From Rhodothermales bacterium (lineage in GTDB: Bacteria; Bacteroidota; Rhodothermia; Rhodothermales; Bin80): 64,000 nucleotides of DNA. Positions 1-64,000 of this stretch are shown one piece after another. Numbering within the stretch: position 1 is the stretch's first letter; each line of letters starts with the position of its first letter. The stretch covers positions 2,504-66,503 of the forward strand of contig JAJECE010000077.1 in NCBI GenBank assembly GCA_022822185.1, in the 5' to 3' direction. The notes under the pieces were generated by a model that saw nothing but the letters and a program-made list of their open reading frames with translations, had not been told where the DNA came from and did no database searches. The translations under genes and the position numbers were made by a program.

Positions 1-2950
1 TCTCACCAATAGAATTAATGGAGAACACGCGGTAGTGACGCGTCGTGCCTGGCTGAAGCCCCGTATGCCTGTAGGTCGTACCGATGCTCTCCGTATTTGC
101 TGCCAAGTCAGTCCACAGTGTTCCCGAATCATTTGACACCTGAATCCGATATCCCGTAATGGATACCCCGCCGTTATCGACAGGGGCATTCCAGGAAAGA
201 TGAATTTGAGTGCGCCCCGAAACCTGTGCACTTAGTCTCGTGGGGGCATCGGGCCTTGTCGTCACCCCCACGGTGGCACTCACCACATTGGACGGATCAC
301 TCGCACCGATGGAATTAATGGCATAGACGCGATAATGGTGCGTCGTGCCCGGTGTAAGATCAGTATGCGTGTAGGTTGTGGTAGTGTTTTCAGTATTCAT
401 CACCAGATTCGTCCAGAGAGTCCCTGCATTGCTAGATATCTCAATACGGTAGCCCGTAATCACTGCTCCACCATTACCCGATGGAGCAGTCCAGGAAAGT
501 TTGACATGGTCATGCTCAGAAACCGTAGCACTTAACCCGGTGGGTGCATCAGGCCTGACTGCTGTATCTGTGGTTGTATTCGCTACATTTGAAGCAGAAG
601 TGCTTTCACCAACAGAGTTAATGGCATAGACGCGGTAATGGCGCGTCGTGCCCGGCTGAAGGCCCATGTGCTCGTAGGTCGTACCAGTGTTCCCGGTATT
701 TGTTACCAAATCTGTCCAGATATTTCCCGAATTCATAGACTCCTCAATCCGATATCCGCGAATCGCCGCACCGCCATCATTGGCAGGAGCAGCCCAAGAA
801 AGAATAATTTGAGTATATCCTTTAGACTGTGCCCTTAAATCAGTGACCCGTTCTGGTCTGACTGCTGCATCCGTTGTAGCATTGGTCACGCTGGAAGGAT
901 CACTGGTGCCAATAGAGTTAATGGCAGAGACACGATAATGACGCGTCGTTTCTGCCTGAAGCCCAGTATGCGTATAACTGGTTCCGGTTACATTTGTTAT
1001 CAGGTTCGCCCAGGTGGCACCTGCATTTGTGGAGACCTGAATCCGGTATCCATGAATGGCCGCTCCACCATCGTCTGTTGGAGCGGTCCAGGAAAGATTA
1101 ATCTGCGTGCGCCCGGAAGCCACTGCCCTTAACCCCGTTGGGGCATCGGGTCTCTCTGCTGCATCCGTGGTGGCATTGACCACATTGGAAGGATTGCCTA
1201 TACCGACAGAATTAATGGCAGAAACACGATAATGGTGTGTCGTTCCTGGCTGAAGTTCCGTATGGGCATAACTGGAAATGCCAATACCACCACCTGTATT
1301 CGCTACCAGATCCGTCCAGGTGTTCCCGGTATTTGCAGATATCTCAATCCGATATCCACGAATCGCCGCTCCACCGTCATCCTTCGGAGCTGTCCAGGAA
1401 AGATTGATCTGCTCACGCCCTGAAACTGTTGCACCTAAGCCGGTCGGCCTACCCGGTTTGGATGCTGAATTTGTTGTTGCACTGGATATGTTGGAGGGCA
1501 AACTCGCCCCGACAGAGTTGACGGCCCGAACAAAGTAATGATAGGTTGTTTCAGGCCTTAGATTCGTGTGGGAATAAGTTGTGAATGCATTTCCTGTATT
1601 TTCCACTAATGTTGTCCATTCTCTCCCTGCATTTGTAGACAATAGAATCTCATACCCACTAATATCTGCTCCACCGTCGTCCTTTGGAGCAGTCCAGGAA
1701 AGATTGATCTGAGTAGGTCCAGAAGCGGTCGCACTTAACCCGGTCGGATTACCCGATCTGCTTGCTGGATTTGTTGTCGCACTGGCCCTGTTGGAAGGCA
1801 AACTCACTCCAGCAGAGTTGATAGCCCGAACAAAGTAATAATAGGTTGTTTCGGAAGTGAGATTTTTATGAGAATAGGCCGTGGTTGCATTCTGCGACAA
1901 CTGTGTCCATGCCCTCCTTGAATCAGTAAACACCACAATCTCGTACCCACTGATGTCCGCTCCGCCGTCATCCTTCGGGGCAGTCCAGGAAAGATTGATC
2001 TGAGTAGGTCCGGAAGCGGTCGCCCTTAATTCAGTTGGCGCATCTGTTCTGGTTGGTGGATCTGTCGTCGCATTGGCACGATTGGAAGGAGGACCTGCAC
2101 CTACGGAATTGACTGCACGAACCCAATAATGATAGGTTGTTCCACCTCTGAGATTCGCATGAGAATAGGTCGTAGCAGCATTTCCAGTGCTGCCTATCAA
2201 GTTCGGCTGGACTGCGGTTAAATCCGTAGACATCAAAATCTGATATTCACTAATGTCCGCTCCACCGTCGTCCTTTGGAGCAGTCCAGGAAAGATTGATC
2301 TGAGTTCGCCCAGAGGCTGTCGCACTTAAATCAATTATTATGCCGGGCCTACTTGCTAAATCTGTGGTGGCATTAGCCACATTGGAAGGATCGCCTGTGC
2401 CGACAGAATTAATGGCAGAAACACGGTAATGGTATGTTTTTCCCGGAGTAAGATTAATGTGTAGATATCTCGTAATCGTACTGGCTGTATTTCGTGTCAC
2501 ATACGCCCATGTATCTCCCGCATCCACTGACACCTCAATCTGATAACCATGAATCGCCGCTCCGCCTTCATCGGAGGGAGCAGCCCACGAAAGACCAATT
2601 TGAGTGTGCGAAGAAACTGTTGCCTTCAGCCCGGTGGGAGCATTTGGTACAGTTATCGCATGTGTGGTTCCACTGGCCACGGCAGAGGGATCGCTTTCGC
2701 CTTCAGTATTGATCGCGTAGACGCGGTAGTAATAGGTCACTCCACCCCTGAGATCTGTATGGGAATAAGTTCTGTCTGCGACCCCGGTATTTGAATCTGC
2801 GTCAGTCCAGGTTTGAGTTCTCGATGGATTTTGCTCGTCTGCCGGTGGGTCTGTCGTAAACTCAATCCTGTACCCAGTGATTTGAGTTCCGCCATCACTT
2901 GCCGGTATATTCCATGTGAGATTGATCTGAGTGCGTCCTGATGCTGCCGC
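1..2950 (-). repeat. Tandem ~300-bp coding repeats (10 Fn3 modules)
   Basis: The plus-strand marker tccaggaaag, or a close variant, recurs near 190, 490, 793, 1088, 1393, 1693, 1984, 2284, 2584 and 2911 (spacing 291-327 bp). Each unit translates on the reverse strand to one ~100-aa Fn3 domain. Confidence 0.85.
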
Positions 2951-3130
2951 AGTCAAATTCCGAGGGACATCTGGTGGAAAATTTCCATTGACTTTCGCAG
3001 ATATTCCAATAGGAATAAACAGTATAATTGAAAATAGAAAGTACGCTATACACGGTATACCCTCCACGGAAAATGAGCGTAAGGAAGTAAGATGGACAAC
3101 TGAAGGTGCCCTTGATCGGTCTAATTGCAT
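1..3130 (-). CDS. Fn3-array cell-surface/secreted protein, N-terminal ~1043 codons (CDS continues past the left window edge)
   Basis: Absent from the ORF track because it has no stop codon inside the window. My translation of the reverse strand from ATG 3130..3128 gives MQLDRSRAPSVVHLTSLRSFSVEGIPCIAYFLFSIILFIPIGISAKVNGNFPPDVPRNLTAAASGRTQINLTWNIPASDGGTQITGYRIEF...GVTYYYRVYAINTEGESDPS...PNAPTGLKATVSSHTQIGLSWAAPSDEGGAAIHGYQIEVS. This is a hydrophobic signal/anchor followed by repeated fibronectin type III hallmarks. The same frame is still open and Fn3-like at the window edge (LWTDLAANTESIGTTYRHTGLQPGTTRHYRVFSINSIGE, about 120..2). I did not translate every codon in between. Confidence 0.85.
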   Translation of the reverse strand, partial: MQLDRSRAPSVVHLTSLRSFSVEGIPCIAYFLFSIILFIPIGISAKVNGNFPPDVPRNLTAAASGRTQINLTWNIPASDGGTQITGYRIEFTTDPPADEQNPSRTQTWTDADSNTGVADRTYSHTDLRGGVTYYYRVYAINTEGESDPSAVASGTTHAITVPNAPTGLKATVSSHTQIGLSWAAPSDEGGAAIHGYQIEVSVDAGDTWAYVTRNTASTITRYLHINLTPGKTYHYRVSAINSVGTGDPSNVANATTDLASRPGIIIDLSATASGRTQINLSWTAPKDDGGADISEYQILMSTDLTAVQPNLIGSTGNAATTYSHANLRGGTTYHYWVRAVNSVGAGPPSNRANATTDPPTRTDAPTELRATASGPTQINLSWTAPKDDGGADISGYEIVVFTDSRRAWTQLSQNATTAYSHKNLTSETTYYYFVRAINSAGVSLPSNRASATTNPASRSGNPTGLSATASGPTQINLSWTAPKDDGGADISGYEILLSTNAGREWTTLVENTGNAFTTYSHTNLRPETTYHYFVRAVNSVGASLPSNISSATTNSASKPGRPTGLGATVSGREQINLSWTAPKDDGGAAIRGYRIEISANTGNTWTDLVANTGGGIGISSYAHTELQPGTTHHYRVSAINSVGIGNPSNVVNATTDAAERPDAPTGLRAVASGRTQINLSWTAPTDDGGAAIHGYRIQVSTNAGATWANLITNVTGTSYTHTGLQAETTRHYRVSAINSIGTSDPSSVTNATTDAAVRPERVTDLRAQSKGYTQIILSWAAPANDGGAAIRGYRIEESMNSGNIWTDLVTNTGNTGTTYEHMGLQPGTTRHYRVYAINSVGESTSASNVANTTTDTAVRPDAPTGLSATVSEHDHVKLSWTAPSGNGGAVITGYRIEISSNAGTLWTNLVMNTENTTTTYTHTDLTPGTTHHYRVYAINSIGASDPSNVVSATVGVTTRPDAPTRLSAQVSGRTQIHLSWNAPVDNGGVSITGYRIQVSNDSGTLWTDLAANTESIGTTYRHTGLQPGTTRHYRVFSINSIGE

Positions 3131-3741
3131 GATATACATAGGTTTTGAAATGTTGCAGCCAAGAGGCCCGAGTGTCAATATACTGAATTTAAAAGAAACT
3201 ATGGAGAATTGCAATATGTCCGGTTTTTCCGCAAGCCTTAAGCCAAACGGGAAGCAACCCTTGCGAACGTTGCAAAGCCTCCTGCCCGTGTGAGGTACCA
3301 CCAGAATCCCCAGACATGAACGGAACCTGTCTAGTCTAATCTAGACGGATTTTCGTACGAATGCGTTTATCCGAACCAAATTGCGGATGAAATTAGTGAC
3401 ACTGTAAAGACATTGGATGCCCCGCAGGGCATCTCTCCCAATGTCGATACACTTGCCTCTGCTAAGAGGCTGACAAGCGAACTTGACCTAAACCCGAACA
3501 CGGATGAACTCAAACCAATATGGGATCCTCGGACGGATGCCAAAAATAAACAATCCACTCATAAAGGGAAATCTTCCATTCAAGAATGGCTTGAACTCAA
3601 TGCACTGACCACCTTTCCCTACTGCTGCATTGCAGGCAGGTCATTCACAATCCTGTATCCCCGTAGCCAAAAGCACAGAGGCCCCTGGATGAGAAGATTG
3701 TTTCATCGGGACTGGACCAGTGGAAGACTGCGTCGGATGCG

Positions 3742-5262
3742 CTATCCATTTTGAATGTTAATCAGAACATTTCCCGTCATTCGCGGCGGAATCGGCACAT
3801 CCATGAGATGCAGTATTGTGGGAGCAACATCACCCAGTTTTCCCGGACGGATCGGCCCGTCAAAGCCATCCCTGATAATCAGATGCGGCACAGGTACCGT
3901 AGAATGAGTTGTATTCGAGGATCCATCCTGATTCCGCATACAGTCGGCATTCCCATGGTCCGCAATAATACTGATACTGTATCCTGCCGCAAGCGCGGCT
4001 TCCACCACAACACGCACGGCTTTGTCCACGGCCTCCACCGCCTTGACTGCCGCCTCAAATACCCCCGTATGACCAACCATATCCGGGTTCGCAAAGTTGA
4101 GACATATAAAATGAAATTTCTCTTTCTTCAACTCCCTAGCCGTACGAACCGCAAGTTCCGGTGCACTCATTTCCGGCTGAAGGTCATAAGTGGGTACTTT
4201 CGGAGAGGCAACCAGTACGCGCTCCTCTCCCTCAAATAACTCCTCACGCCCTCCGCTGAAGAAAAAAGTGACATGTGGATACTTCTCCGTTTCCGCGCCC
4301 CTCAACTGCCTCAAGCCTGCTCTGGCGACAACTTCTCCCAGTGTCTGGTCAAGATCGACCTTATCAAATGCCACCGGTAACCCAAATTTCCTGTCGTACG
4401 GCGTGAACGTAGCGAAATACAGATTCTGGAAGGGAACGACTTCAAACTCGGCATCAGTCGGAGTTTGGGTAAATGCATTTACCAGCTGGCGCCCCCGGTC
4501 CGCCCTGAAATTGAAAAATATCACTGCATCCCCGTCGGTGATGCACGCCGGCTCAACAATATGCGGCTCAATAAATTCATCCGTGATGCCCGCCGCATAA
4601 CTTGCACGGAAGGCCGCGGCTGCCGTCTTGCAGGCCTGCCCTTCTCCGTGTACAAGCATTTGATATGCTTTCCGTGTACGTTCCCATCTGTGATCCCGGT
4701 CCATCGCATGATAGCGACCGGCCACCGTGACAATCCGTGCCAGATGCCCGGCCTTCGCTTCAAACTGCCGCACATAATCCAGCCCGCCATGCGGGTCCGC
4801 ATCTCTGCCGTCTGTAAATGCGTGGACGCAGACCTGGTCCCGGGAAAGCCCCTCCCGCTCTGCCAGTTCACAAAGCGTAATGAGATGGTTCAGATGGCTG
4901 TGCACCCCGCCGTCCGAAAACAGCCCCATCAAATGCAGCCTGCGATTTCGGGCATGCCGCGCAGCGGTGACGAGTACCTCGTTCGCGAAGATTGAACCAT
5001 CTTCAATGGCCAGATCAATGCGGGTAATATCCTGATTCACGATACGGCCGGCCCCCAGATTCATATGCCCAACCTCACTGTTGCCCATCTGCCCGGGAGG
5101 CAGCCCAACCGCCCTGCCTGATGCCTCCAGTATTCCATGGGGATACTTCGCAAACAGGTCATCCAAAAATGGTTTGTGCGCCTGATCAATTGCACTCACA
5201 GATGGATCTGCGGCAATGCCATATCCGTCTAGAATGATGAGAATATGCTTCCTTAACAGCAT
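3742..5262 (-). CDS. gpmI: 2,3-bisphosphoglycerate-independent phosphoglycerate mutase
   Basis: 506-aa ORF. ILIILDGYG..., GQMGNSEVGHMNLGAGRIV (catalytic Ser region) and a C-terminal ADHGNAD motif are typical of cofactor-independent PGM. Confidence 0.95.
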   Translation of the reverse strand: MLLRKHILIILDGYGIAADPSVSAIDQAHKPFLDDLFAKYPHGILEASGRAVGLPPGQMGNSEVGHMNLGAGRIVNQDITRIDLAIEDGSIFANEVLVTAARHARNRRLHLMGLFSDGGVHSHLNHLITLCELAEREGLSRDQVCVHAFTDGRDADPHGGLDYVRQFEAKAGHLARIVTVAGRYHAMDRDHRWERTRKAYQMLVHGEGQACKTAAAAFRASYAAGITDEFIEPHIVEPACITDGDAVIFFNFRADRGRQLVNAFTQTPTDAEFEVVPFQNLYFATFTPYDRKFGLPVAFDKVDLDQTLGEVVARAGLRQLRGAETEKYPHVTFFFSGGREELFEGEERVLVASPKVPTYDLQPEMSAPELAVRTARELKKEKFHFICLNFANPDMVGHTGVFEAAVKAVEAVDKAVRVVVEAALAAGYSISIIADHGNADCMRNQDGSSNTTHSTVPVPHLIIRDGFDGPIRPGKLGDVAPTILHLMDVPIPPRMTGNVLINIQNG

Positions 5263-5282
5263 GATCGTTGCTTCAAATAGAT

Positions 5283-6134
5283 TTAGTCAATACGGTAATC
5301 ATGAACAATTTTGGCGGTAAGCCCGCTCCTCGACAGATATACATTCATGGAACGACATTTTGGACAGGCGATCTGCATGGTTCCGGTGCGATCAGATCGG
5401 GAAATCGGCCGGTCAAAGTAATGCCGCCGGGTTGCGCAGTAATACGCTCCCTTCGCAGGATCCAACCCCTGGATCGGCTTGGGCAGACGCTGCACCGCTT
5501 CGTAATACTTACACGCATGGGTTACGGCGCAATTTGAGCAGTCAGGGCTTCGGGCGGTGCAGGTATATCTGCCATGGAGAATCAACAGATGGTGAACCCG
5601 CCCCCAGTCCCCTCTGGGGATGACCCGCTTTAGTCCCCGTTCCACCTTGAGCGGGGTCCCGGCCTCCTCCACTAGGCCAATCCGGTTCGCTACACGGAAC
5701 ACATGCGTGTCCACAGGCAACGCATCCGGGTCCCCAAATGCAACCGAAGAAACGACCTGTGCAGTCTTTCTCCCCACTCCCGGCAACTTCATGAGAGAAG
5801 CCTGATCTTCCGGAAGTTTCCCGTCATATCTGGACATCACCATGGATGCCATGCCGACTATATGCTTCGCCTTATTATTTGGATAGGAGATGGAGGCAAT
5901 GATCTTGACGACCTCATCGGGTGTCGTTGCAGCAAGTGCTTCAAACGTCGGCCATGCCTTGAACAGCTCCGGCGTGACTAGGTTAACACGGGCATCCGTG
6001 CACTGCGCAGAGAGAATCACGGCAACAATGAGCTCATATTCACTTGCGAATCTGAGTTCCGTCTCTGGGCGTGAAATCACATTTGAGAGCGCGTCAATCA
6101 CCATGTGTGCGCGCTTTTTTCTGCCTAAGTACAT
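5283..6134 (-). CDS. nth: Endonuclease III (DNA glycosylase/AP lyase) with a 75-aa C-terminal extension
   Basis: Helix-hairpin-helix LPGVGRKTAQVV, VDTHVFRV, and a 4Fe-4S loop C192-x6-C-x2-C-x5-C208. The extra tail (residues 209-283) contains C233, H238 and C257-P-K-C260. Confidence 0.9.
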   Translation of the reverse strand: MYLGRKKRAHMVIDALSNVISRPETELRFASEYELIVAVILSAQCTDARVNLVTPELFKAWPTFEALAATTPDEVVKIIASISYPNNKAKHIVGMASMVMSRYDGKLPEDQASLMKLPGVGRKTAQVVSSVAFGDPDALPVDTHVFRVANRIGLVEEAGTPLKVERGLKRVIPRGDWGRVHHLLILHGRYTCTARSPDCSNCAVTHACKYYEAVQRLPKPIQGLDPAKGAYYCATRRHYFDRPISRSDRTGTMQIACPKCRSMNVYLSRSGLTAKIVHDYRID

Positions 6135-6149
6135 AGACCTTTAAAGGGT

Positions 6150-7337
6150 ATGCAGTTAACTCACTCAAGGCTGCGACTGTTCATCCTCACCGCCCTGATT
6201 ACCACGGGGTGCCCTTTCAACGCAAACGCCCAGATCTCGGATTCCGCACAGGTATCTATCCTGACGATCTACCCTGGAGAGGCCATCTATTCTCTATGGG
6301 GACACAGCGCCCTTCGGATTGAGGATCCAGTGACACAAACTGACATCGCCTATAATTATGGGACTTTTGATTTTCGGAACCCGCTCTCCTTCATACTGCG
6401 CTTTGCCTACGGGAAACTGGACTATCAGTTGTCTTTGAGTTACTCCCCTGCCCTGCTTGAACATTCCTGGCTTTCACTCGGACGGGGTGTTGTGGAGCAG
6501 CGGCTCAATATGACCGCGGAAGAAACCCGTGCTCTGTACGAATACCTGTCCATTAATGCGCTGCCGGAGAATCGTGTCTACCGCTATGATTTTCTGTATG
6601 ACAACTGCTCTACGCGAATCCTTGACGCGCTGGAATCTGCACTCCAGACCGAAATTGCAGAGTCAACTCCAGCGGATCAGTCGTTTCGGGACATGATCCG
6701 CCCCTACCTGCGAACCCATGCAGGATTGGATTTGGCGATTAACCTCGCAATGGGGATTCCCGTGGATCAGAATGCGACCGAACGGCAACGGAGTTTTCTT
6801 CCCATTGAATTACAGAACTTACTGGAAAATGCAGAAAATTCCACGGGGGCCCCATTGGTCGCACAAACCGACACCCTCTTTGGAAATCCGACTTCGCCAC
6901 AGCCGCGGCAAACCATGTCACTGCCCACCATCATCGGGTGGATGATATTACTGACTGCGTTCATCCTCTCTGTACGTGACCTTCCTCGCCCTCGGAACCG
7001 AATTTTTGACACGATTCTGCTGGGAATTGTCACTGTACTCGGACTCCAGATCACCTTCTTCTGGGGCATTTCTCTTCACGAAATCACCCGCCCCAATCTC
7101 CATATCCTGTGGGCCTGGCCACTACACATTATACCGCTTTTCTTTGCTCAAAAATCATGGACAACCATCTACTGGTACACTGCAATGGGGACGGCGATTC
7201 TTTTTGTAGTCGGCATCCCCTGGTGGGCACAATCTCTGCCCCCTGCAACTCTCCTGGTGGCACTGGCGGTAGCACTGCGATGCTTTATTCTTGCCCGAGT
7301 ACCGCGTACGGGATTTGAACCCGTGTTACCGGCGTGA
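6150..7337 (+). CDS. DUF4105 (Lnb N-terminal-like) domain membrane protein
   Basis: Signal peptide, then SILTIYPGEAIYSLWGHSALRIEDP...YNYGTFDF, as I recall for DUF4105. The C-terminal half has about five hydrophobic helices. The last 38 nt, including the stop codon, overlap tRNA-Glu on the opposite strand. Confidence 0.8.
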   Translation: MQLTHSRLRLFILTALITTGCPFNANAQISDSAQVSILTIYPGEAIYSLWGHSALRIEDPVTQTDIAYNYGTFDFRNPLSFILRFAYGKLDYQLSLSYSPALLEHSWLSLGRGVVEQRLNMTAEETRALYEYLSINALPENRVYRYDFLYDNCSTRILDALESALQTEIAESTPADQSFRDMIRPYLRTHAGLDLAINLAMGIPVDQNATERQRSFLPIELQNLLENAENSTGAPLVAQTDTLFGNPTSPQPRQTMSLPTIIGWMILLTAFILSVRDLPRPRNRIFDTILLGIVTVLGLQITFFWGISLHEITRPNLHILWAWPLHIIPLFFAQKSWTTIYWYTAMGTAILFVVGIPWWAQSLPPATLLVALAVALRCFILARVPRTGFEPVLPA

Positions 7338-7372
7338 AAGGCCGGCGTCCTAGACCCCTAGACGAACGCGGC
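7300..7372 (-). tRNA. tRNA-Glu (anticodon UUC)
   Basis: Hand-folded cloverleaf of the reverse complement: acceptor GCCGCGU/ACGCGGU (G1-U72 wobble), D arm GUCU..GGAC, anticodon stem CCGGC/GCCGG with loop CUUUCAC, T arm ACGGG-UUCAAAU-CCCGU, discriminator A. No encoded CCA. Confidence 0.9.
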
Positions 7373-7381
7373 AAAATTTAT

Positions 7382-7459
7382 TGGGGTGACCGAGGGGACT
7401 TGAACCCCCGACCTCCAGGGCCACAACCTGGCGCTCTAACCGCCTGAGCTACGGTCACC
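7382..7459 (-). tRNA. tRNA-His (anticodon GUG) with encoded G-1 and CCA
   Basis: The reverse complement is G-GUGACCG-UA-GCUC..GAGC-G-CCAGG-UUGUGGC-CCUGG-AGGUC-GGGGG-UUCAAGU-CCCCU-CGGUCAC-C-CCA. The extra 5' G pairing with C73 is the tRNA-His hallmark. Confidence 0.9.
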
Positions 7460-7514
7460 ATCTAAGCAAAGCCTATACATACACTTGTACGGCCCAAAGT
7501 AATGAATGATCAAT

Positions 7515-9860
7515 TCAATGAATGATTGCGACTTTGCCATATGCCACCCCCTCCCCGTTTTTTCCTGAGGCAACAATCAGATACATCCCCGAAGGGACGA
7601 GTCGGCCATCCTGATCCCGACCATCCCAGATCCCCCGCCCTCCCCGTGCCTGCATTCGCCGCACCAACTCTCCATGCACTGCCATGACAGAAATTTCGGT
7701 CTCCGAAACCAGGCCTTCAATATAAATTTGAGGATCTGCACCGGTGGCAACCTCCGCCGGATTGGGATAAATAAATAAATCCCTCGTCCGCTCCGACGGC
7801 TGGATCGCATCACTAAGTACGCTGATGAGCCCTTTATCCGTTCCCAGAAAAACACGCCCACTGGCTCCTTCAACGGCTACCGTGGTTACGACATCTGAAA
7901 AAAGAGGAGAGTTATCAGATTTATAGTGTGCAATCTGCCTATATCCATCACTCTCCGAAATCAGGTAAATCCCATCCGGGGTTGCCATCCATAGCCGATT
8001 GGACGGATCTACTGCGATATCATTGACTCCCAGCCCGCGCAGTACATAGGTCCCGGATGTGCGATCTTTCCACACAGGCCAGACCGCCTGCAGAGCAGGA
8101 TCATTTGCTGCAAATGTACCACTTTGAAAATATGCCGGACCTCCACTGGTACCGACCCAAACCCGTCCGTTCAAGTCTTCTGCGAGTGTATGGATCTGGG
8201 TTCCCGGCAGCCCCGCGCCATTGGACCCGGGAGTTGCATAATATGTGCATACATCATCGGCTGCATCTTCAGGGGTCTCATTCGTGTCTAGAATGAGTAG
8301 CCCCTGGGTAATTCTCAAGTTCCCCCGATCCAGTAAAATGATCCACTTGATTCCGTTAGAATCAATAAGGATCTCCCCCAGCGCACTCGTCTGGATTGCA
8401 CCCTTACAGTTCGGTGGCAAAAGGCGGACCCATGTTCCATCGGGGGTGCGCACATGTAACGGATAAGGGGATGTTGTGTTGGTCACCCACAGTGTCCCAT
8501 CCTCTTCGCTTGCCACGCCCCCAACAATGATGTAATTTTGCGTTCCAGCTGCTGGAAGGAGCGTTGAATTGTTTTGGTCGTACGTCGTAATCACATCTCC
8601 AGGAGAGACCTGTGCCAAACCAGCACCGCGAGATCCGGCCCACGCAATCCCTGCACCATCCACATGTACCCGCCAATAACTCCCCCTTCCTGCCAACTCT
8701 TCAAAAAAACGCCCCGTAAAATTTGTCCATTCCTCGCTTGAATCCATGCGATAGAACCCGGCCCCGGAAATCCCCAGTTGTGCGGCAGCCCAGAGGCTTC
8801 CATCCGAACTGATCGCTAAATCTCCAAATGGGGAATCAAAGGGACCCTCAGGATAAAGACCTTTACTGACAAGATTGAGCGAGAGCGGCTCCGTCCCCTG
8901 TCTGTAATGATTCAACCCACTGCCCGCATCTCCAAGCCATACATCCCCTGCATTGTTCGTGGATACTGCACGCAAATCCTGATACTCTCCGACTAGAATC
9001 GTCTCTCTGCCATGGATATCATAGGCACGCAACCGGAATGGCGTTACCGCCAGAACATGATCATCAAGAACCCCAAAATCCAGAATCTCACGTGTACCAT
9101 TCCCAACCCGCTGATAGTTTCCGGCCGACATTCGCCTTCCCATCCCGAAAGGAGTCCCTACGTACAGATGTCCATGATGATAGACAATATCGGTGACCTG
9201 TGAAACCGGAAGGATCGTATTTTCGGATGTCCAGCTGCTTGGATCCTGAAGGCTTCTGCCTGAAAGCGGTGCATAGGCGATGCCTGCATCTGTGCCGACC
9301 CATATTCCTGTCCCGCCATCAGGGATCTGATTCACAACCACATCGTTGACCGGGGTGGCAGCTGGCAGTGCACCAAATCGGCTGTACGTGTCACGGACTT
9401 CATTGCGAACGGGATCAAAAACCACCAGCCCGAATCCGGTTGCAATCAGCAGGCTGTCTCCCTGCACTTCCATCGCATTAATGACCTTGAAGGGGAAGCG
9501 CTCACTTCGGTAGATATCGAAATAAGCGGTAATCTCGCCAGATGTGATCTCTAGCCGATCAAAGACTCCGTCTGCGTATCCAATCCATACAAATTGGCGC
9601 ACAGAATCCCACACAACTGCCTGCACATTTACATCATACAGGCCCTCGGCAGCCGTATATCGTTCAATCTCACCACTGTCCGGATTATAGCCGAAGATCC
9701 CCCCGGTGGAAGCAACCCAGACCATCCCCTCCCCCGCCGACATCCCCGTCACCTCACGTGCACTGGTGTGCGCGGTCCATGACCGTGCGGATTGTGCGCA
9801 AACCGATAGAACCGAGAAGGACACAACAAGTCCGATACCTATACATGTCAGTACTTTCAT
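7515..9860 (-). CDS. Double beta-propeller (two-component-regulator-propeller type) protein with T9SS C-terminal sorting domain; PorZ-like
   Basis: 781 aa with signal peptide MKVLTCIGIGLVVSFSVLSVCAQS. More than 12 blade motifs are present (VWVASTGGIFGY, VWIGYADGVFDR, IWVGTDAGIAYA, LYVGTPFGMG, VWVGTSGGPAYF, LWMATPDGIYLI, VFLGTDKGLISV). The last ~85 aa (LFIYPNPA...GMYLIVASGKNGEGVAYGKVAIIH) look like a T9SS CTD. Size and architecture match PorZ. The assignment rests on architecture only. Confidence 0.8.
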   Translation of the reverse strand: MKVLTCIGIGLVVSFSVLSVCAQSARSWTAHTSAREVTGMSAGEGMVWVASTGGIFGYNPDSGEIERYTAAEGLYDVNVQAVVWDSVRQFVWIGYADGVFDRLEITSGEITAYFDIYRSERFPFKVINAMEVQGDSLLIATGFGLVVFDPVRNEVRDTYSRFGALPAATPVNDVVVNQIPDGGTGIWVGTDAGIAYAPLSGRSLQDPSSWTSENTILPVSQVTDIVYHHGHLYVGTPFGMGRRMSAGNYQRVGNGTREILDFGVLDDHVLAVTPFRLRAYDIHGRETILVGEYQDLRAVSTNNAGDVWLGDAGSGLNHYRQGTEPLSLNLVSKGLYPEGPFDSPFGDLAISSDGSLWAAAQLGISGAGFYRMDSSEEWTNFTGRFFEELAGRGSYWRVHVDGAGIAWAGSRGAGLAQVSPGDVITTYDQNNSTLLPAAGTQNYIIVGGVASEEDGTLWVTNTTSPYPLHVRTPDGTWVRLLPPNCKGAIQTSALGEILIDSNGIKWIILLDRGNLRITQGLLILDTNETPEDAADDVCTYYATPGSNGAGLPGTQIHTLAEDLNGRVWVGTSGGPAYFQSGTFAANDPALQAVWPVWKDRTSGTYVLRGLGVNDIAVDPSNRLWMATPDGIYLISESDGYRQIAHYKSDNSPLFSDVVTTVAVEGASGRVFLGTDKGLISVLSDAIQPSERTRDLFIYPNPAEVATGADPQIYIEGLVSETEISVMAVHGELVRRMQARGGRGIWDGRDQDGRLVPSGMYLIVASGKNGEGVAYGKVAIIH

Positions 9861-9871
9861 TCTGGCCTGAA

Positions 9872-10381
9872 CTAGGAGAATTTTCGGAGTAGGGTTGCCA
9901 TCTCCAGGGCGGCCAGCGCAGCTTCCTCTCCCTTATGATCCGGACCGGCCCCGGAGCGCAGTTTGGCCTGCCCGATATGTTCCGGAGTGATCACCCCGAG
10001 CGCAATTGGGGTTTGGGTATTCAGCGCTACGCTCTGCAATCCACTGACACAAGAGTCACTGATGACTTCAAAATGGTAGGTCTCCCCTCGGATGACGGCT
10101 CCGAGAGCAATGACCGCATCATAAGTTTTACGCTGCGCCATGCGCTGCACGGTAAGTGGCAGTTCATAGGCACCAGGGCACCACCATACATCAATATGCT
10201 TCACCTTGTGTTTCGAGAGTGTTGCGATACAGCCATCTAGCAAATTTCGTGTGATGGCTTCATTGAATCTGCTGACCGCAATCCCAAACCTAGCAGATTC
10301 CGGCTGATCAAGGCTGCCCTTATATTCTGTTATAATCGGGGATATATTGTGGCTTGATGTATCCTTGTTTTTCTGGGACAT
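9872..10381 (-). CDS. ribH: 6,7-dimethyl-8-ribityllumazine synthase
   Basis: 169 aa. FGIAVSRFNEAIT..., WCPGAYELP and AVIALGAVIRGETYHFE are lumazine synthase motifs. It lies 11 bp upstream of the PorZ-like gene on the same strand. Confidence 0.95.
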   Translation of the reverse strand: MSQKNKDTSSHNISPIITEYKGSLDQPESARFGIAVSRFNEAITRNLLDGCIATLSKHKVKHIDVWWCPGAYELPLTVQRMAQRKTYDAVIALGAVIRGETYHFEVISDSCVSGLQSVALNTQTPIALGVITPEHIGQAKLRSGAGPDHKGEEAALAALEMATLLRKFS

Positions 10382-10568
10382 CGAAGAGAGTTTGCTACGA
10401 CATGCTCCCGTATACTCATTCGAATCCCTTCTGCTCCTTCCACGATACGGCTGCCAGCACTCCCTAAAGATCCCTGTGTACGGCTAGCCTGATCCAGGAA
10501 CCGGAGACGAAATCTAAAAACTTCAGATCTGCCGTCCTCTTTTTCTGCGCTGGCCGGATTTTCTATCC

Positions 10569-10605
10569 AAAAAAAATGCCGGCAGAAGCAGACTTCCTGA
10601 CCAGC
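10569..10605 (-). terminator. Strong intrinsic terminator with no annotated gene to terminate
   Basis: The minus strand reads GCUGG-U-CAGGAAG-UCUG-CUUCUG-CCGGC-A-UUUUUUUU. Stem segments are GCUGG/CCGGC (one G-U pair) and CAG(G)AAG/CUUCUG, with a 4-nt loop and a U8 tract at 10576..10569. It lies 188 nt upstream of the ribH ATG. Confidence 0.55.
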
Positions 10606-10870
10606 GCGGCAATCCTGTCAGCATGTCAGACGCTTTGCACCAAGATGCACCACAGGCAAAACCACCCCACATACCTTTACATGAATGCATCCGGTCGTTG
10701 AAGACGAACATCCCGACAGGGACATATACGCGTGGGCATACAATGGCTGATGTACGGGAGCAGATCTCCGGCGCATGGCCATCACGATCTTGATTCATTG
10801 TGAACAGGTGCATCTGGAACACTGGAGACATAATCCAGCCACTTTGATCTGATCAGTAACGAAACATGTC

Positions 10871-11096
10871 AGGATCTGCCCGTCTGGCAACCATGATTTA
10901 TTTTAAAATGGCGCTCAGACGGGGATCGCTCCTCTAACAGCCCGTGGATAAAGTATGATCAAAGAGTTAGACAACACAACTGCGTGTCGTAGATGGCCAA
11001 ACCATCTACTGTCTGCCCTTTTTGAAAATCTAAAGGGCGAAAAACCTCTCTTCATGGCCATTTTGAGTAGTCTAATCCCGAAAAATCAACCCAAAA
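10871..11096 (+). repeat. Conserved non-coding element, copy A (core AATGGCG-N5-ACGGGGATCGC)
   Basis: Contains GGATCTGCCCGTCTGG, AATGGCG (10907..10913), ACGGGGATCGC (10919..10929), CCCGTGGATAAA (10941..10952) and TGATCAAAGA (10956..10965). It also holds two local hairpins: GTAGATGG-ccaaa-CCATCTAC (10989..11009) and GCCCTTT-N10-AAAGGGC (11015..11038). Related to the copies at 21966..22030 and 33316..33719. Confidence 0.5.
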
Positions 11097-11400
11097 GCGT
11101 TACTCAGATTTTTCTGGACTTTATCCACAGGCTGCTAAGACGGGTATGGCTTTGGTCTCCTTCTGCCATCCTGGTTTCAGGAAAGGATGCGCCGGTTTTT
11201 TCTGCATTCTGACGATACACGATTCATGCCTGACTCCAGTTGTGTAATCTCGCCAACTTTGATAAGGAGACACATCACACGTCGGGGAAATTTTTCACTC
11301 ATGCACAGATTGTATTGGAATGATCAGCGGAGCATAGCGTTGAATATACTCAAGTACGTATTGAGTAAAGCAGGATGTGGTGGATTTCCTGCCATGAAAC

Positions 11401-13530
11401 ATGATTTCAGATAAAACTGCCCAAAAATTGGGGTTTAACACACTGGTTGTGTGGTTAAAGGAACGTCTAGTAAGCCCAATGGGAGCCGAGCAGCTCCATG
11501 CACTGCGTCCAGCGGCAGATTCAGTTGCACGAACGGCAGCACTAACCCATACGGAGACACTGCAGGGACATCTCCTGCGTGGAGATACGCTGCCGCTGCA
11601 GGATTTGGTGGATGTGCGGGCATATCTTGAACAGGCACGCCCCGATGGTGCCATGCTGAATGCAGAATCCCTGAATGAGGTGCGGAAGGTTTGTCGTGCA
11701 AGCCGGCGAATGCGCACCTTCTTCTCCAGAAAAAGCGACCCAATCCTGTCCAGATTCGTTCGTTCAATTATCATACTGCAGGAAGAGCTGGAACACCCCA
11801 TTGCGCATACCGTTGACGCAAACCGGAGGATCAAGGATTCTGCGTCCACAGAATTGCGCCAGATTCGGCGAAGGTTGCGGCAGCGTCAGCAGGCACTCAG
11901 GGAAAAATTTCGAGAGCTGCTGGCACAGGCAGTCCAGAAAGGGTATGCGGCAGAGAATCAGCTGACCATGCGGGCGGGTCGTATGGTTGTCCCGCTGCGT
12001 GCAGAAGCGAAGCGGAAAATGCGCGGATTTGTACATGACAGTTCCGCATCCGGACAGACCGTGTACCTTGAACCGGCAAGCTGTCTAGACCTGGGGAACG
12101 AGGTGCGCATACTGGAAGCACAGGAGCAACGGGAAATCGAACGGCTCCTGCGGGCACTCACCCAGCGCGTGAGCGAACAGGCCGGTGCAATTGAACACAA
12201 TCTGAGGATCCTCGGGAAGATGGATCTCCTGCACGCCAAAGCGCAACTGAGCATCCGGCTCGGTGGAGTGATCCCAAGATTATCGGAAGAGCCGGTGCTG
12301 AAAATTCGCGAAGGGAAAAATCCAGTGCTCCTCCTGACCGGCAAGTCCAGGGAAGTCATTCCACTGACGATATCCCTTGGCAGCGAACTACGAACACTGG
12401 TGATTACTGGACCAAATGCAGGGGGCAAGACCGTGGCCATGAAAACATGCGGACTCATGCTTGCCATGTTAGGGTGCGGGATCCCGGTTCCTGTACATCC
12501 CGAATCCGTCTTTGGCATCTTCCATCAAATTCTCGTGGAAATCGGAGACGAACAATCCATTGAACATGACCTCTCTACGTTCAGTGCCCGGGTTTCCGGT
12601 TTGCGCAGGATGTGTGATGCGGCAGACGAGGGAGTACTCCTTTTGGTGGATGAGATCGGAACGGGCACAGATCCGGCGGAGGGAGCCGCACTTGCGCAGG
12701 CGGTACTGGAGCAGTTTACCGCTTCCGGTGCACTAACGGTGGTGACCACCCACCACGGTACACTGAAAGCCTATGCACATGAAGCGGCGGGCGTAGCCAA
12801 TGGCTCAATGGATTTTGATGAAGACACCTTGCGCCCGACATTTCTTTTTCGGCAGGGACTCCCCGGATCCTCGTACGCATTTCGGATTGCCCGCCGCATG
12901 AAATTCCCCCCTGCTGTTCTGGCGCGGGCCCGCCAGATACTAGGCAAACCGGGCCTCTCCCTGGAAGCCCTCATCACGAGTTATCGGAACCGAATCGCAA
13001 AACTGGAAGCCTCCCGGAAATCTCCAAAACGGATGCCCCCGGATGCCCCTGCGCATTCTGTACCCGATCCTGCGGTGCGCAGAATGCCGGGCAAAGCAGA
13101 GCCCCTGCCTGCCGTGAAACTGGATGTCGGGCAGCAGGTCCTCATTGACGGAGGAAAAAATCCCTGCGAGATCCTGTCCATTCAGGGACACAACGCACTG
13201 GTTTCGGCCGGAAATATGCGAATGAAAGTTCCACTGAAACGGCTCAAACCCATTCAACGAACAAAGCTTCGACAAAAGGGGACATTGAATGTGTCCACAC
13301 CCCGGACCCGTATTGACCTTCGGGGGTTTCGGGTGCATGAGGCGCTTTCAGAGGTGGAAAAACTACTTGACCAGGCTGCCAGTGCGAATCTGTCTTCGGT
13401 CGAGATCATTCATGGTACAGGCACAGGCGCGTTGCGCAATGCTATCCATCGTTACCTGAAAACTTCCGAGGTGAACAAAACCTTTGAATGTCTGGATGCG
13501 AACCCGGGAGTTACGATTGTAAAAATATGA
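11401..13530 (+). CDS. mutS2: Endonuclease MutS2 (MutS family ATPase with C-terminal Smr domain)
   Basis: 709 aa. Walker A ITGPNAGGKTVAMK, DEIGTGTDP, and C-terminal Smr (IDLRGFRVHEALSEVEKLLD...IIHGTGTGALR). Confidence 0.9.
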   Translation: MISDKTAQKLGFNTLVVWLKERLVSPMGAEQLHALRPAADSVARTAALTHTETLQGHLLRGDTLPLQDLVDVRAYLEQARPDGAMLNAESLNEVRKVCRASRRMRTFFSRKSDPILSRFVRSIIILQEELEHPIAHTVDANRRIKDSASTELRQIRRRLRQRQQALREKFRELLAQAVQKGYAAENQLTMRAGRMVVPLRAEAKRKMRGFVHDSSASGQTVYLEPASCLDLGNEVRILEAQEQREIERLLRALTQRVSEQAGAIEHNLRILGKMDLLHAKAQLSIRLGGVIPRLSEEPVLKIREGKNPVLLLTGKSREVIPLTISLGSELRTLVITGPNAGGKTVAMKTCGLMLAMLGCGIPVPVHPESVFGIFHQILVEIGDEQSIEHDLSTFSARVSGLRRMCDAADEGVLLLVDEIGTGTDPAEGAALAQAVLEQFTASGALTVVTTHHGTLKAYAHEAAGVANGSMDFDEDTLRPTFLFRQGLPGSSYAFRIARRMKFPPAVLARARQILGKPGLSLEALITSYRNRIAKLEASRKSPKRMPPDAPAHSVPDPAVRRMPGKAEPLPAVKLDVGQQVLIDGGKNPCEILSIQGHNALVSAGNMRMKVPLKRLKPIQRTKLRQKGTLNVSTPRTRIDLRGFRVHEALSEVEKLLDQAASANLSSVEIIHGTGTGALRNAIHRYLKTSEVNKTFECLDANPGVTIVKI

Positions 13531-13696
13531 GACGAGTTTCCCCGTCTGATTGTGCAACCGGTATCTTTAGAGCAGATAATGCCGATTTCTCTTAAATTTA
13601 ATTTTAGGCTAATGCTGGAGTAACATCAGGGTAGGGATTTTCATCTCCATCCAAGTTAAACATGTCTCACAACCACTTACCATTCTTCTTTTCGAT

Positions 13697-16399
13697 ATGA
13701 AAACTCTTTTTACGATTTTTGTTTTACTCCTGATCCCCGGTTCTGTATTTGCGCAGGATACAATCAGCGGGACCGTAACTGACGCAGAGACCGGATTACC
13801 CCTTCCGGGCGCAACCGTTATTATTGCCGGCACGACTACCGGTTCTGCAACAGACAGCGATGGGATCTATGTAATCCGTGACCTGTCTCCAGGAAACTAC
13901 TCCATTGAGGCATCCTTTGTCGGATATGAGGGGGAATTCCGGTCGGTCACGCTCCAGGATGCAAATGTGGCGGTTAATTTTTCGATGCAGATCTCAAGTC
14001 AGGCATTGAAAGCCATGGAAGTATTTGCATCACGGGCCTTGAGCCGGCAAACCCCGGTCGCCTACTCAGACATTGAGAAACTTCAGGTTCAGCGTGAACT
14101 TGGTTCCCGGGATGTACCGCTGGTCCTGAATACGACCCCTTCCGTCTACAGCACCGCACAGGGCGGCGGAGCAGGCGATGCACGGGTGAATGTGCGCGGA
14201 TTTAATCAGCGGAATGTTGCCGTCATGATCAATGGCGTACCCGTGAATGACATGGAAAACGGCTGGGTCTACTGGTCAAACTGGGATGGCGTTGGAGATG
14301 CGACCACCTCCATTCAACTTCAGCGCGGACTGTCTGCCGTGAATCTGGCGACCCCGTCCATTGGTGGTACACTGAACATCATTACGGATCCCGCGGCCAA
14401 TCGCCGCCGGATCATGGCAAAGCAGGAATTCGGGAATGACGGATTCCTCAAATCAACGATTTCTGCGTCAACAGGATTGATTGATAACCGGTTTGCCTTT
14501 ACGGTGAGCGGAGTGCGAAAATCCGGTGATGGCTACTATGAAGGCACCTGGACGGATGCATGGGCCTACTACGCTGCCGCGGCATGGAATATTAATGATC
14601 GACATCGGGTTGACTTCTATGCAGTCGGGGCACCGCAGCGGCATGGGCAAAACCTGTACCGGCAAAATATTGCAGCCTACGACCACGACTATGCCCGTGA
14701 AGTTTTTGAGGCAGATGGACTGGATGCTGCAACGATCACCGAAATCCTGACCAGTTTCAGCGAGGGCGGACGACGCTGGAACCAGAATGTCTCCCCCGTT
14801 TCCGCCTCGTACACCAACGAACAGCACAACGGATTCGGAACCGTGACCCGGAACTCAAGAGAAATAATTAATGAGCGGGAAAACTTTTTCCATAAGCCCC
14901 AGGTGAATCTGAACTACTTTGCACAGTTGACCGATCAGTCACTCTGGTCCACCGTGCTGTACTACTCAGGCGGGAAAGGCGGGGGAACCGGGACACACGG
15001 ACGGATGCAGTGGAATTATAATGGTCCGTCCCGTGTGGTTGATTATGATGGGACGATTGCGGCCAATCAGGAGAACGGGGCATCACGCGGAATTTTGCGG
15101 AACAGCCATAACGTACAGTGGACCATCGGGGCAATCTCCAAATTCAAGCATGAACTGACCGATGCCCTGACCCTTGAAGCAGGCATTGACTGGCGCACCG
15201 CCTCTATTGATCACTATCGTACGGTACGTGACCTGCTGGGCGGGAATGGATATCAGCGTTTTGACAGTGATTTCTGGGGAGACGACGGCAAATTACTCCG
15301 ACCGGGAGACAAGTTCAATTACAATAACACCAATACCGTAGATTGGCTAGGCGGATTTTTACAGGGGGCCTACTCCAGTGGTGCACTCTATCTGTACGGG
15401 ATGGGAGGATATTCAACCATTAAGTACTCCCACGAGGATTATTTCCGGGATGCCGGAAATGGCACAACCTTTACAATTGAAACCGACCGGATCGGGGGAT
15501 ACCAGATTAAGGGGGGAGCATCCTATGCCTTCAGCGAAATGATTTCTGCATTTGTGAATGCAGGGCTGGTCTCCAAGGTGCCAATCCTTGACGGGGCGCT
15601 GAATGATATCACAGGAGTCTTGAATCCAGATCCTAAGAATGAGCAGTTCCAGGCACTGGAGGCGGGCATTTCCTATGAGTCTCGGGATCGGACATTGAAT
15701 ACCACCGTGAGTCTGTATCATACCGTATGGAATGATCGTACCCTCACGCGCACGGTTGTGGAGGAAGACGGGGACGATGGTTTAATCAACCTCCTTGGAC
15801 TCAATGCTGTACATCGCGGGATTGAGGCCGAGGCAGCGTACCAGCCGCTGGAGTTTGTTCGTGCGGATCTGGCCCTGTCCCTCGGCAACTGGCAGTATAC
15901 GGATGATGTTTCCGCCAGATATACGCCGGACCGCTCGGATCCATCCACTCAGGAGACCGTGTCACTTTATGTGAAGGATATTAAAGTAGGAGATGCGCCG
16001 CAGACGCAGATTGCCTATGCCGTCACCTTCTTCCCGGTGAAGGGGATGTACGCCAAGTTTACCGGTCGCTCCTATTCCAGCTATTTTGCAGACTTTGACC
16101 CATCCAGTCGAACAGATAAGGAACAGTCAGGGCAACAGGTGTGGGAGATCCCCAGTTATAGTGTCTTTGATCTCAACATGGGCTACACGATTCCCCGTCG
16201 TCTGGGCCCCGGAGAGATCCGCATATTTGCCAATGTATTCAACCTGTTTGATTCGTTCTATATTCAGGACGCAACAAATAATTCTCGCTTTAATGCTTTC
16301 CGCGGTAATGGTACGGGAGCAAACCGTGCGGATGACGCGGAAGTTTTCCTGGGGTTGCCGCGCTCGTTTAATCTCGGACTGCAGATTACCCTTCAATAG
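13697..16399 (+). CDS. TonB-dependent outer-membrane receptor with N-terminal carboxypeptidase-regulatory-like domain
   Basis: 900 aa. Signal peptide, then ISGTVTDAETGLPLPGATVIIAGTTTGSATDSDGIYVIRDL (CarbopepD_reg-like). The plug region is GAGDARVNVRGFNQRNVAVMINGVPVND, followed by a long beta-barrel rich in aromatic/Gly repeats. Confidence 0.9.
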   Translation: MKTLFTIFVLLLIPGSVFAQDTISGTVTDAETGLPLPGATVIIAGTTTGSATDSDGIYVIRDLSPGNYSIEASFVGYEGEFRSVTLQDANVAVNFSMQISSQALKAMEVFASRALSRQTPVAYSDIEKLQVQRELGSRDVPLVLNTTPSVYSTAQGGGAGDARVNVRGFNQRNVAVMINGVPVNDMENGWVYWSNWDGVGDATTSIQLQRGLSAVNLATPSIGGTLNIITDPAANRRRIMAKQEFGNDGFLKSTISASTGLIDNRFAFTVSGVRKSGDGYYEGTWTDAWAYYAAAAWNINDRHRVDFYAVGAPQRHGQNLYRQNIAAYDHDYAREVFEADGLDAATITEILTSFSEGGRRWNQNVSPVSASYTNEQHNGFGTVTRNSREIINERENFFHKPQVNLNYFAQLTDQSLWSTVLYYSGGKGGGTGTHGRMQWNYNGPSRVVDYDGTIAANQENGASRGILRNSHNVQWTIGAISKFKHELTDALTLEAGIDWRTASIDHYRTVRDLLGGNGYQRFDSDFWGDDGKLLRPGDKFNYNNTNTVDWLGGFLQGAYSSGALYLYGMGGYSTIKYSHEDYFRDAGNGTTFTIETDRIGGYQIKGGASYAFSEMISAFVNAGLVSKVPILDGALNDITGVLNPDPKNEQFQALEAGISYESRDRTLNTTVSLYHTVWNDRTLTRTVVEEDGDDGLINLLGLNAVHRGIEAEAAYQPLEFVRADLALSLGNWQYTDDVSARYTPDRSDPSTQETVSLYVKDIKVGDAPQTQIAYAVTFFPVKGMYAKFTGRSYSSYFADFDPSSRTDKEQSGQQVWEIPSYSVFDLNMGYTIPRRLGPGEIRIFANVFNLFDSFYIQDATNNSRFNAFRGNGTGANRADDAEVFLGLPRSFNLGLQITLQ

Positions 16400-16428
16400 C
16401 CTGACCGGATACATGGACGCACGTTTGA

Positions 16429-16486
16429 CCGGCGGGTGCGCAAAGTTGCTGACAAAAGTCTGAGGTTAGCACTGCGCACCGGCCGG
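16429..16486. terminator. Long imperfect hairpin between convergent genes (probable bidirectional terminator)
   Basis: CCGGC-G-GGTGCGCA (16429..16442) pairs with TGCGCACC-G-GCCGG (16473..16486): 13 bp with one G-G mismatch and a 30-nt loop. There is no clear U-tract. Confidence 0.45.
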
Positions 16487-16505
16487 CTGCGTGTGTTCAA
16501 GGAGA

Positions 16506-18593
16506 TTATGCGAGCCCATTTCGTTTTCGGAGCACCCATTCCAGCCCTAGTAGCAGGATAATGATTCCGAGTATCCAGGGAATCCGCCGCAGATCAAATT
16601 CCAGATCCTGTGACTTCGTAACGGAGACGAAGGAAGGATCCGCGTGAAGACGTTCCGGAAGCGTATGCAAGGATTCTTCCGTAAATAAATGCCCGCCAGA
16701 GCGGTGGGAAATTTGCCGGAGCAGTGCTTCATCGCTGTTTGTGCTGCGAGATTCCAGATTCACAGAACCAACCGTAAATATGCCCTGATCCATCCCCATA
16801 GATGTATTCATCCGCGTGACCTGTGCCGTGTAGGAATAGGTTCCTTCCGGGAGTGCATCAATGCGCAAGGTGAATCGTCCACTCCCCGTATTGGTCATTG
16901 TATAGGGATATTGCACCCCGTCCGGTGCGGTCAACTCCACCGTAACCACCGCATCCGAAACTGGGTTCAGACTCTCATCATACACCTGACCGGAAAAATC
17001 TATCGGCTCACTTCCGTCAAACGCAGTCAGCCGTGGCGCTACACGAACGGTTCGATCATCTTCCGGGGTGGTGAGCCACTGCATTAGATTTTCTACTACC
17101 TGTGGCCAGATACGGGGGATCTCCGCTGGGTCACCGGCGAGATTCAACCACCGCCAACTCCCGGATCCCAGGATCGCAGCAGTCCGATATCCAGCGCGGC
17201 TCCGGACTACGAACAGCGGTTCCTCCAGCGTAATTCCACGCAGACTTACCTGTCCAAGAATCCGGCTGTCTGATGTTACATTCCAGTGTCCAGTCGTCGC
17301 GATTAAAGGAGGAAGCCGCTCCCACAGTGCTTCAGGAACGTCCAGAATGGGATCTCGATATCCCGTCTGTGTAAGTTTTAATGTGGCCTCATCATAGAGT
17401 ACGCTTCCTGTCACCGCGGGCACAGCGGGAAGTACATTTGCAAATTCATCCCGCAGCCGCTGCAGATCCGTTTGACGGGTCAGCATAAAGAACAGTGGAA
17501 CCCCGGATTGTGCGGCACGGGCGACCACATTGACCGAGGCATCGCTGGCTTCACGCCCTGGGAAGCCAATCAGGATCATCGCATCATAGTCCCCCAGCGA
17601 ACCGGGCAGATTTCCTTCATAAAACCGGTCGGACTGCATCTGAACAAAGTTGTCCACCTGACGCACCTGATCACGGGTTAACAGGTTGTGCATCGCGGTC
17701 AGATCTGGATGGGGAGCAGCAGCAATGATACAGATTTTCTGACTTCGCTTTAGAACACGCACCGTAAAGGTTTCCCGGTTATTGGCAGCGGAAGCTTCAT
17801 TTTCCAGTTCGGTCACCGTCAACGTATACTGGAACAGGCCTTCTTTCTGTGGAATAAAGCGCAACGAGGCAATCGATTCCCCTTCAGAGATGGTCAGACT
17901 CTCAGAGGCAACCAGCGAATCCTGCGCATAAAGGCGAGTCGTGACCGTTTCGTCCGCATAACCTCGCAACAACAGAGATACATCAACGGGAACCTCCTGC
18001 CCGACATAGGCGAGCTCGTTGGTTACCGTCCGCGCAATCATCAGGTCCTGTTGTGCCAGCGTATCCCCTACAACCACGGTATGGATCGGAATACCGTAGT
18101 CTGCAGCGACATATACAGGATTGCGGCCCGTATTATACTGACCGTCCGAGATGAGCAGAACACTGCGCAGGTTCTGGTCGCGCAGGAAGTTTCGAATCTC
18201 TTCCAGAGCGCTGGAAATGTCGGTGCGCGGAGCAGTATCCCTTACCGCAGAAAGGCCCTCTATCGGACGTGTCGCTGCGCCAAACCCAAAATAATAGGTC
18301 TGCCCCTGTGTAACAGGCAACTCCTTTCTCCATTGATGTTGTGCCATGCTCTGGCTTTCATCCACCAGAACCGCCAATCCAGGCAGTCTCTCTTGCCGGA
18401 CATGCCTGTAAATCGAAGGTTCAAAGAGCAGGATGAGCAGGAATGCCAGCGCAATTCCCCGGAGTGTGGGCAGGAGCCAGCGGCTAAATCCACGGAGTTT
18501 CGGTTCTGTCTCACGATAAGAAAACCATGTGACGAAGCCGGCCAATGCCAACAGCAGGATCAATGGCCATGCATGCGTGCCGAATTCAATCAT
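16506..18593 (-). CDS. BatA-like/vWA-domain membrane protein
   Basis: 695 aa. N-terminal double TM (WPLILLLALAGFVTWF, LRGIALAFLLILLF), MIDAS-like LAVLVDESQSM, ILISDGQYNTG, and a C-terminal TM (IPWILGIIILLLGLEWVL). Confidence 0.75.
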   Translation of the reverse strand: MIEFGTHAWPLILLLALAGFVTWFSYRETEPKLRGFSRWLLPTLRGIALAFLLILLFEPSIYRHVRQERLPGLAVLVDESQSMAQHQWRKELPVTQGQTYYFGFGAATRPIEGLSAVRDTAPRTDISSALEEIRNFLRDQNLRSVLLISDGQYNTGRNPVYVAADYGIPIHTVVVGDTLAQQDLMIARTVTNELAYVGQEVPVDVSLLLRGYADETVTTRLYAQDSLVASESLTISEGESIASLRFIPQKEGLFQYTLTVTELENEASAANNRETFTVRVLKRSQKICIIAAAPHPDLTAMHNLLTRDQVRQVDNFVQMQSDRFYEGNLPGSLGDYDAMILIGFPGREASDASVNVVARAAQSGVPLFFMLTRQTDLQRLRDEFANVLPAVPAVTGSVLYDEATLKLTQTGYRDPILDVPEALWERLPPLIATTGHWNVTSDSRILGQVSLRGITLEEPLFVVRSRAGYRTAAILGSGSWRWLNLAGDPAEIPRIWPQVVENLMQWLTTPEDDRTVRVAPRLTAFDGSEPIDFSGQVYDESLNPVSDAVVTVELTAPDGVQYPYTMTNTGSGRFTLRIDALPEGTYSYTAQVTRMNTSMGMDQGIFTVGSVNLESRSTNSDEALLRQISHRSGGHLFTEESLHTLPERLHADPSFVSVTKSQDLEFDLRRIPWILGIIILLLGLEWVLRKRNGLA

Positions 18594-18831
18594 CTGCCTG
18601 AAAGGTCGTCTGCTATCCCTTCAACATGATCTGGATGCATGGACAATGAATTCATATCCGTCCAATCTTGCGACATATTTTGATGGAATGACCATTCGGG
18701 TCATTTTAGACCCTTGCCGGATCGTTACGAAAAATCAGTAGACAAGATCACAAAGCGGAGGAGGCGCTGCGTTTCTTTTTTCCTTCGGCCGTAAAGAGAC
18801 CCGGTCATGTTCATTGCATTCCAGAAAACGA

Positions 18832-20574
18832 TCAGAATCCGACACGGCTTAGCAATCCCGACTGCATTTCACCGTCAAATTGCAGCATATAGACATAAAC
18901 CCCTGGGGGCAGGTGGGCTCCATGAAACTGTACAGACATACTTCCAGCCTGAATCGGTCCCTGATAGACGGTTCCAACTTCCCGTCCAAGTACATCAATG
19001 ACTATCAGTCGGGCATGGGAGACGGGTTCGGCTGCCTCAATGGTGAAATGAACGACACCCTGAAACGGATTCGGGTAAGGCATATGTACGGTCAGATGAC
19101 GGGGAACAGGAATTTCTTCCGCGGACCGGTTGACTGCCATTGCGCTCATGATTGCGGCATCCGCATTCACCAATCCCCAACCATAATCGTTGTCCGGAGT
19201 ACTGGACTGACTGGCGGTGGAGGTCAATACCTGCCAGACATCCTTCGGCCCGAGGCTGGGATTCGCCTGAAGAATCTGAGTCACGATTCCCGCGACCATT
19301 GGAGCAGAAAACGATGTTCCTCCCCCCTGGTGGCCATAGTGTTCGATTCGCTCCGCATGAGACACCCTAAATCCCTGTGCAGAGACATCAGGTTTAATTC
19401 GATCATCCGCCGTGGGCCCACGGCTGCTGAACCCGGCAATGAAATGATCTCTCAGCGGAGAGCAGACAAAACTGAAAAAGATGTCTTCAGGACAAACTGC
19501 GCCCACGGCAATCACCGAGTCACCATCTGCCGGCGTGCTGAGAGTTTGCCTTCCAGGTCCCTCATTTCCTGCACTGTTGACGGGAACCACTCCGCGACTT
19601 GCAGCAGCATCCATCGCAATGGTCGTAAGTCCGGTGTCCCCGTCCAGGTCACTTTTAATATAGCTTCGCTGACCGCCATCAAAATCAAAATATCCCAGCG
19701 AAGCCGTAATCACATCTACTCCTTCGGACTCCATCCACTCCACTGCGGCCACAAAGTTGTCTTCTTCAATGTTACGCTCATAGGGAGCACACTCCGTCGC
19801 CGCCGCGTAAATAGTTGCGCCATGTCCAGGACCAATGAGTCGCCCCTCGTGATAGCCGACGGCAATGGAGGCGACATCCATTCCGTGGGGATGTTCGCTA
19901 CGGCATGGCTGCGATGAATCCCTGTTAGTAAAATCCCGGAATTCAATCAGGCGACCATCGTCAGTTATATGACGCAATGAGCGATGACTGAAGGGACCCA
20001 GCCCACCGTCACTAAAATGGGTATCAATAAAGCCCAGGATTACCCCGGTCCCGTTAATACCACGCTCAAGCGGTGGAATTGCATTCACAATATCCAGTTG
20101 AGTACAGGACGGGCCATACACGCTTGACGGGCAGTTTGAAGAAATCCGTTCCGGAATCACAGGGGAGACCGGTATGTACGGCTGTCTGTCCGGTGCCAGA
20201 TGTGCGACAGGACGGATTTCTCGCACATAGGGAAGGGCGGCTATGTGCGCTGCCTCGTCTTCACTGAGCCGCGCCGTTACGGCATTCAGCCAACGACTTC
20301 TATGTTCAATCGTCACCCCCATTTCTTGAAGATCCGCCTCATAGACATACGAAATGGGCGCATCCTGCAGGGCAAACCTCGCCGAGAATTGCGACTCTCC
20401 TCTCAATGCACGGCGAGCGATGGCTTTATCCGCCAGATACCCCTCTTCCACCTGAGTATTTTTGCCGGAAGCATCCAACTTGTCCGTTAAGAAAATCCAG
20501 TATTTGGTTTCCTCCTGGGCAGTTGCAAAATGGGGGATGATCCACAGAAGAATGAAGAATAAGATGATACGCAT
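18832..20574 (-). CDS. S8 (subtilisin-family) serine peptidase with T9SS C-terminal sorting domain, paralog 1
   Basis: 580 aa. Signal peptide and a propeptide-like N-terminus (KYWIFLTDK...). Triad contexts are GFIDTHF (Asp), HPHGMDVASIAV (His) and GGGTSFSAPMVAGIV (Ser). The C-terminus is YPNPFQGVVHFTIEA...GVYVYMLQFDGEMQSGLLSRVGF. Confidence 0.9.
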   Translation of the reverse strand: MRIILFFILLWIIPHFATAQEETKYWIFLTDKLDASGKNTQVEEGYLADKAIARRALRGESQFSARFALQDAPISYVYEADLQEMGVTIEHRSRWLNAVTARLSEDEAAHIAALPYVREIRPVAHLAPDRQPYIPVSPVIPERISSNCPSSVYGPSCTQLDIVNAIPPLERGINGTGVILGFIDTHFSDGGLGPFSHRSLRHITDDGRLIEFRDFTNRDSSQPCRSEHPHGMDVASIAVGYHEGRLIGPGHGATIYAAATECAPYERNIEEDNFVAAVEWMESEGVDVITASLGYFDFDGGQRSYIKSDLDGDTGLTTIAMDAAASRGVVPVNSAGNEGPGRQTLSTPADGDSVIAVGAVCPEDIFFSFVCSPLRDHFIAGFSSRGPTADDRIKPDVSAQGFRVSHAERIEHYGHQGGGTSFSAPMVAGIVTQILQANPSLGPKDVWQVLTSTASQSSTPDNDYGWGLVNADAAIMSAMAVNRSAEEIPVPRHLTVHMPYPNPFQGVVHFTIEAAEPVSHARLIVIDVLGREVGTVYQGPIQAGSMSVQFHGAHLPPGVYVYMLQFDGEMQSGLLSRVGF

Positions 20575-20611
20575 GATGCTGAATATGAATGAAAAATTTC
20601 GGGAATTTACG

Positions 20612-21448
20612 TCAATTTTCGATAGTGCACCGGGAGGATGTACGAGAACGATTCGTCAAACTAAATGCTCTTGGAAGCAGATCCTCTGTACGAAAACATT
20701 CCGGTGACTGACTGCCCCGATCCATCCAGATGACGGATTCGGGAGCAATTTCATACAGTACCTGCCTGCAGGCCCCGCAGGGGGTTGCGGCAGCAGATTT
20801 TAAGCAGGAAACATAAACACTTTCAATGTTGGATACGCCCGCACTCACCGCGGCCGCAATCGCAATGCGTTCAGCACAAAGGATTCGTGTCCAGTCAGGA
20901 TATTCAATATTCGCACCCTGAAAATACTGAGAGTTGTCCGTAACCGCAATTGCGCCGACTGGAAAATCCGATTCCGGCGTTCTGGCATTTGCTGCTGCTT
21001 GCCGAGCAAGGCGAATACCCGTATATGGATTGATCGGTTCGGTAACATGCCTGCGCATCGTGAGCTGGGTACGAATCCGGTACGTGAATCCCGGTGTGCC
21101 AAAAAAGTCTTCCTCCAGTTGTTCTATCGGCGGTGTTACGGATTGAAGGATGCTAAAACTTTCCTCCGCTTTTGCGGGGGCACTCAAAATAACGGCGGCA
21201 ATATCTTCTCTTCCCGTCATAACTGCACGGACCAGCGCAGAATGTAACGCAGGGATGACGAGCGGGTAGGAGGCATTCTCAATCCGAACTCCACAGATCC
21301 AGTCTCCGTCTGACAGAAGCACCAATGCAGCTCTTGGTTGGCCCGAATAGGGAACGTAGGCGCGGAGCGCAGCTTCTTTGGCAGAACGCCTTAATGTGTC
21401 AATTACTGAAGATTCTCCCATGGGTTCAGGAACGCAAAGAACGATCAA
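20612..21448 (-). CDS. Two-domain cytidine deaminase-like protein (degenerate N-terminal CDA fold + catalytic C-terminal CDA domain)
   Basis: 278 aa. The C-terminal half has the zinc motifs CAERIAI and PCGACRQ. The N-terminal half (AALRAYVPYSGQPRAALVLLSDGDWICGVRIENASY...) resembles a CDA fold but lacks both motifs. Confidence 0.8.
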   Translation of the reverse strand: MIVLCVPEPMGESSVIDTLRRSAKEAALRAYVPYSGQPRAALVLLSDGDWICGVRIENASYPLVIPALHSALVRAVMTGREDIAAVILSAPAKAEESFSILQSVTPPIEQLEEDFFGTPGFTYRIRTQLTMRRHVTEPINPYTGIRLARQAAANARTPESDFPVGAIAVTDNSQYFQGANIEYPDWTRILCAERIAIAAAVSAGVSNIESVYVSCLKSAAATPCGACRQVLYEIAPESVIWMDRGSQSPECFRTEDLLPRAFSLTNRSRTSSRCTIEN

Positions 21449-21468
21449 TCAGTTTACGCTTATCTGCA

Positions 21469-21552
21469 GCCGGGATGGCGGAATTGGTAGACGCAACGGA
21501 CTTAAAATCCGTTGGCCGTAAGGTCGTGCGGGTTCAAGTCCCGCTCCCGGTA
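21469..21552 (+). tRNA. tRNA-Leu (anticodon UAA), long variable arm
   Basis: Acceptor GCCGGGA, then U-G, then a D arm reading GCGG-AAUUGGUA-GACGC in sequence order (not resolved further by eye). Anticodon stem ACGGA/UCCGU with loop CUUAAAA, variable arm UGGCCGUAAGGUCGU, T arm GCGGG-UUCAAGU-CCCGC, acceptor 3' strand UCCCGGU, discriminator A. Position 1-72 is a G-U wobble by my fold. Coordinates are anchored on the overlapping tracked ORF 21325..21558. Confidence 0.9.
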
Positions 21553-21965
21553 CAATGATCATCGAAGTAATGCAGAAGATCTCTTCCATTGGCATAAATT
21601 TCTATCACGGCTTGTGTGCTGCACTTGTACGCAGGATACATCTATTTCGTGCATGGTGGAGATGGATGCAGGAGCAGACCGAAAGGAATTTCAACCTGCA
21701 CCGGACAACAGATCGGATGACATCCACTTTTCACACACACAGCTCCCTAGTCAATCCTCCCTGACGACTGGCAGATCCGTCCAATAAAGCAGAGGTTTTT
21801 CCGCTTCATGTCTGTGGGTTATTTACACACGAAGAAACGAACCACAATTTCTAATTGCCCTGATTACCGTTTTGGATCATTCCTGGAAAAATCCCGCATG
21901 TTAAGTCTTTGTACAATGGATCGGAGGTGCGTAGTCAGAACCGCTTTGCCGCCTGCAATGCAGAA

Positions 21966-22030
21966 GATCATGCCCGCATCTGACCACCGTCAGAATGGCG
22001 GGGAAACGGGGATCGCATTTGATCAAAGAA
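21966..22030 (+). repeat. Conserved non-coding element, copy C
   Basis: Contains GATCATGCCCGCATCTGACCACC (21966..21988), AATGGCG (21994..22000), ACGGGGATCGC (22006..22016) and TGATCAAAGA (22020..22029). The order matches copy A, and the core spacing is identical. Confidence 0.5.
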
Positions 22031-22115
22031 TGTCTAATGCAGAATATTCGTTTAATTGAATATAATTTCTTATATTAGTTGCCGGTGTCAAACTTTCAAC
22101 CAAACAAACAAACAA

Positions 22116-22538
22116 ATGCAGTTAAAACTATGGGACTCGAAGACGAAGGGATTACGGCCTAAGGTGAGTATCCAGGCTATGGGCAGGTTTGCCTTTAACA
22201 GGGATGCAGGCAAATACATGAGCCTCAAGTCAAACCCCTCCTATGTTCTGGCAACCAGGCCGGGAGATCAGGAATTGGCACAACTATTTTTAGTTGAAAC
22301 AAAAAAGGTGCTTCAGGCAGGCATCAACCCTGTCCGGGCGGTGAACTCTTCGGCCTATTCCTATATCAACGTCAAAAATGTTCTGGACCGCCTCGGGATT
22401 GATTATAAAAACCGGGTGATCTCTTACAACATTAGACTCTCCAACGAAACGTTTCAGGGGTGTCGGGTCTTCGTTCTGAAGAGGAAGATAAACAAGCCAA
22501 GAAGGAAGAACAAAAGTTCTGCGGATCAGGCAGAATAA
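22116..22538 (+). CDS. Hypothetical protein (orphan, AT-rich upstream region, next to tRNA-Leu)
   Basis: The tracked ORF is 22056..22538. The first ATG (MQLKLWDSKTKGL...) is at 22116, preceded by AACCAAACAAACAAACAA. The C-terminus is basic (KRKINKPRRKNK). No family recognised. Confidence 0.55.
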   Translation: MQLKLWDSKTKGLRPKVSIQAMGRFAFNRDAGKYMSLKSNPSYVLATRPGDQELAQLFLVETKKVLQAGINPVRAVNSSAYSYINVKNVLDRLGIDYKNRVISYNIRLSNETFQGCRVFVLKRKINKPRRKNKSSADQAE

Positions 22539-22628
22539 ATCGTATCCTCTTACTGTGAACACTTCCCTCATCTCCACGGACAGGGAGGTGGGCTGTGTCC
22601 GCTGGATTCCTCAAGGGCTTGACGGCTG

Positions 22629-22664
22629 CCCCGGGATCATGGATTTTAATCCACGGTCCCGGGG
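22629..22664. terminator. 8-bp hairpin between convergent genes
   Basis: CCCCGGGA (22629..22636) pairs with TCCCGGGG (22657..22664), loop 20 nt, no U-tract. Weak call. Confidence 0.3.
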
Positions 22665-22675
22665 CTTCGCAGTTT

Positions 22676-23416
22676 CTACCTGAACTGATTCATTTTCTCC
22701 GACATAATCTCCAGATACTCCTCTGGAGTGATCCGGATACCTTCGGGAGCATTGAGTTCTTTTTCAAGCCCCTCTTCAAGCCTCACCGCGACAAAACTGA
22801 TACTGCCGGTAAACCCCTGTGGTGTCTGCATCCCCGTCTCAATCAGTAGAGGGAGCCCTGGAAGCCCGCCGAACTGCAACGGTCCTGCCATGGACAGAAG
22901 ATCGGTCGAGTACCAGGCAACAACATTGAGAGTGTCCGAGAGAAACTCGGCCTTCTTGACGAGATAGCCCAGAATTGTGCTATCTGCATCCACTAAACTC
23001 CAGTCGATGGTCTCAATGTTTTGCGAGATCAGGTACGGCGCTTTTTCATCAAAACTGGGCATTTGTGATAGAACCGTGCCCTCTACATAGTCCGTATAAC
23101 TCAATCCTAAAGGCATCTCACCTCCAAATGGATTCATTCCAGCGGGGAAGGAGCTCAGATCAGGTCGCATCAGGGACTTCGTACCGCTGAAGTCCATATA
23201 CATCCGAAGGGTTCGGAACTGCTCCGGGATACCTGAAAATTGCTGCATCATCTGTGCAACCATGGTAGAGTCTATTGGCATATCCGGAGGCAGGTTTGCC
23301 ATGATGGTTTCCATAGGGGGCATCTCCATCTCGTATCTCATGGAATACTCCACCGTCCCCTCTTGTGCAAAAAGGGCAGCAGGAAAGAAGAAAAGCAGAA
23401 GTATCAGACAGCGCAT
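22676..23416 (-). CDS. GLPGLI family protein
   Basis: Contains ...PLQFGGLPGLPLLIETG..., the family-defining GLPGLI-type motif. The signal peptide MRCLILLLFFFPAALFAQ starts at the internal Met (23416). The tracked ORF extends to 23461. Confidence 0.85.
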   Translation of the reverse strand: MRCLILLLFFFPAALFAQEGTVEYSMRYEMEMPPMETIMANLPPDMPIDSTMVAQMMQQFSGIPEQFRTLRMYMDFSGTKSLMRPDLSSFPAGMNPFGGEMPLGLSYTDYVEGTVLSQMPSFDEKAPYLISQNIETIDWSLVDADSTILGYLVKKAEFLSDTLNVVAWYSTDLLSMAGPLQFGGLPGLPLLIETGMQTPQGFTGSISFVAVRLEEGLEKELNAPEGIRITPEEYLEIMSEKMNQFR

Positions 23417-23511
23417 GTAGATTATGATTGTTTCAGATTCGTACCCCTTCAGTACGTGCAAAGTTGCGTTACGAAAATCACACAGTGTACTCTCACGAAC
23501 CGGATAAACCT

Positions 23512-23551
23512 AAAAACGCTCCCCTGTATCAAAGCACAGAGGAGCGTTTTT
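23512..23551 (-). terminator. Intrinsic terminator after susD-like gene (symmetrical, could act both ways)
   Basis: AAAAACGCTCC (23512..23522) pairs with GGAGCGTTTTT (23541..23551), loop 18 nt. A/T runs lie on both flanks. It sits 21 nt downstream of the SusD-like stop. Confidence 0.65.
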
Positions 23552-23571
23552 AATCAGAAAATTTGCAAAAC

Positions 23572-25263
23572 CTAGTACCCGGGGTTCTGGACTAGATTCG
23601 GATTGGCCTGTATTTGGTTCTTTGGAATGGGGGCGACATTGCGGAAAGCTCCCGATACGGCTCCCGCTGCATCTCCTCCTGGATGTTTGAACCGCCAGGG
23701 ATCATTAAAGCGTGTCTCGCCACCGGCAATACCAGCAAACCGGATCAGATCCTGTCGCCGTGTCTGTTCAAAGAACAATTCCCTCGCCCGTTCCGCAACC
23801 AGACGGTCCGCAGTCAGCATATCAAAGCCATCCACACCAGAGCGCATACGAATTTGATTGACCAATGCCAGAGCTTCTGCATTCGCAGGATTTTGTCTCC
23901 ACAGGACCTCTGCCTTGAGAAGAAGTACATCTGCATATCGGAAGATGACAAAGTCGTTGCTCATCTCACTGCCGATTCCAGGTTCAAACTCGTACTTCCC
24001 GATCCGTGCACCGCACTGGCGACAGGCAACTCCCTGGATGTCATTGATCGTCGGCACAAAGGACAGAGGAGGTCCATTCATGTCAAAATCGCTGAATACA
24101 CCTGAATCCTCAACACGGTCCCCTGCAGCAGTGTATTGCGGGCCAACCAGAAAATTCCCCAGGCGGTCATCCATCGTCCCCATGACCATCTCAACCCCCA
24201 TATCATCACTGGTAGGATTGACCCCGAATACCTCTCCCTGCGGCCCCGGGTTCTGCATCGGATCAATCACCGATTCATAGAGTTTCTGGGTTGCACTCCA
24301 GCCATTCCATGGCTGATTCTGGAAGTTGTAGGTGTTCTGGCTTCCATAATGCAAGGTCATTTGATGCAGGTTAAACCCACCTCGAAATACTTTGTCATAA
24401 GGAACGACAAAAATATTCTCGGGGGAACCCTCATTCAGAATCAGAAAATTAGAATGATAGTCATCTGCGAGACTGAATGCACCCGAGTTGATGATTTCAT
24501 TCAGGTGCGTCAAGGCATCATTCCATCGTGGAGTCCCTGTGTAGACCTCGGCATTCATGTATAATTTCGCCAGCGTCATGTGTGCCACATACGCGTTCAT
24601 TCTGCCATAGGTGGCCCGGGGATCGGTGCTCAGATTGGGCAGGTTATCCTTGAGCTCTTTCTCCACAAACTCAAAGACCATGCGCCGTCCCTCATCAAAA
24701 TTTGAAGAGGGCTGGGAGGGCTGCTCCGGTGCATCCACAAAACTGGTCACGAGTGGCACGTTGCCGAAGGCATCCAGGAGCCAGTAGTAGTAGAATGCTC
24801 GCAGCGCCTTCAGTTCGGACACGAATGGAGTCACCAGACTTTCATTGGCCGTTCCTTCCGCCAGCGCACTCTCGAACTGAAAGATGAGACGGTTCGCATT
24901 ATTCACGCCCCCAAAATATCCCGTCCAGAATCCATCAAAGGTGTCTTCTTCCGAAGTCCAGGTATGGGTATGCAGACGGAACCAGAATCCACCATCGGAC
25001 CAGTCCTGCCCTCTGGTTGGAACAATGAGTTCATCCGTGGTGACCTCGTTCAACTGCGCCGGCGGACCACTTCCGCCAACACTGCCTAAGTTACTGTATG
25101 CATCGCCCATGGCAGAAATAAACTGCTGGTCGTCCTGAAAGAAGTCAACCGGTTCAACCTGATCGTCAACGGGCTCGGAAAGGTCCGTGCATGCCGAAAC
25201 GAAGAGCATCATGCCCAGTGCAAGAACCAACGAGCGAAGTGTGAGTGTTTTTTTCATTTTCAA
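23572..25263 (-). CDS. SusD/RagB-family nutrient-binding outer-membrane lipoprotein
   Basis: 563 aa. Lipobox LFVSAC. Typical SusD features are present (helical N-terminal half, ...FRYADVLLLKAEVLWRQ...ALALVNQIRMRSG...), and it lies immediately downstream of a SusC-like gene. Confidence 0.9.
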   Translation of the reverse strand: MKMKKTLTLRSLVLALGMMLFVSACTDLSEPVDDQVEPVDFFQDDQQFISAMGDAYSNLGSVGGSGPPAQLNEVTTDELIVPTRGQDWSDGGFWFRLHTHTWTSEEDTFDGFWTGYFGGVNNANRLIFQFESALAEGTANESLVTPFVSELKALRAFYYYWLLDAFGNVPLVTSFVDAPEQPSQPSSNFDEGRRMVFEFVEKELKDNLPNLSTDPRATYGRMNAYVAHMTLAKLYMNAEVYTGTPRWNDALTHLNEIINSGAFSLADDYHSNFLILNEGSPENIFVVPYDKVFRGGFNLHQMTLHYGSQNTYNFQNQPWNGWSATQKLYESVIDPMQNPGPQGEVFGVNPTSDDMGVEMVMGTMDDRLGNFLVGPQYTAAGDRVEDSGVFSDFDMNGPPLSFVPTINDIQGVACRQCGARIGKYEFEPGIGSEMSNDFVIFRYADVLLLKAEVLWRQNPANAEALALVNQIRMRSGVDGFDMLTADRLVAERARELFFEQTRRQDLIRFAGIAGGETRFNDPWRFKHPGGDAAGAVSGAFRNVAPIPKNQIQANPNLVQNPGY

Positions 25264-25288
25264 TCTATTTACGTTTGTTGGTCTATGG

Positions 25289-28200
25289 TTACAAATTGAT
25301 GTTCACGCCAAAACTGATCGAGCGTGTCGTAAAGTATTCCAGACGCCGTTCAATCCCGGGTCCAAGCGGACCGACGGTCGCGCCCTGTCCAGACTGTCCC
25401 TGATCCCGGTCCACATACCGCACCTGTGGATTCAAGCCGGAGTAGCCGGTAATCGTGAACAGGTTATTTCCCGACAAATAAACACGCACCCTCCGAATGG
25501 GGGTATTTGCAAGCATCGATGCGGGGAGGGTGTATCCAACGGAGGCATTGCTTAGACGCACATAATCCCCGTTTTCTACGTGGTAACTGGACCAGCGCGG
25601 GTCATCATTGAGGTCGGACAGTTCAAACGCATCCTGCAGCACATTGTAGGATGTAATCTGCTTTGGCACGGAATAGAAGGTGCTGAACATGTTTGCAATC
25701 TGATGGCCAAAGACCCCCTCAACGAAGAAACTGGCATCAAAATCACCGTAGGACATTCTGTTTGACCAACCCAGTTGAAAATCAGGAAGGCCGTTCCCCA
25801 GAATCTGCTCATCATCGGGAAAATCAAGGGCTTCATACTCTTTTTCGGTACCGTCGGCGGCATGAAAAAGCCATTTGCCATTGTCTCCGATCCGGGCAAA
25901 CCGGGGCCCCCATAACTGTCCGATCGGCTCGCCCTCCTTGATTCGGACCATTTGTACATTGTTGAGTCCAGGTGCGCCAGGTTCTGCCAGGAACTGAACA
26001 TCTTCCGTCAGATACTCGTCCAGCATGGTTTCCGAATAAATGGACGCAATGATCCCGGAACCCCAGGTGAAGTCACCGGCCGAACTGCCCTGGAGAATTT
26101 CATAGTCCAGAGAGAATTCCAGTCCACTGGTGGACAGTTCACCCACATTGCTCCATGTAGTGGGATAGAGGTTCGGCGGAACCGGGACTGCGATCTGGAA
26201 GAGCAAGTCACTGGTCGTGGATTGATAGGCATCAATCCGGCCGCTTAAGCGGTTATCCAGCGCAACAAAATCAACCCCAAGATTGATCTCGGTTTTTTCT
26301 TCCCACTTCAGATCTGGGTTCGGATTGCTGACCGGGCTGAAGCTCTGGATGTACTGACCGCTGACAAAGAAACTGCCTGCAGGGCCCAATCTGGAGAGGG
26401 AAAGGCCGCTGACCGGTGCATCCTGCCCGGTCTTACCGATACTGGCCCGGAGACGCAATTCGCTGAAGTAAGGCAGCTCAACCAGATTGGCCAATTCTAC
26501 GCCAACCCCGGCAGACCAGAACAGTCCCCATTTATTATCCACCCCGAAGCGAGATGACCCTTCACGGCGAACGCTTCCATTGAAGAAGAAGGTGCCGTCA
26601 TAGTTCGCGTTCACACGGCTGAAGAAGGCAATCAGGCGGTTGGTTTCCCGGAAACTGCCCACGCTTGCCTCGCCCTGATTAAAATCCTGTGCAAAGGAGA
26701 AGTTGTTGTAGGATACCTTATCGGTGATAAAGTCTCCTCCCCCGGCATCAAACCCCTCACTGACAAAGTCATTATAGGAGTACCCTGCAATAAACTCAAG
26801 CGCAACCTCTCTGGTCAGATCGCCAGCGTAGTGAAGCGTGGATTCAAAGAGCTCGCTTTCCAAGTCTGAATAGGATTGTTCTGCACGGCCCGGTCCGAGC
26901 GAGGCAGCCGTTGCTCCGCCACCAACCTTGTGCCGGCGTGAATAGAAATTCCTCGCAATGCGGTCATTGTTCTGATAGGAGTACTGGGCGGCAACGGATA
27001 GACCAGGAAGCAGAACAGACAGGTCGTACTCACCTCTCACAACGCCGGAGAACAACTTGTTCTCCCCAATTCTGCTCCCCTCTTCAATGATGGCCACCGG
27101 GTTGAAATAATTAAAGAGCGGCTGTTCAAAGAACCCGCCCGTATTCTCAAATCCATCCGCCCTGACCGGCGCAGTCGGGTTCATGACACCGGAGAATTTG
27201 AAGGCATCTGCAAAACCAAAGTTCTGATCTTTTTTATTCGCGGACAGCTGAATCGTGATCTCCAGTTTGCGATCCAGCGTCCACTGGGTAAAGTTCAGCC
27301 GCCCACCGATCTCCTGGAAACCGGTATAGCGCTGAATTCCATTGCGGTCCCGGAAATTCCCGGAAACCCGATAAATTGAGTTTTCGCTCCCGCCACTGAG
27401 TGCAAGGGTGTGCACCATATTGGATCCCGTCTGGGTGATTTCCTCAAACCAGTCGGTATTATGTCCCAAATCCGGTGCATCAAACTCCGTTTCCTGGGAC
27501 AACCTGCGGTACTCATCACCAGAAAGCACATCCAGACGGTTTTCGATGCCCTCGAAGGTATAGTAGGCATTGTAGTCTACGGATACACCTTCCCGGGCCT
27601 CACCGGTTTTAGTGGTGATCAGGATGACACCGGCGGATCCGCGTGTTCCGTAAATAGCGGAAGCGGATGCATCCTTGAGTACATCAATGGACTCAATATC
27701 TGTAGGGTCAATACTGTCAATGCTGCCGCCGACAACGCCGTCTACGACAACCAGAGGAGACTGGTTTGCTCCGAACGAGGAGATGCCCCGCAAACGCACA
27801 TCCGGTGAATCATTCGGATTCCCGTTGCGAGTACTGATCTGAAGACCGGCAACCTTGCCCTGGATCATCTCCTCAACGGAATTTACATTTCCAGTTACGA
27901 AATCATCTTCTCCAAGATTGGAAACGGAACCGGTAATGGTTCGGCGCTCCTGGGATCCGTAGCCTGTGACCACAAGTTCTTCGCCGATTTCGAAGACCGT
28001 TTCAATCAGGTCAACGTCGATGGTCGTTCGACCGTCAATTCCAATTTCCTGCGTGTCAAACCCAATAAAGGAGAAGACCAGAGTATCCTGAAGCGAAGGC
28101 ACATCAAGACTGTACATTCCGTCAAAGTCGGATGTAGTCCCGGTTGAGGTTCCTTTGATGATAATATTTACACCAGGTATTGACTCAGCGGTTGATGCCT

Positions 28201-28297
28201 CACGCACCGTGCCCTGGACCTGATTCTGAGAGAAAGCGCTTCCAGCCGAAAAAGCAACGAGCGGAATCAGCGCATACAATAATTTTCTTACCTTCAT
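25289..28297 (-). CDS. SusC/RagA-family TonB-linked outer-membrane protein
   Basis: The tracked ORF is 25289..28480. The likely start is MKVRKLLYALIPLVAFSAGSAFSQ at 28297. Contains a CarbopepD_reg-like domain (VQGTVREASTAESIPGVNIIIKGTSTGTTSDFDGMY), a plug (AGLQISTRNGNPNDSPDVRLRGISS), and the C-terminus ...SISFGVNINL. Confidence 0.9.
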   Translation of the reverse strand: MKVRKLLYALIPLVAFSAGSAFSQNQVQGTVREASTAESIPGVNIIIKGTSTGTTSDFDGMYSLDVPSLQDTLVFSFIGFDTQEIGIDGRTTIDVDLIETVFEIGEELVVTGYGSQERRTITGSVSNLGEDDFVTGNVNSVEEMIQGKVAGLQISTRNGNPNDSPDVRLRGISSFGANQSPLVVVDGVVGGSIDSIDPTDIESIDVLKDASASAIYGTRGSAGVILITTKTGEAREGVSVDYNAYYTFEGIENRLDVLSGDEYRRLSQETEFDAPDLGHNTDWFEEITQTGSNMVHTLALSGGSENSIYRVSGNFRDRNGIQRYTGFQEIGGRLNFTQWTLDRKLEITIQLSANKKDQNFGFADAFKFSGVMNPTAPVRADGFENTGGFFEQPLFNYFNPVAIIEEGSRIGENKLFSGVVRGEYDLSVLLPGLSVAAQYSYQNNDRIARNFYSRRHKVGGGATAASLGPGRAEQSYSDLESELFESTLHYAGDLTREVALEFIAGYSYNDFVSEGFDAGGGDFITDKVSYNNFSFAQDFNQGEASVGSFRETNRLIAFFSRVNANYDGTFFFNGSVRREGSSRFGVDNKWGLFWSAGVGVELANLVELPYFSELRLRASIGKTGQDAPVSGLSLSRLGPAGSFFVSGQYIQSFSPVSNPNPDLKWEEKTEINLGVDFVALDNRLSGRIDAYQSTTSDLLFQIAVPVPPNLYPTTWSNVGELSTSGLEFSLDYEILQGSSAGDFTWGSGIIASIYSETMLDEYLTEDVQFLAEPGAPGLNNVQMVRIKEGEPIGQLWGPRFARIGDNGKWLFHAADGTEKEYEALDFPDDEQILGNGLPDFQLGWSNRMSYGDFDASFFVEGVFGHQIANMFSTFYSVPKQITSYNVLQDAFELSDLNDDPRWSSYHVENGDYVRLSNASVGYTLPASMLANTPIRRVRVYLSGNNLFTITGYSGLNPQVRYVDRDQGQSGQGATVGPLGPGIERRLEYFTTRSISFGVNINL

Positions 28298-28749
28298 AGT
28301 GTAAAATAATGTCTGGTTACGAGATGATAGGTGGGACAAAGAATCTTCCCACAGGACGTTCTTGGATGCGCAATATACAAAATTTTTCTTTTTTCCACCT
28401 ATAAAACGGGGAAAATTTGAAAAAAATTCAAAAATAAGACTTTGGTGGCTAAGATTGGGACTGACTTGATGAGGATACACAACACATAGATATTAGGAGG
28501 CCCTTCGTCTTGATATGGAAAATTTGTTCCCTCTGACTCCAATCCGGCAAGACTATCCCCACATGAATTCGATAGAGACCTTCTGGAACCAAAAACGCAG
28601 TTTAAGGGGCATCCGGCTGTGTTACGGATTCAAGAGATTGAAGGGATACAAGTTGCTGGATGGGTTGAGGGGCTGCGAACAGATGCATGGCTTTCTATTA
28701 AAACAGATTTGGCCGTATTACTGGGGACCATCAAGTTCAACTCTGACTC

Positions 28750-31194
28750 ATGAAATACTCTCCCTTCTTCCCATGTCTATTCCTCATGGTTATGCTTAGT
28801 GTGCGTTCCGCGAAGGCACAACTGGACTATCAGGCACCACCGGCACCGCTCGACAGATTGCTTGATGCACCACTTACCCCGTCGGTAAGACTAAGCCCTG
28901 ATGGTATGCTTATGGCTTTGCTGCACCGGCCGGGACTTCCCTCGATTGAAGACGTTGCGGCTCCGGAACTGCGTCTTGCCGGGATGCGGATTAATCCGAG
29001 GACTCATGGCCCAAGCCGGACCACTGCTTATTCGGGAATCAGCATCAAGTCACTGGATGCAAACCCTGCACGTCCAATAACAGGCATTCCAGAGTCCGGC
29101 AGGGTTCGGAATGTATCCTGGGCACCAGATGGACAGCATATTGCCTTCACAGTGGATATGGTTGACCGGATTGATCTGCATGTTGCCGATGTAGCCACCG
29201 GAACCGCCCGCAAATTGACAGACATTGCCATCAACGATATAACTTATGGCAGCCTGCGCTGGCATCCAGACTCAAAATCCCTGCTGGTTCGCGCGGTCCC
29301 GCAGGATCAGGAAAGCATGCCGGTGGAGCCCCTTGCCCCGGCAGGCCCGGTAATTCAGGAGAATCTAGGTGGAGAAGCGCCTGCGCGGACCTATCAGGAT
29401 CTCCTCTCGGATCCGTACGATGAAGTCCTGTTTGCCTGGTTCATGGCATCACAGGTTTTCCATATCCCCCTTCAGGGAACGGCCACACCGCTGGGGCCCG
29501 TCGGGCTGGCACTGACCCCCGAACCGTCTCCCGATGGGCAATATATCCTGGTTCGTGCCATGCATCGCCCCTTTTCCTATCTGGTTACGGCGGGCCGTTT
29601 TCCGCACAGTTACACAATCTATGATGCACAGGGGCAACTCGTCAAAGAAGTCGCCCGGCTGCCTCTGGCCGAAAATGTACCGGTCGCATTTGGATCAACC
29701 ACCACCGGACCTCGCAGTATGGGTTGGAGGGCAGATGCGCCGGCGACCCTTGTCTGGGTAGAAGCACTGGATGGGGGCGATGGTGGTGCGGAAGCATCGC
29801 TGCGGGACGAAGTCTTTTTACTGGATGCACCTTTTGAATCGGATCCCGTATCGCTGGTAAAGCTACAACTCCGGTACAGCGGAATCCTGTGGGGCCATGA
29901 GTCGATGGCGCTGGTGGTAGAAACATGGTGGTCTACCCGGCAACAGAAAACCTCGCTCCTGAACCCTTCAAATCCCGGTACCGTCACCAAGGCGATCTTT
30001 GATCGCTCCACAGAAGATCGCTACAGTAATCCAGGGACTTTTCAGAGGATACGTACCGCGCAGGGAACGTCTGTGCTCCAGATGGACGGGGACAATCTTT
30101 TGCTGATTGGTACGGGAGCATCGGAGGATGGAGACCGGCCGTTTCTGAGAACACTCAATTTGGAAACGGGTGCAGCCGAAACCCTCTTCCAGAGTGAAGC
30201 GCCCTACTATGAACGTCCCGTGTACGTCATGGATGACGCTCACATTCTGACGGTTCGGGAGTCGGTGGATGATCCGCCGAACTATTTTGTGCGTAATCTG
30301 GAGGATGGATCGCTTATGGCCGTGACTGAGTTTGAACACCCGTACCCGGAACTGGCGACCATCACAAAGGAAGAGCTCAATTATACGCGTGCAGATGGGG
30401 TTCCACTGAAGGCAACCCTCTATCTCCCGCCTGAATATGATACGCAGGATGGACCGCTCCCAGCGCTGATCTGGGCATACCCGCGTGAATTCAAGAATGC
30501 AGACTTTGCCGGTCAGCGCACCGGCAGCCCGTTCCGTTTCAAGTATATGAGTTATTCGGGAGCGATCCCATATGTGACGCAGGGATATGCGGTTCTGGAC
30601 GGCACCTCTATGCCCGTAATCGGAGAAGGGGAGGAAGAGCCCAACGATACATTCCGGGAACAGTTGGTGGCGAATGCACAGGCGGCCATTGATGCTGGCA
30701 CAGCGCGGGGAGTTGTAGATCCGAACCGTGTAGCAATTGCGGGGCACTCCTACGGTGCGTTTATGACTGCGAATCTGTTGGCCCACTCCGACCTCTTTCG
30801 TGCGGGCATTGCGCGAAGCGGTGCCTATAACCGTACACTGACCCCGTTTGGGTTTCAGCGGGAAGAGCGTTTATTCTGGGAATCCCCTGAAACCTATTAT
30901 ACGATGTCCCCCTTCATGCATGTGGATAAAGTGAATGAGCCAATCCTGCTCATCCACGGAGAGGCGGATAATAACTCAGGTACATTTCCTCTCCAGAGCC
31001 GCCGCTTTTATGGTGCATTAAAAGGACTGGGAAAGACTGCACGTCTGGTCATGCTTCCTCATGAAAGCCATGGATATCGTGCGCGGGAATCTGTAGGGCA
31101 TGTCCTCTGGGAAACGACGCGCTGGTTAGACACGTATGTGAAAAATGCGGAACCCTCTGACACGGCAGTGGCACCGTCAACTCCCAACCTATAG
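28750..31194 (+). CDS. S9 (prolyl oligopeptidase/DPP family) serine peptidase with N-terminal beta-propeller
   Basis: 814 aa with a signal peptide. The catalytic Ser is in GHSYGAFMTA, Asp in IHGEADNN and His in PHESHGY. Confidence 0.9.
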   Translation: MKYSPFFPCLFLMVMLSVRSAKAQLDYQAPPAPLDRLLDAPLTPSVRLSPDGMLMALLHRPGLPSIEDVAAPELRLAGMRINPRTHGPSRTTAYSGISIKSLDANPARPITGIPESGRVRNVSWAPDGQHIAFTVDMVDRIDLHVADVATGTARKLTDIAINDITYGSLRWHPDSKSLLVRAVPQDQESMPVEPLAPAGPVIQENLGGEAPARTYQDLLSDPYDEVLFAWFMASQVFHIPLQGTATPLGPVGLALTPEPSPDGQYILVRAMHRPFSYLVTAGRFPHSYTIYDAQGQLVKEVARLPLAENVPVAFGSTTTGPRSMGWRADAPATLVWVEALDGGDGGAEASLRDEVFLLDAPFESDPVSLVKLQLRYSGILWGHESMALVVETWWSTRQQKTSLLNPSNPGTVTKAIFDRSTEDRYSNPGTFQRIRTAQGTSVLQMDGDNLLLIGTGASEDGDRPFLRTLNLETGAAETLFQSEAPYYERPVYVMDDAHILTVRESVDDPPNYFVRNLEDGSLMAVTEFEHPYPELATITKEELNYTRADGVPLKATLYLPPEYDTQDGPLPALIWAYPREFKNADFAGQRTGSPFRFKYMSYSGAIPYVTQGYAVLDGTSMPVIGEGEEEPNDTFREQLVANAQAAIDAGTARGVVDPNRVAIAGHSYGAFMTANLLAHSDLFRAGIARSGAYNRTLTPFGFQREERLFWESPETYYTMSPFMHVDKVNEPILLIHGEADNNSGTFPLQSRRFYGALKGLGKTARLVMLPHESHGYRARESVGHVLWETTRWLDTYVKNAEPSDTAVAPSTPNL

Positions 31195-31246
31195 GACAAA
31201 ATGATTTTGTACGAGGGAGCATAATACTTTAAGCCGATCAAGGGGA

Positions 31247-32950
31247 ATGCGTCCAGTCCTTTTTCTTGTACTGCTGGTTTTCTGGCCTCACCTTGTGAAT
31301 GCACAGGAAACGGTCAAATACTGGATTTTCTTGACGGATAAATATGATGTCTCCGGTAAGCATACGCAGGTTGAAGACGATTACCTGTCCGGTCATGCAG
31401 TCGCTCGGCGCATCCAGCGGGGAGAGCCGGGTTTGGCTTCTGTGGTCGCATTGCAGGATGCGCCCATTTCCCCTGTCTATGAAGAAGACCTTTTTCGCAG
31501 AGGTTTCAAGATTGAACAGCAAAGTCGCTGGCTGAATGCCGTGACTGCGTGGCTTAGTGAAGACGATGTGCACCAGATCGCATCCCTTCCCTATGTGCGC
31601 GAAATCCGCCCCGTTGCACACATCTTTCCTGATATACAACCACTGATTCCCGTATCGCCTGTGATCCCCGAACGAGTGTCTTCCAACTGCCCGTCAAGCC
31701 GATTTGGCCCCTCCTGTACCCAGTTGGATGTAGTGAATGCAATTCCGCCGATTGAGCGGGATATCAATGGGAGAGGGGTAATCCTGGGATTCATTGATAA
31801 CAAATTTAGTGCGGACTCTGCCGCCCCCTTCAGTCACAGATCACTGCGACATATTCTTGATGACGGTCGACTCGGTGAATTTCGGGATTTCACGAACATG
31901 GATTCATCGCAGATATGTTCCTATTCATCTTCCCATGGAATGGCGGTTGCATCAATAGCAGTTGGATATTATGAGGGTATCCTCATTGGCCCTGGATACG
32001 GTGCCACAATTTATGCTGCTGCGACCGAATGTAGTTCCTATGAGCGCAATATTGAAGAAGACAATTTTGTTGCCGCGGTGGAGTGGATGGAAGCCAGAGG
32101 AGTCGATGTGATCACCGCCTCATTGGGCTATCTTGGGTTTGATGACGGCCAGCGCAGTTACACCCGGCATGATCTGGACGGTAACACCGGACTTACCACC
32201 ATTGCCATGGATGCCGCTGCCAGTCGTGGCGTAATTCCAATCAACAGTGCAGGCAATAGCGGTTTCCGCGGTCCTCAAACCATCACCATGCCTGCGGACG
32301 GGCACTCAGTGATTGCGGTTGGTGGTATTTGGCCGGATGGACAGATTTTCGACCGCAGCAGCCGGGGGCCGACGGCAGATGGCAGAATCAAGCCGGATGT
32401 CACTGCACAGGGTGTCGCAGTCGATTTTGCTTCGGGAATGGATGGCTATGAGAGGATGTCGGGTACCTCACTGGCTGCTCCGATGGTGGCGGGAATCGTC
32501 ACCCAGATTCTTCAGGTGAATCGCCATCTTAAGCCGAGAGAGGTCTGGAATCTATTAACCACGACCGCCAGCCGCTCAAACGCTCCTAACAACGACTATG
32601 GTTGGGGGATTGTCAATGCGGACGCAGCGATCATGAGCGCAGTGGCACTGAGACGCTCCGAAGAAGCCTTTCCCGTTCCCGACAACCTGATCCTGCATGC
32701 ACCTTATCCGAACCCGTTTCGGGATATCGTGTATTTCACGATTGAAGCAGCGGAACCCGTTTCTTATGCTCAACTCACGATTTTTGATGTATTAGGACGA
32801 GAGGCTGCCATTGTACACCAAGGCACACTTCAAACGGGAGGACTATCAATTCAATTTGACGGCTCAGACCTGCCCCTAGGGATTTACACCTATGCACTGG
32901 AGCATGGGGGAAGGACACAGTCGGGTATGTTAATACGTCTGGACTATTAG
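31247..32950 (+). CDS. S8 serine peptidase with T9SS C-terminal sorting domain, paralog 2
   Basis: 567 aa, colinear with 18832..20574 (many identical blocks, e.g. ERNIEEDNFVAAVEWME, LTTIAMDAAASRGV, APMVAGIVTQILQ). The C-terminus is YPNPFRDIVYFTIEA...GIYTYALEHGGRTQSGMLIRLDY. Confidence 0.9.
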   Translation: MRPVLFLVLLVFWPHLVNAQETVKYWIFLTDKYDVSGKHTQVEDDYLSGHAVARRIQRGEPGLASVVALQDAPISPVYEEDLFRRGFKIEQQSRWLNAVTAWLSEDDVHQIASLPYVREIRPVAHIFPDIQPLIPVSPVIPERVSSNCPSSRFGPSCTQLDVVNAIPPIERDINGRGVILGFIDNKFSADSAAPFSHRSLRHILDDGRLGEFRDFTNMDSSQICSYSSSHGMAVASIAVGYYEGILIGPGYGATIYAAATECSSYERNIEEDNFVAAVEWMEARGVDVITASLGYLGFDDGQRSYTRHDLDGNTGLTTIAMDAAASRGVIPINSAGNSGFRGPQTITMPADGHSVIAVGGIWPDGQIFDRSSRGPTADGRIKPDVTAQGVAVDFASGMDGYERMSGTSLAAPMVAGIVTQILQVNRHLKPREVWNLLTTTASRSNAPNNDYGWGIVNADAAIMSAVALRRSEEAFPVPDNLILHAPYPNPFRDIVYFTIEAAEPVSYAQLTIFDVLGREAAIVHQGTLQTGGLSIQFDGSDLPLGIYTYALEHGGRTQSGMLIRLDY

Positions 32951-33049
32951 GATTGAAAGTCATCAGACATCCACCATATGTCTCAACACCACGCGGTGAT
33001 GCCTTCATGGGGCAGATTGAAGTGACCGGGTCTGCTTATTCCTGCAAAT

Positions 33050-33268
33050 ATGAGGGAACATAATGTTTCAAGCCGACCGAGGGGAATGCGTACAGTCTTT
33101 TTTCTTGTACTGCTGGTTTTCTGGCCTCACCTTGTGAACGCACAGGAAACAGTCAAATACTGGATTTCCTTAACGGATAAATATGAGTTCTCCAGTAAGC
33201 ATACGCAGGTTGAAGACGACCACCTGTCCGGTCATGCGGTCGCTCGGCGCATCCAGTGGGGGGACTAG
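33050..33268 (+). pseudogene. Truncated duplicate of the S8 peptidase promoter-proximal region and first ~60 codons
   Basis: 33050..33262 aligns without gaps to 31211..31423 (offset 1839), with about 20 mismatches in ~213 positions by hand count. The homologous ATG is at 33086. Homology ends at about 33263 and the frame hits TAG at 33266..33268. Confidence 0.75.
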
Positions 33269-33315
33269 GTCTGAAGTTATTTCAACTATTCCACAGGGTG
33301 GATCAAGATTTACCG

Positions 33316-33719
33316 AAAATGGCTAGTTCCGCATGAAACAAGGGGTACATGGGGATCGCTACATTCCCGTGACCTGCGAAGTAGATGCGTTGGAACATAA
33401 GGCAGACGATCTTGGCACTGAAGTGAACCGTAACTGTGAACCGGTTGTCGACAGCACGGGAATGATCTTCCATCTGACCGATACATCTTGCCTTGAGATG
33501 CGGGTCAGACTACTCCAGAAGACTTCGCCAAAGGAAAACAGACTATCTGCCCGTGGATAAATTATGACCCTTGAATTAGACAGTGCAACTACTTATCGCA
33601 GATGGCCGATCCGCCTATTTTTCGCTCTTCGGGATATTCGTGAGCACAAAAATTTCACTCCTGTGGATATTTCGAGGGGTGGAATCCTGAAAAATAAATT
33701 CGAGAAGTGTCGATTAAGC
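33316..33719 (+). repeat. Conserved non-coding element, copy B (with 184-nt internal insertion/duplication)
   Basis: AAAATGGC (33316..33323) and GGGGATCGCT (33351..33360), then CCCGTG (33366..33371). A second CCCGTG at 33550..33555 is followed by sequence colinear with copy A at a constant offset of 22609: about 99/156 identical with no gaps, and 52/70 in the first 70 nt (hand count). Confidence 0.5.
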
Positions 33720-33885
33720 TTTTACGAACCTTACCCACAGACTGCAAAGCCCCTATCCAGAACAGAGTCATAGCGAAAAATTCGGGAGGATGCCCATATC
33801 TCCCCTTTTCGTGTAACCCTTGCTTTGGCAAAAGCTGGAACAATATTCTTGCTGGATTCATGTCGTTATTTTTCCAAGAGTATAC

Positions 33886-34464
33886 CTATCCCTGGGCGGA
33901 TACAGATGAGATGGCGGGCTGGGTGATTAAGGGGCGGTTCGCGGCCAGAATATCTTCGTTCACCTCAATTCCCTCGGTTCTGAGATACCCTATAATTCTC
34001 TGTACTTGTCCATTCAGGACATACATTGCACGAGCCAGTTCAGCAATTTGCTCATTCTGATCAGCTTGTCCATCCTCGATCCGTCTGAATGCAGCAGCAA
34101 CTTCCGCCTTAAACTGATTGAGTGCTTCAGTGAATCTAATTTCCAGTTGTTTAAGTGCTTCGGTTTGTCTGGTGTCTTGTTGTTTAAACCCTTCAGTAAA
34201 CCTGACTTCCAGTTGATTGAGTCCTTCAGTAAATCTGGCCTCCAGTTGATTGAGCCCTTCAGTAAATCTGACCTCCTGTTGATTGAATAGTTTGATTACT
34301 TCTGTTTTGAACTGATTGAGTGCTTCAGTTTGTCTGGCCTCGCTTCGTTCTAGGTTACGGTCAATTCTTCGTGTGAAAATTGAGATCACGGTAACCACCG
34401 TTCCAAGAATCAGAAAAAGCAAGGATGCCACGGCGATGAAAAGCGTGAGGGTTGATACAGTCAT
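33886..34464 (-). CDS. N-terminally membrane-anchored protein with seven 11-residue (hendecad) repeats
   Basis: 192 aa. TM helix TLTLFIAVASLLFLILGTVVTVISIF, then RQTEALNQFKT/EVIKLFNQQEV/RFTEGLNQLEA/RFTEGLNQLEV/RFTEGFKQQDT/RQTEALKQLEI/RFTEALNQFKA. No family recognised. Confidence 0.75.
   Translation of the reverse strand: MTVSTLTLFIAVASLLFLILGTVVTVISIFTRRIDRNLERSEARQTEALNQFKTEVIKLFNQQEVRFTEGLNQLEARFTEGLNQLEVRFTEGFKQQDTRQTEALKQLEIRFTEALNQFKAEVAAAFRRIEDGQADQNEQIAELARAMYVLNGQVQRIIGYLRTEGIEVNEDILAANRPLITQPAISSVSAQG
34105..34335 (-). repeat. 7 x 33-bp tandem coding repeat
   Basis: Plus-strand units such as cagttgattgagtccttcagtaaatctggcctc and cagttgattgagcccttcagtaaatctgacctc. The region corresponds to residues R44-A120 of the 192-aa protein. 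Confidence 0.85.
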
Positions 34465-35209
34465 GGAGATAGTTAATCAAGTTCAAGTGCCCTATACATG
34501 GATTCGAGTTCGTGGTTCCATTCTAATCTGATTTGATCAGTACCGGTGCGAAATCATCAAATTTTGCTTGTACCAACGGACTAGTTGCCGGAGCCTCTAT
34601 AGACAGGATAGCCATTACGTACAATAGAATTACAGAATTAGAGGATGCGTTTAGATTGATCCGTTGCTGCTCGATGAGCAGGTCACCCCCGATTGATGTG
34701 TACATGTCTTCTGAGTATGGTATAATTTGTCCTGAATTCAGAGGATAGAAGGTGTTCTATGGTGTGCCAAGTGAACTGACAAAGTGTAGCGTGGCGATCC
34801 CGCACCATGAAATTCCAACCGAATATACACCGTGCGCCATGGAAAGATGATTCCTATTTGTAGGTGCGAAATCCACATGACAACTGTCGCTCCAGTCCGT
34901 ATTGCTCAAAGCAATTTATGGAGATAACTACATGAGTTGAAATACTTTGGATGGAAGGATTGCCTTGGCGATTCAGCGGGGAGATAGGCAGAAATGCGTA
35001 GCGGAGGAAGAGCATGGCAGGCCTCGAAACTGGTAATGCAGGAGCCGACCCTTCGGTTTTAACGGATGCACGCTTCGATGTGAGTGTATTCAGGATCTCT
35101 CCAATATCACTGAGCCTGTGCTATTAGAAAAAAGAATACGGTCAGGATTGTAATAGAAAGGATTAATTACCGTATCTTTGCGCCCGTTATCGTTTTACAA
35201 TTCAATTTC

Positions 35210-35785
35210 ATGACTCGCATATCTAAAACCCTGCTGCCTCTGCTCTCATTGGCACTTATTCTCACCGCATGTGAAGGGCCAACGGGCCCAGAAGGTCCGG
35301 CTGGGCCGCAAGGAGCCCAGGGGACTGCCGGAGAGCGCGGACCCGAAGGCCCGCAGGGGCTACCTGGGGGGAGCAACATGGCCATGTTCAGTTTCACGAT
35401 CGCCGAGGATGACTTCACAGATAGTGATCCTCCAGGAATTGAAATCGCTGCTTATGCCGCTCCGCTGATCACTGCGGATGTGGTGGAGAATGGCGTGGTT
35501 CTTGCCTACACAAAACCACACGATGGTGGAGGCATCTGGTTCCTTCTCCCCACTTTTTTTGGTGCTATCTCGTATACATTTACATACGATGTGGGGCTCT
35601 TTGGCATTGTAATTTCTCGGCCGAATGATGCGATAGAAGAGCCGCAGGCACATAGATATGACGGAGATCAAATTCGGGTGGTGACCTTTTCTTCTGCGGG
35701 TGCGCAGAAGCTTGATGGCGTAGACACCGAAGACTATGAAGCCGTAATGGAGTTGTTTGACGCTGAAGTCAATGCAATCCGGTAG
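35210..35785 (+). CDS. Collagen-like (G-X-Y repeat) lipoprotein
   Basis: 191 aa. Lipobox LILTAC. Immediately after it come 10 uninterrupted G-X-Y triplets, [30 protein letters not shown] (35276..35365), then a ~135-aa globular domain. Confidence 0.85.
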
Positions 35786-35834
35786 ATCATCCCGCTTCAT
35801 TTGAGCGGAGGTCTCCAGTGTTTGCGCCTACTTG

Positions 35835-35876
35835 CCACTACTTCCCCTCACAGAGTCCTGTAAGGGGAAGTAGTGG
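35835..35876. terminator. 14-bp perfect hairpin between convergent genes
   Basis: CCACTACTTCCCCT (35835..35848) pairs with AGGGGAAGTAGTGG (35863..35876), loop 14 nt. It lies between the collagen-like gene (+) and the last FG-GAP/ASPIC gene (-). Confidence 0.65.
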
Positions 35877-35911
35877 AGTAAAGTTATATGGATTTCAGGT
35901 CCGCTACAGAA

Positions 35912-38900
35912 TTATCTGATGGGAAAGCCCTCAACCTTGAATAGGAGCGGACTATCGTTGGATCGTGTGGCAATGATCTGATACGAATATCCGTTGCTGA
36001 TCAAACGAAACTGGCGAACTTCGCCCGGAGCACGAAACCCGCTGCGGGCTGTTGTATCCATCTCTCCACTTTCTGTGAAGTGGATGACCTCCCCCCACCC
36101 CGCATTCAAGGGGCCAAAGGCATCCGATGCGCTAGACAGATTCCCCGCGACAAGTAATTCAATGTTCCGTCCCCGTTGGACGGGTTGGATGGCCATGACC
36201 GGGCTCCACTGGACTTCACCGGGCATAGCTTCTGCGATAAAACGCTTCCCGCCGTGATTCCAGAATATAGTAGAATGAAGCGTCTGGAGGACTTCTGTGG
36301 GCTGGATATCCTCCCCAAATAAATCCGTCACGGATAAATCCCGGTAGGCGCTGTAAGAGGTGATTTTTGTTGAAAGTGTTGGCAACTGCTGAAGCAGCGC
36401 GTCACGGGAAGACCATGTATACCAGTCTCCATTCTCCCATTGCGCAATCACCGGATCAATCCGCCCATTCTGATCAAAATCTCTCGCAAAGAGCGCCAAA
36501 GGGATCGTAAAGGGGCTATTCAGTCCAAGATTCCCCGCCACCAAGTCATCAAACCCATCTCCATTCAAGTCCAGTACCACCAGGCTTTGCCACAGGCCAA
36601 TAGAGTTTGAGAGCCCCAGCGAGTCGGTTTGCTCAACGAACTTGGTCCCACGGTTCTCGAAAATCGTGACCGGCATCCATTCCCCAACCAGAATAAGATC
36701 CGGGAGAGGATCCCCTATCAGATCTGCCCAGACCGCCCCGGTTACATGTCCGATGTGTTGCAGCGAAGGGGAATGGCTTGCGGTTACATCATGAAAATAC
36801 CCCGCCCCGTCATTCATGAGCAGGCTGCTTGTTCCGGCTTCGCCATAGCGTTCCGGGGGCGTGTCGCTTCCCACAAAAATGTCCCAATCCCCGTCAAGGT
36901 CAATATCCGCTCCGGTCACTGCGGTTCCATTGGTATAAAGGGGTGGCAGTCGGGTGGAATCCGCATAAAATTTCCCGCTCCCCAAGTTGATGTACAGTTG
37001 ATCCTGATGCAGTTCAGCGGGCCCAATCCATCCGCCATTTGCAACATACAGATCAGGATCACCATCTTGATCCGCATCAAAAAAGAGGGCCGCAGCGGAC
37101 TCACTGGCTTTGTTGGAATCCGGGAACGGAACCTGCTGAAAACTGCCATCTGAACGTTGGACATAAAGTGCGTCCGGCTGGCCGCGCGCACCTCCAAAAT
37201 AAATGTCATCCAGTTGATCCGCATTCACATCTGCGACCGCCAGTGCCGCTGCCCGTGTACTGCGCCAGTAAGGTAAAAGTGGAAGAATTTCAAAATCCCA
37301 CACCTCATCTTCCGTATGTATGAATCCAATCCCGTGATCCTTGGATCTAGACACCTTGACCTGCTTCTCTAAAAGGACGGGGAGCTCCATTTTTGGGACA
37401 GGTGGCATTCGGCTATCCGATTCGTCTACGACTAGACGGGTCCCGGCGGCGGTTACTCCTGTATGGGAGCGAAAGCCATCCGGCCAGATGACTACAACCG
37501 AGTCCGCACTCAAAGCATCTCCGATCCCAAAATTTAAAACATGATCGACCGAGGACTGAAATCCGCGGGATGGAAATTGCTCCTGCATCCTAGACATACC
37601 GGACAACCATACGCTGACTCGGGCACCGATCGCAGAAGTATTTCGGCCGGCACCGCGGAGAACAACAGAGATGTAATTACTGGCAGATTCATTACGATAG
37701 ATCAATGCGGGAGCATTCAATGCATTGACAACCAGATCCAGATCTCCATCCAGATCCAGATCCCCGTATGCAGCCCCGTTTCCGATGACATAATCGGCAG
37801 TTCCCCAGACATGACTGACATCTTCAAACCGCAGATCGATTCCTCCCCTGAAGGCGTAATTAGGAACAATGGCCGGCGGCATCTTCTGCATAATTTCGGA
37901 CTCCTGAGCGGGAGATCCCTCATGCAGGATGCGCTGAATCTCTGGTGTCGCAACATACTCAATGTAGTCCAGATCGTTGGGCCGGCCGGGGATCCCGTTC
38001 GTAATATACAGATCCTTCCAACCATCCCCGTCAAAATCTCCTGCCAATGGCGCCCAGGACCAGTCGGTTGCGTGAACCCCGGAAAAGGATGCGATCTCGC
38101 TGAAGAAAGGGATCCCTTTATACGTCATGCCCCGGTGCAGCTGAAGCGTGTTTCGGGCAACCTGCCGGCCATATCCAAAATCAGCCAATACTTTCATCCG
38201 AATATCTGCATTTGCATTCCCGGCGGTACGCTGAGTTGCCAGATCCGGCGGTAGCATATCCAGCGCAACAATATCCGGCAGACCATCATTATTCAGGTCA
38301 GCAATATCAACCCCCATAGTGGAGCGGCTGGTTTTTCCGGTTGTCTGCCATAGAGATTCCTGAAACATACCCTGCCCGGTATTCAGATACAGGTAGTCAT
38401 CTTCATGGAAGTCGTTGCCAACATAGAGATCCGGCCATCCATCCTGATTCAGATCACTGACCGCAAGCCCCAGTCCATATCCTAATGCACTGCTGTAGAT
38501 ACCCACTTCCGCCGCAACGCTTTCAAAATACCCATCCTCCTGGCGATAAAACTTATCCCCGACTCTCGACGCATCCACCATCCTTCTCCAGGAAGGAACA
38601 TAGGATTCCCGTGAGTGAAGTGCATGGTTGAGCAGATACAGATCCAGGTCTCCATCCAGATCGTAATCCAGCCAGGCGGTGTGCGTAGAGAGCCCCTCAA
38701 AGTCCAGCCCGTAGCGCCGACTCTCTTCCTGGAAGGTTCCATCCTGCCGGTTAATATACAATTGATTATGCCCCGTCTTAGTGAGATGATGGACACGGCA
38801 TACATAAATGTCAAGCCAGCCGTCTCCATTTACATCCGCCATGCTGACCCCGGTAGACCAGGTATTTCCCTCCGTAACGATGCCCGCCACCATCGTTACA

Positions 38901-39190
38901 TCCTCAAAACGAAAATCTCCCCGATTCAGATAGAGACGATCTTTGACCTGATTGCCCGTCAAAAACAGATCTGGCAGATGATCATTATTCACATCCCCGA
39001 TCGCCACACCGCCCCCGTCATAGAAGTACAGATAATCAATGATATTAAAATCATCTTCCGGCACCAGTGTGTTATGGAAGTCAACCCCGGTCCGGGCTTT
39101 GCTTAGCAGAGTGAACAACCTGTCCTTAGACTCCGGTCCGCTCTGGCAGCCCAGGAAGAGAATCAGAAGCAGAACATAACTAATCCGCAT
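35912..39190 (-). CDS. FG-GAP/VCBS-repeat + ASPIC/UnbV lipoprotein (CRTAC1-family type), ~1090 aa
   Basis: The tracked ORF runs to 39247. The lipoprotein-type start MRISYVLLLILFLGCQ is at 39190. Has an N-terminus shared with the two upstream paralogs (LFTLL...GVDFHN.L...D.FNI..YLYFYDGGGVAIGDVNND.LPDLFLTGNQ), many DxDxDG-type motifs (DYDLDGDLDLYL, GDLDLDGDLDLVV) and an ASPIC/UnbV-like GFQSSVDHVLNFGIG. Confidence 0.9.
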   Translation of the reverse strand: MRISYVLLLILFLGCQSGPESKDRLFTLLSKARTGVDFHNTLVPEDDFNIIDYLYFYDGGGVAIGDVNNDHLPDLFLTGNQVKDRLYLNRGDFRFEDVTMVAGIVTEGNTWSTGVSMADVNGDGWLDIYVCRVHHLTKTGHNQLYINRQDGTFQEESRRYGLDFEGLSTHTAWLDYDLDGDLDLYLLNHALHSRESYVPSWRRMVDASRVGDKFYRQEDGYFESVAAEVGIYSSALGYGLGLAVSDLNQDGWPDLYVGNDFHEDDYLYLNTGQGMFQESLWQTTGKTSRSTMGVDIADLNNDGLPDIVALDMLPPDLATQRTAGNANADIRMKVLADFGYGRQVARNTLQLHRGMTYKGIPFFSEIASFSGVHATDWSWAPLAGDFDGDGWKDLYITNGIPGRPNDLDYIEYVATPEIQRILHEGSPAQESEIMQKMPPAIVPNYAFRGGIDLRFEDVSHVWGTADYVIGNGAAYGDLDLDGDLDLVVNALNAPALIYRNESASNYISVVLRGAGRNTSAIGARVSVWLSGMSRMQEQFPSRGFQSSVDHVLNFGIGDALSADSVVVIWPDGFRSHTGVTAAGTRLVVDESDSRMPPVPKMELPVLLEKQVKVSRSKDHGIGFIHTEDEVWDFEILPLLPYWRSTRAAALAVADVNADQLDDIYFGGARGQPDALYVQRSDGSFQQVPFPDSNKASESAAALFFDADQDGDPDLYVANGGWIGPAELHQDQLYINLGSGKFYADSTRLPPLYTNGTAVTGADIDLDGDWDIFVGSDTPPERYGEAGTSSLLMNDGAGYFHDVTASHSPSLQHIGHVTGAVWADLIGDPLPDLILVGEWMPVTIFENRGTKFVEQTDSLGLSNSIGLWQSLVVLDLNGDGFDDLVAGNLGLNSPFTIPLALFARDFDQNGRIDPVIAQWENGDWYTWSSRDALLQQLPTLSTKITSYSAYRDLSVTDLFGEDIQPTEVLQTLHSTIFWNHGGKRFIAEAMPGEVQWSPVMAIQPVQRGRNIELLVAGNLSSASDAFGPLNAGWGEVIHFTESGEMDTTARSGFRAPGEVRQFRLISNGYSYQIIATRSNDSPLLFKVEGFPIR

Positions 39191-42100
39191 AGGTGAAGAT
39201 GCGGAGCGTATCGTTGTTGCGGGCAACCAAAACATGTGTTTTGCCATTCACCTCAATCGTCAGGATTTGCCGCACCTGCCCCTCCACAAAAAAACCGGAT
39301 GCATGCCAGTCCAGCGGTTCCATGGAGGGAACCAAAAACGCAGTCCCGTAACTGGCATCATACCGCCCCGCCTCCGGCTTTACCTCGTATAGATTCCCTC
39401 CAGACAGCACGATCTGCCCGTTTACAGCCGGAAGGGCAGCCATCCCATATACGGGAGATAGCTGCATCTCCCAGGGAGCCGGACGGAGTGTAAAATTCCC
39501 GGTGCCATCATTGATTCCAACCATACTCCGGAGCTCATTCACATGCAGATGTGTGGTCTGGCTTCGTTCCTCTTCCGTGAAAATGTCCTGAATCGTAGCA
39601 TCTGCGTAGGATGCATAAGTCGGGAACTTCCGAACCAGATGAGGGATCTGCGCAACCAGATCATGGCGTAAATGCCAGGGCCGTTGCAAGCCGTTGATGG
39701 TTCTGGCAAAAATCTGCTCAATGCTCCCATTACGATCAAAGTCGCCAACCCACATATCTACAGGCGGCCTGAACCTGGAGTTCATTCCATGATTCCCTGC
39801 AATGAAATCCAGGTCGCCATCCGCATCCATATCCATGACCAGAATGGATTGCCACCATCCAGCCGTATTTTCCAGACCTGCATCCACAGGTACAAAGGCA
39901 CCCTGATCATTCTTCAGTACCGTCAACGGCATCCATTCTCCGCCCAGGAGAAGATCCGGATGATTGTCTCCGTCAAAATCTGCACAGGCGGCATCGGTGA
40001 CAAGCCCAATGGATTCAAGGCTAGGTGCGAGGCGAGCGGTGGCATCGGTGAATGCTCCGGTTCCATCGTTGAGTAGCAACTGACTGCTGATGGGCAGTCC
40101 ATAGGCAAACGGCTGCAACCGGCCACCAAGAAAGAGATCCAAGTCTCCATCCGAATCAAAATCACGGGAGCAGACCGTCGAAGTGGGCGCGAATCCGCGT
40201 GGACGGAGTCCGATCAATGACGCTCCACGCGAAAGCGCACCGGTGCCATCGTTGAGATAGAGCCTGTCCACCAGCGCAGAACTGCTGCTTGGGAGTTCAC
40301 TGCTGCCACTTGCCACGAACAGGTCCTGATCCCCATCCATATCCATATCCAGCCACTCGCAGTCCACATCCTCCGAGATAGCATCCTCTTCTAATACGGA
40401 TTGGGGGGCCGGCGTAAAGGATCCATGGCCGGTGTGCAGAAATACGCTCCCGGGTTGATTGCGTGCTCCACCGAGATAGAGATCTTCCTGACCATCTCCG
40501 TTCGCATCTCCTTTACACATGGCAGGACCTTCGGTGGAGCGCATATGAAAGAGGAGGGGCTGCTGATCAAAATCACTGAACGTGTTTTCCCGGTGGCGCC
40601 ATCCGAGCCCAAGGGATTCCGCATCAACGGGAACTAGAAGCGGATCCGGCCTGGCGGGATTGAAATGGGACGAGAATGGAGAGGGAGAGGCCGGAGACTC
40701 CTGGATCATGAGTCGCTGATTGGTGGGGATGTTTTCGCGGAGCGTCACTGCACCGCTCGGCCAGTGGATGACCAGAGAGTCGAGCATCTCTGTATCCGGA
40801 CCAAGCCCGATATGCAGAACCGGATCCACACTGCTTTGGAAGCCCCGGACAGGCTGCTGTTCAAGATACCAGAGACGGGCATCTTGCCAGGCGCTGATCT
40901 GCGCACCCACCCCCTGCGTATTCGGTGGCACGCCCTTCAGTACAATCTGGAGCCATCGCCGGTCAGAATAATGATCCACCGCCCGATTCCGAAACAGCAT
41001 CGGATCCTCCCCGATATTATTGACCAGAAGGTCCAGATCTCCATCCAGATCCAGGTCCGCATAGGCACTGCCATTCGAGAACCCGGGGGCCGAAAGCCCC
41101 CAGTCCTCCGTTACATCTGTAAAGGATTGCGCAGGACGGCCGGCAAACATGTGGTTGGAGATAGGCTGAGTGGGGATCATCTCAATCAGGGTTTTCCAGT
41201 CCACATAATTTTCGCTGGTCAGAAGATTTTTGGTATCCTCATCCCGGATCGCCTCCAGATAGTCTGCATTGGTAAGATCCCGATAGATGCCGTTCGCCAC
41301 AAAGATATCCTGACGACCATCATGATCATAGTCGGCAATCAGTGCGCCCCAACTCCAGTCACTTGCATGTACACGCAGCATTCTTCCTGATTCAGAAAAA
41401 CGGATTCCGGCATTCGGGTCCCTGCCCCGGTTCATCTGCAGCGTATTGCGGGTGAACTGGTGATGATAGTCGTCACGTACGTAGGCTTTATAGCGTTCCC
41501 AGCTGTCAAATGCCGACACGGTCTTGATTCGGTAGTCGGTTGCCGGCAGCATATCGGTGACAAAAATGTCCAGATAACCATCTCCATTGAGATCTGCCAT
41601 ATCGGCTCCCATCGCTGCCGCGCTCACGCTGGTGACACTTTCCCGCAGCGACTCAATGAAGGTCCCATCCTGATTATTGAGATAGAGATAGTCGTATTCA
41701 AAAAAATCATTGGAAATATAGAGATCCGGCCACCCATCCCGATTCACATCCCCGACCGAAGCGCCAAGACCAAAACCAATCTCACTTTGATAGATCCCGG
41801 AACCTGCGGTAACATCGGTAAACTGTGCATCCGGCGCATCATTACGAAATAGCCGATCCCCTCCCGCCAGGTGCGGCACATGACGGGTATTGACTTCAAG
41901 GTTGAAGTCCACAATGCTCCGAAATGAGTTATTGACCAGAAACATATCCACATCTCCGTCCCTGTCGTAATCCAGAAAAGTCGCATGGGTGGAAAGTCCG
42001 GCATCATCCAGTCCGTACAGTTCTCCCTGTTCCAGAAATGTTCCGTCTCCCTGATTGATATACAGTTCGTTACGCCGGTCATCCCCTTCTACGATCCCTG

Positions 42101-42488
42101 AATTACAGACATAGACATCTAGAAGGCCATCCCCGTTGATATCCGCCATGCTGACCCCCGTACTCCAGGCACGATCTCCCAGGATCCCCGCTTCTTCGGA
42201 TATATCCCGAAACTGAAAATCCCCTTCATTCAGATAGAGTCGGTTCGGAGTCTGATTGCCGGTCAGAAATACATCGGGCAGATGATCCTGATTGATATCG
42301 CCAATAGCCACACCGCCTCCGTTGTAGAAATTGCGATACCGGTACACATTGAATGCATCCTCATACCGAAGCGTATTCTCGAAATGAATCCCCGCTTCTT
42401 TCGCGTCAATTTGCTCAAAAAGCGGTCCCTTCTCTGTGGTACAGGCCCCCAGAAAACCAGCCAACAGGATGGACACGAATCTATTCAT
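39180..42488 (-). CDS. FG-GAP/VCBS-repeat + ASPIC/UnbV lipoprotein (CRTAC1-family type), ~1100 aa
   Basis: The tracked ORF runs to 42509. The lipoprotein-type start MNRFVSILLAGFLGAC is at 42488. Architecture matches 35912..39190 (YRNFYNGGGVAIGDINQDHLPDVFLTGNQ, DLDLDGDLDLLV, RGFQSSVDPVLHIGLG). Confidence 0.9.
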   Translation of the reverse strand: MNRFVSILLAGFLGACTTEKGPLFEQIDAKEAGIHFENTLRYEDAFNVYRYRNFYNGGGVAIGDINQDHLPDVFLTGNQTPNRLYLNEGDFQFRDISEEAGILGDRAWSTGVSMADINGDGLLDVYVCNSGIVEGDDRRNELYINQGDGTFLEQGELYGLDDAGLSTHATFLDYDRDGDVDMFLVNNSFRSIVDFNLEVNTRHVPHLAGGDRLFRNDAPDAQFTDVTAGSGIYQSEIGFGLGASVGDVNRDGWPDLYISNDFFEYDYLYLNNQDGTFIESLRESVTSVSAAAMGADMADLNGDGYLDIFVTDMLPATDYRIKTVSAFDSWERYKAYVRDDYHHQFTRNTLQMNRGRDPNAGIRFSESGRMLRVHASDWSWGALIADYDHDGRQDIFVANGIYRDLTNADYLEAIRDEDTKNLLTSENYVDWKTLIEMIPTQPISNHMFAGRPAQSFTDVTEDWGLSAPGFSNGSAYADLDLDGDLDLLVNNIGEDPMLFRNRAVDHYSDRRWLQIVLKGVPPNTQGVGAQISAWQDARLWYLEQQPVRGFQSSVDPVLHIGLGPDTEMLDSLVIHWPSGAVTLRENIPTNQRLMIQESPASPSPFSSHFNPARPDPLLVPVDAESLGLGWRHRENTFSDFDQQPLLFHMRSTEGPAMCKGDANGDGQEDLYLGGARNQPGSVFLHTGHGSFTPAPQSVLEEDAISEDVDCEWLDMDMDGDQDLFVASGSSELPSSSSALVDRLYLNDGTGALSRGASLIGLRPRGFAPTSTVCSRDFDSDGDLDLFLGGRLQPFAYGLPISSQLLLNDGTGAFTDATARLAPSLESIGLVTDAACADFDGDNHPDLLLGGEWMPLTVLKNDQGAFVPVDAGLENTAGWWQSILVMDMDADGDLDFIAGNHGMNSRFRPPVDMWVGDFDRNGSIEQIFARTINGLQRPWHLRHDLVAQIPHLVRKFPTYASYADATIQDIFTEEERSQTTHLHVNELRSMVGINDGTGNFTLRPAPWEMQLSPVYGMAALPAVNGQIVLSGGNLYEVKPEAGRYDASYGTAFLVPSMEPLDWHASGFFVEGQVRQILTIEVNGKTHVLVARNNDTLRIFTYAD

Positions 42489-43062
42489 TCTCCTGAGCCG
42501 GGATGGCATGCAGATCGGTCATGTTTACCAGCACCTCGCTGTCCGAACCACGCTGGATCGTAATCTGCCGGTTCGCGTCAATCTTTACAAATTGATGGGT
42601 GGGCCCAATGAGCGGCAGTGAAATCTGCTGGTGCAGAAATCCCTCACCGTACCACACTTCCATAAGATCCCGAACATCGAAAAACAGACTGTCTGACCAG
42701 AGTTGCCGGTTCCAGGGGGCCCAGGCATCATAGAAAATACGAACACGCATCTGAACGACCCGATCCTCCTTGAAATCAGGGTAGTACAGCATGGTGGCCG
42801 CATGGGGAAGTTGATCGGTGAGTTTGTACTGGACATTCATGTTGCTGGGACCATGCGTGACGAGCTCCCGCCGGTTCAGCGCCCAACTGGAGTCATAGAA
42901 TGCCTGGCGAGACATCCCCAACTCATAATTGAGAAAGAGCGTACGAACGGTGTCCGTGCGGGCAGCTTCACGCATCAGCATGGCTTCATATTCCGAGGGC
43001 GGCTCACACGCTGCGGTGATAAGAATCGGAAAAAATAATCCTGCAAGGTGCAGTCTGTTCAT
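42481..43062 (-). CDS. Small lipoprotein of unknown function embedded in the FG-GAP/ASPIC operon
   Basis: The tracked ORF runs to 43251 but overlaps the upstream gene. The internal start MNRLHLAGLFFPILITAAC (lipobox) at 43062 forms an ATGA stop/start overlap with the upstream gene (GAG GTT CAA TGA / ATG AAC AGA). 193 aa, no family recognised. Confidence 0.7.
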   Translation of the reverse strand: MNRLHLAGLFFPILITAACEPPSEYEAMLMREAARTDTVRTLFLNYELGMSRQAFYDSSWALNRRELVTHGPSNMNVQYKLTDQLPHAATMLYYPDFKEDRVVQMRVRIFYDAWAPWNRQLWSDSLFFDVRDLMEVWYGEGFLHQQISLPLIGPTHQFVKIDANRQITIQRGSDSEVLVNMTDLHAIPAQENE

Positions 43063-44831
43063 TGAACCTCTAAGACAGTCAGGCGGCGATTTTTCTCGAT
43101 ATCGGTCAAGCGTTGGTGCTTGCCGTGCGGCCACTGGACAACGACCGAGTCTAATGCTCCAGTGAAGCCAAAGTGCAGTATCGGATCCACACTGGACTGA
43201 AATCCGCGTTGCAGATATTGCTCGCTGTACCATTGTTGTCCATCTGCCCAAACGCTGACCTGTGAACCGACTCCAAAAGGATTGGGCGTTTTTCCACGTA
43301 ATTCAACCTGGAGCCAATGACGTTCGGGGAAGTGCTTGATCACCCGGTTGCGGTAGACGAATACAGGCATATTCACATTATTGACGACAAGATCCAGGTC
43401 CCCGTCATTATCCAGATCCCCATAGGCCGCCCCGTTCGAAAAGCCGGGAGTTGCGAGCCCCCACGGCTGACTTACGTCCGCGAAGCGGAGATCGGGACTG
43501 CCCGCAAACATGTGATTGGCAAGGGCATGGGAGGGGACGGTTTCCAGAAGTTTGAGGATCGGCTGTTCATGCGCAAGAAAAAATGTCCGAATGGAATCCG
43601 TATTGGATGCCTGCACAATGAAGTCCTGATCAAGAAGATCCTTAAAGATGCCGTTCGGCACAAAAATATCCCGATGTCCATCCAGATCAAAATCCGCGAT
43701 CAACCCGCCCCAACTCCAATCCGTACTTTCAATTCCTGCAATGCGGGACACCTCACTGAATCGTAGATGTCCGCCGGGCAAAGGGCCACGGTTGAGTTGC
43801 AGGGTATTTCTGGTACTCTGGTGGTGGTACCCGTCATCTACGCTTCTTAGATACTCTGACCAGGATGGAAAGGCAATGCGGGACTGATAACGCCAGAGCA
43901 GATCAGGAAGCATGTCCGAGACAAAGATGTCCGACCAACCATCCCCGTTATAATCGGCAATGTCCCCTCCCATCGAACTGAGACTCATGGTCTGGACAAC
44001 TTCGGTCCCCGCGTCTGTGAATGTCCCGTTCCGGTTCAGATAGAGGTAATCACGCTCAAAGAAATCATTGGACACATAGAGATCTGTCCATCCGTCCCGG
44101 TTGAGGTCGGCGGCGGATACACCCAGTCCAAATCCAATCTGGCTGCTGTAGATGCCTGAAACGGCGGTCACATCAACAAACTGTCCGCCATCGTTTCGCA
44201 AAAGGCGGTTCCCGCCGTCCGGATCTGGAGTCTGCCGGAGATTCGGAGCCGGTTGCAAGTCATCCAGTGAGCGCACCGGGTTACTCAGAACATAGCTGTC
44301 CAGGTCCCCATCTCCATCGTAGTCAAAGAAGGATGCGTGAATACCTAGGGCTTCGAATGCGAGACCATATTCATGGGCCATTTCCACAAAAGTCCCGTCA
44401 TGTTGATTCACAAAAAGCTCATTATGACGTCTGCCTCCCCCCGGCGGGCCGGATTTGCTCAGGTACAGATCCAGCCACCCATCCCCGTTAATGTCAACCA
44501 TACTGACTCCCGTCGTCCAGATACCTGCCGAATACAATCCTGCCTGCTCTGTGACATCCTCAAAACGAAAGTCACCAAGATTCAGATAGAGCCGGTTGGA
44601 TACCTGATTGCCGGTCAGGAAAATATCTGCCAGCCCGTCATTATTCATATCCCCAATTCCCACGCCACCGCCATTATAGAAGTTGCGAAAGACATAGGTA
44701 TTGAGTGTTTCTGCAGGAATCAAAGTATTGGCAAATAAAATCCCGGTTTGATCGGGGCGCATGCGCTCAAAGAGCGGAGCATTCCGTGTGCACGCTCCCA
44801 GTATCAATCCCAGGAACAGGACCATCGGCAT
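43059..44831 (-). CDS. FG-GAP/VCBS-repeat + ASPIC/UnbV lipoprotein, short (~590 aa) form
   Basis: The tracked ORF runs to 44954. The lipoprotein-type start MPMVLFLGLILGAC is at 44831. Colinear with the N-terminal halves of the two ~1100-aa paralogs (FRNFYNGGGVGIGDMNNDGLADIFLTGNQ, GDLDNDGDLDLVV, RGFQSSVDPILHFGF). Confidence 0.85.
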   Translation of the reverse strand: MPMVLFLGLILGACTRNAPLFERMRPDQTGILFANTLIPAETLNTYVFRNFYNGGGVGIGDMNNDGLADIFLTGNQVSNRLYLNLGDFRFEDVTEQAGLYSAGIWTTGVSMVDINGDGWLDLYLSKSGPPGGGRRHNELFVNQHDGTFVEMAHEYGLAFEALGIHASFFDYDGDGDLDSYVLSNPVRSLDDLQPAPNLRQTPDPDGGNRLLRNDGGQFVDVTAVSGIYSSQIGFGLGVSAADLNRDGWTDLYVSNDFFERDYLYLNRNGTFTDAGTEVVQTMSLSSMGGDIADYNGDGWSDIFVSDMLPDLLWRYQSRIAFPSWSEYLRSVDDGYHHQSTRNTLQLNRGPLPGGHLRFSEVSRIAGIESTDWSWGGLIADFDLDGHRDIFVPNGIFKDLLDQDFIVQASNTDSIRTFFLAHEQPILKLLETVPSHALANHMFAGSPDLRFADVSQPWGLATPGFSNGAAYGDLDNDGDLDLVVNNVNMPVFVYRNRVIKHFPERHWLQVELRGKTPNPFGVGSQVSVWADGQQWYSEQYLQRGFQSSVDPILHFGFTGALDSVVVQWPHGKHQRLTDIEKNRRLTVLEVQ

Positions 44832-45762
44832 CCCTGCCGTTAAGCTAACACGGAAGATCCTGACCGGAGACCATGCATTCTGCCGGACACGATAGAGTAC
44901 GGGGATCCCTCTCCACCCGGCACCCATTGCTGTAGGGCAGGAAAACGGTCTCATTGTAAGATGTCTCTGAGATTTTTGCCAGATCGCACCCCCATCACGG
45001 GCCGCGTGAGACAGAAACTGAACGAGGCAGATCGTAGCGGTAACCTACGCATGTTCAGGGATGCGATGCAGCACATAACGGGAGGTAGAGTCATCAAATG
45101 GCACGGTGCTTTTAGGATCAGGGTCTCCCTTTGTTTCCCCCCTTGATTTGCCGTTCACTGGATTAAGTCCGTTCCCGTTCCTTCTCTCCAAGCCAGATAT
45201 GCGGATCCCCCGCACCCGGCTTGCTTAAAAAGATGGGCATGGAATGCATTTCCCTGATTCCGTTAAAACTCCAAAATTCGTACAGAACGTTTGCTTCCGG
45301 GGTGACGTATCCAAGGATTTCCGGGTGCCATGCCGGGGCTACGTTGCTGCAGACAGCAAGCCGGTAGACGGGAAAAGGGAGATCATTCGGGACACGCAAC
45401 CCGGCACCGCAGGTACTGGACATCTTCGTTGAGTTTCCCCGATGACAGGTCAGGGGAATCCACGGAGCACCCGATGCCGGCTGGATACATTTTACGTTGT
45501 AAAGCGCATGGCCATTTTCCCGTCAAACTAGCCTTCCACTCAACGCTCTCCTCAGCCCTGATTATGAATCTTCCCTCCGCCCAGTAAGTCAACCGAACCA
45601 GAGGAAATACGGATACACCACACTCCATGCTCCCGTCAGAAAGCCGGTTTCGCATATTTGGGATGTCACGAACTGGAGAGTGCTACAGCTGGGCAGGACA
45701 TCTTGGACACAGACCTCCCCTACAGATGGGATCGGATTGCATGCCATTATGCCATTCCCCGA

Positions 45763-45821
45763 CCAGCCTGAATTTCCAGGGGAACCTGTCTTGAGGGTTC
45801 TCTTCTGGAAATTCAGGCTGG
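45763..45821 (-). terminator. 17-bp perfect hairpin directly after the T9SS-tagged FG-GAP gene
   Basis: CCAGCCTGAATTTCCAG (45763..45779) pairs with CTGGAAATTCAGGCTGG (45805..45821), loop 25 nt. On the minus strand it starts 24 nt after the stop codon at 45846..45848. No U-tract. Confidence 0.55.
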
Positions 45822-45845
45822 TGCTTCGATCTCTGGGTATTGCCC

Positions 45846-47759
45846 CTATTTGACAAGAACCATATGCCTCGCCTGCCGGAACTGCCCCCATTCCAGCGTA
45901 TAGATGTACTGTCCACTAGCAACCGCCAGCCCGCGATCACTCAGCCCGTTCCATTCAACGATGTGCCTGCCCTGAGCATAAAATTCGCCATCGATGAGCG
46001 TCCGCACCAAACGTCCAGTGATGTCATAAATTCGGACACTGACCCGCTTATCCAGCGGCAATGTAAAGGAGAAACTTGTGGATGGGTTGAATGGATTCGG
46101 ATAATTGGAATGCAGTTCGAAGTCCGTTGGAAGAATGATCCGGTCATTCGAAATACTGGTTGAAAGTCCATCGCCTGACAGCACCTTCAGGAATACGCGG
46201 TCTGGATGGGGGGTGGCCGATACGACACTTCTTACATAGGTGGAATCCGCGGGATTGAACACTTCGTTATAGACATAGACACTGTCCGGAACCCCGGAAA
46301 TCGACATGGCGACCTCATTTTGACCATCTCCGTCCACATCCCCGAGATAGGCGAATTTTCCTGCCCGAATACCAGGTGCCCCTAACAGATCATCCTTGTA
46401 GGTCGTCGCAAGGTATGTGGTCATAACCCCTGCACTGTCCCGGTTCACGGTATCAAAGATCGTTTCCGTCGGCATCGGAAATTCCACCTCGCGCACCTTG
46501 TAACTAGTGGATGCTTCTACATCCCCTTTCCCGTCATAATCTACAATTCTCACCAATTTTGGCGCTTTGCCATCCGCAAAATCCTTCGGGGTATAGGCAG
46601 CTCCGGTTCCAATCAATTCCGGGGATCCATCGTTATCAATATCCCCGGCAGTCAATCCCCATACGGATACGCCGGCAACCAGCGGGTAAACTGCGTTTTC
46701 TTCACCAATTTCCAAAGGATTCTCTCCTTCTTCATAGTTGATAATGGCAAGGTCTCCGGCAAAATTATCCACGCAATACACCTCGTCATCCCCATTCATG
46801 TCTATATCGACCACCGCACATCCAAAGTACGCAACGTCGTCAAATGGTGATGCCTGATAGAACGCTTTCTCGCCGGATGGACTCACATAGGTATTCGGCC
46901 CGGTCACATCGATATTCGTGAAATTCAGATTGTTCCAGCTGTGCAGTGCAATCTCGTGCGTCCCATCTCCGTCAAAGTCAGCCGCAACAATTCCAAAGGG
47001 GCTTCCGCCTCCCCGGTCTACTCCATCAATCTCATCCGGTCTGGATGTCCATCGTGCCTCCTGGGTAAAGGTGGCCAGGGGAGTTCCGATGCCCTCTGCG
47101 GTGACCACATACCAGCTGTCAAAAATATTTTCCCGTCCGTTGTTTCCGAACATGAGTTCATCAATATTATCCCCGTCTACATCGGCGACTATGATTTGCT
47201 CGGTAAGGAACCGGTCTGGAACCGCCCCATCAAAATCCCATAAACTGGGCAGCGGATTGAACGTGTTATCGCCCGTTGCTTCCATGACTCCGAGTCTTGG
47301 ACCGGGAATCACTGCTTTCACCGGATTTTCATCTGCGATACCATACCCGATAAAGAGGTAGATCTCGCCGAATTTATCCCCGTCCAGATCGCCTACCCCG
47401 ACACCGCGGGCATTCTCAAGGGTGCCCGTATCAATGGCCAGAGATGGAGAAGAATAAATTAACTCCCATGTATCGACACCTGCACTTTCAAGTACATGTA
47501 CGCGTCCGGCACCCGAGTAATCCGAGAGAACGATCTCCATTTTCCCGTCACCATCCAGATCAAACGGTCCCGTAATGCTGGGAGCCCCCGCCTGAAGTCC
47601 CGGAGCATAAGCCGGAAGATCCGGGATCCCCAGAAGCGGATGCATTGCAAACCCCTCGGTTGCACTCGGGACCCACTCAAAATCCACCTTCTGTGCAGTC
47701 GCAGGTGCGATCAGAAAGAAAAGTACTGGAAGAAAAACACAGTAAAAGCATTTGTTCAT
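45846..47759 (-). CDS. FG-GAP/VCBS-repeat protein with T9SS C-terminal sorting domain
   Basis: The tracked ORF runs to 47897. The signal-peptide start MNKCFYCVFLPVLFFLIAPATAQ is at 47759. Repeated DxDGDG motifs (GPFDLDGDGKMEIV, VGDLDGDKFGEIY, ADVDGDNIDELM, AADFDGDGTHEI, VVDIDMNGDDEV, AGDIDNDGSPEL, LGDVDGDGQNEV). The C-terminus is YPNPFNPSTSFSFTLP...GQYIYTLEWGQFRQARHMVLVK. Confidence 0.85.
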   Translation of the reverse strand: MNKCFYCVFLPVLFFLIAPATAQKVDFEWVPSATEGFAMHPLLGIPDLPAYAPGLQAGAPSITGPFDLDGDGKMEIVLSDYSGAGRVHVLESAGVDTWELIYSSPSLAIDTGTLENARGVGVGDLDGDKFGEIYLFIGYGIADENPVKAVIPGPRLGVMEATGDNTFNPLPSLWDFDGAVPDRFLTEQIIVADVDGDNIDELMFGNNGRENIFDSWYVVTAEGIGTPLATFTQEARWTSRPDEIDGVDRGGGSPFGIVAADFDGDGTHEIALHSWNNLNFTNIDVTGPNTYVSPSGEKAFYQASPFDDVAYFGCAVVDIDMNGDDEVYCVDNFAGDLAIINYEEGENPLEIGEENAVYPLVAGVSVWGLTAGDIDNDGSPELIGTGAAYTPKDFADGKAPKLVRIVDYDGKGDVEASTSYKVREVEFPMPTETIFDTVNRDSAGVMTTYLATTYKDDLLGAPGIRAGKFAYLGDVDGDGQNEVAMSISGVPDSVYVYNEVFNPADSTYVRSVVSATPHPDRVFLKVLSGDGLSTSISNDRIILPTDFELHSNYPNPFNPSTSFSFTLPLDKRVSVRIYDITGRLVRTLIDGEFYAQGRHIVEWNGLSDRGLAVASGQYIYTLEWGQFRQARHMVLVK

Positions 47760-47843
47760 TTGAAGCATGTGGTTAAGTTGATGTTTGACTTGGTTCTTTG
47801 TCTTTTCAGCAGGCCAGTGACACCGCAACTTGCCTGAATTAAC

Positions 47844-48081
47844 AAAAAAACGCATCTGTATACAAAGAAACGTAACATCCGTTTCAACTTCACACAATCT
47901 TCACACAATCCTTGAAAAAAACGCAGAAATTCCATTCTTTTCGATCCCAGAACGCACAAACCTACCCCTCTGTCCGTGTGTAAGCCGCATGCGCAGACCT
48001 CCGATTCATGCGGGACGCGAAAACGAATATCCCGATCTGGTCGCAAATACTTTCTGCGACCATCGCTTTCAAAAAAACGCA
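47844..48081 (+). promoter_or_regulatory. Three exact copies of AAAAAAACGCA in a divergent promoter region (candidate operator/regulatory motif)
   Basis: Exact 11-mers at 47844..47854, 47915..47925 and 48071..48081, between the FG-GAP/T9SS gene start (47759, -) and the sulfatase start (48293, +). A related AAAAACGCAGTT lies at 28591..28602 in the SusC/S9 divergent region. Function not established. Confidence 0.3.
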
Positions 48082-48292
48082 GTTATGCGACATGCTCCCC
48101 CCTGTCATGCCTGACCGGTCTCAATGAAATTGACCTTATATTCTGCTATCTTTGCATACAATCCGAAAACTTCCGTATACCTGCGCGGGCGTTCTCAATA
48201 GACGGATATGAGCGGATCCATTCCGGTTCGCCTTTTCGGGAAGGGGGCGCACCTATCGAGGAAGGATCCAGACCGATCAGATACAAACCACG

Positions 48293-49726
48293 ATGGATCA
48301 TTTAAAGAAATCTCTGCTTATTCTATCGCTTCCATTCCTCATCCTGTCATGCCGCAACCCGTCAAAAGGGCCCGGCCATCCCAATATTCTTTTGATCATG
48401 ACCGATGACCAGGGATGGGGAGATACGGGGTATAACGGTCATCCGTATTTGAAGACTCCCCACCTGGATGAAATGGCCGCGAACGGCGTGGTATTTCATC
48501 GGTTCTATGCTGCATCCCCCGTCTGTTCTCCGACCCGCGGCAGTGTGCTGACCGGTCGCCATCCTCTTCGCTATGGCATCTGCGGAGCGAATTGCGGTCA
48601 CCTGAACACCGAAGAAATCACACTTGCAGAACTGGTCCGGGAAGCAGGATATACCACGGGAATTTTTGGCAAGTGGCATCTGGGGACGCTGACGCGTGAC
48701 ACGGTGGATTCCAATCGGGGAGGCAGATCGCAACATGATGCCCATTATTCGCCGCCTTCCCGGCATGGCTTTGATACGTACTTCGTGACCGAAGCAAAAG
48801 TGCCCACCTGGGATCCCATGATCACACCGGCTCACGAAGCAGGCGATGTATCACCGGCTCAAAAGGAAGGAGCACCATTCCATACATTCTACTGGTCCGG
48901 CCCAGATAAAATTGAGACCACCAACCTTGGAGGAGACAATTCCCGGGTCATTATGGACCGAGTGATCCCGTTCGTTCAGGATGCCGTGGAGCAGGACCGG
49001 CCCTTCCTCGGAATAATCTGGTTCCATACTCCCCACCTTCCGGTCGTTGCAGGAAAGGATCATCGAAAGCAGTACGCAGACTTATCCGAGGGTCAGCAGC
49101 ATTTTTACGGAGCAATAACGGCAATGGATCAACAGGTGGGGCGACTGAGAAACGCCTTGCGGGAATTGAAGGTGTCCAAAAATACCGTGCTGTTTTTTGC
49201 AAGCGACAATGGGCCTGAAGGACAAGAGATTACGGGGAGGACCCAGGGGCGCACCAAAGGCCTTCGGGGCCGAAAACGAAGTCTCTATGAGGGAGGAATC
49301 CGAGTTCCCGGCATTATGGAATGGCCGGGCACAATCCCATCCGGCAAGACACTGGAATCCCCTTCCTTTACCTCCGACTATTTTCCCACCATTGCAGGGA
49401 TCCTGAATATCCGCATAGCGCAGTACCATCGTCCTTATGATGGTATCAACCTGCTGCCTCTCATTCACGGAACCATAGAAAAGAGGGAACGGAATCTGGC
49501 ATTTCGCTTCCATCAACAAGCCAGCCTGATCGGTGAGGTGTTCAAAATCTACAGCCGTAACGCAGGGAAGACCTTTGAACTGTATAATCTGGTTGAAGAC
49601 CCCTATGAGTCTATGAATCTAGCCGCTTCTCATCCTGACCGACTGAATGAAATGGTTGCAGAATGGAAGCAGTGGAAAATCTCTCAGGAGGCGAGCGCAA
49701 ATCATGCGGACTATCGTCCGAGATGA
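48293..49726 (+). CDS. Sulfatase (arylsulfatase A / N-acetylgalactosamine-6-sulfatase-like), lipoprotein
   Basis: 477 aa. Lipobox FLILSC, ILLIMTDDQGWGD, and the sulfatase signature SPVCSPTRGSVLTGRH (Cys-type formylglycine site). Confidence 0.9.
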   Translation: MDHLKKSLLILSLPFLILSCRNPSKGPGHPNILLIMTDDQGWGDTGYNGHPYLKTPHLDEMAANGVVFHRFYAASPVCSPTRGSVLTGRHPLRYGICGANCGHLNTEEITLAELVREAGYTTGIFGKWHLGTLTRDTVDSNRGGRSQHDAHYSPPSRHGFDTYFVTEAKVPTWDPMITPAHEAGDVSPAQKEGAPFHTFYWSGPDKIETTNLGGDNSRVIMDRVIPFVQDAVEQDRPFLGIIWFHTPHLPVVAGKDHRKQYADLSEGQQHFYGAITAMDQQVGRLRNALRELKVSKNTVLFFASDNGPEGQEITGRTQGRTKGLRGRKRSLYEGGIRVPGIMEWPGTIPSGKTLESPSFTSDYFPTIAGILNIRIAQYHRPYDGINLLPLIHGTIEKRERNLAFRFHQQASLIGEVFKIYSRNAGKTFELYNLVEDPYESMNLAASHPDRLNEMVAEWKQWKISQEASANHADYRPR

Positions 49727-49881
49727 ACGCGTACGCAGCGGTGATGTACCCCCCTGGTTCTCCTCGATATTCCTGAAAAAAAACAATCTTTCACGGCCGT
49801 TCACATAGATCGCAATCTGATATGTCGCCCCGTCCTTCGAAATAAACCGCTGAAACCCGGGAGGTCGTCTCTTTTCCTGAT

Positions 49882-51423
49882 CTATTCCGGGTTATGGTCC
49901 GGCAAACCTGCGTCTGAGTCCGCAGCCCCGTCTTTCGCTAACGGTACGATGGTGAATCCCGTAAAGCCATAGACAGCACTGATGACCGGGTTCGTATAGT
50001 TGAAAAAAGCGAACGGGAGATAATACAGGGTGGGCACACCAAGCGCCGCCGCCATAAATGCGCCACAGGTGTTCCAGGGAATTAGAACCGAGGTGAGTGT
50101 ACCGGAATCCTCCAGTGCGCGTGACAGATTCCTGGGATCCAATCCACGACTCTCATACTCCGCACGATACATGCGACCGGGAATCACAATGGAGATATAC
50201 TGGTCACCTGCGACAATATTGATCCCGAATGCGGTTGCAAGCGTCGCCAGAATCAGACTGCCCGTGCTGCGTGCCGCGCCAAGAATCTTCTGCGTGATCA
50301 CCCCCAACATCCCCGTTTTCTCCATTGCCGAACCAAACATCATTGCCGAAATAATCAGCCAAATAGTGTCTAGCATACCGGCCATCCCGCCGCGCGTCAA
50401 AAGTTCGTCCAAAGCGGCATTGCCCGTATTGGCAACAAACTCACCGAACATGACCATCCAGAACCCCTTGAGCAGAATCAGAATCCTCGGCAGTTCCGGC
50501 TGTCCCACGAAAGCAATGACCACTTCCTGCTGAAAAAGCATTGCGGTGATCCCTCCCAGCAATGCACCAATCAGAAGCGCGGGGAATGCCGGCATCTTCT
50601 TGTAAATCAATACCAGTACAGCCAAGACCGGAATCAGAAGATGCACCCCTAGATTATAATTATTCTCCAGAGCTCGCAAGACTTCCTCCAGCCCCGAAGA
50701 ACGGTCCATGGCGGGCTGCCCCGCAAATCCAATGATGGTAAACAGGATTAAGGCAACCGTAATACTTGGAACGGTCGTCCAGAGCATGTGCCGGATATGC
50801 GTAAATAACTCGGTCCCGACCATCGCAGGGGCCAGATTGGTTGTGTCCGACAGCGGTGAAAGCTTGTCTCCAAAATAAGCCCCGGAAATAATCGCCCCCG
50901 CTGCAATTCCCAGATGGAGACCAAATGCCGCTGCAATCCCCACCAGAGCAATCCCGATCGTACTGACTGTCGTCCATGAACTCCCGGATACAATCGCCAC
51001 AATTGCACAGATGACACAGCAGGCCGCGTAAAAAATGGCCGGATTCAGAATCTGGAGACCGTAATACATCATGGTCGGCACCACGCCTCCCAGAATCCAT
51101 GTTCCAATCAGGGAACCAACGACCAGAAGAATGAAGATGGCCCCCATAGATAGAGAGACCCCCTTCACCATCGCTTCCTGCATCTGCTTCCAGGTGAACC
51201 CAAGCCGAAGGCCCATCAACGCACAGACCGCAGCGGAAAGAATCAATGCGATCTGATTCGGACCATAAGACGCATCCTCCCCGAAGAAATTCAAAGAGAC
51301 AATCAACAGCAGAATCAGAATCCCCACCGGAAGCAGGGACTGCCAGATGCCAGGCTTGGATTGTGCTTCCTGCAAACTACACCTCAGCCCCGGATTGATG
51401 CTTTTCTGCGCGTGACCGTGCAA
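49882..51423 (-). CDS. nhaC: Na+/H+ antiporter NhaC family
   Basis: About 12 TM helices. The NhaC-like N-terminus is ...LLIVSLNFFGEDASYGPNQIALILSA...GVSLSMGAIFILLVVGSLIGTW. An alternative in-frame TTG start at 51375 lies directly after the upstream stop; the tracked ATG start at 51423 would overlap the upstream gene by 47 nt. Confidence 0.85.
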   Translation of the reverse strand: MHGHAQKSINPGLRCSLQEAQSKPGIWQSLLPVGILILLLIVSLNFFGEDASYGPNQIALILSAAVCALMGLRLGFTWKQMQEAMVKGVSLSMGAIFILLVVGSLIGTWILGGVVPTMMYYGLQILNPAIFYAACCVICAIVAIVSGSSWTTVSTIGIALVGIAAAFGLHLGIAAGAIISGAYFGDKLSPLSDTTNLAPAMVGTELFTHIRHMLWTTVPSITVALILFTIIGFAGQPAMDRSSGLEEVLRALENNYNLGVHLLIPVLAVLVLIYKKMPAFPALLIGALLGGITAMLFQQEVVIAFVGQPELPRILILLKGFWMVMFGEFVANTGNAALDELLTRGGMAGMLDTIWLIISAMMFGSAMEKTGMLGVITQKILGAARSTGSLILATLATAFGINIVAGDQYISIVIPGRMYRAEYESRGLDPRNLSRALEDSGTLTSVLIPWNTCGAFMAAALGVPTLYYLPFAFFNYTNPVISAVYGFTGFTIVPLAKDGAADSDAGLPDHNPE

Positions 51424-53104
51424 CCGAGAGATATTCGTCTCTGGTCATTCCCGGCTTGAACGCACCGAAATAATCATCGGTCAGTTTCTTTGCAATCCCC
51501 GATAATAAAATCAGGGCCACTACATTTGGAATCGTTACAATGGCCAACGCCGTATCCCCAATCCCCCAGATCGTATTCAGGCCGGCCACCGCGCCAAGAA
51601 AATGTATCACCACAAAGATCGTCTTGTAGGGAAGGATGGAGGATTGCCCAAAAAGATACATGGAGCATCGGTCCCCATAATAACTCCAGGAGATTGCCGT
51701 TGAGATTCCAAACAGGAAGACACAGAGGATCACCAGATATTTTCCAATTTCTCCCAGTCCCTGCTCAAATGCCAGTGAGGTCATCGGTGCTCCGTTCTCT
51801 ACGGCCATCCCGTAGAGGCGGGTATACTGTACTTCGCCCTCCGCAGAAACGGCAATGCCCTGCTGCGTATCAATAATGCCGGTGAAGGGGATCGTCTGTT
51901 CCGGGTCAACAAAAAACCTTTCAACCGGAATCTCATGCCATGCATACATGATGCCACCGCTCTCTGCCGACACCTGAATTCCCCCGTCAATCATAAGTTC
52001 CGGGGGCACATCTGAAGCATCCACCGGCACATAACTGCCCCGGGCTTCTTCTACATAGGATAAATCCCCTCCCCCGATCAAAAGCTCCGTCTGGGTTGTA
52101 TCCTTCCATACCCCCGTGGTGAGTACAACCAGCGCCGTAATCGTACAGATCACAATGGTATCAATGAAGGGTTCCAGAAGCGCAACTGCGCCTTCGGACA
52201 CCGGCTCCTGCGTCTTGGCGGCGGAATGTGCAATCGGCGCAGATCCCTGCCCGGCTTCATTCGAGAATAATCCTCTCCGAATTCCCCACAGCATCGTCTG
52301 TAAAATAACGCCAATTCCTGTACCCGCCACGCCCGCGGTCGGGTTGAATGCCTCTGTGAAAATGCTGGCCAATGCCGGAAAGATTCCGTTATAGTTGATC
52401 GCCAGAATCACAACTCCCCCCAATACATACAGGATTCCCATCACCGGAGCCAGAATTCCCGTGACCCGTCCGATCCGGGTAATCCCGCCCAGAATCACCA
52501 ATGCCACCACCGCCGAGGTCAGCCCTCCCGTGATCCAGGTCGGAATCGAAAATTCCGAATTCATCAGATCCGAGACCGTATTGGCCTGGATTGCATTTCC
52601 CGTCATAAACGCCGTCAAAAGCAAGGCGCCTGCAACCAGCATCGCCAGCGGTTTGAAGGCTTTCCCTAATCCGTACTCAATGTAATACATCGGGCCGCCG
52701 GATATCGTCCCCACCAGTTTGCTTCCCTCCCGGTCTACAATGCGAAATCGCTGCGCCAGCGTCACCTCGGTATACTTGGTGCACATTCCTAACAGCGCGG
52801 TAATCCACATCCAGAATATTGCACCCGGCCCTCCCCAGTGAATCGCCAAAGCAACCCCGGCAATATTCCCGATCCCAACCGTTGCCGAGAGTGCCGTCGT
52901 CAGGGCTTGAAAATGTGTGACATCCCCGGCATCATCGGGATCGTCATACTTGCCCGTTGCCACCTTGATGCCGTGCCCAAACTGCCGGAACTGAATAAAT
53001 CCCAGCCGAAAGGTCAAAAAGACTCCGCCTCCAACCAGTATGATCAGGAGTGGATACTGGAGTATGCTGTCAATGAACTGCTGTACGCTGATAAGAATGT
53101 CCAT
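51377..53104 (-). CDS. Sodium:alanine (alanine/glycine:cation) symporter family protein with ~105-aa inserted loop
   Basis: 575 aa. AGCS motifs FQALTTALSATVGIGNIAGVALAI.GGPGAIFWMW and SNEAGQGSAPIAHSAA. Residues ~334-438 look like an extra soluble insertion. Confidence 0.9.
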   Translation of the reverse strand: MDILISVQQFIDSILQYPLLIILVGGGVFLTFRLGFIQFRQFGHGIKVATGKYDDPDDAGDVTHFQALTTALSATVGIGNIAGVALAIHWGGPGAIFWMWITALLGMCTKYTEVTLAQRFRIVDREGSKLVGTISGGPMYYIEYGLGKAFKPLAMLVAGALLLTAFMTGNAIQANTVSDLMNSEFSIPTWITGGLTSAVVALVILGGITRIGRVTGILAPVMGILYVLGGVVILAINYNGIFPALASIFTEAFNPTAGVAGTGIGVILQTMLWGIRRGLFSNEAGQGSAPIAHSAAKTQEPVSEGAVALLEPFIDTIVICTITALVVLTTGVWKDTTQTELLIGGGDLSYVEEARGSYVPVDASDVPPELMIDGGIQVSAESGGIMYAWHEIPVERFFVDPEQTIPFTGIIDTQQGIAVSAEGEVQYTRLYGMAVENGAPMTSLAFEQGLGEIGKYLVILCVFLFGISTAISWSYYGDRCSMYLFGQSSILPYKTIFVVIHFLGAVAGLNTIWGIGDTALAIVTIPNVVALILLSGIAKKLTDDYFGAFKPGMTRDEYLSVARSRAEKHQSGAEV

Positions 53105-53143
53105 ATTTACAATGATTTTTTGGATGAAGCCCCCTAAATATAG

Positions 53144-54193
53144 TCACTGGCTAGTTTGCCTTTGCTCCGCAATGGCCGCCGCCTGAAGTACCGCCTGCAC
53201 CATGCTCCCCTCATTGGCCTGATTCTGTCCCGCAATATTAAATGCCGTGCCATGATCTGGTGAAGTGCGCACAATCGGTAATCCCGCTGTAAAATTCACC
53301 CCGCTCCCAAAGGAGAGGATCTTGAACGGGGCCAGCCCCTGATCATGGTACATGGCCATGATTGCGTCATAGCCACAATACTGCCCGCTCCCAAAAAAAC
53401 CATCCGCCGGAAACGGACCCAGTGCGATAATACCACGATTCCCTGCATCCTTGATAGCCTCAATAATCACATCCTTCTCTTCATTGCCCAATACGCCGCT
53501 TTCGCCGGCATGCGGGTTGAGACCAAGTACGGCAATCTTCGGCCTTAAAATCCCGAAATCCCGAATCAGAGATGCCCTTACCCGCTTAAGTTTTGCAACA
53601 AGCCCATTGACTGTCAGCCGCTCGGAGACCCGCTTTAGAGCAATATGCCCGGTCGCCAAACTGATACGCAGTTCCCTGCACACCATCATCATGACCTGAT
53701 CCTTGACCCCCGTCTTCTTGGCCAGATATTCCGTATGACCCGGAAAATTATATCCAGCTCGAACAATCGCCAGCTTCGAGATCGGCCCGGTCACCAGCGC
53801 ACGCACCTCCCCCTGCCACGCAAGGCGGATCCCTTCGTCTACGGCATCCATCGCCATGCTCCCGGCCTGAGGCGTTAGTTTGCCCATCTCCACCACCACC
53901 TGCTGTTCCTTACTTGTATTGACAATCCGAATACCACGCTTGGGAATCGGGGCATTCATGTTTTCAATGAGCACAGGGGGGCGTCTCCCGAGAGCCTTTG
54001 CGTGCTCCTGCAGCACTTTTCTCGGTCCAATGACCACCGGATCTATCCGCTTCATGACCAGCGGGTCATCCAGACACTTCAGCACCACTTCCGGACCAAT
54101 CCCGTTTGGATCGCCCAGCGTGATCGCAATGCGTGTGCGCTCTTTAGATTCCGCAATCACGGGTCTAGCGCTTCTTAGGGTACGCGTAATCAC
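53144..54193 (-). CDS. pdxA: 4-hydroxythreonine-4-phosphate dehydrogenase
   Basis: 349 aa. ITLGDPNGIGPEV, GHTEYLA, NPHAGE and SPDHGTAF motifs. Confidence 0.9.
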   Translation of the reverse strand: MITRTLRSARPVIAESKERTRIAITLGDPNGIGPEVVLKCLDDPLVMKRIDPVVIGPRKVLQEHAKALGRRPPVLIENMNAPIPKRGIRIVNTSKEQQVVVEMGKLTPQAGSMAMDAVDEGIRLAWQGEVRALVTGPISKLAIVRAGYNFPGHTEYLAKKTGVKDQVMMMVCRELRISLATGHIALKRVSERLTVNGLVAKLKRVRASLIRDFGILRPKIAVLGLNPHAGESGVLGNEEKDVIIEAIKDAGNRGIIALGPFPADGFFGSGQYCGYDAIMAMYHDQGLAPFKILSFGSGVNFTAGLPIVRTSPDHGTAFNIAGQNQANEGSMVQAVLQAAAIAEQRQTSQ

Positions 54194-55664
54194 GAATAAA
54201 CTCCGTCAGAAGGCGGACCCCGAATCCCGTCCCTCCAGCCGGCCTGTAGGGGAGCCCTGTCTTCAGGAAAGAGGGACCTGCCATGTCAATGTGAATCCAC
54301 GGGTAGTCTACAAAGTGTTCCAGGAATTTTGCAGCCGTAATGCTCCCTGCTTCGCGGTTGCCGATATTCTTGATGTCGGCCACATTGCTCTTGAGTGCAT
54401 CCGCATAATGGGCATGCATTGGCATTGGGTGGAGAAGATCACCGCTGCGCTCCGCTGCCTCCATCACGGCATTCATGCGTTCATCTGCATCCATGTCCTC
54501 CTGCGTCATGACCGCCGCAACCTGGCTCCCCAGCGCAACCACCTGTGCACCGGTCAGCGTGGCAAGATCCAAGACGACCTCCGGCCGGTACAGTTTTGCA
54601 TAAGAAAGGGCATCGGCGAGGATCAGGCGCCCTTCTGCATCCGTATTCAGCACCTCAACGGTTTTTCCTGAATGCATCCGGAGCACATCTCCGGGAACAT
54701 AGGCATCCTGCCCCGGCCGATTATCGGTTGCCGGAATCAGACCCATCACATACAATGGAACATCCAGACGGGCAATGGCTTCCATCGCTCCGATCACAGC
54801 AGCGGCACCCGCCATGTCGGCCTTCATGTGATCCATGGAGTCTTTGGTCGGCTTGAGGGACAGCCCACCCGTATCAAACACAATCCCTTTCCCGACCAGC
54901 ACCACCGGTCTGGAATTTCCCGCTTTACTGGGCTTCCAGGTCATTTCGATCATGACAGGCGGCTCCAGACTGCCACGATTCACCCCCAGCAATCCTCCCA
55001 TTTTTTCCTTTTCAATGTCCGACTTGTCCCATACCGACACTTCATAACCATATTTGCGACCAAAGCGTTCGACCATCTTCCCCAGCAGGGTCGGGGTTTT
55101 TTCGTGTGGAGACAGGTTCACCAGATCACGTGCAGTAATGGTTGCTTCCGCCTCAATGCGTCCCCGCTCCGCACCGCGCCGCGCCGATTTTTCATCCGTC
55201 CCCGCATGCAGAACCAGTCGCTCGGTAATGGTCCGCTCTTCATCAGGATGCGCCTTGTAGCGATTATATTCATAGGATGCAAGCATGTATCCCTCTGCCA
55301 GGGCTTGCCCTGTCACTTCAGAACTAAATTCCGAATCAGGAAGACATAATGCGACGGTGGTCGCCTTGGTCTTCATCGCCAGATGTGCGCCCGCTGCGCC
55401 CGCCCGGCGGAGCACCTCCCGCGTGACCTCTTCCAGATACCCCAGTCCAACGACCGCAACCCGGTGCGAACGGCCAGAGGCAGGATAACATAAAAGCGTC
55501 TCCTCCGGGCGGCCTTCAAAGTCCATCAATGCAGTAGAAAGGGCCTCTCCAATGGGACCGCCAATCTGTGCGGCACGGGCACGCGCAAGGGATCGCCCAA
55601 CGGGGATGATGAGCAGATCTACATCCAGATCCTTGAGACTAAGTGTGGTGACAGAAACTTTCAT
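54165..55664 (-). CDS. pepA: Leucyl aminopeptidase (M17)
   Basis: 499 aa. VGKGIVFDTGGLSLKP, MKADMAGAAAV and NTDAEGRLILADAL motifs. Confidence 0.9.
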   Translation of the reverse strand: MKVSVTTLSLKDLDVDLLIIPVGRSLARARAAQIGGPIGEALSTALMDFEGRPEETLLCYPASGRSHRVAVVGLGYLEEVTREVLRRAGAAGAHLAMKTKATTVALCLPDSEFSSEVTGQALAEGYMLASYEYNRYKAHPDEERTITERLVLHAGTDEKSARRGAERGRIEAEATITARDLVNLSPHEKTPTLLGKMVERFGRKYGYEVSVWDKSDIEKEKMGGLLGVNRGSLEPPVMIEMTWKPSKAGNSRPVVLVGKGIVFDTGGLSLKPTKDSMDHMKADMAGAAAVIGAMEAIARLDVPLYVMGLIPATDNRPGQDAYVPGDVLRMHSGKTVEVLNTDAEGRLILADALSYAKLYRPEVVLDLATLTGAQVVALGSQVAAVMTQEDMDADERMNAVMEAAERSGDLLHPMPMHAHYADALKSNVADIKNIGNREAGSITAAKFLEHFVDYPWIHIDMAGPSFLKTGLPYRPAGGTGFGVRLLTEFIRDYAYPKKR

Positions 55665-56704
55665 GGTTGTGAACTTGATAATGCTTTTAAATAGATCTGG
55701 TCTTCTTCTGCCAGAGCCATAGATTCTTTGAATAAATCAGGAACTCCCTGAAGAACGACCTCCACGGCCTCCCGGACCGGGCGCTGGATAAATGCACCCG
55801 CTGCGTTCGGATGCCCGCCGCCGCCATGGTTCTGCGCCCAGATGTCCATGCGATAACTGCCTTTTGAGCGAAAACTCGCCTTTACTCCTTTTTTGATTTC
55901 TGTGAAAACAACGGTCACCCGAACCCCGGCAATGGACATGAGCATATCGGACAGCCCGTGGAGTTCGTCACTGTCTACTCCCGTCACTTCAAGCATATGC
56001 CGGGTTACGGTGATATACGCCAACTGCCCCTCACACAAAAACGTCAACCCCTGAAACACCATCGAAAGCAAACGGGGCCAGGACGGGGTATGGTTTTCGT
56101 AAACCCCGGCATAGACTTCCAGGGGCGGCCTGCTTCCGCGCTCCAGCAGGTCCCCGACGATCCGGTGCACCTTCGGGGTGACCGAAGAAAACCGGAAGGA
56201 GCCTGTATCGGTCATCAGCGCGGTATACAGTGCGGTCGCCATATCTGCATCGATCAGATCCGGGTCATACGCACAGATCAAATCATAAATTAACTCCCCG
56301 GTTGCCGCTGCATTCTCATCCCGTACCATCCAGGTGAACCAGGACTCCGGGGCAGTATGATGATCAATCAGCAGAACCGGCCCCCTGTAGAGGTCCAGAG
56401 CCCGGCCCACCGTCTTTCCCAGACGTTTTCTGGTATTGGTATCCACCACGATGAAGAGATCCGCCCGGGTCACGGCATTCAGATTTTCCAGGCTGCTCCC
56501 TGTTCGGATCACTTCCGAGCCGGACATCCATTCCAGACTCGGCGGAACCTCGTCCGAATTAAACAGCACCACCTCCTTCTCCAGATGCTCCAGAAACCGG
56601 CCAAGCGCAATCTGGGAACCAATTGCATCCCCGTCAGGACGCTGGTGAGTTGTGATCACAAAACGATGATAACCGAGTAATACTCCTAAAATGTCTTTCA
56701 ACAT
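55661..56704 (-). CDS. nrnA: DHH-family bifunctional oligoribonuclease / pAp phosphatase NrnA
   Basis: The tracked ORF runs to 56791. The likely start MLKDILGVL is at 56704. Motifs: HQRPDGDAIGS, VDTN, IDHH and GGGHPNAAGA. A 4-nt overlap with pepA. Confidence 0.85.
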   Translation of the reverse strand: MLKDILGVLLGYHRFVITTHQRPDGDAIGSQIALGRFLEHLEKEVVLFNSDEVPPSLEWMSGSEVIRTGSSLENLNAVTRADLFIVVDTNTRKRLGKTVGRALDLYRGPVLLIDHHTAPESWFTWMVRDENAAATGELIYDLICAYDPDLIDADMATALYTALMTDTGSFRFSSVTPKVHRIVGDLLERGSRPPLEVYAGVYENHTPSWPRLLSMVFQGLTFLCEGQLAYITVTRHMLEVTGVDSDELHGLSDMLMSIAGVRVTVVFTEIKKGVKASFRSKGSYRMDIWAQNHGGGGHPNAAGAFIQRPVREAVEVVLQGVPDLFKESMALAEEDQIYLKALSSSQP

Positions 56705-56902
56705 GACACCAATCAATGCCGCAGTCCGGACAGGAAGTTTTTGTTCGTACCTTTCGTTAACCGTAACTTCCGCCGGCAGAGTGCGACGCACCGGTAATCA
56801 TCTGACAGAATTTTTACAATTTTCCGGTTGATGATCCTCAGGTAAAAACCTTCATATGCAGACTTCAACAGAAATTCCCGGCGATTGTTCGCTAGGCACA
56901 CA

Positions 56903-58252
56903 TCACGATATGGAAAGCCATGCCTGCGTCTGTCGGGGAAGAACCGATTCCGGCGGGATGGACTCGGCAAGTAACGCCCGGCTGATCCGCTCCATACGCG
57001 CCCCCTGCGAGCCCTTGGTCAGGATCACATCCCCCGATTTTGGCTGATAGATGCTTCCGTCATTCAACTTGTGTGCAAGTTCCGCTGAATCTGGAAAGCA
57101 CTGTACACGCTGTCGCAGTTCCAAAGGCAGTTCTTCGGCGGCCGCCTGCATTCGGGAACCACACCCATAGACCAGATCCGCGCTCTGGGCTGCCTGCTGC
57201 AAAACTGCCCTGTGCGCATGCTGCTCCATTGCACCAAGTTCCAGCATATCCCCCAAAAATACAATGCGCCGCTGCGCCGTCTGCTGACAAAGCACCTGCA
57301 GCGCAGCCTTCACCGCATCGGGACTGGCATTATAGGTGTCATCAATGAGGATAGAGTCATTTTTCCCAGGGAGCCGATTGAGGCGGCCTTTTTCAGGTTT
57401 TAGACCGCGCAGCGCTTCGTTAATCGTATGCGGAGGGATTCCCACCACGGTTCCCGCTGCAAATGCAGCGAGTAGAATATAAATGACATGGCCCCCTAAG
57501 AGAGAGACTTCGGAGGTAATCTGGCGGGGTGTGATCTCTGCGTCGCCTGTAATTCCGTAAAAGAGAGATCTTCCCCTGCATACAGCCGCCATTGCCCGCG
57601 TACGCGGATCATCTGCATTCAGGCAGGCCGTACCACCGGCATCCAGCGCCCGAACCAATTCGCTCTTCTCACGCTGAACCCCTTCCATGGAGCCAAGCAT
57701 TTCCAGATGAACCCCGCGCACATTCGTCACAATAGAGATATCCGGCCGGAAGTACTGACAGATTTCTTTCAGATCTCCTTTCCTGGATGCACCCATCTCA
57801 AGAACCAGACGCGTACGGGACTGCAGGTCATGATTCGCCAGTGTTAGGGACAGTCCCAGCACCGTGTTCAGGTTGCCGACCGAACTGACCACCGGGCCGG
57901 CAGTCCGGAGCACCTTGGTCACCGCCTTACGGGTGGTGGTTTTTCCCATGGAACCGGTGATCGCAACCACCTGCGCCTCCGCACGCCTCACCTTGCGCTG
58001 TGCAATCTCTGCGATATATGCAATGGGATCCGGCACAATCGTCAGGCGGCTTTTTTGTACCCCTGTAACCGCCCGCGCAACCACCGCCCTGGAAGCCCCC
58101 CGCCTGAATGCCTCCGGCACAAAATCATGTCCATCATAGCGCTCCCCCCTGATTGCAATATAGGTATCCCCCTTCGCCAGTGTCCGCGTATCAATTGAAA
58201 ACGCCATTATCGACTGCGAAGTAGTTGGGTGCGCCTGACATGGCTGATCCAT
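56903..58252 (-). CDS. murF: UDP-N-acetylmuramoyl-tripeptide--D-alanyl-D-alanine ligase
   Basis: IDTRTLAKGDTYIAIRGERYDGHDF, ITGSMGKTTT and DDTYNASP motifs. An alternative start (MAFSIDTR) at 58207 shares one base with the ddl stop codon (TAATG). Confidence 0.9.
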   Translation of the reverse strand: MDQPCQAHPTTSQSIMAFSIDTRTLAKGDTYIAIRGERYDGHDFVPEAFRRGASRAVVARAVTGVQKSRLTIVPDPIAYIAEIAQRKVRRAEAQVVAITGSMGKTTTRKAVTKVLRTAGPVVSSVGNLNTVLGLSLTLANHDLQSRTRLVLEMGASRKGDLKEICQYFRPDISIVTNVRGVHLEMLGSMEGVQREKSELVRALDAGGTACLNADDPRTRAMAAVCRGRSLFYGITGDAEITPRQITSEVSLLGGHVIYILLAAFAAGTVVGIPPHTINEALRGLKPEKGRLNRLPGKNDSILIDDTYNASPDAVKAALQVLCQQTAQRRIVFLGDMLELGAMEQHAHRAVLQQAAQSADLVYGCGSRMQAAAEELPLELRQRVQCFPDSAELAHKLNDGSIYQPKSGDVILTKGSQGARMERISRALLAESIPPESVLPRQTQAWLSIS

Positions 58253-59298
58253 GCATCCTGAATCAGGGCATCCACCAGTTCAGAAAACGGTACTCCCGAA
58301 TAATCCCAGAGCATTGGATACATGCTGACCGAAGTAAACCCCGGGATGGTGTTGATTTCATTGACCAGTATCCGGTAATTTTCTTCAAGAAAAAAATCAA
58401 CCCGGGCCATCCCGAAACAGCCCAGCACACGGCAGGCCTTCCGGGCCAGATTCTGCATCTGTGTCATGACATCCTCTGGAATCGGTGCCGGAATGATGAT
58501 TTCGGTGGAGGACGCATCATTATACTTTGCCTGATACGAGTAGAAGGAGTGGGTGGTGATGACTTCGCCGCAAATGGATACCCGCACGGGATTGCGGCCC
58601 AGGATCGCACACTCAACCTCCCGGCCGCGGACCGCCGCCTCCACCAGCACTTTTTCGTCGTACTGGAACGCCGCTTCAATGGCCGATTGATAGTCCGCCA
58701 GCGATTCCACACGTGAAATCCCGATGGATGATCCTGTATTGGCGGGTTTTACGAAAAGCGTTTTCCCTAGCGTTCTGGCCAGATAGTCATAACTGGGCAG
58801 ATTGGTCTCCCCGTTATGGAGCACCTGAAAGTCTGGCACCGCAATCCCCGCCTCCCGCAGGAGGCGCTTGGACACATCTTTATCCATACAAACCGACGAT
58901 CCCAGAACTCCCGCACCGACATAGGGAATCTCGTACATCTGAAACAGTCCCTGAATGGCCCCATCCTCTCCATTTGTCCCATGCAGAACCGGAAAGACCA
59001 CATCCACCTGAACAGCATCCTGCGGTCGTTCCAGAACAGCCAGTCTTCCATCGGGCTGCAGGGACACCTGCTCCCCCGATGCCTGAAAATCAATCTCTGA
59101 CGGCAGGGCCCCTTGCGCCGTCGGCACATGAACCCAGGTGCCATCCTGATCAATGCGAACCAGTGTCACTCTGTAACGTGTCCGATCTACGGCACCGAAG
59201 ACATTCCGTGCGGATACCAGAGAAACTTCATGTTCCGCGGACTGACCTCCATAGATAAGAAGGAGATGGGGGACGGAGGGAGTGCGTAGCGAGGTCAC
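58207..59298 (-). CDS. ddl: D-alanine--D-alanine ligase
   Basis: 363 aa. LLIYGGQSAEHEVSL, FPVLHGTNGEDGAIQG, an ATP-grasp region and NEINTIPGFT. Confidence 0.95.
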   Translation of the reverse strand: MTSLRTPSVPHLLLIYGGQSAEHEVSLVSARNVFGAVDRTRYRVTLVRIDQDGTWVHVPTAQGALPSEIDFQASGEQVSLQPDGRLAVLERPQDAVQVDVVFPVLHGTNGEDGAIQGLFQMYEIPYVGAGVLGSSVCMDKDVSKRLLREAGIAVPDFQVLHNGETNLPSYDYLARTLGKTLFVKPANTGSSIGISRVESLADYQSAIEAAFQYDEKVLVEAAVRGREVECAILGRNPVRVSICGEVITTHSFYSYQAKYNDASSTEIIIPAPIPEDVMTQMQNLARKACRVLGCFGMARVDFFLEENYRILVNEINTIPGFTSVSMYPMLWDYSGVPFSELVDALIQDAWISHVRRTQLLRSR

Positions 59299-60581
59299 GG
59301 TTGATGCTCTACCAGTTGCCCTTTATTATAGATCGCCCAGGAACGCCCGGTCATGGGCGAGCCTATGAACGGAGTGTTCCGGCTTTTGGAGTGAATATGT
59401 CTGGGTTCGAATATCCAGTTGGTCGTTGCGTCAAAGATAGTCAGATTCGCTTTTGCTCCAACTTCAATCGCCGGGACCTCCAGTCCCAGAATTTCACGCG
59501 GCGCAACACACAGCCGGTTTACGGCCTCGGCAACACTCAAATGCCCCGGCGCGATCAGGTGCTGCCCCGTGAGTCCCCAGGCGGTCTCCAGCCCGATAAT
59601 TCCAAATGGAGACGATACAAAGTCCGTCTCCTTTTCAAACGGTGCATGCGGCGCATGATCGGTACAGATCACGTCCAGCGTTCCATCGCAAAGCCCGGTT
59701 TTGATTGCTTTGACATCCTCGTCCGTTCGCAGGGGGGGATGCATTTTTGTCTGTGCATCCAGACCGGACTCGGCAACCACCTTATCAGTCAATGCAAAAT
59801 GATGCGTACAGGCCTCGGCGGTCACATGGACCCCCCGTGCTTTGGCTTCCCTGATCATTGCAGTCGAACGCGCAGTCGATACATGTGCGACATGTAAATG
59901 CCCCTGCGTCAACTCGGCCAACATGAGATCCCGCCCAAGCATGGACTCCTCCGAAAATGTCGGGATCGGAGCCAGCCCCAGGCTAGTGGATACGATCCCT
60001 TCATTCATCTGCCCCTTGGGCCCCATAGACAGATCTTCCATGTGATTAATGATCGGCCTGCCAACCACGCGGGTATACTCAAGCGCCCGGCGCATGAGGC
60101 TCCCGTTCTGCACGGGCGATCCGTCGTCACTGAATGCCACGGCACCCGTGGCCGCCAGTTCTGCCATTTCTGAGAGATCATTCCCCTGACGCCCCCGGGA
60201 TACGCACGCAATTGGATACACATCCACCGGGAGCACTTCCGCCCGCTGAATCAGAGAATGAACCGCTTCCCGGCTATCAATGGGGGGCGTGGTGTTTGGC
60301 ATACAGGCAACGGCCGTAAACCCCCCAAAGGCGGCAGCACGGCACCCGGTCATGACCGTCTCCTTATGCTCTTCGCCGGGATCCCGTAAATGAACATGCA
60401 TATCCATCCATCCCGGAGAAATCATTCGCCCTTCTGCTTCGATAACCTGTTCGTCGGAGACCGAAAGGCCTGGAGCAATCTCTGCAATCACGCCCTCCCG
60501 GATACGCAGATCTGCCCGCTGATACTCCCCGGTTGCGGGATGCAGGATCACTCCATTCTGGATACAAAGATCTGGGGTCAT
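59295..60581 (-). CDS. pyrC: Dihydroorotase
   Basis: 428 aa. WMDMHVHLRDPG, FTAVACMPNT and CTDHAPH motifs. A 4-nt overlap with ddl. Confidence 0.9.
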   Translation of the reverse strand: MTPDLCIQNGVILHPATGEYQRADLRIREGVIAEIAPGLSVSDEQVIEAEGRMISPGWMDMHVHLRDPGEEHKETVMTGCRAAAFGGFTAVACMPNTTPPIDSREAVHSLIQRAEVLPVDVYPIACVSRGRQGNDLSEMAELAATGAVAFSDDGSPVQNGSLMRRALEYTRVVGRPIINHMEDLSMGPKGQMNEGIVSTSLGLAPIPTFSEESMLGRDLMLAELTQGHLHVAHVSTARSTAMIREAKARGVHVTAEACTHHFALTDKVVAESGLDAQTKMHPPLRTDEDVKAIKTGLCDGTLDVICTDHAPHAPFEKETDFVSSPFGIIGLETAWGLTGQHLIAPGHLSVAEAVNRLCVAPREILGLEVPAIEVGAKANLTIFDATTNWIFEPRHIHSKSRNTPFIGSPMTGRSWAIYNKGQLVEHQP

Positions 60582-60831
60582 TTACGCCCTGAAATATTAT
60601 GAGACATTTCCTCCGGCAGAACCGATAAAGTATTCTGCCGATGGCCGTACAATTTAGGAATTTCTTGCTTCTTCAAAACAATCGGGAGCCGGTGCACCTG
60701 TCTTAAACGCGCACGCACCAGAAAGATCTTGAAATCCTGCGCCAATGCTTTTTGCAAAATCTGAGTCCCCCTGATCCTTTGCTCAGTGCGCCGTCCCGAT
60801 CGTTACGCGTCAGGATATAGCGGGGTCCTCT

Positions 60832-60880
60832 CCGGGATCCGGCATCTCTCGGGGTCACCCTTTGACCTGCCGGATCCCGG
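60832..60880. repeat. 13-bp perfect inverted repeat in the pyrC / response-regulator divergent region
   Basis: CCGGGATCCGGCA (60832..60844) pairs with TGCCGGATCCCGG (60868..60880), spacer 23 nt. Function unknown (operator or RNA hairpin). Confidence 0.4.
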
Positions 60881-61233
60881 CAGTTTCATTCGAACCTGAT
60901 CCACTTCCGCCCCGCCGTTCGAAAATACATGGCGGCCTGTACACGAACAATCTTCCGACTTCTTATTACAAGTTCGAACCGGCATGGCCCAAATGGAGAT
61001 AAACGGAACAGAAAATCACAGGTCAGACCCGTTTCCGGCGTTATATGCAGGCATATGTGCACCCTGCCGGGAAGCCGGGATCGCCTATGCACTATCCAAT
61101 CTGCACTCGTGGGGATAATTGCCTAAATTAGTATGTGGTGCGGGAATACTGAATCCCCGCTTCGCCCGCATGGCGATTCGGTGCACCGAATTTGCGTGTA
61201 ATGGCCTTCGGTGTCTCAAATTTGGATCCATCC

Positions 61234-61953
61234 ATGGTACAGAAATCTAAAGAAAAATATGAAACGAATATCCTCATCGTTGAAGACGAGGAGGATATAG
61301 CGGAAGTCATTGCTCATTTTCTTGGAGAAATTGGCTATAACATAGATATTGCCTACGACGGGCAGCAGGCCCTGAAAAAGGCGCACCCCTGGACGGATCT
61401 GATTCTCCTTGATGTGATGCTCCCCAAGCTTGACGGGTTTGAAGTCTGCCAGCGACTCCGGTCAAAATCTGAAACCGAGGAGATCCCCATCATTTTCCTT
61501 ACCGCAAAAGGTGAAGACGAAGATCATGTCCGCGGACTTTTGTTAGGCGGAGATGACTACCTGATCAAGCCTGTCGCAATGGATGTCATCCTCGCACGGA
61601 TACAGGCGGCGCTGCGGCGGGCACACATCCGGGAGGTGGAGACAATTAATATCATGGGACTGACGCTTTTTGTTAATGAATTTCGGGCAGAATACAGGGG
61701 GCGGGATCTCGGACTCACCCTGACCGAACTTGAGCTGCTGAGTTACCTGATCCGACATCCCAGACAGGCCTACCGCCGGGAAGAATTGCTGGACGTACTC
61801 TGGACAGACTCCAAGATGGTCACACAGCGCACGGTCGACACGCACATGAAAAATTTGCGTGAGAAATTAGGGGGCTTTGCCAAGTATATTGAGACGGTCT
61901 GGGGCGTTGGCTACTGCTTCAATGACACCGTCTCCTACGAAGAAGAAGACTGA
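61234..61953 (+). CDS. OmpR/PhoB-family response regulator
   Basis: The tracked ORF starts at a TTG (61192); the first ATG is at 61234 (MVQKSKEKYETNILIVEDEEDI). Receiver Asp in LILLDVMLPKLDG. The winged-helix C-terminus is ...LTLTELELLSYLIRHP...VDTHMKNLREKL...VWGVGYCF. Confidence 0.9.
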   Translation: MVQKSKEKYETNILIVEDEEDIAEVIAHFLGEIGYNIDIAYDGQQALKKAHPWTDLILLDVMLPKLDGFEVCQRLRSKSETEEIPIIFLTAKGEDEDHVRGLLLGGDDYLIKPVAMDVILARIQAALRRAHIREVETINIMGLTLFVNEFRAEYRGRDLGLTLTELELLSYLIRHPRQAYRREELLDVLWTDSKMVTQRTVDTHMKNLREKLGGFAKYIETVWGVGYCFNDTVSYEEED

Positions 61954-61955
61954 AT

Positions 61956-63431
61956 TTGACCAGACAAAAGGGCCGAATGAGATGGCCATTCCACATCCGT
62001 AAATCCGGGTTCCCCGCCCGGGCCCCCACACGAACATGGATGTTTCTCACCTTTGCGCTTTTTGTGGGGATTGCAGCCGGCGGAGTCGCGTTTTATTTAA
62101 CCCTGGATTTGAGCAGTCATATCCGCAGAGCGGCACATGACAGCCATCTCACGGACACGCGGCACCTTGCATCCATCCTGCGAGCCACGGATATGAGATC
62201 TGTACCCTCCGACCAGTGGCTTGACACGCTGAGCCCCGCGGCCACCACCATGCTGGAGCTTGGCGACCTGCACACTTTTATCGGACACCATGATTCCCTC
62301 TACTGGCGAAATGACCCTCTGGAGGAGAAGGCCGTCCTTAAGATCCTTTCCCAAACCCCGGATGAAACACCTTTTTTTGATGTCATGGCAATGGGAAATG
62401 GGCAGAGAATTATGGTCGGTGCAATCCGGCAGGACGGGATTGTGGTTGGGCTGGCACGACCGGTGAGTGCGCTGTATATGTTGGCGACCGAGATGCGAGA
62501 CCGCATGATTGCGGGAATTGGGCTTGCATTATTTATGGCCATGATCGGGGCCTGGATCGCCTCTGCACAGGTTACCAAGCCACTGCGGACGATTATGCAT
62601 ACCGCCCGGCGGATCGTTGCAGGGGAATATGGAGCCCCCATTCGGGTCTCCTCCAGAGCGGCAGAATTCCAGGATCTGGGGTACAACCTTGAATACATGT
62701 CCCGAATCTATACAGAAAAAATTAACGAGTTGGAGGATGTTACCCAGCTTCAGCGCGAATTTATCAGCAATGTATCCCATGAAGTACGGAACCCCATCTT
62801 TGCGATCAGCGGTTTTCTGGAAGCTTTGGGATCCCCTAAACTCTCGGAAGAACATCGTCAGAGGTACTCAGCAAAAGGGTTACAGAACCTGAAGCGTCTC
62901 AGCAACCTGTTCGGTTCGCTCATTGACATTGCACGACTTGAGAACCGCGACCAGCCGCTGAACATCTCCAGATTTAATCTGGCCGCTGTCGCCATGGATA
63001 CAAAAGACATCCTGATCCGTCAGGCACAAAAAAAAGACCTGCGGCTGGAGCTTGACGAACAGGATACCTGGGTAGAGGCAGATGAAGATCAGATTCGGCG
63101 GGTTTTCCTGAATCTGGTTGATAATGCAATTCGATACAGCACTTCCGGGACGGTTCGCTGCCGCTTTCACAAACGTCTGGACAAAGCCCGTGTGGAGGTG
63201 ATTGATGATGGACAGGGAATCCCTGAAGATCATCTGCATCTGATCTTTGAACGCTTTCACCGGGTTGACCGTGCACGCGCCCGACGCGATGGGGGATCTG
63301 GACTGGGATTAGCCATCGTGAAACAGATCCTGCAGGAGCACGGGGAGTCCATTCATGTGGAGAGTATTGTTGGGCGGGGATCCCGCTTCTGGTTTGAATT
63401 GCCGCTGTTGCCAGAGGAACCCGAATCTTGA
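61956..63431 (+). CDS. Sensor histidine kinase (TM-sensor-TM, HAMP, HisKA, HATPase_c)
   Basis: 491 aa. H-box FISNVSHEVRNPI, N box LVDNAIRYS, G boxes DDGQGIP and GSGLGLAIV. An alternative ATG is at 61977. Confidence 0.9.
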   Translation: MTRQKGRMRWPFHIRKSGFPARAPTRTWMFLTFALFVGIAAGGVAFYLTLDLSSHIRRAAHDSHLTDTRHLASILRATDMRSVPSDQWLDTLSPAATTMLELGDLHTFIGHHDSLYWRNDPLEEKAVLKILSQTPDETPFFDVMAMGNGQRIMVGAIRQDGIVVGLARPVSALYMLATEMRDRMIAGIGLALFMAMIGAWIASAQVTKPLRTIMHTARRIVAGEYGAPIRVSSRAAEFQDLGYNLEYMSRIYTEKINELEDVTQLQREFISNVSHEVRNPIFAISGFLEALGSPKLSEEHRQRYSAKGLQNLKRLSNLFGSLIDIARLENRDQPLNISRFNLAAVAMDTKDILIRQAQKKDLRLELDEQDTWVEADEDQIRRVFLNLVDNAIRYSTSGTVRCRFHKRLDKARVEVIDDGQGIPEDHLHLIFERFHRVDRARARRDGGSGLGLAIVKQILQEHGESIHVESIVGRGSRFWFELPLLPEEPES

Positions 63432-63519
63432 GGAACCATTGGCAGGGAACCAAGTAGTACCGGTTGCAGAATATACTCGCACACTTCCCATTCTGAGTGC
63501 AGGCACTGCTGCGAGTGGA

Positions 63520-63549
63520 ACCTCCCATGGTTGGATGAGGTGTTTTTTT
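63520..63549 (+). terminator. Weak intrinsic terminator after the two-component operon
   Basis: ACCTC (63520..63524) pairs with GAGGT (63537..63541), followed by G and T7 (63543..63549). The stem is only 5 bp and the loop is 12 nt. Confidence 0.3.
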
Positions 63550-63678
63550 GTTATCTTACGTCGCTGATGCGGCATTTTAAAAACAGCAAAACTCGAAAAA
63601 TTTATCAGAACAAAAGGATCTATCCACTGCATTTAGCGGGCGATATGCTTCCCGGTATCAAGTTTTTCCTACACAGAG

Positions 63679-64000
63679 ATGGCTGATCTTCCACCTGATC
63701 GCGCGGTTGCCAGTATTGGTTCCGCCACGTCGAACAAGCAGGCTGAAACCAACGGTCACTCCCCTGCAATTCAGGGGGATGTACTGTTTGCGGACATTGA
63801 TGAGTCCTGTTACGGGGAAGGATTTGAAATAGAACAGGTCCGGCCTTCCGATTTTGACAGACAAACGCTGCTGCATGTGCTGCGCGTCATGCATACCGCA
63901 CGGATCCTTGATGGAAAGATGCTTTCCCTGCTCAAACAGGGGAAGGGGTTTTTTCATATCGGCTGCAGCGGGCACGAAGCCACACAGACCGCTATTGGCC
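63679..64000 (+). CDS. Thiamine-diphosphate-dependent 2-oxoacid dehydrogenase E1 component (alpha or fused alpha/beta), N-terminal 107 codons; CDS runs off the right edge
   Basis: Not in the ORF track because there is no stop in the window. My translation from ATG 63679 is MADLPPDRAVASIGSATSNKQAETNGHSPAIQGDVLFADIDESCYGEGFEIEQVRPSDFDRQTLLHVLRVMHTARILDGKMLSLLKQGKGFFHIGCSGHEATQTAIG. The R.LD.K...L.KQGK..F.....GHEA pattern is typical of E1 alpha N-termini. The tracked minus ORF 63658..63975 is its antisense shadow. Confidence 0.65.
   Translation, partial: MADLPPDRAVASIGSATSNKQAETNGHSPAIQGDVLFADIDESCYGEGFEIEQVRPSDFDRQTLLHVLRVMHTARILDGKMLSLLKQGKGFFHIGCSGHEATQTAIG

Follow-up and report, generated by a model that had tools for sequence, protein, structure and literature searches.

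A short inverted-repeat element with the features of a non-autonomous transposon in Rhodothermales genomes

The window, a stretch of 64,000 nucleotides from a Rhodothermales bacterium, contains two copies of a repeat that is very probably (about 93%) a non-autonomous DNA transposon (MITE) of 197-199 bp, bounded by 17-bp terminal inverted repeats (TIRs) and having no gene of its own. Its boundaries, inverted repeats, target-site duplication and multi-copy dispersal were observed, as were the absence of coding constraint and an empty site. The family is previously undescribed yet entirely conventional and, as far as the scans show, is restricted to a small group of uncultured Rhodothermales; a literature search found no papers on MITEs in this order. 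A first-pass annotation of the same DNA had described three related non-coding elements sharing a core motif, at sites A, B and C, and had offered a small-RNA family, a regulator or alternative-sigma target and relics of a miniature mobile element as explanations. The last of these is correct for A and B; it does not extend to the core or to site C, and the word relic does not suit copy A, given its perfect duplication and empty site. The three-member motif family is wrong.

Pairwise blastn of the 1-kb regions around the three sites gave a single significant similarity, between positions 10934-11139 at A and 33543-33749 at B (68% identity over 209 nt, E 2e-23). The two sites had been described as colinear, and they are so downstream of CCCGTGGATAAA, with other limits and of another nature than was supposed: the similarity starts approximately 5 nt past the core in A and approximately 185 nt past it in B, and on the right it exceeds the earlier limits by 38 nt (A) and 25 nt (B). 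The 184 nt taken for extra sequence in B are the unique flank of that copy, kept in its orthologues. The pairing of ACGGG with CCCGUG, reported for both sites, involves the first bases of the left TIR in A, while in B it draws on unrelated flanking sequence.

Further copies were sought with a 19-base internal pattern in one genome per species, 185,579 species in total. The scan yielded 22 loci, of which 13 are in JAJEFL01 (Rhodothermales MAG p16x43bins.4), 7 in JAJECV01 (Rhodothermales MAG jk18xAbins.42) and 2 in unrelated taxa, the latter isolated matches being close to the chance expectation. Because an exact pattern was searched in fragmented MAGs, the counts are lower bounds (>=13 and >=7 copies). 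The 20 Rhodothermales loci were aligned together with A and B; in this 22-copy alignment the similarity begins abruptly at CAGCCCGTGG and ends equally at ...CCACAGGCTG, with unrelated flanks and genomic contexts on either side. The consensus is 199 bp long, full-length copies measure 192-199 bp, and the copies of the main family are 88-97% identical to the consensus. The 17-bp TIRs are the best conserved columns, and the element has no internal tandem repeats. About 200 bp in length, with 17-bp TIRs, a 4-bp duplication, no gene, 10-20 dispersed copies and both occupied and empty alleles, it is therefore identified as a MITE in the general sense of the term (PMC4596501).

Copy A occupies positions 10938-11134 (+ strand, 197 bp), as drawn from the 22-copy alignment; it is intact, 92% identical to the 199-bp consensus, and matches the family profile over model positions 1-199 (nhmmer, E 1.2e-61). 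Its left TIR, CAGCCCGTGGATAAAGT (10938-10954, +), is complementary at 16 of 17 positions to the right TIR, ACTTTATCCACAGGCTG (11118-11134, +). Copy B, at 33547-33744 (+ strand, 198 bp), is diverged, with 70% identity to the consensus (nhmmer, E 1e-51), degraded TIRs and a decayed flanking duplication (CTAT / CAAA). The profile finds exactly these two copies in the window. At site C it finds none even at E <=10, so that C, the supposed third member of the family, holds no copy of the element.

Repeats of other kinds also occur in the window. Its first 2960 nt consist of about ten tandem repeats of approximately 300 nt (60-85% identity) within a very large gene crossing the window start, and the same sequence in ERZ23491617 scaffold_985 (L002) encodes a 1761-aa fn3-repeat protein. 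Three FG-GAP / ASPIC-UnbV paralogues stand side by side at 35912-44954 (-), with extensive repeats both within and between the genes, and a fourth FG-GAP protein is encoded at 45846-47897.

Copy B has orthologues with the same flanks at L011 (JAJEFL010000053) and L019 (JAJECV010000061), and all three share an identity to the consensus of about 70%, degraded ends and a decayed duplication; copy B is an ancient, decaying insertion inherited by three related genomes. The main family has variants of its own. L007 (784-941) and L018 (753-909) carry a common 41-nt internal deletion at different loci, each with its own duplication, which indicates a mobile deletion subfamily. A copy at L024 (2734-2988) bears a 70-nt internal insertion, and another at L015 (2751-2960) an 11-nt internal duplication. 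Two contigs stop 137 nt inside the element, the kind of break that repeats usually cause in assemblies.

The surroundings of copy B are themselves rearranged. The first 60 codons of an S8 peptidase gene (31247-32950, +) and the region upstream of them are duplicated downstream of that gene with 90% identity (31210-31425 versus 33049-33264), and an inverted S8 paralogue, 77% identical, is located at 18832-20574 (-). In the MAG JAJEFL (L011, 5460-5760) an S9 peptidase gene is followed directly by the S8 N-terminal fragment; a full-length S8 gene is missing from between the two. The arrangement has the appearance of a gene duplication or insertion confined to one lineage. An interpretation of the B flank as a decayed S8 protease remnant was rejected, as the duplication covers the first 60 codons and nothing beyond. 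Immediately downstream of copy B, a 192-aa ORF (33886-34464, -) without a Pfam match contains tandem 33-nt (11-codon) repeats at 34100-34330.

The flanks of the element carry a duplicated target. Identical 4-bp flanks were found in 11 of the 17 complete copies of the main family (CTAG, CTAA, ATAG or CTAT), and 3 more match at three of four bases; the duplications are imperfect in several copies other than B. They have the form NTAN, mostly CTAG, and CTAG and CTAA together make up the majority. Changes at the first and fourth bases are matched on the two sides (ATAG/ATAG, CTAT/CTAT, CTAA/CTAA), which shows that the duplication is 4 bp long and not a TA dinucleotide. A TA-only duplication of the IS630 type was rejected on the same covariation and on the single CTAA present in the empty site.

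The empty site was recognised in four close relatives, namely GCA_022823545.1, two ENA metagenome scaffolds and one Logan contig, which were reached through the 90%-identity cluster of the RibH protein encoded in the window. Across the ribH-mutS2 spacer they are 95.5-95.8% identical to the window. Where the relatives read GCTCCT CTAA GACAGG, the window reads GCTCCT CTAA [197 bp] CTAA GACGGG; compared with all four it carries a precise 201-bp insertion with a 4-bp target-site duplication, the two CTAA copies, read directly, lying at 10934-10937 on the left, where the relatives have a single CTAA, and at 11135-11138 on the right, as placed by the empty-site alignment. This is direct evidence of transposition in the lineage of the window, and copy A is an intact, recent insertion at a CTAA site of the ribH-mutS2 spacer.

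Some further features of this spacer were recorded. Four of 22 window-specific substitutions in the approximately 850-nt spacer fall in a cluster in the 75 nt left of the insertion site, at 10866, 10908 and 10925-10926; the cluster could be due to chance, or the occupied allele may have recombined in from a more divergent strain. Scaffolds 985 and 708 of ERZ23491617 end and begin, respectively, at 10867-10921, just left of copy A, with a 55-bp exact overlap. Here the assembly graph branches, probably because alleles with and without the MITE, or differing at nearby SNPs, occur together. Without the MITE, the spacer (10382-10937 and 11139-11400) comprises 822 nt with no recognisable gene, its only ORF being an unsupported one of 102 aa (10523-10831, -), and a simple scan of it found no promoter-like or terminator-like sites.

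By analogy with other elements of this kind, a transposase encoded elsewhere in the genome would bind both inverted repeats, and the bound element would be excised or copied and then inserted at a 4-bp NTAN site, CTAG being preferred, with the NTAN target becoming duplicated on both sides of it. A 4-bp duplication at YTAR / CTAG is the signature of IS5 (PMC5009759, PMC10379815). Since the present element combines a 4-bp duplication with a preference for (C/T)TA(A/G) or CTAG, its parent most likely belongs to the IS5 family, an assignment based on duplication length and motif only, and we infer mobilisation in trans by a DDE transposase with an IS5-like target preference. The ATAG and CTAT duplications, present in four copies, fall outside the strict YTAR motif.

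Searches for the partner transposase covered several kinds of sequence. No transposase gene flanked by matching TIRs was found in the 64-kb window or in approximately 160 kb of the relatives' loci, and a 17-mer scan of viral contigs returned three unrelated coding matches and no partner; the plasmid collection searched yielded no match. Additional TIR matches in the relatives' loci were considered as a lead to a partner IS and set aside, as they fall within two genes, one for an S9 peptidase and one leuB-like. A transposase sharing the ATG-proximal N-terminal ORF of the element was likewise not found: a word-indexed search returned one small ORF, and an exhaustive phmmer search with the element ORF returned three small ORFs and two spurious repeat proteins.

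Since no partner with matching TIRs was found, a variant of the transposon reading was considered, according to which either an uncatalogued transposase moves the element or its conserved internal hairpins confer a host-level role, so that the insertion of copy A would be functionally relevant and not neutral. Such a role may, for example, be that of a transcript end or of a regulatory RNA upstream of mutS2, copy A being inserted 266 nt upstream of that gene. We consider this proposal, taken as a whole, improbable.

A still weaker case can be made for the repeat as a duplicated structured or regulatory RNA gene, in which the paired termini would form a closing helix and would not serve as transposase-binding ends. 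Copy A does fold much more stably than its shuffled counterparts (z = -6.9 and -5.7 on the two strands) into a 17-bp closing helix with two internal hairpins, but any element with inverted-repeat ends folds in this manner. Folding 15 copies together gives a weak consensus structure (-15 kcal/mol; covariation term, -1.65). The double changes are all contributed by one lineage, that of B, and in both B and L014 the decay of the terminal arms is uncompensated. An RNA gene would also leave the target-site duplications and the empty site unexplained. In Rfam, the whole window matches only tRNAs at the gathering threshold, and the best scores in the three regions, searched at E <=10, are far below it (E >=0.36), so that the suggested small-RNA family finds no match there. 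This explanation is very unlikely, and the MITE reading is retained.

The core motif, AATGGCG-N5-ACGGGGATCGC, calls for separate treatment, as it lies in the flanks and outside the element. At A (10907-10929, +) it belongs to host sequence 5-31 nt left of the insertion site, at C (21994-22016, +) it is ordinary DNA in the gap that separates tRNA-Leu from an orphan ORF, and the core-like segment at B (33316-33360, +) has a different spacing and is situated in the flank approximately 190 nt left of copy B. None of the three is part of the element. The strings themselves had been reported accurately, and several observations speak for a functional motif at three intergenic sites, whether a regulator or alternative-sigma site or an sRNA core. 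The window contains exactly three occurrences of the 9-mer GGGGATCGC (10921, 22008 and 33351), always on the + strand, between genes and with AATGGC upstream, and the blocks at A and C have identical spacing and agree at 19 of 23 positions.

These counts are nevertheless at chance level. Three occurrences of GGGGATCGC were reached in 13 of 100 dinucleotide shuffles, contrary to the enrichment that had been argued for it. The multi-block similarity claimed between A and C does not hold either: a gapped local alignment scored no better than shuffled sequences (248 of 500 reached the observed score), and blastn recovered the ungapped 19/23 block alone (E 0.056, for 1 kb searched against 1 kb). 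No similarity was shared between C and B in blastn of their 1-kb regions. Matches of at least 19/23 were counted in 6.5 kb of true intergenic DNA from which the MITE repeat had been removed. Shuffles gave 0.17 direct and 0.32 inverted matches per trial, so about 0.5 are expected per intergenic set; apart from trivial ones, A-C is the sole direct match to reach this level, and two inverted matches are equally strong.

The core is also poorly kept in related sequences. At A, all four relatives read ACTGGCGCTCAGACGGGGGCCGC (AAACTGGCGCTCAGACGGGGGCCGC), that is, ACTGGCG...GGGGGCCGC, differing at 3 of the 18 specified core bases, including two that form GGGGATCGC. The orthologues of C, which are about 94% identical, have either a spacer lengthened by an inserted nucleotide (L076) or AATGGTG together with TAATCAAAGA (L078); the core there varies like its surroundings. 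Those of B keep only GGGGATCGC, approximately 200 nt upstream, where it is conserved like the rest of that flank, and the remaining occurrence of this 9-mer in the relatives' loci is inside an ilvC-like gene. The core is absent upstream of all 18 other MITE copies. No recurrence of it in front of other genes was seen. In a metagenome scan, the full core pattern gave 42 scattered single matches in unrelated contigs, largely in coding sequence and none resembling A or C. About 17 of these 42 contigs (L031, L041, L043, L046, L047, L049, L051, L054, L055, L057, L060-L062, L066 and L068) share a stretch of approximately 140 nt in which a C-terminal-like gene end on the opposite strand is followed by a hairpin. 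A functional role for the core is thus hardly credible, and the core is a short stretch in which unrelated flanks happen to agree.

The least probable alternative, a family of small protein genes represented by ORFs 10955-11212 (85 aa) and 33564-33773 (69 aa), can point to a shared ATG 18 nt into the repeat, a frame held for about 48 codons and similar ORFs called as genes in other copies (P0001, P0076 and P0077), but it is dismissed by the even spread of A/B differences over codon positions (17/20/21), 4 synonymous against 32 non-synonymous codon changes, frame-shifting 1-nt indels in copies that are otherwise 90% identical, variable C-termini and lengths (61, 68, 69, 85 and 94 aa), and a DNA identity (68%) that exceeds the protein identity (33%). 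Pfam gave no match to the A and B ORFs. The sole homologue in the word-indexed search, P0001 (68 aa; L001, 5593-5799; Rhodothermales MAG GCA_022820435.1), is encoded by DNA approximately 90% identical to A, with a frame-shifting 1-nt indel and in an unrelated gene neighbourhood. A protein search against 1.84 billion representatives returned, besides spurious repeat proteins, only small ORFs called inside MITE copies. P0001, P0076 and P0077, unnamed proteins of 61-94 aa in public collections, are annotation artefacts.

The practical consequences of the MITE concern annotation, assembly and strain typing, including population genetics at the strain level. Public databases contain "hypothetical proteins" of 61-94 aa that gene callers produced from its copies, and contigs break at the element. 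The ribH-mutS2 insertion provides a presence/absence marker between otherwise 96%-identical lineages from the same sample series. Apart from this, the family is a routine one and a new mechanism is unsupported; a shared regulatory or RNA motif would have been the interesting part, and it is unsupported here.

Among known elements, MITEs related to IS630/Tc1-mariner, such as the Correia elements of Neisseria, are small and TIR-bounded, occupy TA-centred, CTAG-like sites and have CAG ends, all of which are seen in the present element. MITEs derived from IS630/Tc1-mariner duplicate TA alone, whereas the duplication found here is 4 bp long. The IS5 element of Escherichia coli is similar in its 4-bp duplication and its (C/T)TA(A/G) motif, CTAG being the classical form (PMC5009759, PMC10379815). 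However, IS5 is approximately 1.2 kb long and encodes a DDE transposase, while the present element is 197-199 bp long and has no gene. The start of its TIR, CAGCCCGTGG, also seems unlike the IS5 end. In Porphyromonas gingivalis, MITEs derived from IS5-family insertion sequences have inverted repeats that match those of ISPg1/3/4/9 (PMC4596501). Compared with them, the element of Rhodothermales has no internal tandem repeats, and its duplications have a regular 4-bp NTAN form, in contrast to the irregular ones of BrickBuilt. The likeness is one of anatomy: both are non-coding elements of about 200 bp with TIRs and a target-site duplication, present in approximately 10-20 copies per genome, and both occur within one broad bacterial group, whose members have a type IX secretion system.
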